Shown piece by piece: positions 1-64,000 of a stretch of 64,000 bases of DNA. This stretch comes from Syntrophales bacterium. Lineage in GTDB: Bacteria > Desulfobacterota > Syntrophia > Syntrophales > UBA2210. Both the position numbers and the translations under genes were made by a program. The stretch spans positions 544,001 through 608,000 of the forward strand of contig CAXXKT010000001.1 of the NCBI GenBank assembly GCA_963662405.2. Direction: 5' to 3'. Position 1 is the first letter of the stretch, and every line of letters begins with the position of its first letter. The notes beneath the pieces were generated by a model. That model saw only the letters and a program-made list of their open reading frames with translations, ran no database searches and was not told the DNA's origin.

Positions 1-224
1 CAAGGATTATGGAAACCACCAACTCTTTTTCATAACGATATTAATTATAATCATTATGCTGTATAGTATACTTCATTATAAAATTGTGGAATTGCCTTTA
101 ACAACACTATCTAAAAAGTTGAAGGCTTTGCTCGAACGCCACGTATCAAATAGACTTATTTCCAGATTCAAGGTGTCCGGTTGAAACGGGGGCTACTCCA
201 AACATATTACATATAAAACTACGC

Positions 225-253
225 TTGACAGGCAGGGATTCCCTTCATATATT
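225..253 (+). promoter_or_regulatory. Putative sigma70 promoter for the 317 methyltransferase
   Basis: TTGACA (225-230), 17-nt spacer, TATATT (248-253), in an AT-rich region ~65 nt before the ATG. Confidence 0.6.
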
Positions 254-316
254 TCCATTCATAGATTCAGAATCTCTTAAGTCAGGTCAACCACTTTAAC
301 GCACGAAGGGATTCAG

Positions 317-1078
317 ATGAATTCAAAAAAAGTTACGCTCCCGGTCCCTGATGTCTCGTTACATCCGGTAGGCAATGCATCTGCCGATACAATTGGTCCC
401 ATGCAGCTCAACCTATTGGTTCATTTTGGATTGAGACCCGAAGGCCGGATCCTGGATTTGGGGTGCGGCGTGGGACGACTGGCCTACAAGATGGCGGACT
501 ACCTGACGTCGGGACATTATTACGGACTGGATATCAGCGAGAAGGCAATCACGTGGCTGAATAAAAACTACGCGATCCTCCTGGATAACTTTTACTTCGA
601 TCTCTTGGATGTCAACAACCGCAGGTACAATCCGAAGGGGGCCCTCAGTGCTACGGAAATCACCCTTCCGTACCAAAATGACTTTTTTGACGTGGTTGGC
701 GCATTTTCACTCTTCACGCACATGATGCCCCCCGATATCACCAATTATTTTGAAGAGATTCGGCGGGTTCTCAAGCCCGACGGACGGGCGGTCCTCACGT
801 TCTTTTGTGTCGACGACCTCTGCCCCGATCCACCACAATACGAGACACAACCGTTCCTGCGGATCCCGACGATGGACGATGCATGGGCCTTGAATCTTGA
901 GATGCCGGAGAGGGGTATCGCCTTTTCACGCGCCCTGATCGATACCATGGTGCAGGACGCCAGATTGAGCACCGTGGAAGTCGTCCCCGGTTTCTGGAAG
1001 ATCCCCAAGACAAAAACCCCTCCCTTCGTGTGGGCACACCAGGATGTTTTCGTGCTCAAGCCGGGGGCGGCATCGTAA
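317..1078 (+). CDS. Class I SAM-dependent methyltransferase
   Basis: Motif I ILDLGCGVG, YYGLDIS, FDVVGAFSLFTH, RVLKPDG. Confidence 0.9.
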   Translation: MNSKKVTLPVPDVSLHPVGNASADTIGPMQLNLLVHFGLRPEGRILDLGCGVGRLAYKMADYLTSGHYYGLDISEKAITWLNKNYAILLDNFYFDLLDVNNRRYNPKGALSATEITLPYQNDFFDVVGAFSLFTHMMPPDITNYFEEIRRVLKPDGRAVLTFFCVDDLCPDPPQYETQPFLRIPTMDDAWALNLEMPERGIAFSRALIDTMVQDARLSTVEVVPGFWKIPKTKTPPFVWAHQDVFVLKPGAAS

Positions 1079-1210
1079 CGAACCAGAACCCCCTGTCGCT
1101 TGGGGGGGCGGAGGGGATTGATCACCGTGCGCCACCGATAAGGCCACGCCGTATCCGTTCACGGTGTGACACGGCAGGAGCGGCGCGAAACCGCCGGGCA
1201 GGTCACGGTA

Positions 1211-2275
1211 TCAGCGCCGTATCCAACGCGTCAACAGCTTCTCTTTTTCCAACAGACCCCATATATAGGTGTCATCAACCCGTTTCCGACTCATACTTTC
1301 ACGTCGCTTTTTCAACAGCACCCGTATATTGCTCAGCAGGGAGAGCTTCGCCCTGACAAAGGGGCGACCTCTGCCCTTCGCCACAAAAAAGATGAGGGCC
1401 ATCACGCCGTACATGATATGTGGAACGATGGTTCGCGCCACCAACGGGCTCGGCATATTTTTCAGGTAGACCCACTCGATATTACGATGCCCGTAATAAA
1501 CGGACAGGGGAGAATCGCGCACGATGCTTGTGCTGCCTTTGTGATACACAATCGCGTCGGGGACATATACGCATTGATACCCTCCGAGTTGTGCCCTGAA
1601 GCTGAGGTCCACATCCTCGTAGAGGAGAAAAAAGTCTTCATCAAAAAGGCCGATATCCGCAAACATGCTGGTCCTGTACAATGCGGCCCCGGCACAGGCC
1701 CCAAAGACGGGCTCGCATCGATCGAATTCACCAGCGGAAGACCCTCGCCCCCTCATAAGTGCCGCGCCGGCACGGGTATACCCGTCACCGGCCCGATCGA
1801 TCATATGTCGCTGATCATACAGGAGCATCTTTGATGCTGCACATCCCGCGCGGGGATTTTCGTCCAACCCATCGACGAGTGCCTGCAACCACGAAGGATG
1901 CGGAACGGCATCATTATTGAGCAGGGCCACATACGGAGTATTGACGGTCTGTATTGCCCTGTTATTCGCAGCGGAGAAGCCGGTATTGGTGGACAGAGAT
2001 ATCGTTTTTACTTCGGGATAACGAACGCGCATAAACTGGACTGATCCGTCAGCGGACCCATTATCCACCACAATGACGGTGAAAGAGGGATACGTTTGCC
2101 GTTGCAACGCATCGAGACACTCCGGCAATAGCTCCCGCCCATTCCAATTCACGACTATCACGGAAACACGATCCACTGTTTTCTCCCTGCACAAACACCT
2201 TGCAAGAGGAAGAGCACTCCCGGCCCCTCTGCACGGGGCATCAACGCCCGGAGTCACAGGCTCTTCTTTATTCAC
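1211..2275 (-). CDS. Family 2 glycosyltransferase (WbbL/rhamnosyltransferase-like)
   Basis: VSVIVVNWNG, VVDNGSADGS, LLNNDA, FDEDFFLLYEDVDLSFR; GTGA overlap with the upstream gene. Confidence 0.9.
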   Translation of the reverse strand: MNKEEPVTPGVDAPCRGAGSALPLARCLCREKTVDRVSVIVVNWNGRELLPECLDALQRQTYPSFTVIVVDNGSADGSVQFMRVRYPEVKTISLSTNTGFSAANNRAIQTVNTPYVALLNNDAVPHPSWLQALVDGLDENPRAGCAASKMLLYDQRHMIDRAGDGYTRAGAALMRGRGSSAGEFDRCEPVFGACAGAALYRTSMFADIGLFDEDFFLLYEDVDLSFRAQLGGYQCVYVPDAIVYHKGSTSIVRDSPLSVYYGHRNIEWVYLKNMPSPLVARTIVPHIMYGVMALIFFVAKGRGRPFVRAKLSLLSNIRVLLKKRRESMSRKRVDDTYIWGLLEKEKLLTRWIRR

Positions 2276-3210
2276 GATATGGGCCCCTTTGCCGTATCAT
2301 CACCACCCATCGTACCCGTCCTCTCTCGTATGATACGTAAAAGGTCATCCACACGCGCAGCAACGGAATGCCGTCCGGCGGCCATCTCGTATCCCCGTGA
2401 AGCAATCTCGCCCCGTTCCGCTTCATGATCGAGATAGTATGCTATCTTTTCGTGTAAATCCTCTTTCCCCCGATAGGTAACGACACAGTGATGGAGAAGA
2501 TTATCGAGATCATCGCACCAATCACTGAGGACAAATGCGCGGCATGCCAATGCGTCAAAGATGCGGTTGTTAATGAACCCGTTATCGCGCATATCATCCC
2601 AATGATCGTTTAAGACGATATGGGCGGTTGAGTAGAGCTTTCGCGCATGCTCATACGGAAAATATCGCCCCTTGATATAGCGTCCCGGAATAAAGTTTTC
2701 CCAGTCGGAACCCCACACATGAAGATCAGCGATTGTCGGCAATAGATCGGAGATGATCCGCCTCCTCACCCGTCTGGAATTGCCGAGAAACAAGAGCTGA
2801 CACCCGGTCTCCTCACCGGGATCGGGATACATCAGATCGGAATCGGCAAATTGGAGCAACGTCCGGACAGGGACACGGCACTTCTCGCGTAACCGCCGGG
2901 CAAACGGCCTGGAAGCCACCAGGACGAGATCATATCGTTTCAACTCCCGCATGGTCACTCCATCCGGGTGGCTGATCAGCCACATGAGGTTCAGGGGACC
3001 GCGCTTCGGCTTATAGCGTGACAATCCCTTGATATGGATAGTGACATCACTGAGGGCATCATCCGCACCTTTCCACTCAGGGAGGATCTGAATCCCGACC
3101 CGGTGCCCCCGTTTCTCCAGTTCGCGCGCCAGAGCACGAGCCAGGTGGTAATCGCCCCAGGATGGTGCCTCTTCCCAGGAAGGGACACCTATTTTGAAGA
3201 AGAAATTCAC
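2272..3210 (-). CDS. CgeB-like / Glyco_trans_1_2 glycosyltransferase
   Basis: WGDYHLA N-terminal motif, VLNDHWDDMR, INNRIFDALAC C-terminal GT-B motif. Confidence 0.8.
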   Translation of the reverse strand: MNFFFKIGVPSWEEAPSWGDYHLARALARELEKRGHRVGIQILPEWKGADDALSDVTIHIKGLSRYKPKRGPLNLMWLISHPDGVTMRELKRYDLVLVASRPFARRLREKCRVPVRTLLQFADSDLMYPDPGEETGCQLLFLGNSRRVRRRIISDLLPTIADLHVWGSDWENFIPGRYIKGRYFPYEHARKLYSTAHIVLNDHWDDMRDNGFINNRIFDALACRAFVLSDWCDDLDNLLHHCVVTYRGKEDLHEKIAYYLDHEAERGEIASRGYEMAAGRHSVAARVDDLLRIIRERTGTMGGDDTAKGPIS

Positions 3211-3330
3211 CGGCTCTATATCCTCGACAGGTTACCCCGTTCCATGGCGACTGTGCCTTTCGCTTTTCTCGATCTCAATGTCGAACGTATCATAGCTCGC
3301 CGGGAGGCTGTTGTCCCTTCCGCAGATGGG

Positions 3331-6300
3331 TTACGATTCTTTTCTCGGATGGGCCTGCAGCAATCGATGGTATACCTCTTCATATTCTTCCTGCATTTTT
3401 TCGATGGTTTTAAAATGCATCCTCTCGATCTCTTGTATCTTTCTCTGATATTCCTCCGTATCACGGGCTATGATCAGCATCTGTTCGAACCATCGTTTCG
3501 GATCGTTATAATCGAGCAACCATCCCCCGCCATACTTCCGAATCCGTTCTCGAATGGCGCCGATATCAGATCCGAACACCGGCATTCCATACCACCAGGA
3601 CTCCGTTAACGTGTGACAGTACGATTCAGGGACGATCGAAGGAATCATCGAAAAGGAAGGCTTTGCAGCATCCAGCCATACCGGCAGCAGATGCCGCTGA
3701 TAGGGACCGTGGTCAATAACGCCGGGCAATTGAGACGGCAGGCTTCCATCGCTCCCTCCGAAAAGATGAAATTCGAAATGGATGTCATCGGGATTCTTTT
3801 TTAGATGTCTGGCGTTTGCTTCGATAATGCCCTTTAACAGCAAAGCGCCTTTGTAAGCGGCACCTGCTCCGATAGCGGCCACCCGAATGAGTTTTCCATC
3901 CGGCGATGTGGCTTTGGCACCGGTATTCACGATGTCCCGTCCGTGCTCGATAATAGAGAAAGCCTTCTTGTGCGTCCCGGGATAATGATTCCCGATGATA
4001 TCTTTTATCGCCTGAGCCGTCGTGATAAAAGAATCACAATACACAAGATTTTTCCCCATCCTGTCACGCCACTCATGGATATAGCCGTGTTTCAGGTTGG
4101 GAATAGCCCGATACCATTTATTTCTGATAGAACATGTTCCCTTACCGGGTGAACATTCTCCCCCGCAGAACACGCCTTTGTTATCGATCAGATGTATGGT
4201 CGGACAGAGGGTATAGAGATCGTGAAAGGAAAAGACCACCTGTATATCAAGGTATTTCAAGAAAGGGAACACTTCTGGGCTCAACCCGATGAGAGAACGG
4301 GCATGAGCGATAGCAACATCAAATTCTCTGCAAACAAACTTGAGTATGGATAGTCGGAGAGGATCGATCGGTTCAACAGGATCCCATTCGATGTCAAAGT
4401 GAAATGAATATATCTTCTGATTCGATTGCGAATCATAGAGATCCCACTTCGATTTTCCACAGACAAGAAGGAGCGATCTGAAATCCCTCCCGATAGCTTT
4501 CATCAGATCCCACGCCGTAAATACGGATCCCCCTCCCCCGTCATGAATGAGGAATAAGATGGTCCCCTGTTTGTGAGCACAGAGGACTCCCGCTTCTTGA
4601 TCCGAATCTTCGCTGCTGTCTTCGTGGTGTTTCAGGAGCACATCCAGAGGGAGGGCATTTCTGACTGCCTCGGAAAAATAGATGAGCGGATGAGCCTCCT
4701 GAAACTTCTTTAACAGAGAGTCACACTCCGGGTGAAGGAGACGCAATTGCACCTTCCCCTGTTCGCTCAATTGGTGTTTTTTATCTCCGAACGATGCCAT
4801 GCGGCGGTGATATATATAGACGCCATCATCGATAACGTTCCTGAACCCCGCCTTTATGGCACGGAGGCAGAAATCATTTTCTTCACCGTATCCTTTCGGA
4901 AAGTGTTCCTCGTCAAACAAACCGATGGCGTCCAGGACGGATCGTTTGATATAGAGGCAAAATCCGCTCCCGGTCGCCACCTCGGGCAGATGGCGTATTC
5001 CCAGTTTTGCCATCAATGCGGCATATGATTCAAGGGTATATTCGGCCGGTATCTCATTTCCCCTATTGATTTCCGGGACAGAAAACGCCCCGGCGTTATT
5101 CGAAACCGGGGTTACCGTCCCTATGTTTCTTCTTCGGTAAGCGGATTCACGCAACCGATCAACCCAGGATGGGGTCACTATCGTATCGCTGTTCAGCAAC
5201 ACAATATCCGTCGAACAGCGGGAACATCCGATATTGATCGTTTTTGTAAACCCCAGATTGTGCGCGTTCGTTATCAGGGTGACCCGCGGGCTGCTCGCAT
5301 CGAATCGTTGCAACAGCGGTTTGATGTTCGAATCGGTGCTTGCATCATTAATAAGCAGGATATTATGAGGAGGTGGCGTATAGCGAATGACACTTTCAAG
5401 ACACTTCTCGACATCCTCGAAGGCATTGAAAACAGGAATCACAACGGTAACCGGCTCTTCCGGGATCTGTTCCTCAGGAACTAAAGCGAAGTGTAAAGCC
5501 TGGCGGGGTTTCAGTTCACGGGCTTTTTTTTTTGAGGGAGGGAGCGGGGGCTGATTGGCCGCAGGTTGCTTCGCCGGTGTTCTCTCGATGAGCTTCTTGA
5601 TATAATCCGCCGCAGTCGGAACGTGCGCCTGAAATAACATCCTTCGGTATAACTCTCCCAGCATGACGCCGGCCTTCCAGCGCTTCGACCGTAACAGCTC
5701 TGAGATGTCACGACTCATCTCTTGAATCCAATGATCTCGCTTTTCTATCTCTCGTGCATATCTGTTCTTCAGATTTTGTATCTCACGGTCCTGCTTATCC
5801 CTTAATCTTTTAATCTCATCGGCCTTTTCTTCGCGTAACTTTCGCATTGCATGGGATTGCTCTTCGCGCAATGTTCTGATTTCAAGGGATCGTTCTTCGC
5901 GCAATGTTCTGATTTCAAGGGATCGTTCTTCGCGCAACGTTCGGATTTCAAGGGATCGTTCTTCGCGCAACTTTTGGATTGATTCACCCCATTCTCCCTT
6001 TATGTCCTGTATTCTTTTATCTTTCTGGTCTATGCTGTCGTGCAGAGAAAGCTGCTTTCGGATCTCGATCTTTTCAATCGTTTGAATATAATCGGCAAGG
6101 AGTCGATCCATATCCAGGGTGTCCAAGAATGTCCTTACGGCTTGATTATGCTCCCTCATCTCACCGGGGACAAGAATCCCCAGTCCATTTAATCCGGGCA
6201 GATTGATGAATTCAATACTGTACCTGGTATCCTTTAAAAAATCTTCTATCGCCGTAAGCACCCCGCTTTGCAGATCATTCTCATATATTGCATTGTTGAG

Positions 6301-6810
6301 ATGCCGGTTTAACCCGCCTGCATCGAGAAGCTCCGCCGAATCGGGGTTCATTCCCTTTTGCTTGTAGGGTTTTCGATACTTTTCAGGGATGGTTTCTGGG
6401 TTGTAGTAGAGATCACGGCGGCCATAGGGCCAGGCGGTATCGTGAAGCATGACTACGGGAAAGGGTTTTCCGACATCATACATGCATTTCTCTATCAGTT
6501 TCAGTTCATTGAAAACCGTGTACCAGTTGTGATCTCCATCGATGAGGAAAACATCACCCCCTTCTATCCGGGGGATAGCATTCAGGCTCAGTGATTTGTG
6601 AAACACGAAGTTGCGGCCGTACTGGTTCTTCAAGGCGTCGACATCGAATTGCGGCACCGGGTCAACCGCATGAAGGACCGTGTCCCGCCCCTTGCAGAAT
6701 TCAAGCAGGCGGACCGTGTTTTCTCCGCGGTCCGACCCGATCTCCACGATAACACCCGGTTCAATCATGGTCAGGATGGGTTTGATAATAATATCCCAGA
6801 AATGGTACAT
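3331..6810 (-). CDS. Multidomain glycan polymerase/terminator: methyltransferase (Methyltransf_24-like) + coiled coil + GT2 + GT4
   Basis: VEIGS..., IDGDHNWYTV, HDTAWPY (MTase); LREERSLEIRT repeats; VTVVIPVFNA/LNSDT/GYGEENDFC (GT2); ESYCHTLTESW (GT-B); directly downstream of wzm/wzt. Confidence 0.88.
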   Translation of the reverse strand: MYHFWDIIIKPILTMIEPGVIVEIGSDRGENTVRLLEFCKGRDTVLHAVDPVPQFDVDALKNQYGRNFVFHKSLSLNAIPRIEGGDVFLIDGDHNWYTVFNELKLIEKCMYDVGKPFPVVMLHDTAWPYGRRDLYYNPETIPEKYRKPYKQKGMNPDSAELLDAGGLNRHLNNAIYENDLQSGVLTAIEDFLKDTRYSIEFINLPGLNGLGILVPGEMREHNQAVRTFLDTLDMDRLLADYIQTIEKIEIRKQLSLHDSIDQKDKRIQDIKGEWGESIQKLREERSLEIRTLREERSLEIRTLREERSLEIRTLREEQSHAMRKLREEKADEIKRLRDKQDREIQNLKNRYAREIEKRDHWIQEMSRDISELLRSKRWKAGVMLGELYRRMLFQAHVPTAADYIKKLIERTPAKQPAANQPPLPPSKKKARELKPRQALHFALVPEEQIPEEPVTVVIPVFNAFEDVEKCLESVIRYTPPPHNILLINDASTDSNIKPLLQRFDASSPRVTLITNAHNLGFTKTINIGCSRCSTDIVLLNSDTIVTPSWVDRLRESAYRRRNIGTVTPVSNNAGAFSVPEINRGNEIPAEYTLESYAALMAKLGIRHLPEVATGSGFCLYIKRSVLDAIGLFDEEHFPKGYGEENDFCLRAIKAGFRNVIDDGVYIYHRRMASFGDKKHQLSEQGKVQLRLLHPECDSLLKKFQEAHPLIYFSEAVRNALPLDVLLKHHEDSSEDSDQEAGVLCAHKQGTILFLIHDGGGGSVFTAWDLMKAIGRDFRSLLLVCGKSKWDLYDSQSNQKIYSFHFDIEWDPVEPIDPLRLSILKFVCREFDVAIAHARSLIGLSPEVFPFLKYLDIQVVFSFHDLYTLCPTIHLIDNKGVFCGGECSPGKGTCSIRNKWYRAIPNLKHGYIHEWRDRMGKNLVYCDSFITTAQAIKDIIGNHYPGTHKKAFSIIEHGRDIVNTGAKATSPDGKLIRVAAIGAGAAYKGALLLKGIIEANARHLKKNPDDIHFEFHLFGGSDGSLPSQLPGVIDHGPYQRHLLPVWLDAAKPSFSMIPSIVPESYCHTLTESWWYGMPVFGSDIGAIRERIRKYGGGWLLDYNDPKRWFEQMLIIARDTEEYQRKIQEIERMHFKTIEKMQEEYEEVYHRLLQAHPRKES
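5861..5970. repeat. In-frame 33-bp tandem repeat (~3.3 copies) encoding the hendecad LREERSLEIRT
   Basis: Unit tcttcgcgcaatgttctgatttcaagggatcgt at 5861, 5894, 5927 (two substitutions) and partial at 5960. Confidence 0.95.
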
Positions 6811-6828
6811 TGTTTCCTCTATCGATTA

Positions 6829-7446
6829 CTATGTATGGTTCAATTCCATTATCAGAATCTTGTGGACGATGCCACGTATAATCATCCGCCGCCATGAGGA
6901 GAGGAGCGAAAGACGCTTCTTTCTGCAAATCAGCACACTATCCCGCCACGTATTACTGGGATCCGAGTAGCGGGGATCCGGCTCCCACTGGGTAAACACC
7001 TCCGCCACCTCGAGATGCGCGAAACGGCTCAGAGCGTCAAATCCGTCAGGATAAAACCGCCAGCAGTCAACGGGGAACCGATGCTCCACCCCACCGGACG
7101 GTGCAATGATACAGCACAATCCGCCTGGCTTCAAGACACGCTCTATTTCAAGTATCGTAATCCAGAAAAACTCTATATGCTCAAAGGCTTGTCCCGAGAT
7201 GAGGACATCAACCGAATTGGATCGTATTGCCGTCCAATCATACGGATTCTGAAGGACGATGTCCACGTTTTTACCCGGAGTCATATCCACCCCGCGATAG
7301 GTCCAGGGGGGAGCATCAAAATGGTGTCTGTACGATCCATTCACGTCACAGCTCCCCAGGTCGAGAATCAGCAACGGCACTTTCTCACGGGTCGCCAGGT
7401 ACCTCTCTTTAAAATCGAGCATCTTATCCAGAGAACTTTGATGCAT
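6829..7446 (-). CDS. Class I SAM-dependent methyltransferase (glycan-locus type)
   Basis: ILDLGSCDVNGSYR, DVLISGQAFEHIEFFW, RVLKPGG, HRFPVDCWRF. Confidence 0.88.
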   Translation of the reverse strand: MHQSSLDKMLDFKERYLATREKVPLLILDLGSCDVNGSYRHHFDAPPWTYRGVDMTPGKNVDIVLQNPYDWTAIRSNSVDVLISGQAFEHIEFFWITILEIERVLKPGGLCCIIAPSGGVEHRFPVDCWRFYPDGFDALSRFAHLEVAEVFTQWEPDPRYSDPSNTWRDSVLICRKKRLSLLSSWRRMIIRGIVHKILIMELNHT

Positions 7447-7504
7447 TGCTTCTTCACCTCACATTTCGGATTTAAACGAAAATCCGATAATAACCGTACA
7501 CATG

Positions 7505-8821
7505 TCAGTCACACATATCCGGTTGTCTCAGTTTTGAAACCGATACCGCTACGGGGAGGTGCACCTTACAGTTCACCATTGTTCTCCCCGCCGGAGGAAG
7601 CATTTCAAAGATGTACGCGTTATCCTTCCAGTCATAAAAGACCGGTCGGCCCGGATCGTGTCCGACGGCGGCGGTTATGCTGTAACTCCCCCGAAGAAGC
7701 GGTAACCGCAGAGAAAAATCGACCGCACAGTGTTCGTCCTTTTCCAATGCGGGAAGTTCAAAACCCTCGACGGCAGTGTTTGTCCCCAAAAGATCGATCC
7801 CATAGCGATCCTTCACGATAATGCCGACCACCGCGGGATGACACCCCGCACGGGCTGTCATGCGGACCGATATCCTGACCGCCTGATCAAAATCCACCCC
7901 TTTGAGAACCTGTTCATTTTCATCCAGGATGACAACTTCGTCGATATAGACCTCGCCCGTGCCGACTTGCGTTACACGGCCTGGGGAAGGAGTATCTATT
8001 CTCGTTTTTTCCGTATCTCCCTTTGCTCCGGAAGGAGGGGAGGCTGTTTTCGTGCGCTCTATTTTTGATGTACCGTTTTTCTGTTCCTTGAGCGCAAGGA
8101 GTCCGTGGTAATAATTGGCCACATCCTCCGCCTTACCACTTTGAACAACTTGTCCACTATCAAGGAGGATCGCTTCCTGGCACAGGCTCTTGATTGCCCC
8201 GATGCTGTGACTGACAAAGAGAATGGTCACGCCGGCATCCTGGATTTTCCTGATTCTGTGCATACATTTATGCTGAAATGCCGCATCACCGACGGCAAGT
8301 GCCTCGTCGATGACCAGGATATCCGGATCCGTGTTGATGGCACACGCAAATGCCAGGCGGGCATACATCCCACTGGAATAGAGGCGCATTGGCCTGTCGA
8401 AAAAATCTCCGATATCGGCAAATGTCTCCACAGACGGGAGCTTCTCTATGACCCGCTCTTTGGAAAGCCCCATCAGGCCGCCGTATAAAAGCACGTTTTC
8501 GCGGCCGGTAAAATTTCTATTAAAGCCCGTCCCCAGCTCAAGAATGGCTGATATGCGACCTTCCGTCCTGACACCACCTCCCGTGGGCAACAGATATCCG
8601 CAGACGATCTTGAGCAGGGTACTCTTCCCGCTCCCGTTGATCCCCAGTATCCCCATGGTGGTCCCCTTGGTGAGCGAAAAGGACACATTCCGTAAGGCCC
8701 AGAATTCTTTGTGATACCGACGCTTCGTCAATGACAGAGACTCTTTAATCCGGTCTTTGGGCGAGGCGTATATCTTGAACTCTTTTGATATATTATTGAC
8801 AAGTATCGCGATATCTTCCAT
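7505..8821 (-). CDS. wzt: Polysaccharide ABC exporter ATP-binding subunit with C-terminal Wzt_C carbohydrate-binding domain
   Basis: Walker A GINGSGKST, YSSGMYARLAF, ILVIDEALAVGDAAFQHKC, plus ~150-aa C-terminal beta domain; start taken at MEDIAIL. Confidence 0.93.
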   Translation of the reverse strand: MEDIAILVNNISKEFKIYASPKDRIKESLSLTKRRYHKEFWALRNVSFSLTKGTTMGILGINGSGKSTLLKIVCGYLLPTGGGVRTEGRISAILELGTGFNRNFTGRENVLLYGGLMGLSKERVIEKLPSVETFADIGDFFDRPMRLYSSGMYARLAFACAINTDPDILVIDEALAVGDAAFQHKCMHRIRKIQDAGVTILFVSHSIGAIKSLCQEAILLDSGQVVQSGKAEDVANYYHGLLALKEQKNGTSKIERTKTASPPSGAKGDTEKTRIDTPSPGRVTQVGTGEVYIDEVVILDENEQVLKGVDFDQAVRISVRMTARAGCHPAVVGIIVKDRYGIDLLGTNTAVEGFELPALEKDEHCAVDFSLRLPLLRGSYSITAAVGHDPGRPVFYDWKDNAYIFEMLPPAGRTMVNCKVHLPVAVSVSKLRQPDMCD

Positions 8822-8841
8822 ATTATTTTCCTGTAAGCTGG

Positions 8842-9651
8842 CTACAAGACCTCCGCGAATTGTCCCTTCAGTCTCCGAAAGACCCACCCGCCGATAAACA
8901 AAAGAACGAGCGTGATGACAAGGAAATAGACGGCGTCGACGAGAGAGGGCCCCTGATTATCCAGAAGCGCCCGTCTGTATCCTTCGGTAACGAAATACAT
9001 CGGGTTCAAACGCAGCAGGAATTGATACTGCTCGGGGATAATCCTCGCCGGATATAAGATGGGACACAAATAGAACCAGAGTTGGAGCACGATCGTCACC
9101 GTCTGACCGACATCCCGGGCGAAGACATTGACGGAGGCCACCAGCCAGCTCAGTCCCAGTGAAAAAAGCATGAGGCACGGAAGATAAATGAAAATGGTTA
9201 GGGCATACCACCCGATCCATTGCTTGCACAGGAGGAGGAGCACCAGAAGGACACCGAATCCGATCAGATGGCCTGTCAGCGCCGAGCCTATCACAACCAG
9301 GGGAAGGATCTCAGAGCGGAATGGCGTCTTTGTCACCAGATTTTTATTCTTTTCTATGATACCGCAGGAATTCTTTACAATTTCGGTAAACATTATCCAG
9401 GGAAGAAGCGCGCAGAAAAGCCAAAGCGCAAAGGGAGTCTCGCCGATCTTGCGTCCGAATATCAGTGAAAAGATCAGCGTATACACGAATACCAGCATCA
9501 AGGGATGGATGACCGCCCAGAACACCCCTGCGAAAGACCCCACATAGCGTGCCTTGAAATCTCTTTCCACCATCAGCCACAAGGTGCTGCGGTGTTGCCA
9601 TATGCGAAGAATAAAATTTTTGGTAGAAAAAATTACCGCCAGAGCAAGCAC
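8842..9651 (-). CDS. wzm: Polysaccharide ABC exporter permease
   Basis: RDFKARYVGSFAGVFWAVIHPL, FYLCPILYP, LNPM; multiple TM segments; adjacent to wzt. Confidence 0.93.
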   Translation of the reverse strand: MLALAVIFSTKNFILRIWQHRSTLWLMVERDFKARYVGSFAGVFWAVIHPLMLVFVYTLIFSLIFGRKIGETPFALWLFCALLPWIMFTEIVKNSCGIIEKNKNLVTKTPFRSEILPLVVIGSALTGHLIGFGVLLVLLLLCKQWIGWYALTIFIYLPCLMLFSLGLSWLVASVNVFARDVGQTVTIVLQLWFYLCPILYPARIIPEQYQFLLRLNPMYFVTEGYRRALLDNQGPSLVDAVYFLVITLVLLFIGGWVFRRLKGQFAEVL

Positions 9652-9835
9652 CCCCTCGATTGTCGGGCTATTTCGTAAGAGGCCTCCACAGTGCTTCTCA
9701 TGTCATTTCGACCGTAGAAAGAGATTTTGTGCTGCAGAATACTATCCGGCGAAGAGCTCTCGTTCCGACAGATCGGGATTCAACATGACATGCAGCTAAT
9801 AAGGCCTTGTTACAACCGCACTCTCTCCTGGTAAC

Positions 9836-9865
9836 GAGGCGACACCGGTCAACCGGTGTCGCCTC
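9836..9865. repeat. Perfect 30-bp palindrome in the divergent wzm / 10046 intergenic region
   Basis: GAGGCGACACCGGT-CA-ACCGGTGTCGCCTC (14-bp arms). Confidence 0.85.
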
Positions 9866-10045
9866 TCCCCATCCGAGGATACCAGCAACCGGGTATTTTT
9901 CATACCTTCCGTGTTAAGTCAACAAGTTCTTATCAATTTGCTTTGAATGACCTGCCTGAGAATCGATCCTTGAAACTCCCGCAGGTATCATGTATGTTCC
10001 GGTTATCTTAATAATCCTTATACAAACCGATTCGCGGGGTGCGGG

Positions 10046-11317
10046 ATGAAGTTCGGACGATCAATACTCCTCCCTTTCAAGATCTTTCTGAAACAACAAC
10101 TCGGCAGACCATTCATACAACCCGCATATCAGATAGCACGAAGATGTATCGCGAGAAACGGGTTCTTCATCCTGTACAAACGGACCCTCTTGAGGAATCG
10201 GTGCCGGAGTGATCTTTCCTGTTCGGATACCGGGGGTAATCGGATGATCGCCGCGGGGGAACACCGGGATCCGATTCCCTCACTTTTAACAGGCGAGAAA
10301 AGTCCGAATCCATTGACGATCGGCTTTATTATCACGGAAGATCATCCATCGACCATATACGGAGACTATTTTACCGCGCACGGCCTCGGGGACGAACTGG
10401 AACAATACGGTTATCGGGTCGTCTATCTCGCCGAGCGTCCCCGGTACGCATGGCACCTCCTCTCGTCGATCGACATACTGGTGGTCATGAGACACGACTT
10501 CGACCCCTTTCTGCTTCGGCACTTCCCCGGGATAACAAGCGTCGCCTGGATCAGGGGATATGTGGACGAGTGGTGCCGGGCACCCTGGTTTCACCGATAC
10601 GATATCGTCCTCACCACATCTGATCTTTCGCTCCGACACGCCACCCGGTTCACCGACCCCGGGAAATGTCTCGCCGTCCTGAGGCTGGCGGCCGATACCG
10701 GGACCTTTAAACCCGGTCCGTGCCGATCCGAATTCGCATCGGACATCTCTTTCGTGGGAAACATCTTTGAGGTCCCCCGCCGGTTCACACGCATGCTCAC
10801 CGTTGATCCCGGCATGACCTGCGGCATCTACGGAGATATACTGGACCCGCACCACCCCTTTCGCCGCTATCATCGTGGCACGGTGTCTCACGATGATATT
10901 CCGAAGATATACAATTCCTCCAAGATCGTCCTGGAGGACTGCACCCCCATGTGCCGGCCCTGGGGGTGTATCAACAGCAGGACATTCGAGGCAATGGCTT
11001 GCGGGGCATGCGTCGTGTCCAACGAGGTCCCCGGTCTGAAAGAACTGTTCGGTGATGCGATCCTCACGTACCGGAATCGCACAGACTTACATGCCACGAT
11101 ATCATGGGTCCTGTCACATGAAAGGGAGAGAAGGGAAATCGGTGAAAAGGCCCGGGAGGTAATTGTGCGTCTCCATACCTACCGGCACCGAGCCGAAGAA
11201 TTCAGGAATATTTTATTTCGCCACTTCGGGATCGACCCACCCGGGAAAGACCGGGGCACTCCGCACACAGAACATCGCGATCCCGCAGGGAACACAGAAC
11301 CGACATCACCCCTTTGA
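10046..11317 (+). CDS. CgeB-like / Glyco_trans_1_2 glycosyltransferase (divergently transcribed)
   Basis: YGDYFTAHGL (cf. WGDYHLA of 2272-3210), DISFVGN, YNSSKIVL, INSRTFEAMACG, HTYRHRA. Confidence 0.82.
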   Translation: MKFGRSILLPFKIFLKQQLGRPFIQPAYQIARRCIARNGFFILYKRTLLRNRCRSDLSCSDTGGNRMIAAGEHRDPIPSLLTGEKSPNPLTIGFIITEDHPSTIYGDYFTAHGLGDELEQYGYRVVYLAERPRYAWHLLSSIDILVVMRHDFDPFLLRHFPGITSVAWIRGYVDEWCRAPWFHRYDIVLTTSDLSLRHATRFTDPGKCLAVLRLAADTGTFKPGPCRSEFASDISFVGNIFEVPRRFTRMLTVDPGMTCGIYGDILDPHHPFRRYHRGTVSHDDIPKIYNSSKIVLEDCTPMCRPWGCINSRTFEAMACGACVVSNEVPGLKELFGDAILTYRNRTDLHATISWVLSHERERREIGEKAREVIVRLHTYRHRAEEFRNILFRHFGIDPPGKDRGTPHTEHRDPAGNTEPTSPL

Positions 11318-11483
11318 ACGGAGCCGTTCGTTTTTCGAATGAATAGATCCGACAGACAAGGAAGCTCGATATGTCGTGATCCACCATTCCCTGAAGCGTT
11401 CCCTCATCAGCGTCACCGGCATCGCACGGCCCCACAGCCATGTACCTTTCAGGCATCCCCGACGGGGATGCGGCTCACGAGCC

Positions 11484-13073
11484 TCACCCGGGCCTCCTCG
11501 CCTGGTGGACGGTAAAGGTCTCCCCCGCGATGATCATTGTGCCCGTACGAGCGCTTGTGCACGTATTCGTTGTAACGGTATAATCGACGGCCCCGTTTCC
11601 GCTTCCGCTGCTTCCCCGTGTAATCACGATCCAGTCGCTATTGCTTTCGCTGCTCGCGGCCGTCCATGCACAGCCGCTCGGAGCGAAGACCTCCACAGTG
11701 CCTGTCCCGTAGCCGTATTCGAAATTAGCGACCTTCGGCTCGATATCATAGGTGCAGCCAACCGGTCCGGCAAGGGCGGGGAGGGCGTCCAGCATCATAT
11801 CATCGAAGGAGGCGTTGACCTGAAGCGCGGCCAGAGCCCGGTCCGATACGTAGCCGATATAGGTGGCCCCGGTAATATCTCCCGCAAAGAGATCCACCGG
11901 TGCCCCGGAGCGCTTCGCATACGCGCCCAGTGCAACCACTTCCGTCGCGATCACGTCACCCGTGTCATTGTACGCCGTCAGGGTCACCGTCGCCGCAGCA
12001 TCCTCCGTGTTCGCAAAGGCAATCTCCGTCGTACCGTCCCGCTCCAGCTTGGAGAAAACACCCGCCGTCCCGGTGATGCCGACGCAGCTGCAGCCGGCCA
12101 GACGGTTCGTACCCTGCGCCAGAAGTTCGAGACCCGTGATCTCGGCCGTCGACTCTATCTTCAGCCAGGCCGTCGTCTCATCCACGAGTTGTGATACCAG
12201 CCCGATATAGTGCGCACCCCCGGCAATCTCCTCTTCCGCCTGGGGAAGGGCCACACCCGCCGCCGTATACGGAGAAATGGTGAGGTCACATTTCGTCTCC
12301 GACGGATTGTAGGCCACAATACCCGTCCCCCAGTCGCCCGCGTTCCGGGTATGCGGATAGTACATGGTCGTGGCGGTCCTGTCCTTCAGCAGGATACCGC
12401 TCATCTGGTACCCCACACCGTTGGTGAAGATCTCCAGTCCGATCACCCCGTCCGCATCACGGATCACGGCCGAATTGATCCCCGGCTGGTACTGACCGCC
12501 AAAGAGGGACCTGACCAGCACCGCCGTGTGCTCATGGGCCGCCAGATCCACATCACGGGTCTGCCCGTTGTCGAACTCGATCGTCACGGTCTTGGCCGAC
12601 GCGGTCGTATTGAGAAGGCTGATCCCGGTTCCCCACCCCTTGGCTTCATCGGACGCAATATGGGTGACGTAGATGTCTCCGGCGTTGATCTCGGATACGG
12701 CGGGAATCGCAACGCGATAGTACCCCTCCCGGTAGAACTTCGTGTACCCCACAATGGTATCCGAATTCGACTCGAAGACGATGTAGCCGATATTTGCCGA
12801 ATCGGTAAAATCGTCACACACGGAAATCTCCCACCGGCCGTGGGGAGGGAGGGTGACATCGTCGATCTCGGAGACCAGCACCCCCGCGTCGCTGTACGCG
12901 CGGAAGACACCGTCCACGGTACCGATTTCGCTCCGATTGATCGCGCAGATCTCCGTCCCCCACACGGTCGTGCACGCGACATGGGGATAGTAGAGGGAAT
13001 GGGCATGGGCGGGAACGCTACAAAGAAACACTCCGGCTAATGCCAACACAGTTAAGACGATTTTGGTTTTCAT
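11484..13073 (-). CDS. Secreted protein: four ~100-aa repeat modules + C-terminal BACON domain
   Basis: AAGGAG RBS, signal peptide MKTKIVLTVLALAGVFLCSVPAHA; C-terminus CAWTA..SDWIVIT.GSSGSGNGAVDYTV..N...RTGTMIIAGETFTVHQA is BACON-like. Confidence 0.8.
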   Translation of the reverse strand: MKTKIVLTVLALAGVFLCSVPAHAHSLYYPHVACTTVWGTEICAINRSEIGTVDGVFRAYSDAGVLVSEIDDVTLPPHGRWEISVCDDFTDSANIGYIVFESNSDTIVGYTKFYREGYYRVAIPAVSEINAGDIYVTHIASDEAKGWGTGISLLNTTASAKTVTIEFDNGQTRDVDLAAHEHTAVLVRSLFGGQYQPGINSAVIRDADGVIGLEIFTNGVGYQMSGILLKDRTATTMYYPHTRNAGDWGTGIVAYNPSETKCDLTISPYTAAGVALPQAEEEIAGGAHYIGLVSQLVDETTAWLKIESTAEITGLELLAQGTNRLAGCSCVGITGTAGVFSKLERDGTTEIAFANTEDAAATVTLTAYNDTGDVIATEVVALGAYAKRSGAPVDLFAGDITGATYIGYVSDRALAALQVNASFDDMMLDALPALAGPVGCTYDIEPKVANFEYGYGTGTVEVFAPSGCAWTAASSESNSDWIVITRGSSGSGNGAVDYTVTTNTCTSARTGTMIIAGETFTVHQARRPG

Positions 13074-14553
13074 GATAAACGCTCCTTGGTGAATCAAAGG
13101 TGATATAGAGAGATAGTCATAGGTTAACGTGGCATTTATAACATGCGTTATCTGATATTCTCAATGATATACACGGAAAAAACGCCGCTTTCTGGCCCCC
13201 TGCGGACTCGCGCATCAGGATTCCTTGCCATATCTGTACGGGACCACAGACGGACCGTGCTCTGACCCACCGGCAGGCTTCTCCTCGCCGTGGTGACGGA
13301 TCACAATGGCATTCGATGGATCACAGCCCCGGCAGCGCATCCAGCATCATGTTATCCGACGCGGCATTGACCTGAAGCGCGGCCAGGGCCCGGTCCGATA
13401 CGTAGCCGATATAGGTGGCCCCGGTAATATCTCCCGCAAAGATATCGACCGGTGCCCCGGAGCGCTTCGCATACGCACCCAGATCGATCTCTTCCGTGGC
13501 GATTACGTCACCGGCATCGTTGTACGCCGTCAGGGTCACCGTCGCCGCAGCGCCCTCTGTGTTCGCAAAGGCAATCTCCGTCGTACCGTCCCGCTCCAGC
13601 TTGGAGAAAACACCCGCCGTCCCGGTGATGCCGACGCAGCTGCAGCCGGCCAGACGGTTCGTACCCTGCGCCAGAAGTTCGAGACCCGTGATCTCGGCCG
13701 TCGACTCTATCTTCAGCCAGGCCGTCTCCGGAGAGACGAGGGCCGATACCAAACCAATATAGTGCGCCCCACCGGTAATCTCCACGTCATCATCTGGCGG
13801 GGGAAGGGCCACACCCGCCGCCGTATACGGAGAAATGGTGAGGTCACATGTCGTCTCCGACGGATTGTAGGCCACAATACCCGTCCCCCAGTCGCCCCCG
13901 TTCCGGGTATGCGGATAGTACATGGTCGTGGCGGTCCTGTCCTTCAGCAGGATACCGCTCATCTGGTACCCCACACCGTTGGTGAAGATCTCCAGTCCGA
14001 TCACCCCGTCCGCATCACGGATCACGGCCGAGTTGATCCCCGGCTGGTACTGACCGCCAAAGAGGGACCTGACCAGGACCGCCTTGTGCTCATGGGCCGC
14101 CAGATCCACATCACGGGTCTGCCCGTTGTCGAACTCGATCGTCACGGTCTTGGCCGACGCGGTCGTATTGAGAAGACTGATCCCGGTCCCCCACCCTCTG
14201 GCTTCATCGGACGCAATATGGGTGACGTAGATGTCTCCGGCGTTGATCTCGGATACGGCGGGAATCGCAGCTCGATAGTACCCCTCCCGGTAGAACTTCG
14301 TGTACCCCACCACGTCCTCGCTATCGGACTCGAAGACGATGTAGCCGATCTCCTCCGAATCGCTAAAATCGTCACACACGGCGATCTCCCTCCGGCCGTG
14401 GGGGGCAAGGGCGACATCGTCGATCTCGGAGACCAGCACCCCCGCGTCGCTGTACCCACGGAAGACACCATTGACTGTCTCGGTTGCGCTGGTGTTGATC
14501 GCGCAGATCTCCGTCCCCCAGACCCCTGTACATGCAATGTGGGGATAGTAGAG
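11783..14553. repeat. ~1.2-kb high-identity direct repeat (about 11783-12995 and 13336-14553) shared by the BACON protein and the S8 protease C-terminus
   Basis: Long identical stretches at DNA and protein level, e.g. GYTKFYREGYYR...EIFTNGVGYQMSGILLKDRTATTMYYPHTRN...MMLDALP. Confidence 0.9.
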
Positions 14554-17292
14554 CGTTGCTTCCGCGCCCTCCCCCGCCATCCCCCCGCTCACCACCAGGG
14601 CGAAGGGCTGCGGCCCCTGGGGCACGCTGTACCCGCTCACCCGGATGGTGTATGCCCCCGTTGCCGGGGTCGCCAGGGTCAGACCGACGACGTTGTTCGT
14701 CCGGTCGAAGGACGAATCATACTGGACATCGGCCCGTATCGCCGCGGTATATGAGTCGACCTCCCATACGGAGTCGTTGTGCGAGTAGCTCCTCCCCGTG
14801 GGGTTGCCATTCTGATTGAGATAGATGCCCTGGGTTACGTCATCCTCTTCTACTGCGACATAGAAATCACCGCTCGCCACGGTCACCCCCGTGATGGCCG
14901 TGGTGTTCCACCCCGACGGGACGGAGGCCATGGTCGTCCGGAAGAGTTCCGTCCCGGGGAGCCCCCCCGTCCCGTCGTCGTCATAGACAACGATGTCGAC
15001 CGCCGAAGGACTGGAAGAGGGATTATAGAAACGGAACACGGCCGCCGTCACCTGGGCGGGGTACGACTCGGGGGTAAAACGCACCGCCCAGCTCGACTCA
15101 GATCCATAATACCCGAAGCTGCCGCTTTCGTAGGCGATGGTGTCGTCCAGCGTAACCCCATCCGGGTAATGGACCGTCGCCGCCGGGTCCGTCACCCGGA
15201 GGTCCAGGTCATTGACCAGTCCCCCGTCGGCCGCGGGGGAGCCGGGGTAATCCGTCCAGACCAGGTTCACCTTGAACGGATATCCGGCATCCGAGACGGT
15301 GACCGGATATTCGGTATACTCCCCGGTCTCCAGCCCCCCCTGTTCATCATAGTACAGGATATGAAACGGGGGGACCGGAAAGACCCCCCCCCGCGAGATT
15401 CAGCCTCCCCCACCCCTCGACGTTGTTCGGGACGGGGGAGTCGGGGATCTCCTGGGCCGAACCGGTCCCGTACTGACCGGGGGAGATGTCCTCGGCGCTG
15501 TTCAGGAGGGCGGCCTTGATCAGGGCCGCCGAGGGCGGGGAAAACCCCTTCTCCTCCATCAGGTACTCCCGCATCAGGGCGGCCGCCCCCGCCGCCAGGG
15601 GGGTGGCCATGCTGGTCCCCCCGTTGTACAGGTAATAGCTGTTATACGCCCCCCACCCCGGCCTCCCGAAGTTGTCGGGAAAGGTTGCAACCGACGAGCG
15701 GGTGGAGAGGATCCACGTCCCCGGGGCCACGATATCGGGCTTGTACCTGCCGTCGAGACAGGGGCCGCGCGCGCTGAAGGCGACCATGCCACCGGGATCA
15801 TCGGCGAGACGGTCGGACGCGATGGGCTCGGCGGGATAGTCGTCAGGCCAGCTCGTCCCCCAGGTGGAGGAAAAGGAGGACCGGTCCCCCCTCCGACGCC
15901 CCCACGGTGAGACAGTTCTTCGCCGTCGCGGGGGAGCCGATACTGGAAAGATCGACCACGCCGTCTCCGTCCGCATCGGCCCCGTCGTTCCCCGCCGAAA
16001 AGAGGATCAGGAAATCCTTGTGGTCCCACATATACTCGTCGACGGTCTGCGAATCCGAATCATACCGGCCGTATGCCACGCTCCCCCAGCTGTTGGTGTG
16101 CAGGTCGGCCCCCGCCCCCTGCGCCTCGGCGAAGAGGGGGGGTGAGAACCCATGGAATGCCCTCCAATTTCTTCGAGGTGTTGTTCTCGACGGCCTGAAA
16201 GACGAGGCGGGCCTTGGGGGCCATCCCGGCGAAACAGGTGGCGGGGAAGCTGTCCACGGAGGGATCGCTCCCCGATTCACGGCCGTTTCCCAGGACGGAA
16301 CCGGCGACATGGGTCCCGTGTCCGGAATTGACGTCATCGGCACCGTCCCCGTACCCGACACAGTCGATAATCGTGGTCACCCGCGTCCCCCCCGAGCCGT
16401 CTTCAAAGTCGTCGTGAAGGGAGCCGGGATCGGCCGAGCCCCGATCGAGGCCCGTGTCGCAGACACCCACCGTCTGCCCCTCGCCGTAGAGGCCGTGGGT
16501 GTCACGGGGGGTCCTGACCCCCATGAGGTCCGTCGATCTGTCGTTGTGGAGCCTCCGCTCGGGCCACGGCTCGACCCACCGGACCCCGGTGATGCCGGGG
16601 AGATCTCCCACCCGGTCTCTCGGAACCGTCACCTTCAGGGAGGTCCGCCATTGTGTGGACATCTCTTCCGTAACGGTGCCACCCAGCGCGGTAATCTCCG
16701 AGCTGATCCGGTCAAGGTCCTCACCGGGGAAGACCGAGGCACGGAGGACCACGGAGGCATCTCCGTCCCCCCGTGAAGACACCGTGCGCGCCCTATCCAG
16801 ACAACGGCGATCGATCCGGTACGAGGGCTGGAAGATCCCCACCCAGCGGACGTGCGGGAGGGCGCGGACAGCCTCTTCCTTTCCCGGATCCAGACGCACG
16901 ATAAAGGCGTACCGGGGAATGTAATCGAAGATATCACCCGCTTCACTGAGCCCTTCCTTCCAGGCGGCCTGCACGGGACCGTCGAACTGGACAATGTAGT
17001 ACCCGGTCTCTCCCTCCCCGTACGACTCGATCTTCCTGACGGTCTCCTCCTGCGGCGGGCTCTCACCGAGCGGGTCGAAGGGGGTACGCCCCAGTCGCAG
17101 CTCAAAAGGTTTATGATTCTTTACCTGATTTCGGACCGATTCCTGGGGAGTCTTCGCGGCGGCTATCGTCTCATCTATCGCCATGATCCGTTCGATCTCC
17201 CCCGCACGGGAGGGAACGACAGGGCAGCAAAGGGCAAAAAAGAGGGCCGGGAAAAGGCACCGGCCCATCACTCTGATTGCCTTTCGTTTCAT
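13321..17292 (-). CDS. S8 (subtilisin-like) serine peptidase, ~1320 aa when reconstructed, interrupted by three +1 frameshifts; C-terminal four repeat modules
   Basis: Signal peptide and YIVQF propeptide; triad VCDTG / HGTHVAG / GGTSMATP spread over ORFs 16060-17370, 15843-16361, 15347-15976, 13321-15270; frame changes at homopolymers G7 16136-16142, C6 15886-15891, C9 15384-15392. Confidence 0.85.
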
Positions 17293-17379
17293 GAAATTCG
17301 TTGCCTTCCGTATCGTCTTATACCGGTCTTCAGTGTCTAGCAGGTGGAGAAACGCCCATGGGAAACGCACTCCACGCCG

Positions 17380-17940
17380 TCAATCAACAGGGTTTGTACG
17401 CTCCCCGTCCTCGCGCCATTCTCCCGGATCACCGGCAAGCGGTTGGGACAGTGCGACTGGCCCCGTGTAATAAGGCCAATCCCAGCTGGCGGGCCACCCG
17501 AAGAAGGTCTGAAAGCCGAATCCGCCCGTCGAGTTGGCGAAAAACTGAGTGACCGTGAATCGGCCCAACGTCGAATAGATGTAAAAACGGACAGGAGGTG
17601 TATATTCCGGCGCAAGCGCGGAGACCTCCTTTCCCGATGCCGTCACGTATGGAGGAAGATTGAACAGGTCATCAAGCATCCCCGTCCACCCGCCGTGATG
17701 ATCAGCCAGATCCAGGGTCACGCTTTTGACAAGTCCATCTATATCGTACAGGTCTATAACAAATTCTTCCGCCGTGGAGAAGGTCCCTACAATATGGAAT
17801 CCCGTGTTCCAGCCACCGGTATTGGTATTATAGGGGATAAAAGAGCGATACTCCCACGCCCCCGCTTCTTGCGGGGTCAAGGCACCTCCCATGATCAGGC
17901 CGATCACGATGAGAGAGGCGATAATGATCCGTGTTTTCAT
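17380..17940 (-). CDS. Secreted hypothetical protein with one repeat-module-like segment
   Basis: AAGGAGG RBS, signal peptide MKTRIIIASLIVIGLIMGGALTPQEAGA; SFIPYNTNTGGWNTGFHIVG resembles the module motif. Confidence 0.7.
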   Translation of the reverse strand: MKTRIIIASLIVIGLIMGGALTPQEAGAWEYRSFIPYNTNTGGWNTGFHIVGTFSTAEEFVIDLYDIDGLVKSVTLDLADHHGGWTGMLDDLFNLPPYVTASGKEVSALAPEYTPPVRFYIYSTLGRFTVTQFFANSTGGFGFQTFFGWPASWDWPYYTGPVALSQPLAGDPGEWREDGERTNPVD

Positions 17941-18052
17941 GACACCCTCCTTTGTTGCTGCCGCCCGATCCGCTCCCCGTGATTTCGGGATCGTATCAAA
18001 GCGGAGATTTCCGTTCGTTGACCACTTCTCCGTTCCCATAGACGTGGCATTG

Positions 18053-18082
18053 ATTATAAACCAGCTCTCGCCGCAGTGTCAA
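18053..18082 (-). promoter_or_regulatory. Consensus sigma70 promoter upstream of the 17940 gene and S8 protease
   Basis: Minus strand TTGACA (18082-18077), 18-nt spacer, TATAAT (18058-18053). Confidence 0.7.
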
Positions 18083-18129
18083 CCCATTCGGCCCCGCCGG
18101 GGACGGCGGCTCCCCTCCGTGACTGACTG

Positions 18130-18771
18130 TTATTTGACCGCAACCAGGGTGACCCGGTCCTTCGGCTTGCCGGGTTCGGCGGGAAGCATACAGCGATAGG
18201 CGGATGAAAAACCGATCCTGCCCAGTATCTCCATGATCGACTGTTCCGTGAGCCAGAAGCTGTAGTCATTGTCGATGGAGGCCCTGACGCTGGCCTCCTT
18301 TTTTTCCGGGGAGGAACCGCGCCGGTGTTCCCGGAACAGATGCCCCCGCACCGTCAGTCCGTTCCACTCCCTGGTCTTCCGGGGCCTGAGCGACACATGG
18401 GTATCGATAATCAGAAGCCGCCCGCACATCCGGCCGATCCGTTCGAGGACGGCGACCGCATCGGGGAAATCAAGGTGATACAGGATACCGAGAAAGTAAA
18501 TGACCTCCCACCGCCCGTGGCTCGCCACCGACATGTCTCTCACATCGATCTGTTCGAAGGTACAGTGGAGTCCTTCCTCCTTCGCCCGGCTCCTGCCCAG
18601 ATCCATCCGTTCGGAGCGGGCATCCGTCGCATGGATGCGCGCCGCAGGGAAACGCCGGGCGGCCTCCAGGGCGTAGAGCCCCTGGCCGCACGCCAGATCC
18701 AGGATGGAACTGCACGACGACAGATCACGGGTAATCTGCATTATCCGGGTAATCTTCTCGTGGATCTGCAT
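18130..18771 (-). CDS. Class I SAM-dependent methyltransferase
   Basis: ILDLACGQGLYA, FLGILYHL, LLIIDTH. Confidence 0.85.
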   Translation of the reverse strand: MQIHEKITRIMQITRDLSSCSSILDLACGQGLYALEAARRFPAARIHATDARSERMDLGRSRAKEEGLHCTFEQIDVRDMSVASHGRWEVIYFLGILYHLDFPDAVAVLERIGRMCGRLLIIDTHVSLRPRKTREWNGLTVRGHLFREHRRGSSPEKKEASVRASIDNDYSFWLTEQSIMEILGRIGFSSAYRCMLPAEPGKPKDRVTLVAVK

Positions 18772-18810
18772 CTTCTTTCCCCTTCCTCACGGCCGTACCG
18801 GTCTCGTCAA

Positions 18811-20484
18811 TCACCGAAGGCGAAACACCTTTACGAAATTATCCTGATACAGCAATGTGCCACCCGCGGGCGAGAATCGTTCCAGCATCTCGTCACCACC
18901 GAACAACGTATCAACCAGGGGCTTCTTCATTAAATACGCTGCAGCCTCAAGCTGAGACCACGCGTACGGGTCTGATCGGGCTGCCTCCAGCCACTGTAAC
19001 AGCTCTCGCTTGATATTATAATGATGGATCCAGTACACCGGCCGAGTTGCCGGATCCGCCCCATCGGGACGAAACACCGTTGTGAATCTGAAGTTGTCGT
19101 TTTCTTCAAATATCCGCTGGGCAAAGCCGGGAGATATCCCGGCTGTTGTGATGGCATGACCATGGACGGAACTGTATCGGCCGTAGAGAGGGAAGGTGTA
19201 AATTCTTGGGGATTCGACAATATCGCCCTTTGCGCCCAGTTGTTTGACGAGTTCTGCATAGACGGTCCGTACCGGGACGCGACCGGGGGGTAGTGTTGTC
19301 CGATTCAGCATCATCACCATCGGGTGAACCGGATACGTGTCCGCCCGTGACATACAATAGTTCCCCGTGTCCACATGGTAATAGCCGTATCCCCCCAGAA
19401 GGACAAACACAACAAGCCACCCGGCCGTGCCGCAGGGCTTCGCCAACCGGGCGACACCGGCGCTCCAGAACACGATCAACAGGGGGAACAGATGGATCCA
19501 GTAGCGCAGCCAGACCCACGGGATATGGTCCAACCGCGGGTTCGCCACGTGAATCGTGAGGATCTGGACGGCCACGGCCATCGCCACGATCATCACCTGT
19601 CGCGGCCAGCGAGGGAAACAGGCGATGAGTCCGCTCAACGCGATCAACAACCATGCCCATACCGGCACAAAGACCGGCAGCGCATGAACCAGGAGCAAGC
19701 CGTTCCTGGCCGTCTGCATATCCGCTTTGCCCAGGGCCAACTTATGGGTCATGCCGTCAAGAAATGACGGGAGGGCAGGTCCCGAAGTTATCGCGACAAA
19801 GCCAGCGCCGATTACGGTGGCGAGTATATAGTTCCGACCCCACCGTTTATTTCCGTCAGTGGAGCCGGCGCACAGGACGAGAGGGGAAAGCCACAAGACG
19901 GCGACACTGGGAAAAACAACCGGCTGAAAATAAATTGCCAGCGCCAGTATCCCGGATGCGACGGTTAACGGTATCAGCCGTCGGCCGTTGTCTCTGTCCA
20001 TCAGGATAAAACCGGACCACGTAATGAGCAACATGATAACGGCATAGGGCCTCGCCTCCCGTGCGATGTACACAACATAGGGAGACACGGCGAAAAACCC
20101 GGTGACCAGCGAAGCAACCGCGGAACCGGCGTATTTCCGCCCATACCAGAAGACCACACAGAGGAGGAGTGTTCCCGCCAGAACGGCTGGCAATCGCAGT
20201 GTCAATTCGGTAAGACCCGTGGTTTCAAGCAATAATTTATTATACAGGGTATAGGGAATACAGGCGTCACTTGCCGTAAAATGAGTGGCGTTCCATAAGA
20301 AGGATTTTTCAGAGGCGAACCGAAGGGTGTGGAGTTCATCGGCAAAGATCTGGACCGACCCGATACACCGGAATCTCAGCCATATCCCAATCGCAAAGGC
20401 AACCCCTGTGCAGATAGACACTACTCCGGCAATCGCCAAACGGGACAGTCCATGATTACAATGCTTTTGATATAATGCGCGCAT
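18811..20484 (-). CDS. GT-C fold (PMT/ArnT-like) membrane glycosyltransferase
   Basis: FADE after TM1, LRLPAVLAG, SPYVVYIAREARPYA, ~11 TM segments, periplasmic tail. Confidence 0.7.
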   Translation of the reverse strand: MRALYQKHCNHGLSRLAIAGVVSICTGVAFAIGIWLRFRCIGSVQIFADELHTLRFASEKSFLWNATHFTASDACIPYTLYNKLLLETTGLTELTLRLPAVLAGTLLLCVVFWYGRKYAGSAVASLVTGFFAVSPYVVYIAREARPYAVIMLLITWSGFILMDRDNGRRLIPLTVASGILALAIYFQPVVFPSVAVLWLSPLVLCAGSTDGNKRWGRNYILATVIGAGFVAITSGPALPSFLDGMTHKLALGKADMQTARNGLLLVHALPVFVPVWAWLLIALSGLIACFPRWPRQVMIVAMAVAVQILTIHVANPRLDHIPWVWLRYWIHLFPLLIVFWSAGVARLAKPCGTAGWLVVFVLLGGYGYYHVDTGNYCMSRADTYPVHPMVMMLNRTTLPPGRVPVRTVYAELVKQLGAKGDIVESPRIYTFPLYGRYSSVHGHAITTAGISPGFAQRIFEENDNFRFTTVFRPDGADPATRPVYWIHHYNIKRELLQWLEAARSDPYAWSQLEAAAYLMKKPLVDTLFGGDEMLERFSPAGGTLLYQDNFVKVFRLR

Positions 20485-20507
20485 CTATCTCCCCGGCGTT
20501 ACCAGCT

Positions 20508-21557
20508 TTACCGGCACGTCTCACCACCCCAACGGCGCGGTACGATATTCCGGCTCGTCAACTCCTCAGCGAGGGCCCGGGTGAAGGGGGGGGCATCACG
20601 CCGGTCCAGATGCGACCCCTCGGGACACGTAATACCCTCAATCCCCTCGATATCCCTGAAATGGATGGTGCAGGCTCCCGTCAGATCGGCGATACGATCC
20701 CAGTACTCCTTCCGGGGGTAGAAGCGTTCATCAATCTCCCAGTGTTCGCCGCTCGAAGGCAAACGGACAAAGACAACTCTTCCCCCGCGACGGGTAATCG
20801 TCTCCACAAAAGGTCTGATCTCTGCGGCATTCCCGCGCCACTCCTCAGGAGGAAGCGGAGGCTCCTGGGAGTAGATCTCTCGGATCCGCTTGATCCGATA
20901 GGCATAATGTTTCTTGATGTTCGTCATCGTATAATCCGCGCGCCGTGATCGATCGTGCCGGGTTACCAGATAGCGAGGCTGCGGAAGTCTGCCCGTTTTA
21001 TCATATGATTCGATCAGCCGTTCCACCTTCAGATAGGGATCGATAACCACGAGGCGGTTCTGGATGGCGGAGGACACCCAGCGGTTCAGGCGCGTATTGG
21101 GGGTTGAAACCGTGTGGTAATAGGCCACATAATCTTCCTGATCCTCCCGGAACTGCCGCTGAAATCCCATAGCGGTGATGGAACAGAGAACAACACCGGA
21201 GAACTTCGTATTGTTCGCCAGATCACGCAGGGCGGCGATCGGATGCTTTCCGTTAACCGCGAGCTGAATGATCTCCCGGCAGGGAAAGACCTCACGGAGC
21301 ACATCCAGAGAAAGATCAAGCTGGATACGCGAGGCCCCGAGCAGTACGATGGCCTCCTTTCCTGCCTTCTCAACCCTCGAACGATGGACAGACCACAGCT
21401 CCGGATCGTCCACCACGGTCGGCTTATGTCCCTGCGCACGCCAGAAGATCTCCATACCTCCCAGTACCAAAGCAACCAGAAGGAATGCCGCGAGCCACAC
21501 CCGTGGCCATCGATCGGCGTAAGACTGATGATTAGAACTGGAAATAGATGAAGGCAC
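20508..21557 (-). CDS. SGNH/DltD-like periplasmic acyltransferase partner of the MBOAT
   Basis: N-terminal TM, LLGASR (Ser block), C-terminal EGSHL; overlaps the MBOAT stop. Confidence 0.65.
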   Translation of the reverse strand: MPSSISSSNHQSYADRWPRVWLAAFLLVALVLGGMEIFWRAQGHKPTVVDDPELWSVHRSRVEKAGKEAIVLLGASRIQLDLSLDVLREVFPCREIIQLAVNGKHPIAALRDLANNTKFSGVVLCSITAMGFQRQFREDQEDYVAYYHTVSTPNTRLNRWVSSAIQNRLVVIDPYLKVERLIESYDKTGRLPQPRYLVTRHDRSRRADYTMTNIKKHYAYRIKRIREIYSQEPPLPPEEWRGNAAEIRPFVETITRRGGRVVFVRLPSSGEHWEIDERFYPRKEYWDRIADLTGACTIHFRDIEGIEGITCPEGSHLDRRDAPPFTRALAEELTSRNIVPRRWGGETCR

Positions 21558-22956
21558 GGTCCTCTCCCGATAGTATGACGATACCGATCAACATGCCGGC
21601 CAGCGCCAGTGATCTCAGCCAGCACGGCATTGAATATGCGATTTCTTCAAGCGTGCGGTTTCGCCCGCACCACTGCAGTGCGAATAGAATGGATGCAACA
21701 CCGGCCGTCATGATGACATCCCGTGACCCCAGCATCAGTGTGGCCGGCTCACCTCCCAACCCGAACATGGCCCGTACCATCATGCAGGCCTCCGCGAGGG
21801 TATCGGCCCGGAAAAAGACCCACGCGACACAGACAAGGGCGGCGGTAAAAAGGGCCAGGACGACCTTGAGCGGCATCCTGCTCCAGACGCGGGAAGCGGG
21901 TATGATCCTCCTGAGCAGCCGCTCCCCAAGGAGATAGAGGCCATGCACCCCCCCCCACAGCACAAAGGTCCACGACGCGCCGTGCCACAGCCCTCCGATC
22001 AGCATCGTCAGCATCGTATTGACCTGCGTCCTCAGCCCGCCCCGGCGGTTGCCGCCGAGGGGTATGTACAGGTAATCGCGGAGCCACGTTGAGAGAGAAA
22101 TGTGCCACCGCCGCCAGAAGTCGGAAAAGCCGGTCGCCGCATAGGGGGCATTGAAGTTGTCGGGGAGGTGAAATCCGAGGCAGATCGCCACACCGACGGC
22201 ACAGGTTGAATATCCCGCGAAGTCACAGAATATCTGCCCGGCGAAGGCGACCGTCGCGCACCATGAACTCACCATGTCCGGCACCCCGCTCCCGTCATAG
22301 ACCGCCTCCGCCACCGGGGCGAGGAGACCGTCGGCCAGTGCCACCTTTTCAAAGAGGCCCAGGGTCACGAGGACCAGTCCCCAGGCCATGTCACGCCCCG
22401 TTACCGTCGGCTCCTTCAGGCACTGGGGGAGGAAATGGAAGGCGCGGACGATGGGACCGGCCACAAGCTGCGGGAAAAAGGCGACATAGAGGGCGTAGTC
22501 CAGGAAGGAATGCCACGGGCGGCCCGTCCCCCGGTAGATGTCGATGGTGTACGAGAGGGTCTGGAAGGTGTAAAAGGATATGCCGAGGGGAATAATCAGG
22601 TCCGGCCGCGGCGGTTGATACGCGATATGGAGCCAGTGCATCAGGATCGTGAAGTTTTCGATCAGGAATCCCGCATACTTGAAATAGCAGAGCAGCCCCA
22701 GGTTGACGGCGAGGCTGAGGAAGAGAAAAATCCTGCGGGTTCTTATGCTTTTTGATTCGTGGATGCGCCGGGCGGCGATCCAGTCCGCCACCGTGGATAT
22801 CCACAGGAGGATGACGAACGGGGGGTTCCACGCGGCATAAAAGAGGTAACTGGCAGCGAGGAGCCCCGCCTTCTTCACCCCCCACCGCAGGGGGAAACGC
22901 GTGAAGGCGATGACGACGGCAAAGAATACGATAAAGGTATACGAGTTGAACAGCAC
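21532..22956 (-). CDS. MBOAT family O-acyltransferase (AlgI/PatA-like)
   Basis: MLFNS start, PLGISFYTFQ, FFPQLVAGPI, DFAGYS, FWRRWHISLSTWLRDYLYIPLGG, GLWHGA, FIYFQF end. Confidence 0.95.
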   Translation of the reverse strand: MLFNSYTFIVFFAVVIAFTRFPLRWGVKKAGLLAASYLFYAAWNPPFVILLWISTVADWIAARRIHESKSIRTRRIFLFLSLAVNLGLLCYFKYAGFLIENFTILMHWLHIAYQPPRPDLIIPLGISFYTFQTLSYTIDIYRGTGRPWHSFLDYALYVAFFPQLVAGPIVRAFHFLPQCLKEPTVTGRDMAWGLVLVTLGLFEKVALADGLLAPVAEAVYDGSGVPDMVSSWCATVAFAGQIFCDFAGYSTCAVGVAICLGFHLPDNFNAPYAATGFSDFWRRWHISLSTWLRDYLYIPLGGNRRGGLRTQVNTMLTMLIGGLWHGASWTFVLWGGVHGLYLLGERLLRRIIPASRVWSRMPLKVVLALFTAALVCVAWVFFRADTLAEACMMVRAMFGLGGEPATLMLGSRDVIMTAGVASILFALQWCGRNRTLEEIAYSMPCWLRSLALAGMLIGIVILSGEDRAFIYFQF

Positions 22957-23099
22957 GGGAAAGGTGAGGCCTCCGTACCACGAATCGGATTGTTATTCCG
23001 GCGGAAGCCGGCACGATGCTCCCCCGCTATTATCGCGGCAGGGCCGACTCTCCCGAAAGGGGGAACCGACCCTGGGCGAAGAGAATCGATATGGCGCCG

Positions 23100-23651
23100 T
23101 TACCCTTTGTCCGGGGTAAAGGTGCCATCCATCTTGAGCGTGCCTTGTTCCTTTCTGCCGTCGGGGTACGTGAGCGTCCCCACCGCGAAGCGCTTGATCC
23201 ACCGATATTCGGCCGGTGCCTTTATGCCGGTCTGCGCGGGAGCTTGCCCCTTTGTAACGTGGATCTCCTTCTTCCACTCTCCGGTAAATATCCTCCCGTC
23301 CCAGAAGGCCATGGTTCCCTGTCCTTCCCAAGCACCCTTCTTGAACTCCCCATCATACTGCTTTAACGGTTGGCCCTCGGGATACGTCAGGATCCCCCGG
23401 CCATCGGGTTTACCCTTCTGCCAGGACCCGGTATACGTATCACCGCCCGCCCCAATCATCATCCCCTGGCCTTCCGGCACACCATCCTTGAACTGCCCCG
23501 TATATTTCTTGAAGTTTTTATGGCCGGGATAGGTCATCACCCCTTCCCCGTTGAGGCAATCCCCCTGTATGCATTCGGACAGGACCGCTCCAGGATACCC
23601 GATAAGCAGCGCCGCCAGAACGGCGCACATCCACACTCGTTTCATTTTCAT
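23100..23651 (-). CDS. Secreted MORN-repeat protein
   Basis: Signal peptide, CIQGDCLNGEG, repeated Y.G.(F/W)K.G...G.G motifs; GGAGG RBS (start 23651 or 23645). Confidence 0.85.
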   Translation of the reverse strand: MKMKRVWMCAVLAALLIGYPGAVLSECIQGDCLNGEGVMTYPGHKNFKKYTGQFKDGVPEGQGMMIGAGGDTYTGSWQKGKPDGRGILTYPEGQPLKQYDGEFKKGAWEGQGTMAFWDGRIFTGEWKKEIHVTKGQAPAQTGIKAPAEYRWIKRFAVGTLTYPDGRKEQGTLKMDGTFTPDKG

Positions 23652-23723
23652 TCCTCCCTGATTAAAGAACTCTCCGCACACCGGATTGGGCTCCGGGACA
23701 CCGGCGAGGCTGCTCGAACCGCT

Positions 23724-24140
23724 CTATTGCTTCATCCCGGGGATCCCCAGGGGCGCCAGCTTCAGGCGCCAGCCGTCATCTTGCAGCAGCCACGTTTCCT
23801 TGAAGGTAAAGGGGAATACCATCCCCATATGCGATGCCTTGCACGTAACGTTCGCCACGGCTTCTTTCCCCGATTCCAGCATGGTAATCTCTGTGATCGA
23901 AAACTCCGATATATCGAGATTTGCCCCCCGTAAGAAAGCCTGGAGGGATACCTTCTCGCGGTATTCGGCCACCGTCAGATTATAGACGATGTCCCAGTTC
24001 TTGCTGACCTTGGCGTTCCACGCCTGTGTCACTCTCTGCCTCAGGGCCTCCTCACTTCCCGGATCCCTCAGGAGGTGAGCACATCCTCCCAACATGACAG
24101 ACAGCGAAATCAGAATAACCATCACCCTGAATCGATTCAT
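23724..24140 (-). CDS. Putative lipoprotein (NTF2-like fold possible)
   Basis: Lipobox LGGC after a hydrophobic stretch; ATGA overlap with the upstream gene; ETWLLQDDGWRL terminus. Confidence 0.75.
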   Translation of the reverse strand: MNRFRVMVILISLSVMLGGCAHLLRDPGSEEALRQRVTQAWNAKVSKNWDIVYNLTVAEYREKVSLQAFLRGANLDISEFSITEITMLESGKEAVANVTCKASHMGMVFPFTFKETWLLQDDGWRLKLAPLGIPGMKQ

Positions 24141-25195
24141 TGTTTCTCACCTCCGGACGCGGATTGTTTCTTGAGCAATTCCATATATTCTGCCGGAGAC
24201 AATTTGTGAAGTTCCTTGATATTCCTCATCTGTTCCTTTTCCCTCTTCTCTTCAAGCTTATCTTTCATGTCCTTACCGGTTATGGCAACGATCTTTTCAT
24301 CATCAGGGATCGAACCATCCAGAGGGATCATCCGGCTCCGGCTGACGGCGGCCTTTCCGTCCGCGTCGAGATTGAGGCGGGTATATCCGACTTGCTCCCC
24401 CCTATAGCTTGACTTGATGAAGGGCTCGTTGCTCGCGGCTTGCGCCATCTTCTTTCCGCAGCCCCCGCGCCTGTCTTTGTCCCCGGAACAAATGCTGAGA
24501 TCGATGCCGTCTAAGTCTTTAACCAGCAGGCGCGTCTTCTCCAGGTCATACTGGGAGAGCAGAACGATGACATCGGTCTGCTCCCGCAGCCCCGGCAGCA
24601 CCGCCGTGATGGCCGTCTTGGGATCAACGATCTCGAGACCTGCAACCAGGCCTTTGTCGCTGATATGGTCGAACGCACCGAGGGGGAGGATGGAAAGCAC
24701 GCCGACCCTGACATCTCCCGCCTTGACGACTGCGTATCCGTTACCGAAGGGCTGCATCCCGTCCCGGCGGACGAGATTCGTCGTAACGAAGCTGATACCG
24801 ACCTCCGACGCGGTCTTCGTCAAAAACTCGGCCCCGAGGGAGAAATCAACCCCTCCGAGACCATGTGCGTCATACCCCATGGTGTCCATCGCTTCGACGC
24901 CGATCTTCGCCACCAGTTCGCGATCCCATGCGCCGTCCCGATCCCGGGCGGACTCGGGGGGCATAAAACCGCCGCTATCCAGCAGGATCACTGGCGCCTC
25001 TTCGCTTCGAACCGAATCAATCACCGTTTTCGCTCGGGCCAGACCGCCCGAGGTACGGCCGCCTCACCCACGCCTCGGGGTCAGCTGCCCGACCAGATCG
25101 CCGGTGAACAGCACCGTAACTCCCTCATGCGCCAAGGCTCCCTCCGGCAGGGCCAGGCACAAAGCACACAGGACAAACAGGATCCATCTTTTCAC
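24137..25195 (-). CDS. UshA-like (metallophosphoesterase fold) secreted selenoprotein; Sec at UGA 25066-25064
   Basis: Frame continues upstream through one TGA to a signal peptide (GTG 25195, or ATG 25213): ..EGALA|HEGVTVLFTGDLVGQLTPRRG-U-GGRTSGGLARAKTVIDSVR..LLDSGG; SECIS hairpin 11 nt after the UGA. Confidence 0.82.
25033..25052 (-). promoter_or_regulatory. Bacterial SECIS element
   Basis: mRNA UGA-GGCGGCCGUAC(11 nt)-CUCGGGC-GGUCUG-GCCCGAG: 7-bp stem and G-first loop, resembling the E. coli fdhF SECIS apex. Confidence 0.78.
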
Positions 25196-25308
25196 GATAT
25201 CTTCTACCTCCATGGGTTCTTGTTTTGGGAAGATCTACGGGAAGATCCCCTCCCGTTTTACAACACATTAAACCAGATTTCCTCTATACCGCATCAGAAT
25301 TTCGCCCG

Positions 25309-25644
25309 TCAGTATTTACAGGGTGCGGCCATCGCAAGTCGTTCAAGATCCCCTTTGACGGTCTCGTCATCCGCCAGGTTGTTGCGAAAACATGCCTGGA
25401 GACATGCCTCCAGGTGGTGTCGGGGCTCTACCAGTCGGTAATGTCTCCACGTACCATCACGCCGAACTTCGACCATCCCCGCCGCGCGCATAATCCCAAG
25501 GTGGCGGGAGATTTTGAATTCCGGCTCGTGGAGCGCCTCTCCCAGCTGGCAGACACATTTCTCCCCCTGGATGGAAAGCAGGACCGCCAGTCTGAACCGG
25601 GTCGGATCGGCAAGGGCCTTGAAAATGGCTATTTCATCGTGCAT
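25309..25644 (-). CDS. ArsR/SmtB family metalloregulator
   Basis: FKALADPTRFRL, EKCVCQL (CxC box as in ArsR ELCVCDL), ISRHLGIMRAAG, RRDGTWRHYRL. Confidence 0.93.
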   Translation of the reverse strand: MHDEIAIFKALADPTRFRLAVLLSIQGEKCVCQLGEALHEPEFKISRHLGIMRAAGMVEVRRDGTWRHYRLVEPRHHLEACLQACFRNNLADDETVKGDLERLAMAAPCKY

Positions 25645-25661
25645 GTCAGGGTTCCCCTCCT

Positions 25662-25716
25662 ATCTACGAATATGCACATTAACGCAGATTAAACATGCCC
25701 GACACAACCCTGTCAA
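25662..25716 (-). promoter_or_regulatory. Sigma70 promoter and overlapping imperfect palindrome (candidate ArsR operator)
   Basis: TTGACA (25716-25711)-N17-TTTAAT (25693-25688); palindrome ATCTACG-AATATGCACATT-AA-CGCAGAT at 25662-25689. Confidence 0.6.
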
Positions 25717-25885
25717 GAACAATATTGATCGGGGAAGAACATTACCCCCGAGTCGGAGAGCATTCGGAGCGGTACCGTTGGTATCCCCGATAGGCCTTCT
25801 CATCCGCCGTCTCAGAAAAATCTTGCCGATGGACAATCAGGCACCTCGATCCTGCGCCGTGGCCGGGAACCGTCGGCGGGCATGG

Positions 25886-28303
25886 TCACCGTATGACATC
25901 CCCCATCAATTTGTGGCTATCTACCGACGTCTGGAGATAGACGCCGCTGATAAAACCGTCATCAAGAGATTCGATTTTCGCGTATCCGAAGCGTTCGTCC
26001 ACGCCGAAAAGGCTTCTGATCGTCCCGCACACCTTTCGGTTCGGAGCCATATCCTCCCAGTCCCGCGTAAGGAGAAGATCTCCATCCGGGCTGAAGACTG
26101 AGCACCGGACGGTCGTCTCCGTGACTCCGGCATTAGTGAAACAGATTCCCGTCCCCCAAGACGTCTGATCGGGAATATGCGGGACATATCCGATTGAGGC
26201 GGACGCCCCCCTGATCGGCACCCCGGCCAGCTGCCATCCGCTGCTTGACGCGTACAACAGCCAGCCGCACAGGGGCTGATCGGCATGGGACACGATCCGG
26301 ATCGAAGCGATCTCCTGGGGGGAAACAAATGGGAAAAACGTGGTCGGTGTTCCGACCACATGCTGCCGTGCCTTGATGGTTCTCGTCGATTCATCCAGGA
26401 GATTCCCATCCGCGTCATATCCGTAAAAGGTGACAAGCGATGAGAACCGCCCGGCATTCGCGACGACGATACCCGTCTGCCAGTTCCGGTTCGAAGCGAC
26501 GTGCGGGACCACCAGCTCGGAGGTCCGCTCCGGATCCAGGGGGATAAGGCTCTTCAGGGAAAGTGAGACAGAAACATCTTCATACAGTTTCACATACCCG
26601 ATCAGCGAAGCGGCCCCGCCCTCAACCGTGGCGCTCATGGTCCGCGCCTCCTCGGATCTGAGGATCCCGACGGCGCCGGGCCGGTCCTCCGTTTTCTGAC
26701 CAGGATCGAGGACGACCGTATCCGTGCCGAGCGGCTCCCCCTGATCGTCATAGGCTTGGCGGGTAACGGTCACCGCCTGGTCGCCGACATTGATCATGCC
26801 GAGGTATGTCGTCCAGAATCCATACGCCAGTTGGGGGTAAAAGAGTTCCGCGGCGGCATCCCCACCCGGCAGGAGGTTGCACCCCATGAGGTCCCAGCTC
26901 CCGTAGGTCACCTCCTGCAGCCCCCAGAGCGGCTCATCCGCATCCACGCGGAGATATCCCTTGTCCGGGAGCGTCAGTCCGAAGTCATCCTCAACGGTCC
27001 CGGACAGCTGGCCGTAGAGATCCGACACGGAAAAGCTCTCCCCCAGCGGCAGTCCTTCCCGGTCCATCTGCGAGACGATGATCCTCCCCGACTCCGTTTC
27101 AGGGCTGAGGAGGGCAATGCCGTTGACCCATGACCCCGAAGGATCGAGTGGGAACAGCCCCTGCCAGCCGAGGATGTGCATTACATACAACTCGTAGGTT
27201 ACATCGGATCCGGTCGTCGGTACCAGTTGCAGGTAACAGGGCCCTTCCTCGCCGGCCTCGATAACGGTAGTGGCGCCGTCACTTTCGAAATGCAGCTCAT
27301 CCCCCATGGGGTATACCGTCAGGTCCATCCCCCCGGAGTCGGCGAAACCGGTGATCTCCACACGATCTCCCGCTTTCAGATCGATCGAGAACCAGTCGTC
27401 GGTGACCCCCAGGAGGGACGCGTAGTGGCCGCTCGATATCTCGGCGGCCGTTTCCTGTGACGTGTTGCCGGCAAAGGCATCATCCTCCGCCGCCGCGATC
27501 AATCTCACCTCCTCAACAGCAATCCCCGGGTTCAGGCAGCCGGGGCCCAGGACCTCCCAGGCCCCCTGCGGAGGCGCGATCCCCTCCCCCCAGCCGCTGT
27601 CCGCGATCTCGTCTCCATCCATCCGAAACCAGTACTCGTACGTCTTCTGGAGCACACGGGTCCCCACATAATCGGGACCGACGCCGTCGTTTGCGTAGTA
27701 TATCGTGGTGGTAAAGGTGATAACAGTCCCCACGGTCGTACTCTCGACATCGAACTGGTACACGGGGTAATTCCAGTGCTCCGGCGATATTCCCAGGTCC
27801 ATGATAACCGGCATCCCGCGATCCCCGATATAATCGTGCAGGACCCCGTGGAACCCGGCGGGGCTGTCGACGCCGAACCCGCCGCTGCTTGCCTCGACAT
27901 AATCGGCCTCGGTATAGGCCACGGTCAGGAGCCCCTTTTTGTCCCCCACATGAAATATAACCCCTCCGTAGAGGCCCGGACAAGTCGGTTCCGGTTCCAT
28001 GATGGACGCGGCGGCCCAGTTCCAGCAGTGCCCCCACCAACCTTCAGCGTCGTCGCTGTAATAGTACGACTCCCCGTAAGCGGTCGCCGGCCCGTCATAC
28101 CTCCCGCTGGTCACATAATCGTATTTTTGCAGGGGGGCCGGGGTCCCACGGTAGCCGTAGACGAGTTCCCCCCGCGAGGTCGGCCACCACCACCCGGACC
28201 ACGGTATGGTGTCCGCGGTATAGGTCTCACACAGACCGCCTGCCGCCATGGCGCACCACAGCATGACCATCAGACAAATCCCCGGTACTCTCCGTGCGCT
28301 CAT
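25886..28303 (-). CDS. Secreted protein: transglutaminase-elicitor-like N-domain + PPC-like domain + four repeat modules
   Basis: WSGWWWP, WWGHCWNWAAASIMEPEP, GDKKGLL, WNYPVY; DDWFSIDLKAGD (PPC-like); modules such as LVVPHVASNRNWQTGIVVAN; TGATG coupling to the upstream gene. Confidence 0.7.
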   Translation of the reverse strand: MSARRVPGICLMVMLWCAMAAGGLCETYTADTIPWSGWWWPTSRGELVYGYRGTPAPLQKYDYVTSGRYDGPATAYGESYYYSDDAEGWWGHCWNWAAASIMEPEPTCPGLYGGVIFHVGDKKGLLTVAYTEADYVEASSGGFGVDSPAGFHGVLHDYIGDRGMPVIMDLGISPEHWNYPVYQFDVESTTVGTVITFTTTIYYANDGVGPDYVGTRVLQKTYEYWFRMDGDEIADSGWGEGIAPPQGAWEVLGPGCLNPGIAVEEVRLIAAAEDDAFAGNTSQETAAEISSGHYASLLGVTDDWFSIDLKAGDRVEITGFADSGGMDLTVYPMGDELHFESDGATTVIEAGEEGPCYLQLVPTTGSDVTYELYVMHILGWQGLFPLDPSGSWVNGIALLSPETESGRIIVSQMDREGLPLGESFSVSDLYGQLSGTVEDDFGLTLPDKGYLRVDADEPLWGLQEVTYGSWDLMGCNLLPGGDAAAELFYPQLAYGFWTTYLGMINVGDQAVTVTRQAYDDQGEPLGTDTVVLDPGQKTEDRPGAVGILRSEEARTMSATVEGGAASLIGYVKLYEDVSVSLSLKSLIPLDPERTSELVVPHVASNRNWQTGIVVANAGRFSSLVTFYGYDADGNLLDESTRTIKARQHVVGTPTTFFPFVSPQEIASIRIVSHADQPLCGWLLYASSSGWQLAGVPIRGASASIGYVPHIPDQTSWGTGICFTNAGVTETTVRCSVFSPDGDLLLTRDWEDMAPNRKVCGTIRSLFGVDERFGYAKIESLDDGFISGVYLQTSVDSHKLMGDVIR

Positions 28304-29007
28304 CACTCCCTCACCAGCCAATATCTCAGGTGACCGTTCTCCCCACAGATCGGCCACGGCGCCGTTTCATCCCAGTACTGGACGAACGAAACCTCTCCGT
28401 TCCGCGTACACCTGATCTCAATCAGATTATCCCCCGCCACAGACGGGCAGAGTTCAACCTCACCGGAATACCGTTTCGCATCCTGCCGCAGGGTAACAGT
28501 TTTGACAAACCCGCCGCCGATCGAGCGCTTCGCCTGATACTGCCCCGACGAGGGGAGCTCGACCGGGAAAAGGGGGGCGTCGAAGGGAATAGACGATCGT
28601 TCGGTGGATACGGGCACGGCGGTATCGAAGGCCAGTTTCGCCACCACCTGTTCATTGCTTCGCCGAACCTCGACCGCAGCGAGGGAGCGGTCGGCGCACC
28701 GAAACCACAGACGGGCCCCGGGTCCGTTATTCCCGGAAACCGAGGTGACATCCACGACGTACACCGGCTCATCCGCCCTCGTTTCCATGCCGTCCACCCG
28801 GTATACCCAGACAACCGGTGCCGACCAGCCGTCCGCGACGGCGGGCAGCCGTTGGACGACCTTGACGGACCAGCTGTCTCCCACCCGCCAATCGGGGTGA
28901 AATGATTCCGCTCCCGATACCGTATAACTGCCGAAGAGGAGGATGGAAGCCATGAGGCATGCTCCCACCAACCCGTTCATCGCCCTTTTCCGTGTGACCT
29001 TTCCCAT
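28303..29007 (-). CDS. Secreted hypothetical protein
   Basis: Signal-like GLVGACLMASILLFGSYTVSGA followed by PDWRVGDSWSV; translationally coupled to the next gene; start uncertain (29007 or 28980). Confidence 0.65.
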   Translation of the reverse strand: MGKVTRKRAMNGLVGACLMASILLFGSYTVSGAESFHPDWRVGDSWSVKVVQRLPAVADGWSAPVVWVYRVDGMETRADEPVYVVDVTSVSGNNGPGARLWFRCADRSLAAVEVRRSNEQVVAKLAFDTAVPVSTERSSIPFDAPLFPVELPSSGQYQAKRSIGGGFVKTVTLRQDAKRYSGEVELCPSVAGDNLIEIRCTRNGEVSFVQYWDETAPWPICGENGHLRYWLVRE

Positions 29008-29200
29008 TGCGTGTCTCTTCGTCGTATCGTATCTCTCGCCCGGGGACATGTGTATCCTTTCCGCCGTTTCGACAGCCGGGAGAAAATGTACGTGATGATT
29101 GCCCCTGAAACGGGTATCAGACGGTGCCGAAGGGCCGGGGTATGGCACCACTACAGCCTTTACCCGGTCGGCAACCGGCCTTTTCGTTATTCTCAGATCG

Positions 29201-29241
29201 AAAAAAAAGGGTGATACGGACACCGTCCGTCCGTATCACCC
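29201..29241 (-). terminator. Rho-independent terminator after the candidate S-layer gene
   Basis: 13-bp perfect stem GGGTGATACGGAC/GTCCGTATCACCC, 7-nt loop, then T8 on the minus strand. Confidence 0.88.
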
Positions 29242-29299
29242 GGGTTGTCATCCCTTCCCCGAAACCGCTCAGGGCTCCGGGGAAGAAAAGCCATTTACA

Positions 29300-30478
29300 T
29301 TAGTCTAAGTCTCTCTGGCAGGGGCTGTTGCAGTCGGCCGCGTAGGTGCCGCCCGCGTAGTTCCCGTTGGAGAGGAACATATACCCATTGATCATGAAGT
29401 TGGCAGTCGCCTTCAGATAGGCACGACCCGCCGCCGGGACACCGCTGAACTCGGCCAGGATCGCGTCGAGGCTGAAGGTCCAGACATACTCATCACTCGC
29501 GAAGTCATCCTTCGTGTAGGTGAACTCGGTACCGGTCGCATCGACAAGCGTGAAGACCACTTCCATGTCACCGTACGCCACGGCGGCCGGATTCATATTG
29601 ATCAGGGTGATACCCGTGACCCACGGACTGCTCTGGGTCAGGACGTAGGGGAAGAGCACACAGCACTCATCCGGCTCCGTCACTGTTTCCGGGCAGTAGA
29701 TGCCGAGGTCGACGGTGCACTCGCAGACCACCGCGCAATCATCGCAGATGGTGCCCGGATTTTCGGCGGACAGCAGCTCGATCTTCACCAGAACGCTGGC
29801 GCCACGTACCGCATCGTCCTCATCGTACTTCATGGCGGGCATATCGATCCACCACCAGCAGAAGGCATCGTCAATGTCGGCCTCCTGGAGCAGATAGCCA
29901 TCTCCGCATTCCGTCTCTTTGACGAGGGGCTTGTAGAGAGGATCGCAGTCGTTATCCTTCGGAGCCGGAAAAGTGTCATACGTACGGGCACGGTCCGACC
30001 AGTAATTGTAGTCGGTGCCGAAGGTCCGGATGTTCCCCGTCGCTGCCATTGTCGCGGCGGCGCAGGCGTCCGTGGAATTCTCATAGGTGGTGAAGAAGAT
30101 CTCATCAGCCGTGAAATAGAACCCGTCCGTGAGGGACGTCATGCGGATCCCGATCGTGTTGCCCGATACAAAGGCGCTCACGTCTTCGCAGCAGCAGATG
30201 TCGAAGAGCACCTTGCAGCCTTCGTTATCCGTCGAATAGCCGATGGCACCGCTCGCGACGGCGGTCGCATCCAGGGCCGAACTGGTGTCATCATAGTCGA
30301 AGAAATAGGCCTGGCAGACCCCTGCCGCGTTGACGGCGGTCGAACTCACCGGGCAATCAATGGTGCCGATATTGCACTTGCCGCAGTCTTCGCAGCATGC
30401 CTGATGCGCGGCGGCGGGCATTGCAAACGCGAAGACCATCGCCATCGCGGCAAATAATACTAAAGCTTTTTTCATCAT
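29300..30478 (-). CDS. Acidic, Cys-rich secreted protein; candidate S-layer/major surface protein
   Basis: AGGAGG RBS, signal peptide MKKALVLFAAMAMVFAFAMPAAA, about 23 Cys, D/E/T-rich, C-terminal module VLFPYVLTQSSPWVTGITLIN, long upstream non-coding region, own terminator. Confidence 0.7.
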   Translation of the reverse strand: MMKKALVLFAAMAMVFAFAMPAAAHQACCEDCGKCNIGTIDCPVSSTAVNAAGVCQAYFFDYDDTSSALDATAVASGAIGYSTDNEGCKVLFDICCCEDVSAFVSGNTIGIRMTSLTDGFYFTADEIFFTTYENSTDACAAATMAATGNIRTFGTDYNYWSDRARTYDTFPAPKDNDCDPLYKPLVKETECGDGYLLQEADIDDAFCWWWIDMPAMKYDEDDAVRGASVLVKIELLSAENPGTICDDCAVVCECTVDLGIYCPETVTEPDECCVLFPYVLTQSSPWVTGITLINMNPAAVAYGDMEVVFTLVDATGTEFTYTKDDFASDEYVWTFSLDAILAEFSGVPAAGRAYLKATANFMINGYMFLSNGNYAGGTYAADCNSPCQRDLD

Positions 30479-30732
30479 CTTTTCCTCCTGAAATAGTCTG
30501 GTTTAAATATTTCCTGTGGTTGTACAACATCACCTTCTACCGCAATTGCAACTGTTCTCCTCGTATCCCTCCTTTCCGCTCTGTTCTTTTTATCTTCTTA
30601 CCAAGAAAACTCCCGCCCCTCCCGGACCGGGTGTATATCCAACACTCGGCATCCCTCTCTGAGAGCAATACCGACCACACATCGTTGATGCTTACTACGC
30701 CAATCGCGCCCCTGTCAAGCATATTCTATCCA

Positions 30733-32193
30733 TCATTCCGTCGCGCCCTCTTCTCCGCCACCGTCATCCATCGGCGGGACCCGCAGGAAAACCGATACAG
30801 AGCTCTCCGTGATCTCCACGGCTTCACTCACCCGGGCATCTCCCCACTCGCAGGAAATCCGATAGGCACCGGGAGGCAGGGCCGTGGAAAACCCTCCCGA
30901 CTCGCCGGTATAGACAACGCCGGAGAAGGTCTCCCCTTCTATTCCGACCGCGAGGCCTCCGAGCCCTTCCGACCGGTCATAGAGCAGGTCGCCGTTCCGG
31001 TCTTCGTACGCCACGCCCACAAGCCGGGGGACAGATTCATCCGCGCCCGCGGGGGCGGCGAAATCCGCTACCATGAAGAGGATATGATCGCTGCAGATCG
31101 TCGCAAGCGGCTCCGATTCACCGGCGATAAGACCGACGCCGACGTCCCGCAGATCCGGGTTCAGTATGGCGCGATCGGCCCCTTCCTCCAACTCGCAGAG
31201 GAACAGATCGTATAGAAGCCCCTGCGCTCTGTCGAGGGGAAGCTCTTCATCGGGGCGGTAATAGGACATGCCGAGCGACTCCCCCGCCACCTCAGGATCG
31301 TACCCCGCCTCGGCGATGCGGTCTCGGAAGGTCTCCCCCTCGGGAGAGTCGTGGGAAAAGTAGCCCTCTTCCAGCATGTCGCCGGCGTGAACCGCCGCCG
31401 CCGCGTAGAGCAGGAGGTCAACCGTCAGCGGAGGTAACCCATTCGTCAGGATATCAGTCAGCTCCGGACGGTCCGCGAGGACCTGGTCCGGGTCCATACC
31501 GAGGGAAGAGATTACATCAAGGGGCCGGTAGCGGGCCTGGTTGATCAGATGTACGATCTCCATCGACACCGTTTCCACGCTCCGGCCGAAATCACAGGTC
31601 GCCAGGTAGACGTTATACAGGGCCTTGCCCCATTGCATGGTGCCCGCTCCCAGGGCGATCCCCACCTGCGTCAATTCAGGGCTCAAGATATACATCGTCT
31701 CGCCGCTCGCCGGATCCAGCTGGTCGCGAAACATGGTTTCGAAGATGGTGCGCACCCTCTCGGCGGGATCGACAAAATTCGAAAAGGCAACCAGCCCCAG
31801 AGATTCGCCGCTTGCCAACGGGAGATATCCGGCATCCCGGATGCGATCCTCGTACGTCCGGCCATCGGCGGAATCGTGAGCGTAATACCCCTCCGCCAGC
31901 ATCTCTTCCGTGTGCGCACGGGCCGCCTCATACAAATTGCGATCAAAGGTCAACGGGGGAAGCCCCTCCGTCAGGGCCGTTTCCATCTCCGGAAAATCCC
32001 GGATGATCCGTTCAGGATCCATCCCCATCTCCCGCGCCGTCTCAAGCGGATTTGCCCGCGCCTCGTTGATCATATCGAGAAACGCGACCTCGTACCCGGC
32101 AAGGGCACCCTCCGCCGCCGGGGCACCGGCACAAAAACCGAGCCCGATCATTAGCGCGATCACCGTTGTTGTTATGGTATGGAGTATCTTCAT
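30733..32193 (-). CDS. Secreted tandem CAP/SCP-domain protein with C-terminal SdrD-B/carboxypeptidase-regulatory-like domain
   Basis: Two copies of IN.AR..P...PPLT.D..LY.AA..H..(E/D)ML.EGY(Y/F).HDS..G.T..DRI..AGY; GVAYEDRNGD tail. Confidence 0.85.
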   Translation of the reverse strand: MKILHTITTTVIALMIGLGFCAGAPAAEGALAGYEVAFLDMINEARANPLETAREMGMDPERIIRDFPEMETALTEGLPPLTFDRNLYEAARAHTEEMLAEGYYAHDSADGRTYEDRIRDAGYLPLASGESLGLVAFSNFVDPAERVRTIFETMFRDQLDPASGETMYILSPELTQVGIALGAGTMQWGKALYNVYLATCDFGRSVETVSMEIVHLINQARYRPLDVISSLGMDPDQVLADRPELTDILTNGLPPLTVDLLLYAAAAVHAGDMLEEGYFSHDSPEGETFRDRIAEAGYDPEVAGESLGMSYYRPDEELPLDRAQGLLYDLFLCELEEGADRAILNPDLRDVGVGLIAGESEPLATICSDHILFMVADFAAPAGADESVPRLVGVAYEDRNGDLLYDRSEGLGGLAVGIEGETFSGVVYTGESGGFSTALPPGAYRISCEWGDARVSEAVEITESSVSVFLRVPPMDDGGGEEGATE

Positions 32194-32218
32194 GCGTCAC
32201 CCGTCCGGGCATGAACCT

Positions 32219-32234
32219 AGCAAAACATATGCCA
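32219..32234 (-). promoter_or_regulatory. Putative sigma54 (-24/-12) promoter upstream of the CAP gene
   Basis: TGGCATATGTTTTGCT matches TGGCAC-N5-TTGCW with exact GG-N10-GC spacing, 26 nt before the ATG. Confidence 0.65.
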
Positions 32235-32504
32235 TATCGAGGCAGGAGCAGGGGTATAACGGCGGCACCGCAGGGCTATGATCGTCTCTCAGAACCCCGC
32301 AGGCGGACAGACCGGCTTGATCGCCCCGCCACCCCGTGAAACGATTGCCTGCCGCTCTCCTCATCTTCGGCCACAGATCAGATCCGTACCGAATCTTCAA
32401 AGAGGACAACCCCGGGGCACCCCCTTCCGGGACCGCCCTTCGCATGATACAACTGGACCAATACAACCAGGGTTGGTCAGATACAGCCTGTCCTCCGGCC
32501 CGTT

Positions 32505-34436
32505 TCAGCGGCCACGCATCACCTCTCTATAATATGAGGTGTTCCTGATATTCTCCAGTTCGGGATCGGTCCGTATCAGGTCCCAATTGTCATATCCCTC
32601 CTCGACGGCCCTTCTGAGCGCCCCGACCGCTTCTTCCTTCTTCCCCTGCAGCGCATAGGCACAGGCAATGTTATAGGAGGCGACGGGGGCATAATGAGCG
32701 TCCAGCCGCCTTGCCGCCGCGTAATGGCCGACGGCCTCTTCATGTCTCCCCTGCCTGAGCAGCCCCCCCCCGAGCCTGAAGTGGGCCTGCGCGTAACCGG
32801 GGTCGATACGGACGGCTTCGGCATACTCCCTGACGGCCTCCGCCAGCTCTCCCCGCTTGTCGAGGACAAAGGCCAGGTTGTGATGCGCCACGGCCATATC
32901 GGGTTTGAGGCGCAGTGCTTCGCGATATTGTGCGATGGCCTGCTTCGCATCCCCCTGTTCCGCCAGGGCAGTCCCCAGGTTGATGAGCGCCTCCGGATAG
33001 ACCGGCTTGATTCGCAACGCCTCGCGGTACCGGTCGATGGCCTCTTCCTTCTTCCCCTGCAGTGCCAGGGCGTTCCCCAGGTTGACGAGCGCCTCCGGAT
33101 ACGCCGGCCGGATACGCAATGCCTCACGGTACTGCGCCGCGGCCTGTTGCGTGTCGCCCCGTTCATGGAGGGCCGTCCCCAGGTTATTGTGCGCCAAGGA
33201 GTTAGCCGTCGTCACATCGAGGGCGTGCCGGAAGAGGGAGATGTTGTCCTTCCAGTACCCCGCCTGCACCCACGTCACCGCCATCAGAACCGCCAGGACC
33301 GACGAGCCCGCAACGGCAAGCCCACAACGGGGGAGTCGCCAACGGGAAAAAAACGCCGGGATACCCCACGAAATCATCACGAAGATACCGACCAGCGGCA
33401 GGTACGTGTACCGGTCGGCCATCGACTGGCTCCCCACCTGTACCAGACCGATCACCGGAACCAGCGTCCCCAGGTACCACAACCACCCCACCGCCAGGTA
33501 CGGATGTCTCTTTATCGCCCTGATCACCAGATATGATATGACCACGAGAAGAACGCCGGCCATGAGACCCTGCACGAGGGAAACCGCCCGCGGATACGGA
33601 TAGAAAACCGCCAGCTTGTACGGCCAGATCGTCTTCACCAGGTAGCTTATATAGGAAAGCAGGGCATTGGCCGCACGTGCATCCAGGGGAATCGCATCCA
33701 GGGAACTGACCGCCCCGCCGCCACGCTGGACGAAAAAGGTCACGACGCTCGACGCCCCGGAGAGGAGAAGGAGCGGAATCTTCTCCCACACCAGACGAAA
33801 CCACTGACCCCTGACGCCTTCCCGCCGGAGACGCCCCAGGGGCCATATGTCCAGCAGCAGGAGAACAAAGGGCAGCGTCACCACCATCGGCTTGGACATC
33901 AGACCCAGGGCAAAAAAGAGTACAACCGGCAGATACCTGCCGATACCCGGACGCCGCGTATACCGGACGTAGGACCACATCGTCAGGAGCCAGAAAAAGG
34001 CGCTCAGGACATCCTTCCGCTCCGCCACCCATGCCACCGACTCCACGTGCAGAGGGTGAAACGCGAAGAGGGCCGCCACAAAGGCGCTGGACCACAGATC
34101 ACCCGTCATCATCCGGAAAACCGCAAACAGGAGAAGGGTGTTGAAAATATGAAAAAGCAGACTGGTCAGGTGGTGCGCACCCGGATGCAGACCGAACAGG
34201 TGGCAGTCCGCCATGTGGGAAAGCCACGTCAGGGGATGCCAGTTGGCCGCGGCCGTGGCGGTGAAGGCGCGGGAGATGTTCTCCATGGTGATTCCCCCCT
34301 GCACCCACTGATTCCGGGTGACGTAATCGCCGTCATCATAGTAGAGAAATCCGTGATTCCACACCTGCCCGTACACGGCGAGGATACCGATCACCAGCGC
34401 GAGACAGATGGATATTGCCAACCGACGGGGGGACAT
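32505..34436 (-). CDS. TMTC-like GT-C membrane protein with C-terminal TPR array (copy A)
   Basis: YYDD loop, NWHPLTWLSH, HPLHVESVAWVAERKDVL, MSKPMVVTLP, ADRYTYLP, ~5 TPRs and YNIACAY...IRTDPEL end domain. Confidence 0.88.
   Translation of the reverse strand: MSPRRLAISICLALVIGILAVYGQVWNHGFLYYDDGDYVTRNQWVQGGITMENISRAFTATAAANWHPLTWLSHMADCHLFGLHPGAHHLTSLLFHIFNTLLLFAVFRMMTGDLWSSAFVAALFAFHPLHVESVAWVAERKDVLSAFFWLLTMWSYVRYTRRPGIGRYLPVVLFFALGLMSKPMVVTLPFVLLLLDIWPLGRLRREGVRGQWFRLVWEKIPLLLLSGASSVVTFFVQRGGGAVSSLDAIPLDARAANALLSYISYLVKTIWPYKLAVFYPYPRAVSLVQGLMAGVLLVVISYLVIRAIKRHPYLAVGWLWYLGTLVPVIGLVQVGSQSMADRYTYLPLVGIFVMISWGIPAFFSRWRLPRCGLAVAGSSVLAVLMAVTWVQAGYWKDNISLFRHALDVTTANSLAHNNLGTALHERGDTQQAAAQYREALRIRPAYPEALVNLGNALALQGKKEEAIDRYREALRIKPVYPEALINLGTALAEQGDAKQAIAQYREALRLKPDMAVAHHNLAFVLDKRGELAEAVREYAEAVRIDPGYAQAHFRLGGGLLRQGRHEEAVGHYAAARRLDAHYAPVASYNIACAYALQGKKEEAVGALRRAVEEGYDNWDLIRTDPELENIRNTSYYREVMRGR
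33211..34245. repeat. Third near-identical copy (~1035 bp) of the TMTC-like membrane domain (matches 43007-44041 and 45051-46085)
   Basis: Identical protein and shadow-ORF translations; one substitution spotted at 33255 vs 43051. Confidence 0.9.
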
Positions 34437-34438
34437 GG

Positions 34439-35191
34439 CTACCTCAGGGGGGGGAAAAGAGGCGAGGAAATGGTTCCGGCCTTCGCCAGGCGAAAGGCGA
34501 CGGCGGTCCCCAGACAGCCGACCCCGTACCGGATGCTGCGCCCCAGGTTGATGGAGGAGGCCTCATCGAAATATTTCGTCGGACAGCTGACCTCTCCGAT
34601 GACGTAACCGTGCCACAGGACCTGGGCCAGCATCTGATTGTCGAAGACGAAATCGTCGGAATTCTCCTCGAGGGGCAACAGTTCCAGGAGTTCGCGGGAA
34701 AAGGCCCGGTACCCGGTGTGATACTCGGAAAGCTTCGCCCCCAGCAGGATGTTTTCCGCGGCGGTGAGAAACCGGTTTGCGACGTATTTCCAGGGAGGCA
34801 TCCCCCCCTTCAGGGCATACCCTCCCAGTATCCTCGATCCCAGTACACAGGGATAGAGCCCGTTGCCGATCAGTGATACCATGGCGGGGATTAACTGCGG
34901 CGTGTACTGGTAGTCGGGGTGGACCATGATGACGATGTCCCCCCCCTCTTCGAGGGCCAGGCGGTAGCAGGTCTTCTGGTTGGCGCCGTATCCCTTGTTC
35001 CGGGGATGGACATGTACCCTGACATTTGGAAGGGTCCGGGCAATGGCCGCCGTTTCGTCATGACTCGCGTCGTCCACCACGATAACAGAATCGACATAAT
35101 CCTGCTCCATGACTTCCGTATAGGTCCGGAGGACCGTCTGTGCCGCGTTGTAGGCCGGCATGACCACGATCACCTTTTTGTCTCGAAACAT
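34439..35191 (-). CDS. GT2, polyprenyl-phosphate sugar synthase (DPM-synthase-like)
   Basis: VVMPAYNA, VVDDASHD, NKGYGANQKTCY, VHPDYQY, EYHTGYRAF. Confidence 0.88.
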   Translation of the reverse strand: MFRDKKVIVVMPAYNAAQTVLRTYTEVMEQDYVDSVIVVDDASHDETAAIARTLPNVRVHVHPRNKGYGANQKTCYRLALEEGGDIVIMVHPDYQYTPQLIPAMVSLIGNGLYPCVLGSRILGGYALKGGMPPWKYVANRFLTAAENILLGAKLSEYHTGYRAFSRELLELLPLEENSDDFVFDNQMLAQVLWHGYVIGEVSCPTKYFDEASSINLGRSIRYGVGCLGTAVAFRLAKAGTISSPLFPPLR

Positions 35192-35259
35192 GTGTCACTC
35201 CTCTGAAAAAGGAACAGGCCCCTGTCCCCCGTCATACAATAAAGCACCTTATATTCAAA

Positions 35260-36966
35260 TTATTGCCCAATCCCGTCATCAGAACGTCCCTCTCCGGACA
35301 AGGCGGAGCCGCTGTACTCCTTCAGCCGAAACACCGCGACCTGATACGGTGTCCGAGGCGGCCATACGAGGTCCGGCGCCCACTGGTATGTAGCCCCGCC
35401 ACGGTTGATAGAAACCAGGCAGACAGGCGCGTAGTGTTCATCCTGGTACCGCCGGAACCAGTCAAAGACCAGCGTGTGAGAATCGGGACGCTTCATCCAG
35501 GAGGCATAGATGTTGACAAAAACGAGAACGGGCGGCCGGGCCGATTCGACCTGCTGTATCATCTCTTTCTGGATCTGCAAAGCAAAATCGTGGCGTTCCA
35601 TCAGCGGGTACATATAAACATGCCCGCTCGCGGAGCGCCGACCCGTGTAAAAGTATATCTGCGGTTCGGAGCCGATAACGGCAACCCGGTCCCCCTCTTC
35701 CGTGTGGGCCCGGATGTACCGGGCAATATCCAGGGACTCCGGAAAGGGGTTGGATCCGTACGTGGCTCGACAGGCCTGGAGAGGGGTCATCAGGAAGAGG
35801 AAGGAGCGCTGCTGGTAGATCGACACCGCCACGCACACAAGGGCCAGGGCAGCCGGCAGGCCGTAACGGACGGCACTCTTGCGGGCGTTCTTCAGTTTGC
35901 GCGACATACCGCCGATTGCCCCCCCCGCGAGCAGGGCGGCCACCGGGAGGGCCAGGACAAAGTAATGCGGGCGAAAATACAGGCCAGGAGATAACGCGAC
36001 AAGGGAAAAAAGGACGAAGAGCGCGATGAAGACCCGTCGCCGTCGTGACCTCTCGTCCCAGAAAAGGGCGGTCAGGCCGCCAAGAGCAAGCACCCAGAGG
36101 AGGGGAGCCGAGACGACGATGGGCCAGGCACTTCTCGTGAACAAGGGCCACGCCTTCGAAATCGGGATCTGCGAGGCGTATGAACCCGCGCACTCGACCG
36201 TCCAGAACCAGAAGCTTTCAAAGCCCCCGGCCAATGCCATAATAATGCAGGTCAAGGCGTAGGGCAGTACCGCTCCTGCACCAAAAAACGCGCATCCCGA
36301 TAGGACATGGCCCGGCTCCACCGGTCTTACGCGCAACCGGTCGATGATCAGATACAGGGCACCCAGCACGACAAAGGCGGCGCTGTGCTGCTTGATAATA
36401 AAGCCGGTGCCAAGGAGCAGACCGCCCCAGAAGAGCGGCCACGGCCGATCTTCATCAAGCCCTCGCAGGAGAAAAAGCAAACCGCCGATTGCCGGGAGGA
36501 CCACGAAATGTTCCGCGTTGGCGAAGACACCCTGAACCGACTGGCCGACCGACAGGACGGCAAAAACCGCCCCGGCCGCAGCTCCCGCCAAGGGATCAAA
36601 AAGTCGCCTTCCCAGAAGAAAGAGGACTATGATCGTGGCGATATTGACAACCAGGAGCCCCAGATGGATGCCGGCATGTGTCTGTCCGAACAACACCATG
36701 ATGCCTGCATAGGCAACGTAGATCCCCGGCAGTTTCATGCTGTAGAGACCCTGGTAGGGGAGAACCCCCTGCAACAGGAGTTGCCCGCCGTAGGCGTACT
36801 CCCCTTCGTCGCGCTCCAGAGGAACATCCAGAAGGCCCCAGCGTAACACAATCGACAGGAGCACCGCCGCCGCCAGCAGGGTGGACCATATCCATCGATA
36901 CCTGACAGATCGATCATCCGGCTGTTTTGGAATTGATTTTTTCTTTTTCATCTCAGGCGACTTCAC
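35260..36966 (-). CDS. ArnT/PMT_2-like GT-C glycosyltransferase
   Basis: PLERDEGEYAY, MKLPGIY, ANAEHF, IIKQH, PHYF, GSEPQIYFY; many TM segments. Confidence 0.8.
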   Translation of the reverse strand: MKSPEMKKKKSIPKQPDDRSVRYRWIWSTLLAAAVLLSIVLRWGLLDVPLERDEGEYAYGGQLLLQGVLPYQGLYSMKLPGIYVAYAGIMVLFGQTHAGIHLGLLVVNIATIIVLFLLGRRLFDPLAGAAAGAVFAVLSVGQSVQGVFANAEHFVVLPAIGGLLFLLRGLDEDRPWPLFWGGLLLGTGFIIKQHSAAFVVLGALYLIIDRLRVRPVEPGHVLSGCAFFGAGAVLPYALTCIIMALAGGFESFWFWTVECAGSYASQIPISKAWPLFTRSAWPIVVSAPLLWVLALGGLTALFWDERSRRRRVFIALFVLFSLVALSPGLYFRPHYFVLALPVAALLAGGAIGGMSRKLKNARKSAVRYGLPAALALVCVAVSIYQQRSFLFLMTPLQACRATYGSNPFPESLDIARYIRAHTEEGDRVAVIGSEPQIYFYTGRRSASGHVYMYPLMERHDFALQIQKEMIQQVESARPPVLVFVNIYASWMKRPDSHTLVFDWFRRYQDEHYAPVCLVSINRGGATYQWAPDLVWPPRTPYQVAVFRLKEYSGSALSGEGRSDDGIGQ

Positions 36967-37018
36967 GTATCACCTTGACGGGTTCAACAGTCATTTTGTC
37001 ATCTATGCAATGCGTTAT

Positions 37019-37429
37019 TCATGCCTTAAACACCAAATATTTCGTGGCGCCAAAGTTCATGAGTGTAATGACGGCCATGACACATAGCCATATTACATTG
37101 ATATTCCAGTTCAGATGTTCATGAGCAATGCTTAAAGAAAAGGCGCTCAAAAAAAGTAATGTCACTTGTACTGTGACAAATGGGATAAATGCATCCCGTC
37201 CGTGTCTTGTCCGTGAAAATGTCCAGTTCTTGTTCCAGATAAAACTCCAGAGGATCCCGGCGGCATAGCTCAGACACTGAGATACGAACGCATCACCATA
37301 CAAAACGAATCCATATACAACGAAAAATACAGCATAACTAACGATGGCATTGGAAATACCGACGATAATAAACTTGAATAATTGGAAATTAACCAGTCCT
37401 TCCCGTACTCTTTTGATCATGAACCTCAC
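37019..37429 (-). CDS. gtrA: GtrA family flippase-like membrane protein
   Basis: QLFKFIIVG, SFIWNKNWTF, NFGATKYLVFK; four TM segments; downstream of the GtrB-like gene. Confidence 0.85.
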   Translation of the reverse strand: MRFMIKRVREGLVNFQLFKFIIVGISNAIVSYAVFFVVYGFVLYGDAFVSQCLSYAAGILWSFIWNKNWTFSRTRHGRDAFIPFVTVQVTLLFLSAFSLSIAHEHLNWNINVIWLCVMAVITLMNFGATKYLVFKA

Positions 37430-38354
37430 TCATTATAAATCTCGGCCGGTTTTGGAGTGCCACATGAATTCGTGCCAAGTAAGTCCCTATGATACCCAAG
37501 ACAATAAACAACACACCAAATAAAAATGATATTATCCCGACGGTAGAAGCCCAACCGGGGACAGTTTGTCCAATCGAAAACCGAAATAATATATAAACCA
37601 GCTCCAGAAAAGCTAACACACTTGTGAGAACACCAATCCATACCCCCAGCACAAGCGGTTTTGTGGAGAATGAAATTATAGAACCGCTGCCAAACTTAAC
37701 CATCTTGGATACAGTATATTTTGATCTTCCCGAAAATCTCGCACCAGCCGCATATGAAAGAGTGACTGATGGAAAACCGAGCCATTCAACGGCTCCTCGT
37801 AAAAATAAATCAACATCTTTTAGCTGTAACAACTGATCCAAGACAGATCTGTCGATCAACCTGAAATCTGATGACCCTGGAACCACCTGAACACCTGTAG
37901 CAAATGAAAATAATTTGTAGAAAATCCAAGAAGTCTTTCTCTTAAAAAAAGAATTTACGTTCCTATCATTTCGGAACGTATTGACGACAGAGGCCCCTTT
38001 CTCATAACTTGCAAGCATTTGAGGGATCAGCGACGGGGGATGTTGTAAATCTCCATCCATAGAAATTATTGCCTTCCCGCTGGCACGATTTAATCCTGCA
38101 AGCAACGCATGTTGATGACCAAAATTCCGGGCTAGTCTGATACCCGTAATAGACGAGTTTACATTTGCTGCCTCTTTTATCTTGGCCCAGGTTTGATCAC
38201 GGCTACCGTCATCAACCAGAATAATCTCATAACTCACACCTAGATTTTGAAGATTATCCTCCAAATCCTTCAACAAAACGTCTATATTACCCTCTTCATT
38301 GAATAAGGGGATAACAACAGACAAGTAAATGTTTTCTTTAATTACACCATCCAT
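37389..38354 (-). CDS. gtrB: GtrB/ArnC-like GT2 (bactoprenol glycosyltransferase)
   Basis: SVVIPLFNEE, VDDGSRD, RNFGHQHALLAGL, MDGDLQHPP, SDFRLIDR, two C-terminal TM, RPRFI. Confidence 0.88.
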   Translation of the reverse strand: MDGVIKENIYLSVVIPLFNEEGNIDVLLKDLEDNLQNLGVSYEIILVDDGSRDQTWAKIKEAANVNSSITGIRLARNFGHQHALLAGLNRASGKAIISMDGDLQHPPSLIPQMLASYEKGASVVNTFRNDRNVNSFFKRKTSWIFYKLFSFATGVQVVPGSSDFRLIDRSVLDQLLQLKDVDLFLRGAVEWLGFPSVTLSYAAGARFSGRSKYTVSKMVKFGSGSIISFSTKPLVLGVWIGVLTSVLAFLELVYILFRFSIGQTVPGWASTVGIISFLFGVLFIVLGIIGTYLARIHVALQNRPRFIMSEVHDQKSTGRTG

Positions 38355-38482
38355 CTCCTACACCCCCATAAAAAAAAACGGCGTGTGAGTCAAAGAACAC
38401 CCAAAAGGAATCATCAAACAGCTACGCATTAAAGATGTCATGGGGGGTTTTTGTCCCACCCTATTCGTTGGCACTCTCTTCA

Positions 38483-40195
38483 CTATAACCGCCAGCCCTG
38501 TATCACCAGAAGGGGCACATTTTCAAATTTATTGACAGCTCCATCAATAGGTATTTGAATCTGCCGCAGTGTTTCTCCGTGCATCCGGAGCGCATATCCC
38601 GCTTGACGGGACCAAGTCCTCTGATAAGCATCCTCACTCCAACCGTACGGCGAATGTGGTGCAGGTGCAATGGTTCCGGGTGTTCCCCCCTGCCGCGGAA
38701 AAGCCAGGCCACCAACCAACCACACCCGATTCCCTTCTTTCAGCGTTCGGAGCATACCTTCAACGACCGGCCTGATCGGTTCATTCTGCATCATCAGGTC
38801 TTTCAAAAGGTCATAACGATGATAAGCATGGTCCTCCATATCAGGCAATGTGACCCATCTCGTTGATCCTTTGTAATAGCGATCAAAGGTAACTCCGCAA
38901 TAAAACGGAAAGACCACTATGAGATCATCTTTTTCCGCAATCGATCCCAGCTTTGCAGCAATGAGGTCAATGTTCGTTTTGCGTTCATGAGCGACATTCC
39001 ATGAGCCGGTGAAAACGAATGCCGCAACCACGGCGATAGAGACGACTCGCATATACCGACCTATCGTTTTCTTTTTACAAACCACATCGGTCATCTTATC
39101 GACGATGACGGCAAGTACCACCATGAGGGGCAGGTAGTACCAGACCTGCGTCGGGTAAGACAATATCCGAATAAATGTTCCGTATGAAACGATACCGACC
39201 AGCATCGTGACCAGTAGGAATAACATCATCTCCTTGTGGTCCTCGGACGGGCTCCGCGAAGAGAAGCACAGTTCCCGGATAAACACAACAACGGCGGACA
39301 GGATCAGGAATAACCAGAGCCATGAAATGAAAAAATCTGCAGGATCGATTGCGTGCCCGAATTTACCGATGATCCAGGAAAGAGACATCGGCATTTTTAC
39401 AATGACATTCCATGCCGCTGTTTTGGTTGCAATGGTGTAGTAAGGTGCCACGGACAACGCGGCTATCGCACCGACCCCGAGGGGAAAGAGAACGAGTTTC
39501 CACCGACGGCGGTACAGGCCGACCGCCGCCCCTCCGACGCACAGCGCAAAGAGCAGAAAGGCATTATGGTATAGGCACTGAACACTCAGAACGGCGATCA
39601 CCAGGCTTGTGAGCATCTTTCGGGGGACCGGATCTTCGATGGCCCGCCACAGGGCGCCCATGGTCAGCAGTATGAGGATGACGCCCAGACCGTAGGCTCG
39701 CAGTGTATCACCCCACAAGATCGTCGGACAGAGGGCAATAAGGACGAGGGATACCAGGGGAAACCGCACCTCCAGGTTGCGCCCTACAAGCCATAAGGAA
39801 CCCGCAATCCCGAGGCCAATGATCAATCCCAGCACCCGCAGGGCAAGGTCCGTCTCTCCGAATCCGAGACTAATCCACCCCCGGAGGACCAGGAACCAGA
39901 GGATGGGATAAGATTCAAATCGCATCTTATCCGAAAAAGCAGAAAAGCTAGACAGCATGCTGGTGTTGAGGGTATTGGCTTCATCGCGCCAGAGCCCTCC
40001 GGAATGAAGAAGGACGACGACATGCAGTACCACCGCACCGATCAGTATCACGGCAAAGACGCCGAGTTCTACCCACCCGATGACACCTCTCCCTGATGAT
40101 GAAGTCGTACCCGTAGTGAGCGTATCGACTGGTGGTGAAACATCTGTATGCGAAGACGGATGAGGATCATTGGCGTTCTTGAGCCTTTTAGCCAT
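38483..40195 (-). CDS. GT-C-type membrane glycosyltransferase (paralog 1)
   Basis: LWRDE after TM1, LRAYGLG, ~11 TM segments, periplasmic C-domain with RVWLV. Confidence 0.7.
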   Translation of the reverse strand: MAKRLKNANDPHPSSHTDVSPPVDTLTTGTTSSSGRGVIGWVELGVFAVILIGAVVLHVVVLLHSGGLWRDEANTLNTSMLSSFSAFSDKMRFESYPILWFLVLRGWISLGFGETDLALRVLGLIIGLGIAGSLWLVGRNLEVRFPLVSLVLIALCPTILWGDTLRAYGLGVILILLTMGALWRAIEDPVPRKMLTSLVIAVLSVQCLYHNAFLLFALCVGGAAVGLYRRRWKLVLFPLGVGAIAALSVAPYYTIATKTAAWNVIVKMPMSLSWIIGKFGHAIDPADFFISWLWLFLILSAVVVFIRELCFSSRSPSEDHKEMMLFLLVTMLVGIVSYGTFIRILSYPTQVWYYLPLMVVLAVIVDKMTDVVCKKKTIGRYMRVVSIAVVAAFVFTGSWNVAHERKTNIDLIAAKLGSIAEKDDLIVVFPFYCGVTFDRYYKGSTRWVTLPDMEDHAYHRYDLLKDLMMQNEPIRPVVEGMLRTLKEGNRVWLVGGLAFPRQGGTPGTIAPAPHSPYGWSEDAYQRTWSRQAGYALRMHGETLRQIQIPIDGAVNKFENVPLLVIQGWRL

Positions 40196-40311
40196 CGGGT
40201 AACCCTCTTGTGGATTGATCTGCCTTCATGTCTGTATTGTGCGCTCCTTCCCTCTTTTCAACGAGACACCTCCGGGATCGCTTCCGTTGCAGATGAGCCA
40301 ACCATTCAGGA

Positions 40312-41994
40312 TCATGATCGTCGACCTGTGACCACAAAGAGAGAAATATCCTCAAATGGTTGGACAGGACCCATGGCGGGGACTTCGACTGTCCTCAACA
40401 TCTCAGCATGAGACTGAAGGGTATATCCCGCCTTCCGAACCCAGTTCTTCTGGTACGCATATTCATCCCACCCGTAGGGTGAATGCGGCGCCGGCGGGAG
40501 GTCTGCGGGAACTTCACCCCACCGTAAAAAAACCAACCGACCGACCCACCACACCCGGTTTCCCCGTTTCAGCGTCTGAAGAATCTCTTCAACGACCGGC
40601 CCGATAGGGTCAACCTGCCTCATTTTATCCTTAAAGATGTCATAGCGATGGAACTGATGGTCGCCCAGATCCGGCAATGTGACCCACCGAGTTGCACCTT
40701 TGTAATAGCGATCAAAGGTAACTCCGTAATAAAACGGAAAGACCACTATGAAATCATCTTTTTCCGCAATCGACCCCAGCTTTGCAGCAATGAGGTCAAT
40801 GTTCGTTTTGCGTTCATGAGCGACATTCCATGAGCCTGCGAAGACAAATGCCGCAACCACGGCGATAGAGACGACTCGCATATACCGACCTATCGTTTTC
40901 TTTTTACAAACCACATCGGTCATCTTATCGACGATGACGGCAAGTACCACCATGAGGGGCAGGTAGTACCAGACCTGCGTCGGGTAAGACAATATCCGAA
41001 TAAACGTTCCGTACGAAACGATACCGACCGACATGGAAACCAGCAGAAAGAGCATCAGATCTGCTCGCTCCCCGGTCCGGCCCCGGGATGATGAAACCAG
41101 CGCCCGGGCAAAAACAAAAACGGCGAAAAGGAGCAAGAAGGACCACAGCACCCACAGAAACAAATCCGAAGGATCGACGGCCTGCCGGAACTTGCTGAGG
41201 ATCTGGGGAATCGATATCGGTTGCTGTATGACAATATTCCATGTCCATGTCTCAACTACGATCACAAAATAGGGCACTACGGACAACGCGGCTATCGCAC
41301 CGACCCCGAGGGGAAAGAGAACGAGTTTCCACCGACGGCGGTACAGGCCGACCGCCGCCCCTCCGACGCACAGCGCAAAGAGCAGAAAGGCATTATGGTA
41401 TAGGCACTGAACACTCAGAACGGCGATCACCAGGCTTGTGAGCATCTTTCGGGGGACCGGATCTTCGATGGCCCGCCACAGGGCGCCCATGGTCAGCAGT
41501 ATGAGGATGACGCCCAGACCGTAGGCTCGCAGTGTATCACCCCACAAGATCGTCGGACAGAGGGCAATAAGGACGAGGGATACCAGGGGAAACCGCACCT
41601 CCAGGTTGCGCCCTACAAGCCATAAGGAACCCGCAATCCCGAGGCCAATGATCAATCCCAGCACCCGCAGGGCAAGGTCCGTCTCTCCGAATCCGAGACT
41701 AATCCACCCCCGGAGGACCAGGAACCAGAGGATGGGGAATCCCTCAAATTGCATCTTGCTCCATACATCTGAAAGGGTAGGGAGCGTGCCGGTGTTGAGT
41801 GTGCCGACTTCATCGCGCCAGAGCCCTCCGGAATGAAGAAGGACGACGACATGCAGGGCCACCACGCCGATCAGTATCACGGCAAAGACGCCGAGTTCTA
41901 CCCACCCGATCGTTTTGTTCCTGTCGGATGGAGATTCTCCGGTCATCGAATCGGCTGACGGTGTAACGTATTGATCAGGCTGGTAAAGTCTCAA
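40312..41994 (-). CDS. GT-C-type membrane glycosyltransferase (paralog 2); start may be ATG 41946
   Basis: Same architecture as 38483-40195 with long identical blocks at a 1829-nt offset. Confidence 0.7.
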   Translation of the reverse strand: MRLYQPDQYVTPSADSMTGESPSDRNKTIGWVELGVFAVILIGVVALHVVVLLHSGGLWRDEVGTLNTGTLPTLSDVWSKMQFEGFPILWFLVLRGWISLGFGETDLALRVLGLIIGLGIAGSLWLVGRNLEVRFPLVSLVLIALCPTILWGDTLRAYGLGVILILLTMGALWRAIEDPVPRKMLTSLVIAVLSVQCLYHNAFLLFALCVGGAAVGLYRRRWKLVLFPLGVGAIAALSVVPYFVIVVETWTWNIVIQQPISIPQILSKFRQAVDPSDLFLWVLWSFLLLFAVFVFARALVSSSRGRTGERADLMLFLLVSMSVGIVSYGTFIRILSYPTQVWYYLPLMVVLAVIVDKMTDVVCKKKTIGRYMRVVSIAVVAAFVFAGSWNVAHERKTNIDLIAAKLGSIAEKDDFIVVFPFYYGVTFDRYYKGATRWVTLPDLGDHQFHRYDIFKDKMRQVDPIGPVVEEILQTLKRGNRVWWVGRLVFLRWGEVPADLPPAPHSPYGWDEYAYQKNWVRKAGYTLQSHAEMLRTVEVPAMGPVQPFEDISLFVVTGRRS

Positions 41995-44232
41995 CTATCT
42001 TCCTTCAATGATTGATTTATATCGTGTGGTGCCCCGGATATCGTCGAGATCGGTATCGGTCCGGATACGATCCCAGTCGTCGAATCCCGCATCGACGGCC
42101 CGCTTCAGCCACTCCGCAGATTCCTCACCTCTCCCCTCACGGGCGTGCGTGCGGGCGATGTCATAGGAGACACGGGCCTCAAGGGCCGGCTCCCGGCGCA
42201 TCACCTCCTCGAAACCGGTGATGGCCCCGGCATACTCACCCATGATGTACAGGGCCAGGGCAAGGTTGTAGCGCGCCTTGTGGTTTCCGGAGTCGATCTC
42301 AAGCGACGCCCGGTACTCCGCCACCGCCTCGTCCATCTTTCCCTGTCGGGATAGGGCAAGACCGAGATTATAGCGGGCACTTCCGTCTTCGGGATCTATC
42401 CGGACCGCTTCCCTGAACTGCCGAACGGCACCCGCCAGATTCCCCAGACGGGAGAGAACAACACCGAAGCTCATCCGAAGTCCTATGCTTTCGTGGGCCG
42501 ATTTCAACACTTCGCCGTAACACCGCGACGCCAGGGAGAGATTTCCCACCCTCACCAAGACTCTCGAGAGGTTGGCGCGCGCCTCGGGATTGTCGGGATC
42601 TATCACGAGCGCCTCCGTGTAGCGATCCGCCGCACCTTCGAGCCCCCCCCGGGTCTCAAGAATACCGCCAATATTGTTGAGCGCCATTGCGTTTTGCGGG
42701 TCCAGCCGGAGGACTTGGCGAAAATGCAGGAAGGCACCATCAATATCTCCCTGCTGTAGCAGGATTACGCCCAGATTGTGGTGGGCCTTCGAAATATCGG
42801 GGTTGATGCGCAGCGCCTCACGATATTGTTCCACGGCCTTCGTTGTATCACCCTGTCGTGCGAACGCATTCCCCAGGTTGACATGCCCTTTCGCAAAACG
42901 GGGCACGATGCGTAATACTTCACGATACTGTTCTATGGCCTTTCCTGTATCCCCCTGCTCATGAAGGGCTATCCCCAGATTATTATGCGCAAGGTAATTA
43001 TGGGTTGTCACATCGAGGGCGTGCCGGAAGAGGGAGATGTTGTCCTTCCAATACCCCGCCTGCACCCACGTCACCGCCATCAGAACCGCCAGGACCGACG
43101 AGCCCGCAACGGCAAGCCCACAACGGGGGAGTCGCCAACGGGAAAAAAACGCCGGGATACCCCACGAAATCATCACGAAGATACCGACCAGCGGCAGGTA
43201 CGTGTACCGGTCGGCCATCGACTGGCTCCCCACCTGTACCAGACCGATCACCGGAACCAGCGTCCCCAGGTACCACAACCACCCCACCGCCAGGTACGGA
43301 TGTCTCTTTATCGCCCTGATCACCAGATATGATATGACCACGAGAAGAACGCCGGCCATGAGACCCTGCACGAGGGAAACCGCCCGCGGATACGGATAGA
43401 AAACCGCCAGCTTGTACGGCCAGATCGTCTTCACCAGGTAGCTTATATAGGAAAGCAGGGCATTGGCCGCACGTGCATCCAGGGGAATCGCATCCAGGGA
43501 ACTGACCGCCCCGCCGCCACGCTGGACGAAAAAGGTCACGACGCTCGACGCCCCGGAGAGGAGAAGGAGCGGAATCTTCTCCCACACCAGACGAAACCAC
43601 TGACCCCTGACGCCTTCCCGCCGGAGACGCCCCAGGGGCCATATGTCCAGCAGCAGGAGAACAAAGGGCAGCGTCACCACCATCGGCTTGGACATCAGAC
43701 CCAGGGCAAAAAAGAGTACAACCGGCAGATACCTGCCGATACCCGGACGCCGCGTATACCGGACGTAGGACCACATCGTCAGGAGCCAGAAAAAGGCGCT
43801 CAGGACATCCTTCCGCTCCGCCACCCATGCCACCGACTCCACGTGCAGAGGGTGAAACGCGAAGAGGGCCGCCACAAAGGCGCTGGACCACAGATCACCC
43901 GTCATCATCCGGAAAACCGCAAACAGGAGAAGGGTGTTGAAAATATGAAAAAGCAGACTGGTCAGGTGGTGCGCACCCGGATGCAGACCGAACAGGTGGC
44001 AGTCCGCCATGTGGGAAAGCCACGTCAGGGGATGCCAGTTGTAAGCCTCCGTGGCGGTGAAGGCGCGGGAGATGTTCTCCATAGCAAGCCCCCCTTGCAC
44101 CCACGGATTCTCGGTGACATATTGCGTATCATCATAGTTGATGAAGTCGTGATTCCATACCTGCCCGTACACGGCGAGGATACCGACCACCAGCACGATG
44201 CAGATGTATAGCTCCACCCGACGGGTTCGCAT
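41995..44232 (-). CDS. TMTC-like GT-C membrane protein with TPR array (copy B)
   Basis: INYDD loop, VESVAWVAERKD, ~8 TPRs, IRTDTDL end. Confidence 0.88.
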   Translation of the reverse strand: MRTRRVELYICIVLVVGILAVYGQVWNHDFINYDDTQYVTENPWVQGGLAMENISRAFTATEAYNWHPLTWLSHMADCHLFGLHPGAHHLTSLLFHIFNTLLLFAVFRMMTGDLWSSAFVAALFAFHPLHVESVAWVAERKDVLSAFFWLLTMWSYVRYTRRPGIGRYLPVVLFFALGLMSKPMVVTLPFVLLLLDIWPLGRLRREGVRGQWFRLVWEKIPLLLLSGASSVVTFFVQRGGGAVSSLDAIPLDARAANALLSYISYLVKTIWPYKLAVFYPYPRAVSLVQGLMAGVLLVVISYLVIRAIKRHPYLAVGWLWYLGTLVPVIGLVQVGSQSMADRYTYLPLVGIFVMISWGIPAFFSRWRLPRCGLAVAGSSVLAVLMAVTWVQAGYWKDNISLFRHALDVTTHNYLAHNNLGIALHEQGDTGKAIEQYREVLRIVPRFAKGHVNLGNAFARQGDTTKAVEQYREALRINPDISKAHHNLGVILLQQGDIDGAFLHFRQVLRLDPQNAMALNNIGGILETRGGLEGAADRYTEALVIDPDNPEARANLSRVLVRVGNLSLASRCYGEVLKSAHESIGLRMSFGVVLSRLGNLAGAVRQFREAVRIDPEDGSARYNLGLALSRQGKMDEAVAEYRASLEIDSGNHKARYNLALALYIMGEYAGAITGFEEVMRREPALEARVSYDIARTHAREGRGEESAEWLKRAVDAGFDDWDRIRTDTDLDDIRGTTRYKSIIEGR

Positions 44233-46757
44233 GGGCGTCTTTCTAGCGTCCCTCCATCAGTAGTTTATACCCTGCCGTATCCCGGACAACGTCGAGGGCG
44301 CCATCGGTCCGGATACGATCCCAGTCTTTGAATCCCGCATCAACGGCCCGCTTTAACCACGCCACCGATTCCGTTCCCCTCCCCGCACGGGCGTGCGCGC
44401 GGGCAATGTCGTAGGAGGCACGAACCTCCAAGGCCGGCTCCCGGAGCATCACCTCCTCAAAACAAACAATGGCTCCGGTATAATCGCCTTCGACGTACAG
44501 GGCCAGGCCGAGGTTGTAGCGCGCCTTGTGATTCTCGGGGTCGATCTCCAGCGATGCACGGTACTCCGCCGCCGCCTCGTCCATCTTCCCCTGCTTGGAG
44601 AGGGCCAAACCGAGGTTGTAGCGCGCACTTCCGTCTTCGGGATTTATCCGGACCGCCTCGCGGAACTGCCGGACCGCCCCCTCCTGATCCCCTAAACGGG
44701 AAAGAACAACACCAAGGGATCCGCGTATTTCACCATTTTCCGGATCTATTCGCAGGGCTGTGGTGTAGTACCGCTTTGCGCCCTCAAGATTGCCTTCCTT
44801 CTTGAGACAGTTCGCCAGCCTGTAATGCGCAGCAGCATGGCCGGGATCGAGCCGCAAGGCTTCACGGTACTGTTCCACGGCCTTCGTTGTATCACCCTGC
44901 CGTGCGAATGCATTCCCCAGGTTGACGAACACCTCCGGGTATGTCGGCCGGATACGCAATGCCTCACGGTACTGGACCGCGGCCTGTTGTGTTTCGCCCC
45001 GCTCATACAGCGCTACTCCGAGATTATTGTGAGCCACGTGGTTATCGGTTGTCACATCGAGGGCGTGCCGGAAGAGGGAGATGTTGTCCTTCCAATACCC
45101 CGCCTGCACCCACGTCACCGCCATCAGAACCGCCAGGACCGACGAGCCCGCAACGGCAAGCCCACAACGGGGGAGTCGCCAACGGGAAAAAAACGCCGGG
45201 ATACCCCACGAAATCATCACGAAGATACCGACCAGCGGCAGGTACGTGTACCGGTCGGCCATCGACTGGCTCCCCACCTGTACCAGACCGATCACCGGAA
45301 CCAGCGTCCCCAGGTACCACAACCACCCCACCGCCAGGTACGGATGTCTCTTTATCGCCCTGATCACCAGATATGATATGACCACGAGAAGAACGCCGGC
45401 CATGAGACCCTGCACGAGGGAAACCGCCCGCGGATACGGATAGAAAACCGCCAGCTTGTACGGCCAGATCGTCTTCACCAGGTAGCTTATATAGGAAAGC
45501 AGGGCATTGGCCGCACGTGCATCCAGGGGAATCGCATCCAGGGAACTGACCGCCCCGCCGCCACGCTGGACGAAAAAGGTCACGACGCTCGACGCCCCGG
45601 AGAGGAGAAGGAGCGGAATCTTCTCCCACACCAGACGAAACCACTGACCCCTGACGCCTTCCCGCCGGAGACGCCCCAGGGGCCATATGTCCAGCAGCAG
45701 GAGAACAAAGGGCAGCGTCACCACCATCGGCTTGGACATCAGACCCAGGGCAAAAAAGAGTACAACCGGCAGATACCTGCCGATACCCGGACGCCGCGTA
45801 TACCGGACGTAGGACCACATCGTCAGGAGCCAGAAAAAGGCGCTCAGGACATCCTTCCGCTCCGCCACCCATGCCACCGACTCCACGTGCAGAGGGTGAA
45901 ACGCGAAGAGGGCCGCCACAAAGGCGCTGGACCACAGATCACCCGTCATCATCCGGAAAACCGCAAACAGGAGAAGGGTGTTGAAAATATGAAAAAGCAG
46001 ACTGGTCAGGTGGTGCGCACCCGGATGCAGACCGAACAGGTGGCAGTCCGCCATGTGGGAAAGCCACGTCAGGGGATGCCAGTTGTAAGCCTCCGTGGCG
46101 GTGAAGGCGCGGGAGATGTTCTCCATAGCAAGCCCCCCTTGCACCCACGGATTCTCGGTGACATATTGCGTATCATCATAGTTGATGAAGTCGTGATTCC
46201 ATACCTGCCCGTACACGGCGAGGATACCGACCACCAGCACGATGCAGATGTATAGCTCCACCCGACGGGTTCGCATGGGCGTCTTTCTAGCGTCCCTCCA
46301 TCAGTAGTTTATACCCTGCCGTATCCCGGACAACGTCGAGGGCGCCATCGGTCCGGATACGATCCCAGTCTTTGAATCCCGCATCAACGGCCCGCTTTAA
46401 CCACGCCACCGATTCCGTTCCCCTCCCCGCACGGGCGTGCGCGCGGGCAATGTCGTAGGAGGCACGAACCTCCAAGGCCGGCTCCCGGAGCATCACCTCC
46501 TCAAAACAAACAATGGCTCCGGTATAATCGCCTTCGACGTACAGGGCCAGGCCGAGGTTGTAGCGCGCCTTGTGATTCTCGGGGTCGATCTCCAGCGATG
46601 CACGGTACTCCGCCGCCGCCTCGTCCATCTTCCCCTGCTTGGAGAGGGCCAAACCGAGGTTATAGCGCGCACTTCCGTCTTCGGGATTTATCCGGACCGC
46701 CTCGCGGAACTGCCGGACCGCCCCCTCCTGATCCCCTAAACGGGAAAGAACAACACC
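43003..46757. repeat. 1711-bp near-perfect direct repeat (43003-44713 and 45047-46757; period 2044) spanning a gene junction
   Basis: Both ends match at offset 2044; identical translations; one synonymous difference seen (44618 G vs 46662 A); 333-bp unique spacer 44714-45046. Confidence 0.92.
44243..46276 (-). CDS. TMTC-like GT-C membrane protein with TPR array (copy C, chimeric)
   Basis: N-terminal ~410 aa identical to copy B; C-terminal ~155 aa identical to copy D. Confidence 0.88.
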   Translation of the reverse strand: MRTRRVELYICIVLVVGILAVYGQVWNHDFINYDDTQYVTENPWVQGGLAMENISRAFTATEAYNWHPLTWLSHMADCHLFGLHPGAHHLTSLLFHIFNTLLLFAVFRMMTGDLWSSAFVAALFAFHPLHVESVAWVAERKDVLSAFFWLLTMWSYVRYTRRPGIGRYLPVVLFFALGLMSKPMVVTLPFVLLLLDIWPLGRLRREGVRGQWFRLVWEKIPLLLLSGASSVVTFFVQRGGGAVSSLDAIPLDARAANALLSYISYLVKTIWPYKLAVFYPYPRAVSLVQGLMAGVLLVVISYLVIRAIKRHPYLAVGWLWYLGTLVPVIGLVQVGSQSMADRYTYLPLVGIFVMISWGIPAFFSRWRLPRCGLAVAGSSVLAVLMAVTWVQAGYWKDNISLFRHALDVTTDNHVAHNNLGVALYERGETQQAAVQYREALRIRPTYPEVFVNLGNAFARQGDTTKAVEQYREALRLDPGHAAAHYRLANCLKKEGNLEGAKRYYTTALRIDPENGEIRGSLGVVLSRLGDQEGAVRQFREAVRINPEDGSARYNLGLALSKQGKMDEAAAEYRASLEIDPENHKARYNLGLALYVEGDYTGAIVCFEEVMLREPALEVRASYDIARAHARAGRGTESVAWLKRAVDAGFKDWDRIRTDGALDVVRDTAGYKLLMEGR

Positions 46758-48815
46758 GAAGTCCATGTGAAGTTCCGTATCTCCGGGGACCGATTTCAGT
46801 ACTGTACCGTAACAGCGCGACGCCAAGGCGGGATCGCGCGCCTTTCCCATAACCCTCGACAGGTTCGTGCGCGCCTCGGGATTGCCGGGGTTTATCACAA
46901 GCGCCTCCGTATAGCGAATCGCCGCGCTTTCAAGATCCCCCCTCATCTCAAGGATACCTCCGAGGTTGTTGCGGGCCTCATCATTTTCAGGATCCAGCCG
47001 AACCGCCTTGCTGAGATATGCGAAGGCGCGATCCGTATCCCCCCGTTGGAGGAGAGCGATCCCCAGCATGTTGTGGGCATTCGCGTTTTGAGGATCTGCC
47101 CGAAGCACCTCACGGTAGTACGACAGCACTTTTTCAGGATTACCCTGTTTTGTGAGAAGATTCGCCAAGCCGGTACGCGAAGGCGTATAGCGGGGATCGA
47201 TCCGCAACGCCTCCCGGTAGGCGGAAATTGCCTTCCGTATCTCTCCCTGCTTTTCGTACACAACTCCCCTGTTATGGTGTACCTTAGCACTGTCCGGGTT
47301 GGAGCGCAGTATGTGGGTATAGATCCGCATGGCCTCATCGTAGCGTCCTCGGGCGCCCAAGGCGTTTCCCAGATTGAGGGCCGCCCGGGGATTCCGAGGG
47401 GCCTTCTTCAGGACATCGGTCCACAGGGTCAGATCATCCTGCCACACCCGATTCCTCAGGTAGGTCGCCGTCCCCAGGGCAGCAACAATGAATACACAGA
47501 TAAAAACGGCGAGGGCGCGCCGCTTCGGGAAAAAGCGGAAGGGAAGCCAGGCGACGAAAAGCGCGAAGCCGAAGAGGGGGAGGTACATCCGGTGCTCGAA
47601 CAGGGCGTCGCTGATGGGGATAATACTCGACTCCACGGAAAGGGTCACAAAAAACCAGAAGAGGGCGAAGGTGAAAAGGGGCGTGGCTTTGCGCTTCCAC
47701 AACGCGAGGACCGCAAGCCCGGCCAAAAAGGCGAAGGCGAGGGGAGTGAGCCCATCGCAGAACCCTGTTTTGAAGGGATAGTAATAATCCAGGTTCTGCC
47801 CCACGGGAAAGATCATCAGACGCAAATAGATCACCAGAACGGTGAACTGGGTGAACAGGTAGCTCCATCGGCTCACCAGCTCCGTCTCCCGCGAAAGACG
47901 GGAGATGTCTTCCAGCATGTCTCCGATCCCTCCCCCGAACAGACCCACGGCGTAGAGGACAAATGCCACGAAGAGGCCGCAGACCGGTATCACCCACAGG
48001 AGCCTTTTCCCCCACTCTCTCCTGGTACCTCCGAAACAGATTACTTCGACCAGGATGACGGCGAGGGGGAGACTGGCCGCGCTCTGCTTGCTCAGAAAAG
48101 CCAGGGTACTGAAGATAAAGGTGAGGGCGAAGAAGAGTGAGGAGTAAGGAGTGAGGGGTGAGGAGTTGGAATCTCTGGATAAAGTTCTCCCCTTAATATA
48201 GAAGAGGACCGCCCCCAGGTAGAAAAAAGCCGCCAGAGAGGTGTAGCGTTGCGCGATATAGGTGACCGCCTGGGTCTGAAGCGGGTGAGCAACAAAAATG
48301 AGGGCCGCGAAGAGGGCTATGAGGTGCATGGGAAGAGATACCGGATCACCTGCCCCGGCCTTTCCTTCACCGATTTCCGTGGAGCCTGGGGGGAAAGCCG
48401 GCCCTTGCCCCGCGGGAACTCTGGCCTGCGGGAACTTCTGTAATCGTGTTCCACCCGGCACAACAGTGAGCCGGCCCAACAAAGCCAATGACAGAAAGTA
48501 GACCATGAAACCGTTCGCGCTGTGGATCAGGATATTGACCACGTGATACCCAAAGACGTCGAGTTCCCCGAGCCGGTAATTGAGGGCGAAGGTGAAATTG
48601 GCAACCGCCCGCGGGCCCAGAAACTTCTTCGGAGAGGAAAAGTTGGCAAGATCCCTGATCTGCATGTTCTCTTGAATAGTGTGCGAGTCGTCAAGTGCGA
48701 AGGGGACATGCAGGCTGTTGCTGTAGACCGCGAAGGAAACGGAGGCGATGATGATCAGGAAGAGAGGGGACAAGCCCTTCCCTTTTACATTAAAAGATTT
48801 CATATCCACACCCAT
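46287..48815 (-). CDS. TMTC-like GT-C membrane protein with long TPR array (copy D, different membrane-domain subtype)
   Basis: FALDD loop, HPLQTQAVTYIAQR, LSKQSA, EHRMYLP, RNRVWQD; ~10 TPRs. Confidence 0.88.
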   Translation of the reverse strand: MGVDMKSFNVKGKGLSPLFLIIIASVSFAVYSNSLHVPFALDDSHTIQENMQIRDLANFSSPKKFLGPRAVANFTFALNYRLGELDVFGYHVVNILIHSANGFMVYFLSLALLGRLTVVPGGTRLQKFPQARVPAGQGPAFPPGSTEIGEGKAGAGDPVSLPMHLIALFAALIFVAHPLQTQAVTYIAQRYTSLAAFFYLGAVLFYIKGRTLSRDSNSSPLTPYSSLFFALTFIFSTLAFLSKQSAASLPLAVILVEVICFGGTRREWGKRLLWVIPVCGLFVAFVLYAVGLFGGGIGDMLEDISRLSRETELVSRWSYLFTQFTVLVIYLRLMIFPVGQNLDYYYPFKTGFCDGLTPLAFAFLAGLAVLALWKRKATPLFTFALFWFFVTLSVESSIIPISDALFEHRMYLPLFGFALFVAWLPFRFFPKRRALAVFICVFIVAALGTATYLRNRVWQDDLTLWTDVLKKAPRNPRAALNLGNALGARGRYDEAMRIYTHILRSNPDSAKVHHNRGVVYEKQGEIRKAISAYREALRIDPRYTPSRTGLANLLTKQGNPEKVLSYYREVLRADPQNANAHNMLGIALLQRGDTDRAFAYLSKAVRLDPENDEARNNLGGILEMRGDLESAAIRYTEALVINPGNPEARTNLSRVMGKARDPALASRCYGTVLKSVPGDTELHMDFGVVLSRLGDQEGAVRQFREAVRINPEDGSARYNLGLALSKQGKMDEAAAEYRASLEIDPENHKARYNLGLALYVEGDYTGAIVCFEEVMLREPALEVRASYDIARAHARAGRGTESVAWLKRAVDAGFKDWDRIRTDGALDVVRDTAGYKLLMEGR

Positions 48816-48893
48816 TCATCATCCTCGACATTTCCGGATCATCGACGAAATCCCGAGGCCCTTGTTCGACCTTTATGCCGTGCGCCCTCAGGG

Positions 48894-49949
48894 CTATAGC
48901 AATCCTCCCGCCTTTGCCTTTTTGATGACGATCATGGAATAGGCGATCTGAAAAAAGAGGTAGGGAATAAAAATCAACACCCTTTTATCCCCATAGATAT
49001 GCACCATCCAACAGGCGCCGAGTCCTTGGATAATACCGACGATAAAGTAAAATACGCTGACCTGCGTATGACTATATCCCAGTCCCACACACAACTGGTA
49101 CAGATGGGTTCGATGTGCGCGCAAGACATTTTCTCTGCGCAGAAAACGCCTGAAAAACGTAAAAACCGTGTCATAAATAAAGTGAAACAACAGGAGGGGC
49201 ATGACAAAGAATGAGGTATGAGAGTGATCATAGAGGGCAGCGATGATGGCCAAAGTGGCAAAGACAAATCCTAAAAACGTGCTCCCGACATCGCCCATGA
49301 AGAGGCTCGCTCTCGGGAAATTGAAGACAAGAAAACCCAGAGCGCCGGCGACGATTACATAACTCAAGATATAGGCGAAGTTGCTTCCCTGCGTCAAGCT
49401 GATGATACCGAAAAATCCCCCGGCGATGACCGCCGTACCCGCGGCAAGCCCGTTGATTCCGTCCATAAAATTATAGGCATTGGTCAATCCGATAATCCAT
49501 AAAAAGGTGATTGCATACTTTGAAAGCCCTAAATACGCCATCCCATCCAGCGGGACGTGAAACTCCGATATCACTACCCCGAAAGCCATAACACAGGTGG
49601 TTGCAATCGCCTGAATACCGAAACGAAAGAAAAGCGAATTTCCTTTGAGATCATCATGGAAAGAAATAATCGAGACCATCAGGGCTGAGGAGACAAAACC
49701 GGCGAAATACAGCTCTCGAATCATGGTGACATCGGCAAGCAGGTATACAGCGAGTATGCCGACAAGAAAGGTCCCCACGATGGCAATTCCGCCGGCCTTG
49801 GGAACCGGAACCGAATGGGAAGAGCGGTCATTCGGGATATCCATAATACGCCATCGGGTGATCAGAGACTTGCATATCCCGTACGAGAGCAGGAACAGGA
49901 AGGCGCCAAAACAAAGATGTATGAGAAAAAAAGAGATCTTCATTATCAC
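48894..49949 (-). CDS. WecA/MraY-family polyprenyl-phosphate HexNAc-1-P transferase
   Basis: DIPNDRSSH..P.PKAGG, NAYNFMDGINGL, FMGDVGS, AHRTHLYQ. Confidence 0.9.
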   Translation of the reverse strand: MIMKISFFLIHLCFGAFLFLLSYGICKSLITRWRIMDIPNDRSSHSVPVPKAGGIAIVGTFLVGILAVYLLADVTMIRELYFAGFVSSALMVSIISFHDDLKGNSLFFRFGIQAIATTCVMAFGVVISEFHVPLDGMAYLGLSKYAITFLWIIGLTNAYNFMDGINGLAAGTAVIAGGFFGIISLTQGSNFAYILSYVIVAGALGFLVFNFPRASLFMGDVGSTFLGFVFATLAIIAALYDHSHTSFFVMPLLLFHFIYDTVFTFFRRFLRRENVLRAHRTHLYQLCVGLGYSHTQVSVFYFIVGIIQGLGACWMVHIYGDKRVLIFIPYLFFQIAYSMIVIKKAKAGGLL

Positions 49950-50112
49950 GTATATTCACAAGTTTTGTCGGAACACCCAACAAGAGAGATGCCAGCCGGT
50001 CATCGAACATCCCGGCTGTGCTTTTTTAGAAGAACACGGCCGTGAACGAAGGCTTCTCGCCACCTCCGGGACAGCGGTCTCCTTTTTATCACGAACATCC
50101 AACGATGAACAT

Positions 50113-50137
50113 AAAAAAAGAGGCCTCGATCGGCCTC
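50113..50137 (-). terminator. Rho-independent terminator between the pglF-like and wecA-like genes
   Basis: GAGGCC-GATCGA-GGCCTC followed by T7 on the minus strand. Confidence 0.65.
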
Positions 50138-50327
50138 CCCATGAGGGGCGAAGCCTTCTTTCTCCCACACCCGTTTCCGACCCGAGGGCCAGCCCGCGGA
50201 TCCGGGAGCGAGGAAATCCGCCCGTGGTTCCACATACGGCCCTCAGCCGTTGGATGATGCGATGAAGGAAACCTCCGGTCCTGAAGTTTTACCCCTGCGA
50301 CATATGCCACCGTGTAAAAGAGGCGTC

Positions 50328-52202
50328 TTACGTTTTCTGGGGGCTGTATTCCGGAACAATTTTTTTGAGCCGCTTCTTTATCAGATCTACATGGAATGTC
50401 TTCGTCACACTGAGCAACTCGTCTATGAGACGATCGATTTCGACACTGTTGAATGGATTTTCCTTCAAGACCCGTATTTTCTGATGCTCAGTCGAGACAA
50501 TCCCCTCGTCCTCGGTTATCAGTTCTTCATATAATTTTTCGCCGGGTCTGAGACCGACGAATTCTATGGGGATATCCCGGTCCGGCTCCAGTCCGTAGAG
50601 GCGAATCAGATCACGGGCCATATCGGCGATCCTGATCTGCGCGCCCATTTCCAGCATGAATATCTCCCCGCCCTGACCCATGGCGCCCGCCTGGAGAATC
50701 AACTGCGCCGCTTCGGGGATACTCATGAAATAACGTGTTACCTCGGGATGTGTCACCGTCACCGGCATTCCGTTTTTAATCTGCTCTTCGAAAATCGGGA
50801 TCACTGAACCGGAACTGCCCAAGACATTTCCGAATCTCACGGACATAAATCTCCCGGGCGCCGCGCTGTTCATGCATCCCACGAGCATTTCAGCCACCCG
50901 CTTCGTCGCTCCCATGATATTGGTCGGCCGAACGGCTTTATCGGTCGATACCAGCACAAAACGCGACACACCGCCTCGTGCCGCGATATTGGCCAGGTTC
51001 CTCGTCCCCTCTACGTTATTGCCTACGGCCTCCCACGGGTTCAGCTCCTGTAGAGGCACATGTTTATAGGCCGCCGCGTGCAAGACCACATCGGGCTTAA
51101 AAATTTGGAACACCCGTTCCAGATCCTCCCTGTTCCTGATATCGACCAGGAATGCTTCGATCGGGATATGCTTGAAATACTGCTGGCTGTTCATTTCAAC
51201 CCGGAAGAGATTATATTCGGAAAAGTCGAGCAATGCCAGCGCACTCGGATTGTATGCGCCCACCTGTCGTACCAACTCACTACCGATCGACCCCCCGGCC
51301 CCCGTCACCAGTATTCGTTTATCGGCATAATTTTCTTTCAGAAGTTGGGTATCCAGTTCAACTTCTTCTCTACCGAGAAGGTCCTGATACCGCACATTCC
51401 GCACAGCCTTGATAGAGACCTGACCACCGATGAACTCGCTCATATTCGGCATGGTCCGAAAACGTCTTCCTGTTTGTTCACACACCCCGACGATCCGCCT
51501 CATATCCTGCGCCTTCAACGATGAGATGGCAATGATGATTTCGTCATAATCCCCCTTGTAACCGGGAAGATCTTCGATGCTCCCTTCGACGGTCACTCCC
51601 TGGATCGACCGTCCCTGCTTGTAGTAGTCATCGTCAAACAGAGCCACCGGCCGCACTCCCAAAGAATAATTGTCGCTCATCTCACGCAGAATGATCTCTC
51701 CCATCTTTCCGGCACCGATTACGGCGACCCGTCGTCTGGTATCCTCTCCCTTCCGAAACATTCCGTCAAGGGACAGCGACCCATGACGGGCCAGCAGCAG
51801 GCGAGTACTGAAACGGCTTGTGATGATGAATACCAAGACAAGCACATAATCGATAATGTAGACCGACCGCGAAAAGCCTTCAAACCGAAAAAGAAATACG
51901 ACAACAAATATCAGCAGAAGGGAAGACAAGCTGACCGCCGCACCAATGTTCTTTAAATCGCTGAAGCCGGTATACCGCCAGATATGATGATACACGCCGA
52001 AGAGATACAAAGTGAAAATTTTAACCGGCAGCATCACAAAGAGCGTTTGCATGAATATATCGGCGAACCGGGGAGGAATCGCCCCCTCGAACCGCAGAAG
52101 GAAGGCCATCCCATAGGCACATACAAGGAGAAGGGCATCAATCACTATTTTGATAATAATGTTTCGGTACTTCTTGAAAGACGAACGGGAGGGCATCTTC
52201 AC
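50328..52202 (-). CDS. Membrane-anchored UDP-GlcNAc 4,6-dehydratase (PglF/CapD/WbpM family)
   Basis: Four N-terminal TM, TGAGGSIGSEL, HAAAYKHVP, STDKAVRPTNIMGATKR, RFGNVLGSSGSVIP, GLRPGEKLYEEL. Confidence 0.93.
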   Translation of the reverse strand: MKMPSRSSFKKYRNIIIKIVIDALLLVCAYGMAFLLRFEGAIPPRFADIFMQTLFVMLPVKIFTLYLFGVYHHIWRYTGFSDLKNIGAAVSLSSLLLIFVVVFLFRFEGFSRSVYIIDYVLVLVFIITSRFSTRLLLARHGSLSLDGMFRKGEDTRRRVAVIGAGKMGEIILREMSDNYSLGVRPVALFDDDYYKQGRSIQGVTVEGSIEDLPGYKGDYDEIIIAISSLKAQDMRRIVGVCEQTGRRFRTMPNMSEFIGGQVSIKAVRNVRYQDLLGREEVELDTQLLKENYADKRILVTGAGGSIGSELVRQVGAYNPSALALLDFSEYNLFRVEMNSQQYFKHIPIEAFLVDIRNREDLERVFQIFKPDVVLHAAAYKHVPLQELNPWEAVGNNVEGTRNLANIAARGGVSRFVLVSTDKAVRPTNIMGATKRVAEMLVGCMNSAAPGRFMSVRFGNVLGSSGSVIPIFEEQIKNGMPVTVTHPEVTRYFMSIPEAAQLILQAGAMGQGGEIFMLEMGAQIRIADMARDLIRLYGLEPDRDIPIEFVGLRPGEKLYEELITEDEGIVSTEHQKIRVLKENPFNSVEIDRLIDELLSVTKTFHVDLIKKRLKKIVPEYSPQKT

Positions 52203-52544
52203 ATCTCCACTCAGTAGATTTGGTACGGAGGACTTGTCCGGAACCCTATCACAGGTTATTTCATTTTAACAGGGGCGCATCACGCATGTGCCAGGGACAC
52301 GCCATATGGCCGCTTTACACCGGTTCCCTCAGGAAATGTTCGATAAACGGACAGAATCATGTACGGGAGGTCCCGGGGATGAAGGTCTGAAGAAGGACAG
52401 GGAAGGAAGCCTAATCGGCCCACGTGTGAAATCTTCCGGAGACATCGCCATTCTTCGCGATCATCTTCCTGGGTGAGATGACCTCGGCCACGTGCCGGCC
52501 GGAATGAGGTCATGCGGAATACCAACCTATTTCCGCCCCTATTT

Positions 52545-53714
52545 TCACGATGTGATCACGGATATTATGCGCTGCTGATCCTCTTCCCTGAGATACGGAT
52601 GCATGGGCAGACTGAAGATACGATTGGCGCATGTTTCGCTGCACGTGAAATCCCCACGGTTATATCCACAGTCCGCGAATGCCCTTTGCAGGTGGAGCGG
52701 CTTGGGATAATAGATCATGGTGGGGATATCGGCTTTTTTAAGCTTTCCCATCAGGTGACTTCGAGCGGTTTCATCCTCGGCAAGGACCGAATATTGAGCC
52801 CACACACTCCGGTACCCTTCGGGAATGTACGGTATCAGGAGCGAGGGATAAGACGCCATCTGAGAGGTGTAGCGGTCGGCAATTGCATTACGCAGCTCAA
52901 CTTCCTCCGGGAAAACATCAAATTTGGCCAGGAGAATCGCCGCCTGGAGTGTGTCCAATCGGCCATTGATACCGATACGTATGTTGTCGTATTTGTGCCC
53001 GCCTTTGCCGTGAACACGTATGGAAACAAGTTTTTCGGCCAGTGTCTTGTCATTGGTAAAACACATGCCCCCATCGCCATAGCAGCCCAAGGGCTTGGCA
53101 GGGAAAAAAGAGGTGCAGGCGATATTGCCGAAGGAACAGGCCTTTCGTCCTTTATATCCCGCCCCGAAGGATTGGGCGGCATCTTCGACAACGAAGAGAT
53201 CGTGCGTTTTTGCGATGACGTCAAGGGCATCGTAGTCGGCGGGAAGACCGAAGAGATCGACGGAGATCACCCCGCGAGGGGTCAGGGGGATGTTACGCGT
53301 CTTGTGCCCTCCGTTAGGCAACGGAACCTTGCTGTTGTCGTTCTCCTTGAGGGCGATTACGGCCTGCTCCAGTTTGGCCGGATCGATATTGAAGGTCTCA
53401 GGGTCGATATCGACGAAGACCGGTGTGGCGCCCAGGATGCTGATCACCTCCGCCGTCGCAATGAAGGTAAAGGGCGTCGTAAAGATTGCGTCACCGGGGC
53501 CGACATCAAAGGCCATGAGGGCCATGAGAAGGGCATCCGTACCGGAGCCGCAGCCGATGGCGTGATTCGTGCCGGTATAAACGCCAAGTTTCTCTTCCAG
53601 TGCCCTCACTTCCGGGCCCATAATGTACTGCCCGTGTGCTAGGACTTTTTGGATGTTTTCGTCTATGTGTTCCTTGATTCTGTCCTGCTGTGCTTTGAGA
53701 TCGATAAAATTCAT
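52545..53714 (-). CDS. DegT/DnrJ family sugar aminotransferase (WbpE-like)
   Basis: MNFIDLKAQ, EDAAQSFGA, SFFPAKPLGCYGDGG, GINGRLDTLQAA, SLPMHPYL; AAGGAG RBS. Confidence 0.92.
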   Translation of the reverse strand: MNFIDLKAQQDRIKEHIDENIQKVLAHGQYIMGPEVRALEEKLGVYTGTNHAIGCGSGTDALLMALMAFDVGPGDAIFTTPFTFIATAEVISILGATPVFVDIDPETFNIDPAKLEQAVIALKENDNSKVPLPNGGHKTRNIPLTPRGVISVDLFGLPADYDALDVIAKTHDLFVVEDAAQSFGAGYKGRKACSFGNIACTSFFPAKPLGCYGDGGMCFTNDKTLAEKLVSIRVHGKGGHKYDNIRIGINGRLDTLQAAILLAKFDVFPEEVELRNAIADRYTSQMASYPSLLIPYIPEGYRSVWAQYSVLAEDETARSHLMGKLKKADIPTMIYYPKPLHLQRAFADCGYNRGDFTCSETCANRIFSLPMHPYLREEDQQRIISVITS

Positions 53715-54053
53715 ACGGCAGCTCCTTGTGAATAAACTTGATGAGGCCTGGTACCTCATTGACGGTAAGCACACAATGTGCGTGCGCTTCGCGTGTATTC
53801 CTTTTTGGCAAGACCACTGCGATGTGTCCGAAGGGGAAACCCGTCCATCGAGCATAAAACCCGGCAACCCGTTTCCTCATTCCGCCCGGTCAGCATCGTG
53901 GCATAACCGGGTGTACAAACACAGGATCCGACAAGGGGGGGTCCGGGAGACCTGCATTCAAATGGTCTTAAGCTCATGATATTTCTGATTTCAATGACTT
54001 CCGACGGCATTCCTCGCATGCAGCACGGGAACGGAAAGGCCACCGTCAGCGCG

Positions 54054-55664
54054 TTACCCCCGTTCTTGAAGGCCCTCGATTGTTTTCCGATAGATTGTAC
54101 CGCATGCCTCGCATTCCAGGTCTTCGGTCAATCGCTCCCCGCACCGGCACACCCATCCGATCTGCTTGGCGGAGTTTCCGACCACCATGGCATGTGCCGG
54201 GACGTTACGGTTGACGACCGCACCCGCCCCCACGAAGGCATAAGCTCCGACCGTAACCCCGCAGACAATGGTACAGTTGGCTCCCAAGGTTGCCCCCTTT
54301 CTCACGAGGGTGGGACGAACCTGGTCCATCTTGGAGATCTCGGCACGGGGATTGTAGATGTTGGTAAAGACCATGGAGGGACCGCAGAAGACCCCATCTT
54401 CGAGGGTAACGCCTTTGTAGACGCTCACATTGTTCTGTATCTTGCAGCCGTCTCCGATGGAAACGTCGGGACCGACGACGACATTCTGGCCGATGTTGCA
54501 ATTCCTGCCGATCCGTGAACCGGAGAGAATGTGGGAAAAATGCCAGATCTTGGCCCCGTTTCCGATGTCGCACCCCTGATCAATCATGGAGGAGGGGTGT
54601 GCGTAAAATCGAGCGGTTTCATCGGCTGCCTCGGCACTGGAGCCGGAGGTGCCTGCAAGCTGTATCCGGACACCATTGTTATCGATGGACCGCTGCGCCG
54701 CGTTCAAAACCCGAAGAACACGCAACCCCTCCTTGCCGTCGGTCAAGGGCTTCTCGCCGCGTGAGACACAACGGAGAAAATGCTCGCATTCGAGACGCAG
54801 GGGCTCGGCCTGCGGAATGGCGATCCGTTCCGCCTCCGCCTTGTCGGGAACGGGGATGCTGTCGTGCCACTTGATCTGGTGCGGGAACAGAAGTAATTTG
54901 TCGGCCCAGGGAAGGGTGTCGTCGAAGACCGCCATCTTGCGGTCTCCGACGATTACCATCTTCTGTTCCTTCACGGGATGCAGCCAGGACACGAAGATAT
55001 GCGCGTTCAGACCCGAGGGAAATTCAAGGTGGGTCGTCGTGACATCGGCGATCTGCTTGTGCAGGTAGTTCGCCCCCGTGGCGAAGACGGATGCCGCCTT
55101 CTCCCCGGCAAGGGAGAGGATCATGGAGATATCATGGGGGGCGAAAGACCAAAGGGCGTTTTCCTCGGTGCGTATCTTCCCCAGGTTGAGACGATGTGAG
55201 TAGATGTAATTGATCCGTCCCAGTTCGCCGTTCCGGGCAATGTCCCGCAAGTGGCAAAAGAGGGGGTGATACTGCATGATGTGCCCGACCATCAGGATCA
55301 GATCCCGGTCCCGCGCCACAGCGATCAGTTCGGCTGCCTCATCTTCGTATAGCGCCATGGGCTTTTCGACATAGACATGTTTATTCGCGGCGAGGGCCTC
55401 GCGGGCGAGGGTAAAGTGGGTCTCCGCCGGGGTCGCGATCACTACACTGTCGATATCGTCACGTGACAAGACATCGTTGAAGGCAAGACAGCTCTCCAGA
55501 TCGGGATACAACGTCCTGAAATGATCAATCAGGGTCTCATTGCTCTCGCAGATCAGCTTCAGCGCACCCAGGTCATGGTAATTGCGCACCAGGTGTTTCC
55601 CCCAGTAGCCGGTACCGACTACCGCGATACGGGGGGAAGGATAAATGGGTTCAGGTCTTGACAT
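54054..55664 (-). CDS. Fused Gfo/Idh/MocA dehydrogenase (WbpB-like) and hexapeptide N-acetyltransferase (WbpD-like)
   Basis: [20 protein letters not shown]; then [52 protein letters not shown]. Confidence 0.9.
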
Positions 55665-55911
55665 TGGTGTATCTCCTCCTATCGTCTTGTGTACGGAAGG
55701 ATCATGCTTGATGGTATCATTCTCCCGCGTCGGATCCCGCATAAGGCCGAATGCCATCACCCTGATCGATCAGGTACCGGTGATCGGGCACAGGCACAAG
55801 GCAGAGGAACGGACCTTCATCGTGCCTCAGTCATCTGTTTTTCCAAGCACCTCTCCGAGGGTCATCCCCTGTATCACGAAAAAACTCGTCCCGTTCATCC
55901 GAGCAGCCGCC

Positions 55912-56964
55912 CTATATGCCCTTTTTTACGGCCTGCCGCCAATCATGCATATACCACGTGATAAAATTATGAATTCCTTCCTCCAACGGTGTTGAAGGCT
56001 TGAATCCGACATCTCGTATGAGATCATCGACATCGGCGAATGTCGCAGGCACGTCTCCCGCCTGGAGGGGAAGGAGGTTCTTCTTCGCCTCCACTCCAAT
56101 GGTTTCTTCCAGGACTTTGATAAATCGCATCAATTCAACAGGGTTGTTATTCCCCAGATTGTATACCTTGTATGGCGCAAAGCTCGTCCCCGGATCCGGG
56201 TTGTCACTGTTCCAGTCCCTATTCGGCTGCGGGATTCGGTCCATCACCCTGACAATCCCTTCTATGACATCATCGATATAGGTAAAATCCCTCTTCATCG
56301 TCCCCCGGTTGTACACATCGATCGTTTCCCCTCGAAGAATAGCATCGGTAAAAAGGAAATAAGCCATGTCGGGCCTTCCCCATGGCCCGTAGACCGTAAA
56401 AAAACGAATCCCGGTGCAGGGAATCTGGTAGAGAGCCGCATAGGTATGCGCCATGAGTTCATTCGCCTTCTTCGTGGCGGCGTAGAGGCTCACCGGATGA
56501 TCTACGTTGTGGTGAACCGAAAAGGGCATCAGGGTGTTTGCACCGTATACCGAACTGGATGAAGCGAAAACGAGATGCGGAACTCGTCCGGATCGACACC
56601 CTTCCAACATATTGATAAACCCTACCACATTGCTCTCCACGTACGCGTGCGGATTTTCGAGGCTGTAGCGCACACCCGCCTGGGCTGCCAGATGCACGAC
56701 CCTGTCGAATGTGTAATCGGCAAAAAGGGCTTCCATCCCCGTTTTGTCCGAAAGATCCAGCCGAGCAAAGTGAAAGCGGTCATATGGCCTGAGAAGATCG
56801 AGGCGAGCTTTCTTCAGGCGGACATCATAGTAACTGTTGAGATTATCGAGTCCCATAACCGTATATCCTTCATCGAGGAGACGGCGGCAGAGATGGAATC
56901 CGATGAATCCGGCGGCGCCGGTCACAAGGATAGTACCGTGATCTTTTTTTGTGTTCATTTGCAT
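55912..56964 (-). CDS. NAD-dependent nucleotide-sugar epimerase (UDP-glucuronate 4-epimerase/CapI-like)
   Basis: TGAAGFIG, HLAAQAGVRYSLENP, SLYAATKK, FFTVYGPWGRPDMA, RDFTYIDD. Confidence 0.93.
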   Translation of the reverse strand: MQMNTKKDHGTILVTGAAGFIGFHLCRRLLDEGYTVMGLDNLNSYYDVRLKKARLDLLRPYDRFHFARLDLSDKTGMEALFADYTFDRVVHLAAQAGVRYSLENPHAYVESNVVGFINMLEGCRSGRVPHLVFASSSSVYGANTLMPFSVHHNVDHPVSLYAATKKANELMAHTYAALYQIPCTGIRFFTVYGPWGRPDMAYFLFTDAILRGETIDVYNRGTMKRDFTYIDDVIEGIVRVMDRIPQPNRDWNSDNPDPGTSFAPYKVYNLGNNNPVELMRFIKVLEETIGVEAKKNLLPLQAGDVPATFADVDDLIRDVGFKPSTPLEEGIHNFITWYMHDWRQAVKKGI

Positions 56965-57487
56965 TGGAAGGTCCCTGGTAAATGCGGACCGGAGGATTGA
57001 CAAAGCTCCGCTCTTTGCATTACATCGCTTCTCAACATTCCGCCACCGAATCAGCGATCGAGGCCATAAATCAGCTCAAGACGACACACCGCCGAGCGGA
57101 GATACAATACATCGTCGCTGCCGTGGTGTCACCTCAAATCCTGCTGTGCCGATATCCGAAAAAATGGAAGCTGCGTGTTGTTTTTTCATGCAGGTTGCCC
57201 CCTGATACGTCCTCCCTTATCAGGGCACCATTGACAACATAAACGATTCCTTTCAGTCTGCCACAAGATGGAACAACGGTGTGCGCCGTGCTATCGTTGA
57301 TTCCGTATACCCTGCCGTCGCGTCTCGATATCCCCCCTCGAAGTTCGGATGGTTCAATCTCTGCATCAAAGCAAAGGGGACGTAACTATATATCATTACG
57401 CGAACGGATTTTATACTTCAGCCGTCGAGGTCAGTCATTGATAACAGGCATGAGTCATGATCTCCCACAATATGCGGATGGCATCGC

Positions 57488-57883
57488 TCAGGAACTCCCT
57501 TTGTTATTCTTGTCCTCCCCCCATCGGTGAGACCTTGGTTTCTCCATCTTCAGAAGCCCGACTTCCTGGACAAGGGTCTTCACCTGCTCGGTCAACCCGG
57601 ATATGGCTATGGAAAAGTGTATCAATATAGATATAATAGCAATGATAAGGATGAGAAAAATGGCTGCGGGCGCATAGGCGATACCGAGAACGGAGGCGAT
57701 GATGTCAAGACTCTCCCGCCATAGCGACAAGAAGAGAAAGACGCATCCGAAAAAGAGCCACAAGAGTGAAAATTCTTCTCGCAGCTTCCTCTTGCTGATA
57801 AGAATCAGCACAGAGGCGATAAAGAGCACACTCCCGATAATCGCCACATATTGTATGATATGGATGTCGATATCTCGTATCAT
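57488..57883 (-). CDS. DUF2304 family membrane protein (GT2 accessory)
   Basis: KLREEFSLLW, ASVLGI.Y, C-terminal coil TLVQEVGLL; follows a GT2 gene. Confidence 0.85.
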   Translation of the reverse strand: MIRDIDIHIIQYVAIIGSVLFIASVLILISKRKLREEFSLLWLFFGCVFLFLSLWRESLDIIASVLGIAYAPAAIFLILIIAIISILIHFSIAISGLTEQVKTLVQEVGLLKMEKPRSHRWGEDKNNKGSS

Positions 57884-57889
57884 CTGGTC

Positions 57890-58600
57890 TCAATCCTTGA
57901 TCTCCCGCGGCCTCATGCAGCATACGATGAGCGCCAGGAGAACCTTCGTCATGTAATAGAACGACCATATTCCCGATATGGAAGAACGCCCAGTAGACCT
58001 CTCTTGCATGCGCACGGGGATTTCCTTCAGTCTAAAACCGTTTTTCCCGAGGATGAGGACCGCTTCCGGCTCGGGGTAGTCCATGGGATAATTGCGGGCA
58101 AGAAATTCTATCGCCTTCCGATTGTACGCGCGGAAACCGGACGTGTTGTCCGTGATCCTCTTCCCGATCAGGATAAGGTTCACTATTTCGAACACCTTGA
58201 TCCCCAGGCGCCGCGCGAAGCCCGGACGGTATCCCTCACTGATTCCGCAGAATCGCGAGCCAATGGTAACATCGGCCCGATTGTCCCGCACGGGAATCAA
58301 TATCGCCTCTATTTCCGAAGCGATGTGCTGACCGTCACCGTCGAACTGGAAGGCGATGTCGTAATCCCACCGCTCCGCGAACTTGAATCCGGCCTGCACC
58401 GCACCCCCGATGCCCAGGTTGCAGGGAAGATCGACGACATGTGCCATCCCGGAAGAGCGGGCCACCGCCCCCGTTCGATCGGCCGAGCCGTCATTGATAA
58501 CCAGGATATCTATTCGGGGGTCTGCATCCCGTATCGACCGAATAACGCCCTCGATGGTTTCTTCTTCATTAAATGATGGGACTATGGCAAGTATCTTCAC
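57890..58600 (-). CDS. GT2, polyprenyl-phosphate sugar synthase-like
   Basis: IVPSFNEE, INDGSADRT, NLGIGGAVQAG, FDGDGQH, TDNTSGFRA, DYPEPE. Confidence 0.9.
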   Translation of the reverse strand: MKILAIVPSFNEEETIEGVIRSIRDADPRIDILVINDGSADRTGAVARSSGMAHVVDLPCNLGIGGAVQAGFKFAERWDYDIAFQFDGDGQHIASEIEAILIPVRDNRADVTIGSRFCGISEGYRPGFARRLGIKVFEIVNLILIGKRITDNTSGFRAYNRKAIEFLARNYPMDYPEPEAVLILGKNGFRLKEIPVRMQERSTGRSSISGIWSFYYMTKVLLALIVCCMRPREIKD

Positions 58601-58601
58601 A

Positions 58602-60680
58602 TTACCATCGCTTTCGCAGCGTTACCGACACCGTCGCCGGATCACCTTCGATCAGATTATACGTTCCAGGGGTCTCATAGCCCCTATCCATCAGATTCTT
58701 GACGGCACATTCCACTTCCAGCCCGCTTCCCATCACATCACGGACGGTTGCGCATACATCCGTGATCCATACGCCGGGCACCGAAACAACGGACCCGCTT
58801 CGGGGATAAATAAGCTCTCGTGAAGCACAATAGCCGACTCTCCCGTAAAGACTGATCTTTTCAACAGGCCGCCACGTCCCCATCAGATTGAAGATGGTCT
58901 GGGGCCCGGCGTCATACGGGTAACGAAGGTCCTCATAGACATATATCCAGGGCTTCGGGGGCGGTCCACCCTCGATATGATCGAGATAATGATACGTCTC
59001 GTCCGGCCCGCTGTTATCGACCAGTGTCAGGTTTGCTGAGAGATCGAGGTCGTCCATCGGCGACAGATGCCCCTCAAGTTCCAAGCCGACGATATCCTGG
59101 CTGTTGGGCAGGGACAAACCGGCGTAGGGATCCTCCATGATATGATTCTCGATCCAGCTTGCAAAGCCACACAGGCTGACCCCCGCCCTCTTTGAGGGAT
59201 TCCAAGCAACTTGGGCATTGAGGGTCTTGATCTTCTCCAGATCAGGTTTTTCCTCGTCCAGCAGCTGTTTTGCATAGGGTGTCCGGTAGGCCGTCCCGTA
59301 CAGGAGCTTCAACACCCACGTCGAATTCAAGGACCAGACGGCACCGGCATTGTAGCTCAGGTGATCTTTGTATTCATCATGATCGTCATTTCTGAGACCG
59401 ATTGTCAGATCGACATCGCCGATCTTATGCGTATATTGACAAAAAACGGAGACGAGACTGGTCTTGTAATCCTCTTCACTTATGGTGGGCAAAAAGGTCT
59501 TGTTGCCCGAACCGAGGTAATCGGGGAGATAACTGTCCCATATGGGGGCATCGTGGACATCCTTTTCCCGGTACGAAAACCCTCCGGTGAAAAGACTTCT
59601 CCCTGCGAGAAACGATCGATCATATATGATCTCGCCGTATGTCGTACGCTCTCGCTGTTTGAACGTAATATCGATCACTTCATATTCGGGGTTGATCCAG
59701 CTGTAAGATCCCGTGAAACGCAGGGCTGAACACCGGTCCAGATCTTTCTTCGCTTCCATTTTGATGAAACCCGACGGTGCCGATCGGCTCTCGCGCCATG
59801 TCAAATCCTCTCCCATTTCGGTCGTGGCCGACATGGTATAGGGCCTCCGGTAATTGGAAATCATCCCGGACAGGGTAAACCAGTCCCCCACTGTAAAATT
59901 CCCGGATGCCTGAACATAATGCGCCTTACCCAGTTCATCTTCGCCGATCCGTTCATCGGGCGCTACGGGTGGGGGATCGCCGTCCCCCCAGAACTTCACC
60001 AAAGAGCAGGTACGGTTATCCACCTCTTCGCGTGCGCTGACGGACAGAAATGCGTTCCACGAACCCGCATCGTGCCCCATGTTAAGGAAAAACCCTCGCT
60101 GATCAAGGAGTTCGTTATATGACGCATCGACACCGGCCTCAGCCCCGTTCAGGTCCTTCCCCGTCATGGGGACAACATTGACGATACCGGCAAAGGCATC
60201 GGGACCCCAGAGCACCGACCCGGGACCGCGGATAATCTCCACCCGCTTGATCGGGGCAAGGGAAAGTTCTTCGTCGAGGGGATGGAGCGATTTACTGACA
60301 TCGGAACCGAGAGGGACGGTATCATATAAAAAGAGTGCCGAATTCGGGATCCCCCGCAGGTATGGCTCCGCCCCCCCCTCTCTTTGCGCCATATAAAACC
60401 CCGGCTCTGTCTCAAGAACCTGACTCAGCGTGCGATTTCCCCGTTCGCGAATTTCCTTCCGCGTAACTACCCGAGCCACGGCAGGTGCCTGTGATGCGCT
60501 CTCCTGGCGCCGTGAAGCGATGGAAAGGATATTCAAGTCTTCACCGACGAACATAAGGAGCGTGTCATTCCGGTCCGTAATCGCGGTCAGTTCCCCGGCC
60601 CATGAGGGCACGATCAGACTGTAAAACGCGATCAGCATCACGACAGCAGCACATGATATGTTCGAATATCGTATTTTCAT
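58602..60680 (-). CDS. TonB-dependent receptor
   Basis: Signal peptide, plug motifs ASR...QAPA..VVT and IKRVEIIRGPGSVLWGPDAFAGIVNVV, beta-barrel ending in W. Confidence 0.88.
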   Translation of the reverse strand: MKIRYSNISCAAVVMLIAFYSLIVPSWAGELTAITDRNDTLLMFVGEDLNILSIASRRQESASQAPAVARVVTRKEIRERGNRTLSQVLETEPGFYMAQREGGAEPYLRGIPNSALFLYDTVPLGSDVSKSLHPLDEELSLAPIKRVEIIRGPGSVLWGPDAFAGIVNVVPMTGKDLNGAEAGVDASYNELLDQRGFFLNMGHDAGSWNAFLSVSAREEVDNRTCSLVKFWGDGDPPPVAPDERIGEDELGKAHYVQASGNFTVGDWFTLSGMISNYRRPYTMSATTEMGEDLTWRESRSAPSGFIKMEAKKDLDRCSALRFTGSYSWINPEYEVIDITFKQRERTTYGEIIYDRSFLAGRSLFTGGFSYREKDVHDAPIWDSYLPDYLGSGNKTFLPTISEEDYKTSLVSVFCQYTHKIGDVDLTIGLRNDDHDEYKDHLSYNAGAVWSLNSTWVLKLLYGTAYRTPYAKQLLDEEKPDLEKIKTLNAQVAWNPSKRAGVSLCGFASWIENHIMEDPYAGLSLPNSQDIVGLELEGHLSPMDDLDLSANLTLVDNSGPDETYHYLDHIEGGPPPKPWIYVYEDLRYPYDAGPQTIFNLMGTWRPVEKISLYGRVGYCASRELIYPRSGSVVSVPGVWITDVCATVRDVMGSGLEVECAVKNLMDRGYETPGTYNLIEGDPATVSVTLRKRW

Positions 60681-60733
60681 AATCGAAACCGATAAAAGCT
60701 TTTCCCGCGACAGGCAGGAGTTCACCTTCGTGG

Positions 60734-62080
60734 CTATACGTGTTTCATCAGTATCCTGAATTTCGCCCGGGTCAGCCCCAAAAGCCGTGCCGCCGAGGTC
60801 TGGTTGTTGTTGACCATGGCAAGGGCCTGACGTACAAAATCTTTTTCAACCTCTTCCAATTGTATCCCCTGGGGAGGAAGGCGAAAATCGCGGCATTCCG
60901 TTTCCGGGGACAAGGGAGACCCGAACCTGAGAAACGACAAGGTGTCTGCGGTGATACACCCGGTCCTCCCCGCCAGGATCAGAGACCGTTCCATTACATT
61001 CGCCAGTTCCCTCACATTCCCCGGCCACGGGTACTCGGCGAGCAGTTTTGCCGCGCCGTCGGTCAGCACGATATCCCGTCCCGCCGCCATACGCTCCAGA
61101 AAATGCTCCGCGAGAAGGATCACATCATCAACACGTTCCCTGAGCGGAGGGGGTTCAAGGGGGAATACGTTGATGCGAAAGTACAGATCCTGTCGAAAAT
61201 CACCTCGGTTCACCAGTTCCCCGACATCCTGGTTCGTTGCGCAAACGACCCTCACATCAACCGGTATTTCCTCGTTCCCTCCGACCCGCTGGATCTTCTT
61301 CTCCTGAAGGGCTCGGAGGAGCTTGGCCTGCGCCTCAAGGGAAAGATCCCCGATCTCATCAAGGAAAAGGGTCCCGCCATCCGCATACTCAAACTTCCCC
61401 TGATTCCTCCTGATTGCCCCCGTGAAGGCCCCTTTCTCGTGTCCGAACAGTTCCGCCTCCACCAGGGTCGGCGCTATCGCCGCGCAATTTACCGGGACAA
61501 ACCGCTTATCCTTGCGCGGACTGACCCGGTGAATGAATTTGGCGAGCAGTTCCTTCCCGGTCCCCGATTCTCCCGTGATCAGCACAGCCGTATCGCCCTC
61601 CGCCACCCGTGCGGCGAGGTCCATGACCTTGGTCATCTCCTCGGAGCTATGCACGATCTCTTCCGAAGCGGCCGTCTGCTGCAGCTCCCTCTTCAGATCC
61701 CTGTTTTCGGCCATGATACGCGAAAGGTTCAGGGTCCTCTCCACGGTCAAGAGTATCCGTTTTTCTTCGAACGGCTTGGTGATATAATCGATCGCTCCGG
61801 CCCGCATGGCTTCCACGGCCGATTCCACGGTGGCAAAAGCGGTAATGAACACCACCGGACAGGGGTTATCCATCTGTACTATCTTTCTCAAAAGGGTCTC
61901 GCCATCCATGCGCGGCATCTTGACATCGGTAATGACCATATCGTAATGGACATCCCCCAACTTTTCCAATGCTTCCAGACCATCTCCCGCCTGATCCACC
62001 AGATGCCCTCTTCTCTCAAGCATGATGGACAGGAGGTGTCGCATCCTCTCTTCGTCATCTACAACCAGTATACGAACCAT
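60734..62080 (-). CDS. Sigma54-dependent response regulator (NtrC/AtoC family)
   Basis: Receiver ILVVDDE/DVKMP, GESGTGKE, GAFTGA, LFLDEIGD, WPGNVREL, Fis-type HTH. Confidence 0.95.
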   Translation of the reverse strand: MVRILVVDDEERMRHLLSIMLERRGHLVDQAGDGLEALEKLGDVHYDMVITDVKMPRMDGETLLRKIVQMDNPCPVVFITAFATVESAVEAMRAGAIDYITKPFEEKRILLTVERTLNLSRIMAENRDLKRELQQTAASEEIVHSSEEMTKVMDLAARVAEGDTAVLITGESGTGKELLAKFIHRVSPRKDKRFVPVNCAAIAPTLVEAELFGHEKGAFTGAIRRNQGKFEYADGGTLFLDEIGDLSLEAQAKLLRALQEKKIQRVGGNEEIPVDVRVVCATNQDVGELVNRGDFRQDLYFRINVFPLEPPPLRERVDDVILLAEHFLERMAAGRDIVLTDGAAKLLAEYPWPGNVRELANVMERSLILAGRTGCITADTLSFLRFGSPLSPETECRDFRLPPQGIQLEEVEKDFVRQALAMVNNNQTSAARLLGLTRAKFRILMKHV

Positions 62081-62138
62081 CCTTCTTCAGTCACCTTTCG
62101 GCATTTCCGTATGATAAAGAGTTCTTTTTCCCTTCCAA

Positions 62139-63527
62139 TTACCCATTCACAGGAAGTCCCACCCGGAACAGGGCCCCGCCGCCCGTTCTGTTTTTCACAC
62201 TGACAGTCCCGCCATGCGTTCGGAGTACTTGGGCGGCATACGCCAACCCCAGGCCGGTCCCCTTTGAGCGCGTGGTAAAGAAAGGATCGAATATCTTCTC
62301 CATATTTTCAGGCTCGATCCCCCCGCCCTGGTCTTCCACGTCAACATACAGCATCCCCCCATCGCGTGACACGGTAACGGTAATACATCCCTTATCACCA
62401 TTCGCCTCAAAGGCATTCTTGAGGATGTTGTCGAGGACCCGCATAATCAGATCAGGATCGGCAGATATGTACGAGGCCTCTTCGAGAAGGGTAGCCTTTA
62501 TTTCGACGGGAAACGTCGCCTTCTGTACCTCAAACCGCGTAACGATTTCTCCAATCAGGGCATTAAGTTCCACCTTCCTGAACACCGGTTGCGATGGACG
62601 GGCAAATGCCAGGAAATCTTCAATCAGCCGGTTGAGACGCCGGATCTCATCCTCTATATAAACGACCATTGTGTTCTCTTCCGTGATAGACATATCCTCC
62701 TTCAGGATATCCAGAGAACTTTTGATAATGCTCAGGGGATTTTTGACCTCATGGGCTATCATCATGGAAAACTTTCCCATCTCTGCCAGATTTTTCTGCT
62801 GAATCATCTGCTGATAGGCATCCTCGAGGGCATCGCTGCTCCGTTCAAGGGAATCCAGCATGGAATTGAAGGCCAATGCAAGATTTCTTGTTTCAGGAAG
62901 GCTCCCCGGGTGTACCCGGAGATCACGGTCTCCCTTTTCCACATCGTGCGCCGCCTGAGCGAGTTCTTTCAGTGGAGCCACGAGCGAGTGGGAAAGAATG
63001 TAAAAGATAATCGCCGCCAATAACCCCAGACCGGAAGAAAGCCAGAGAAACCGGTCCCTCATCTTTGCGAGAAGCTGCTCAATTCCGGTGGTGCTGTATA
63101 CAATTTTTACTCTGCCTATGAGACGATCACCGTTCTCCGTACCCTCACTCCACTGAAAGGCCTGGCTTACCTCCTGAGATCGGCTGAGCAAGACAGGAAC
63201 ATCAATGACAGAAAATGGCTGTTCCCTCTCCTGTGATACCGAGGCGAGTTCCTCTCCCCCCGTGTCGACGACGGTAACTCGTACCACATCCTTTTCCGAC
63301 AGGAGGTTGGTCGCCAACCGCTGCAGCATGGATTTGTCATCGATCAATATACCCAACTCCGCGTTAAGTGCAAGGTATTTTGCGAGAAAAGACATACGTT
63401 CCTCAAATCGTGTCTGGACAAAATGGCGGGTGAAATTCATGCCCATATAGCCCAACACGAAGGTGGTCCCCCCGATAAGGGCAAAAACGCTGATAAGAAG
63501 CCTCGCATGTATCCCTAAATTTCTCAT
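62139..63527 (-). CDS. HAMP-domain sensor histidine kinase
   Basis: Two TM segments, HAMP, AHEVKNPL, NILKNAFEA, DQGGGI, FDPFFTT, GTGLGL. Confidence 0.94.
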   Translation of the reverse strand: MRNLGIHARLLISVFALIGGTTFVLGYMGMNFTRHFVQTRFEERMSFLAKYLALNAELGILIDDKSMLQRLATNLLSEKDVVRVTVVDTGGEELASVSQEREQPFSVIDVPVLLSRSQEVSQAFQWSEGTENGDRLIGRVKIVYSTTGIEQLLAKMRDRFLWLSSGLGLLAAIIFYILSHSLVAPLKELAQAAHDVEKGDRDLRVHPGSLPETRNLALAFNSMLDSLERSSDALEDAYQQMIQQKNLAEMGKFSMMIAHEVKNPLSIIKSSLDILKEDMSITEENTMVVYIEDEIRRLNRLIEDFLAFARPSQPVFRKVELNALIGEIVTRFEVQKATFPVEIKATLLEEASYISADPDLIMRVLDNILKNAFEANGDKGCITVTVSRDGGMLYVDVEDQGGGIEPENMEKIFDPFFTTRSKGTGLGLAYAAQVLRTHGGTVSVKNRTGGGALFRVGLPVNG

Positions 63528-64000
63528 GGCCCGACCTCAATGGGGAAAGGATACTCTTCGGCAATCGTGAATCCCAGTTTTTTCATCACCCGGGTATTGA
63601 TCCACACATGAAATAAGGGGGGGGCCTGTCGACAGTCCCCTCCCGATAACAGGGTGAGTGCCTCCCGTGCACACTGTCTTCCCAATTCTTCATAATCGAA
63701 AACAAAGGCGAAGGCCGATCCGCTGTCATAAAAAAATCGATTATATCCGATAACAGGGACCTTCTTGAAAAGTGATTCCTTAATCACATAGGCAATGATA
63801 CTCTCCGATATGACGGTCCGGTCCGGGATAAGCCAGAGGGCATCCACGTCCCCCCAGTGCTGTTGCAAGACGACGGGAATCTCTTTCTTCGATGATATTG
63901 CCAGAGGAACCACCGTTTTTCCCTCGGGCACAACGCGGGACGCCTCCTCGAAAAAATCATCGTTGTACCGGGGATCATACAGGATACCAATACGTGACAC
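63524..64000 (-). CDS. ABC transporter substrate-binding-like protein (5' part outside the window)
   Basis: RIGILYDP, VDALWLIPD, KVPVIG, DYEELGRQ, INTRVMKKLG; ATGA overlap with the kinase. Confidence 0.8.
   Translation of the reverse strand: MSRIGILYDPRYNDDFFEEASRVVPEGKTVVPLAISSKKEIPVVLQQHWGDVDALWLIPDRTVISESIIAYVIKESLFKKVPVIGYNRFFYDSGSAFAFVFDYEELGRQCAREALTLLSGGDCRQAPPLFHVWINTRVMKKLGFTIAEEYPFPIEVGP

Follow-up and report, generated by a model that had tools for sequence, protein, structure and literature searches.

A conserved in-frame UGA hides a predicted secreted selenoprotein whose phosphatase-like scaffold keeps few of the metal ligands

In the window, that is, the whole stretch of 64,000 nucleotides that was analysed, an ORF of 295 aa (24137-25024, minus strand) has a 5′ extension that crosses a single TGA (25066-25064) and takes in the stretch VLFTGDLVG and an N-terminus resembling a signal peptide. 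The locus raises the question of whether this TGA is decoded as selenocysteine (Sec), and what a Sec may do on a scaffold of the UshA type. The features of the locus are collected in table 1.

Table 1. Predicted selenoprotein gene, its elements and its neighbors (positions in the window)
Feature	Positions	Strand	Remarks
UshA-like selenoprotein gene (predicted)	24137..25213	-	358 aa via TGA read-through; 352 aa from GTG 25195
Parts of the selenoprotein	24137..25213	-	signal peptide, degenerate metallophosphoesterase domain, helical LSPxEY tail
In-frame TGA	25064..25066	-	predicted Sec50, context PRRG-U-GG
Bacterial SECIS hairpin (predicted)	25033..25052	-	overlaps the S-G-G-L-A-R codons
Cys242	24488-24490	-	
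Cys252	24458..24460	-	candidate resolving Cys, on a loop inserted behind degenerate motif V
Predicted lipoprotein	23724..24140	-	138 aa; NTF2/DUF4440-like (lead); ATGA overlap with the selenoprotein gene
MORN protein, MBOAT acyltransferase, 349-aa partner	20508..23681	-	downstream
ArsR/SmtB regulator	25309..25644	-	CVC motif; between the TGase-like and selenoprotein genes
Secreted 823-aa protein	25886..28357	-	TGase_elicitor domain (WxGxC); repeated C-terminal beta domains
Conserved secreted hypothetical protein	28303..29223	-	cassette member; ~250 aa from ATG 29049
Terminator	29209..29241	-	strong; 14-bp stem and T-run, directly after the S-layer candidate
392-aa secreted protein	29300..30478	-	acidic (pI 4.1), 23 Cys, all-beta; S-layer candidate
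Two-CAP-domain protein	30733..32193	-	cassette member
PMT_2 + TPR predicted protein glycosyltransferase	32505..34436	-	adjoins the cassette

Decoding of the in-frame TGA

A sequence-only reading of this DNA had placed the TGA within one frame that starts with a signal peptide and the first strand of the fold. The frame is indeed continuous, and the 358-aa read-through product carries U50 within TPRRG-U-GGRTSGGLAR. Two starts are candidates, ATG 25213 and GTG 25195; the latter, with GGAGGT 10 nt upstream, is the more likely one. Regarding an error at the codon, one contig over 23700-26000 and another over 25020-26000 show 0 differences each to the window, both from two runs of a single sample that is possibly the source of the DNA itself.

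The hairpin CUCGGGC-GGUCUG-GCCCGAG has a 7-bp stem and its first nucleotide lies exactly 11 nt past the UGA, as had been claimed. The same 11-nt spacing and a GGUCUG-containing apex are presumably found in fdhF of E. coli. The folding energy is -21.1 kcal/mol (z = -1.79), with equally stable folds in 11 of 200 shuffles. Taken alone, the hairpin is thus weak, and the case for it draws its strength from conservation. The bacterial SECIS model, as given in the available part of PMC13188914, has a loop of 3-9 nt with a G, a stem of 4-16 bp, a spacing of 16-37 nt and an MFE <= -7.5; the hairpin lies within all these ranges (6-nt loop starting with GG, 7 bp, 18 nt from UGA to loop, -21.1). When the genome was scanned for open frames in which a TGA is followed by a GGTCT[G/T] hairpin with 5 bp or more, two matches emerged, this gene and a second one which is not a recognisable gene frame.

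Protein searches covered 38 family and 339 class genomes, and 37 homologs were kept once the true nucleotidases, two incomplete rows and a single row interrupted by a stop had been dropped. At the column of U50, where the earlier reading had proposed to look for Cys or Sec, 31 of the 37 have TGA and six have Cys. A hairpin with at least five stacked pairs is conserved in 28 of the 31 TGA homologs versus two of the six Cys homologs, and no hairpin pair is left in the Cys paralog that this genome itself carries (C3:212773, TIRCC). Pair 4 varies on both sides (G-C 89, U-A 4 and C-G 2, of 100), and two of the counted changes turn GGLAR into GGLAG. The GGTCT[G/T] loop is absent from all eight true nucleotidase controls. 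The close database relatives, nine out of nine, are N-truncated (275-295 aa). A related-locus search with the selenoprotein sequence alone as query found no relatives.

The genome contains selA, selB and selD above cut-off and a tRNA-Sec (selC), so all four genes for which a search had been suggested are present; selB was also detected in the five relatives tested (5/5). The selD gene (G000:C3:552135-553065; L003, place 1942) carries its own Sec TGA and one frameshift. The latter looks like an assembly error of one extra base, since this base is absent from the contigs of three out of four runs. In G025, a genome with two selB matches, a Cys-only copy (L046:4300-7400) immediately follows selD-like and selB genes.

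The gene almost certainly encodes a selenoprotein. A true stop (in a pseudogene or a split gene) or an error could draw on the modest stand-alone z-score and on the overlap of the hairpin with conserved GGLAR codons, but it is hardly credible against a TGA kept at one column with Cys in the remaining homologs, a covarying hairpin, the Sec machinery, the agreeing contigs and the absence of the loop from the nucleotidase controls.

Scaffold, family membership and second cysteines

The structure model (pLDDT 90) matches the N-domain of 5′-nucleotidase (TM 0.73, E 2e-22), in line with the UshA-like fold that had been proposed. It ends in two helices after this domain, with no C-terminal substrate-binding domain, and the TM by target is about 0.5. 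The dimetal ligand motifs of the 5′-nucleotidase UshA are presumably DxH, DxGD, GNH, H and HxH. At these positions D39 is the sole ligand kept, and V41, G82, G121, V122 and Q221 are replacements. The degeneracy, already read from the motifs, holds across the 55 rows of the clade described below; D79 is kept in 54 of them. Since the fold matches the N-domain only and the ligands are lost over 55 rows, the selenoprotein is not a phosphatase or nucleotidase.

The best NCBIfam match is NF041198, UshA_like_PCGU, with 133.6 bits (E 7.6e-39), under the cut-off of 275 bits. NF049981, UshA-like family 2, reaches 46.2 bits versus a cut-off of 140 and covers residues 32-119 only. Among 42 aligned relatives the best E-values are 2e-68 and 3.7e-27, respectively. 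Judged by these profiles, the predicted selenoprotein belongs to neither curated family. It has in common with UshA_like_PCGU (COG0737) the scaffold and a Sec in the loop before GGLAR, but it lacks the CxU and the CxxCH tail (18 CxU rows carry four CxxCH), and has the LSPxEY tail and a lipoprotein/surface cassette instead. UshA-like family 2 is also a short form with the same Sec site, whereas its CxxU is missing here. Similarly, the N-terminal metallophosphoesterase fold is shared with UshA/CD73, but not the metal ligands and the C-terminal substrate domain.

The site itself is RRG-U, without the partner Cys of CxU or CxxU, as had been stated. In their available portions, PMC2398784, PMC9312934 and PMC13188914 give UshA-like selenoproteins as CxU, and the forms reviewed there are solely CxU and CxxU. 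Two DNA-pattern scans provided at least 142 profile-positive loci out of at least 204 bearing the pattern; at least 137 complete rows were pooled, of which at least 106 remained after 90% de-duplication. The selenoprotein is placed in a clade of at least 55 rows (98/82), in which the heme tail is absent and the named records are largely from Syntrophales and Desulfobacterales. Among the matches listed, the clade consists of 37 lone-Sec, 12 CxxU, one CxU and five Cys-only rows, proportions which are biased since 69 of the 106 rows derive from patterns demanding TGA and SECIS. Only one lone-Sec row among the matches listed is found outside this clade, and among the protein-search rows 11 out of 37 have a lone Sec. 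A lone Sec without nearby Cys is the commonest state of the whole clade and not a one-off.

A look-alike of the Sec site, RRGGCG, had been noticed later in the chain. The motif is there and contains Cys252, but its likeness to RRG-U is coincidental, since each of the two varies independently in homologs; an internal repeat of RRGU and RRGGC is ruled out on the same ground. The loop of Cys252 is modelled at pLDDT <50. In the UshA structure, the loops of motif I and motif V are presumably neighbors. The loop Cys is matched by pattern in eight out of nine close relatives, with a shifted Cys in the ninth. In the 14-row subclade which holds the selenoprotein (bootstrap 92, unstarred), 11 rows have the loop Cys and three a Cys in another insertion. 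Three proteins (L041, L163 and L221) have no Cys other than that of the loop.

A distal loop Cys in every lone-Sec protein was considered and rejected: it is present in nine of 11 members of the first set and in 20 of the 37 lone-Sec clade members after expansion, being absent from the loop in 17. Four of these 37 lack Cys at all five sites that were scored, and two of the 12 CxxU rows also carry a loop Cys. An independent-pairs test lent no support (median p 1). Close to the former active site, a second Cys appears repeatedly, as CxxU, UxxC, CC or in the loop. A pairing of Sec50 with C252 is plausible; C252 has a rival partner in C242, and these two could simply pair together.

Other forms also occur in the family. 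For instance, UxxC variants (U-G-K-C; L051, L052) are found in the outer clade, beside rhodanese and MauE genes. A distant short UshA-like Sec group (L097, L139, L166, L169, L217 and L243) always has just upstream a gene of ~91 aa, which is taken to be IHF/HU-like. In Armatimonadota-labelled and metagenome records, CxU forms that bear four heme motifs (CxxCH; L129, L134, L211 and others) share the GGLAR-embedded SECIS.

Coupled lipoprotein gene and putative surface cassette

The strongest functional clue, overlooked in the sequence-only reading, is a conserved cassette with lipoprotein, transglutaminase-like and S-layer-like genes. Among the matches listed, 40 of the 55 clade loci and none of the 51 loci outside the clade have the lipoprotein gene immediately downstream (at least 500 nt of downstream DNA at 52 and 49 loci, respectively), and within the clade the coupling spans several orders. 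In the reverse test, with a phylum sample of 401 genomes, the selenoprotein gene is upstream in all four of the strongest lipoprotein matches with upstream DNA. The weaker matches of this sample have no selenoprotein gene upstream, and in two an S-layer-like gene is found instead. In G700 and G603, both with selA, an S-layer-like gene is located beside a relative of the lipoprotein, and no clade gene adjoins them.

Several copies depart from this arrangement. The Cys-only paralog (TIRCC) of the genome (G000:C3:212773-213831; L036), with a decayed SECIS, is without the lipoprotein gene. A remnant (G000:C3:48656-49292; L324, L349) consists of the C-terminal tail of the selenoprotein and a copy of the lipoprotein interrupted by a TAG. 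The three CC forms acquired a vicinal Cys; two of them retain the lipoprotein but sit apart from the cassette.

The cassette is composed of the CAP protein, the 392-aa protein, the ~250-aa protein and the TGase-like protein, and is positioned upstream or convergent downstream of the clade gene. Of the 339 class genomes, 13 contain a TGase_elicitor domain; a clade gene is present in 12 of these, and in the thirteenth the 3′ end of a clade gene is at a contig edge. Conversely, 14 of the 339 have a clade-level match (E < 1e-30) and 12 of these have the domain; these counts are not independent, since the genomes are kin. In G319 the cassette is without a clade gene, and its clade-gene copies are elsewhere in the genome. 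The lipoprotein coupling of the selenoprotein gene and its co-occurrence with the TGase-like and 23-Cys S-layer-like cassette are new here.

The 823-aa protein matches PF16683 with 49.8 bits (cut-off 25). A catalytic Cys-His pair is presumably to be expected for this domain, as in GP42; WxGxC is found in the 14 listed homologs, with a His right after the Cys in one. Its C-terminal repeats resemble the last domain (TM1070/ASRT-like) of the 392-aa protein, and are perhaps a surface-targeting module.

In the case of the 392-aa protein, the Cys count is at the 99.7th percentile, many of the Cys are conserved and the structure model is all-beta. Its profile matched nine clade loci and none outside among the matches listed, most loci being too short to reach the gene. 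A homolog of this protein is annotated in Desulfonema limicola. There was no Pfam match, PF19526 (Slr4) included, and the fold searches gave no S-layer structure; the C-domain matches TM1070/ASRT (Z 11.0, rmsd 3.0, 101 aligned), with weak pilin/adhesin Ig matches. The Atlas feature score is 0.93 to clusters with Slr4 in 12-20% of their members, a sub-threshold recognition. As a putative S-layer protein it is a lead only. With Slr4 (PF19526), carried by its nearest Atlas clusters, it has in common being secreted and beta-rich; according to the available part of PMC7821379, Slr4 adjoins a type II secretion cluster, whereas the 23-Cys gene adjoins CAP and TGase genes.

Farther downstream, a subtilase (Peptidase_S8; 15347-17370, minus strand) is divided over two ORFs, possibly by another assembly indel, and cassette-type beta domains follow at 13321-15270. 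An 8-bp inverted repeat (25395-25414) lies within the ArsR gene. ArsR and MBOAT were ruled out as core partners, being near only two and four of the 55 clade loci, respectively. The outer-clade neighbors include thioredoxin, CcdA, rhodanese, MauE and metalloid-transporter genes. In the genome, CcdA/DsbD_TM is matched once, and DsbB and VKOR gave no match.

What the selenocysteine may do

The likeliest of the readings, at slightly less than an even chance, is that of an exported protein for selenol/disulfide exchange which has the lipoprotein as its partner and serves the Cys-rich proteins of the cassette. SelB would insert Sec50, and after export the coupled lipoprotein would keep the product close to the membrane, perhaps via the helical LSPxEY tail of the latter. 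The selenolate would attack disulfides or oxidised Cys, either in the 23-Cys surface protein or at the transglutaminase nucleophile. The mixed Se-S bond may be resolved by the flexible-loop Cys252 in the 14-row subclade, and by the substrate or a CcdA-fed thioredoxin in members without a loop Cys. DsbC and DsbG are periplasmic isomerases/reductases with CxxC. The job proposed here would be alike, but the fold is unrelated and Sec takes the place of CxxC.

A general envelope antioxidant or reductase, acting on peroxide, sulfenic acid or persulfide and captured into the surface locus with no dedicated client, fits the rhodanese, MauE/DoxX, thioredoxin and CcdA genes beside outer-clade relatives, as well as the copies away from the cassette (the three CC forms included) and the cassette without a clade gene. 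It seems unlikely, as the lipoprotein coupling over several orders (40 of 55 loci, matches listed) and the near-complete co-occurrence with the TGase domain in the 339 genomes speak against it. It is quite improbable that Sec is a covalent nucleophile of acyl or phospho transfer in surface modification, or that it joins the protein to the lipoprotein or the surface layer by a structural Se-S bond: MBOAT is rarely at the clade loci, and the repeated gain of a second Cys and the CC of Cys-only copies suit redox chemistry better, even if the lone Sec is on the old hydrolase active-site face, D79 is nearly invariant and MBOAT, glycosyltransferase and Wzm/Wzt genes are nearby. Finally, it is very doubtful that Sec binds a soft metal or a metalloid (As, Hg, Cd, Cu) in the emptied metal pocket, with the protein acting as a sensor or scavenger. 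The ArsR gene directly upstream and, in the outer clade, an SBF-family (ACR3-like) transporter, an ArsP permease and a cation-efflux gene point that way, but ArsR is seldom near clade loci and the transporter genes are mainly with the outer clade.

The exchange reading can be carried further, to a dedicated selenium catalyst derived from a dead phosphatase. Anchored by the lipoprotein, it would build a disulfide-rich, transglutaminase-modified S-layer in anaerobes of the Syntrophales/Desulfobacterales type without DsbB/VKOR, and its resolving Cys would have changed place repeatedly round the former metal pocket (CxxU, UxxC, CC, motif-V loop, C-terminal insertion). In this full form the proposal is rather unlikely.

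UshA-like selenoproteins have been catalogued since 2008, with the motif given and no function in the available portions of PMC2398784, PMC9312934 and PMC13188914. A literature search, with supplements outside its scope, found no paper on the lone-Sec motif or on a link of a selenoprotein to the surface layer; Haft & Gwadz 2023 and Haft & Tolstoy 2025 may bear on novelty. Genes of the clade are N-truncated in databases and have been overlooked by both curated models. With a partner lipoprotein and Cys-rich candidate surface clients, the clade offers a testable setting for UshA-like selenoproteins. If the proposed function is true, selenium would be tied to cell-surface assembly and disulfide handling in anaerobes without the standard oxidation route.
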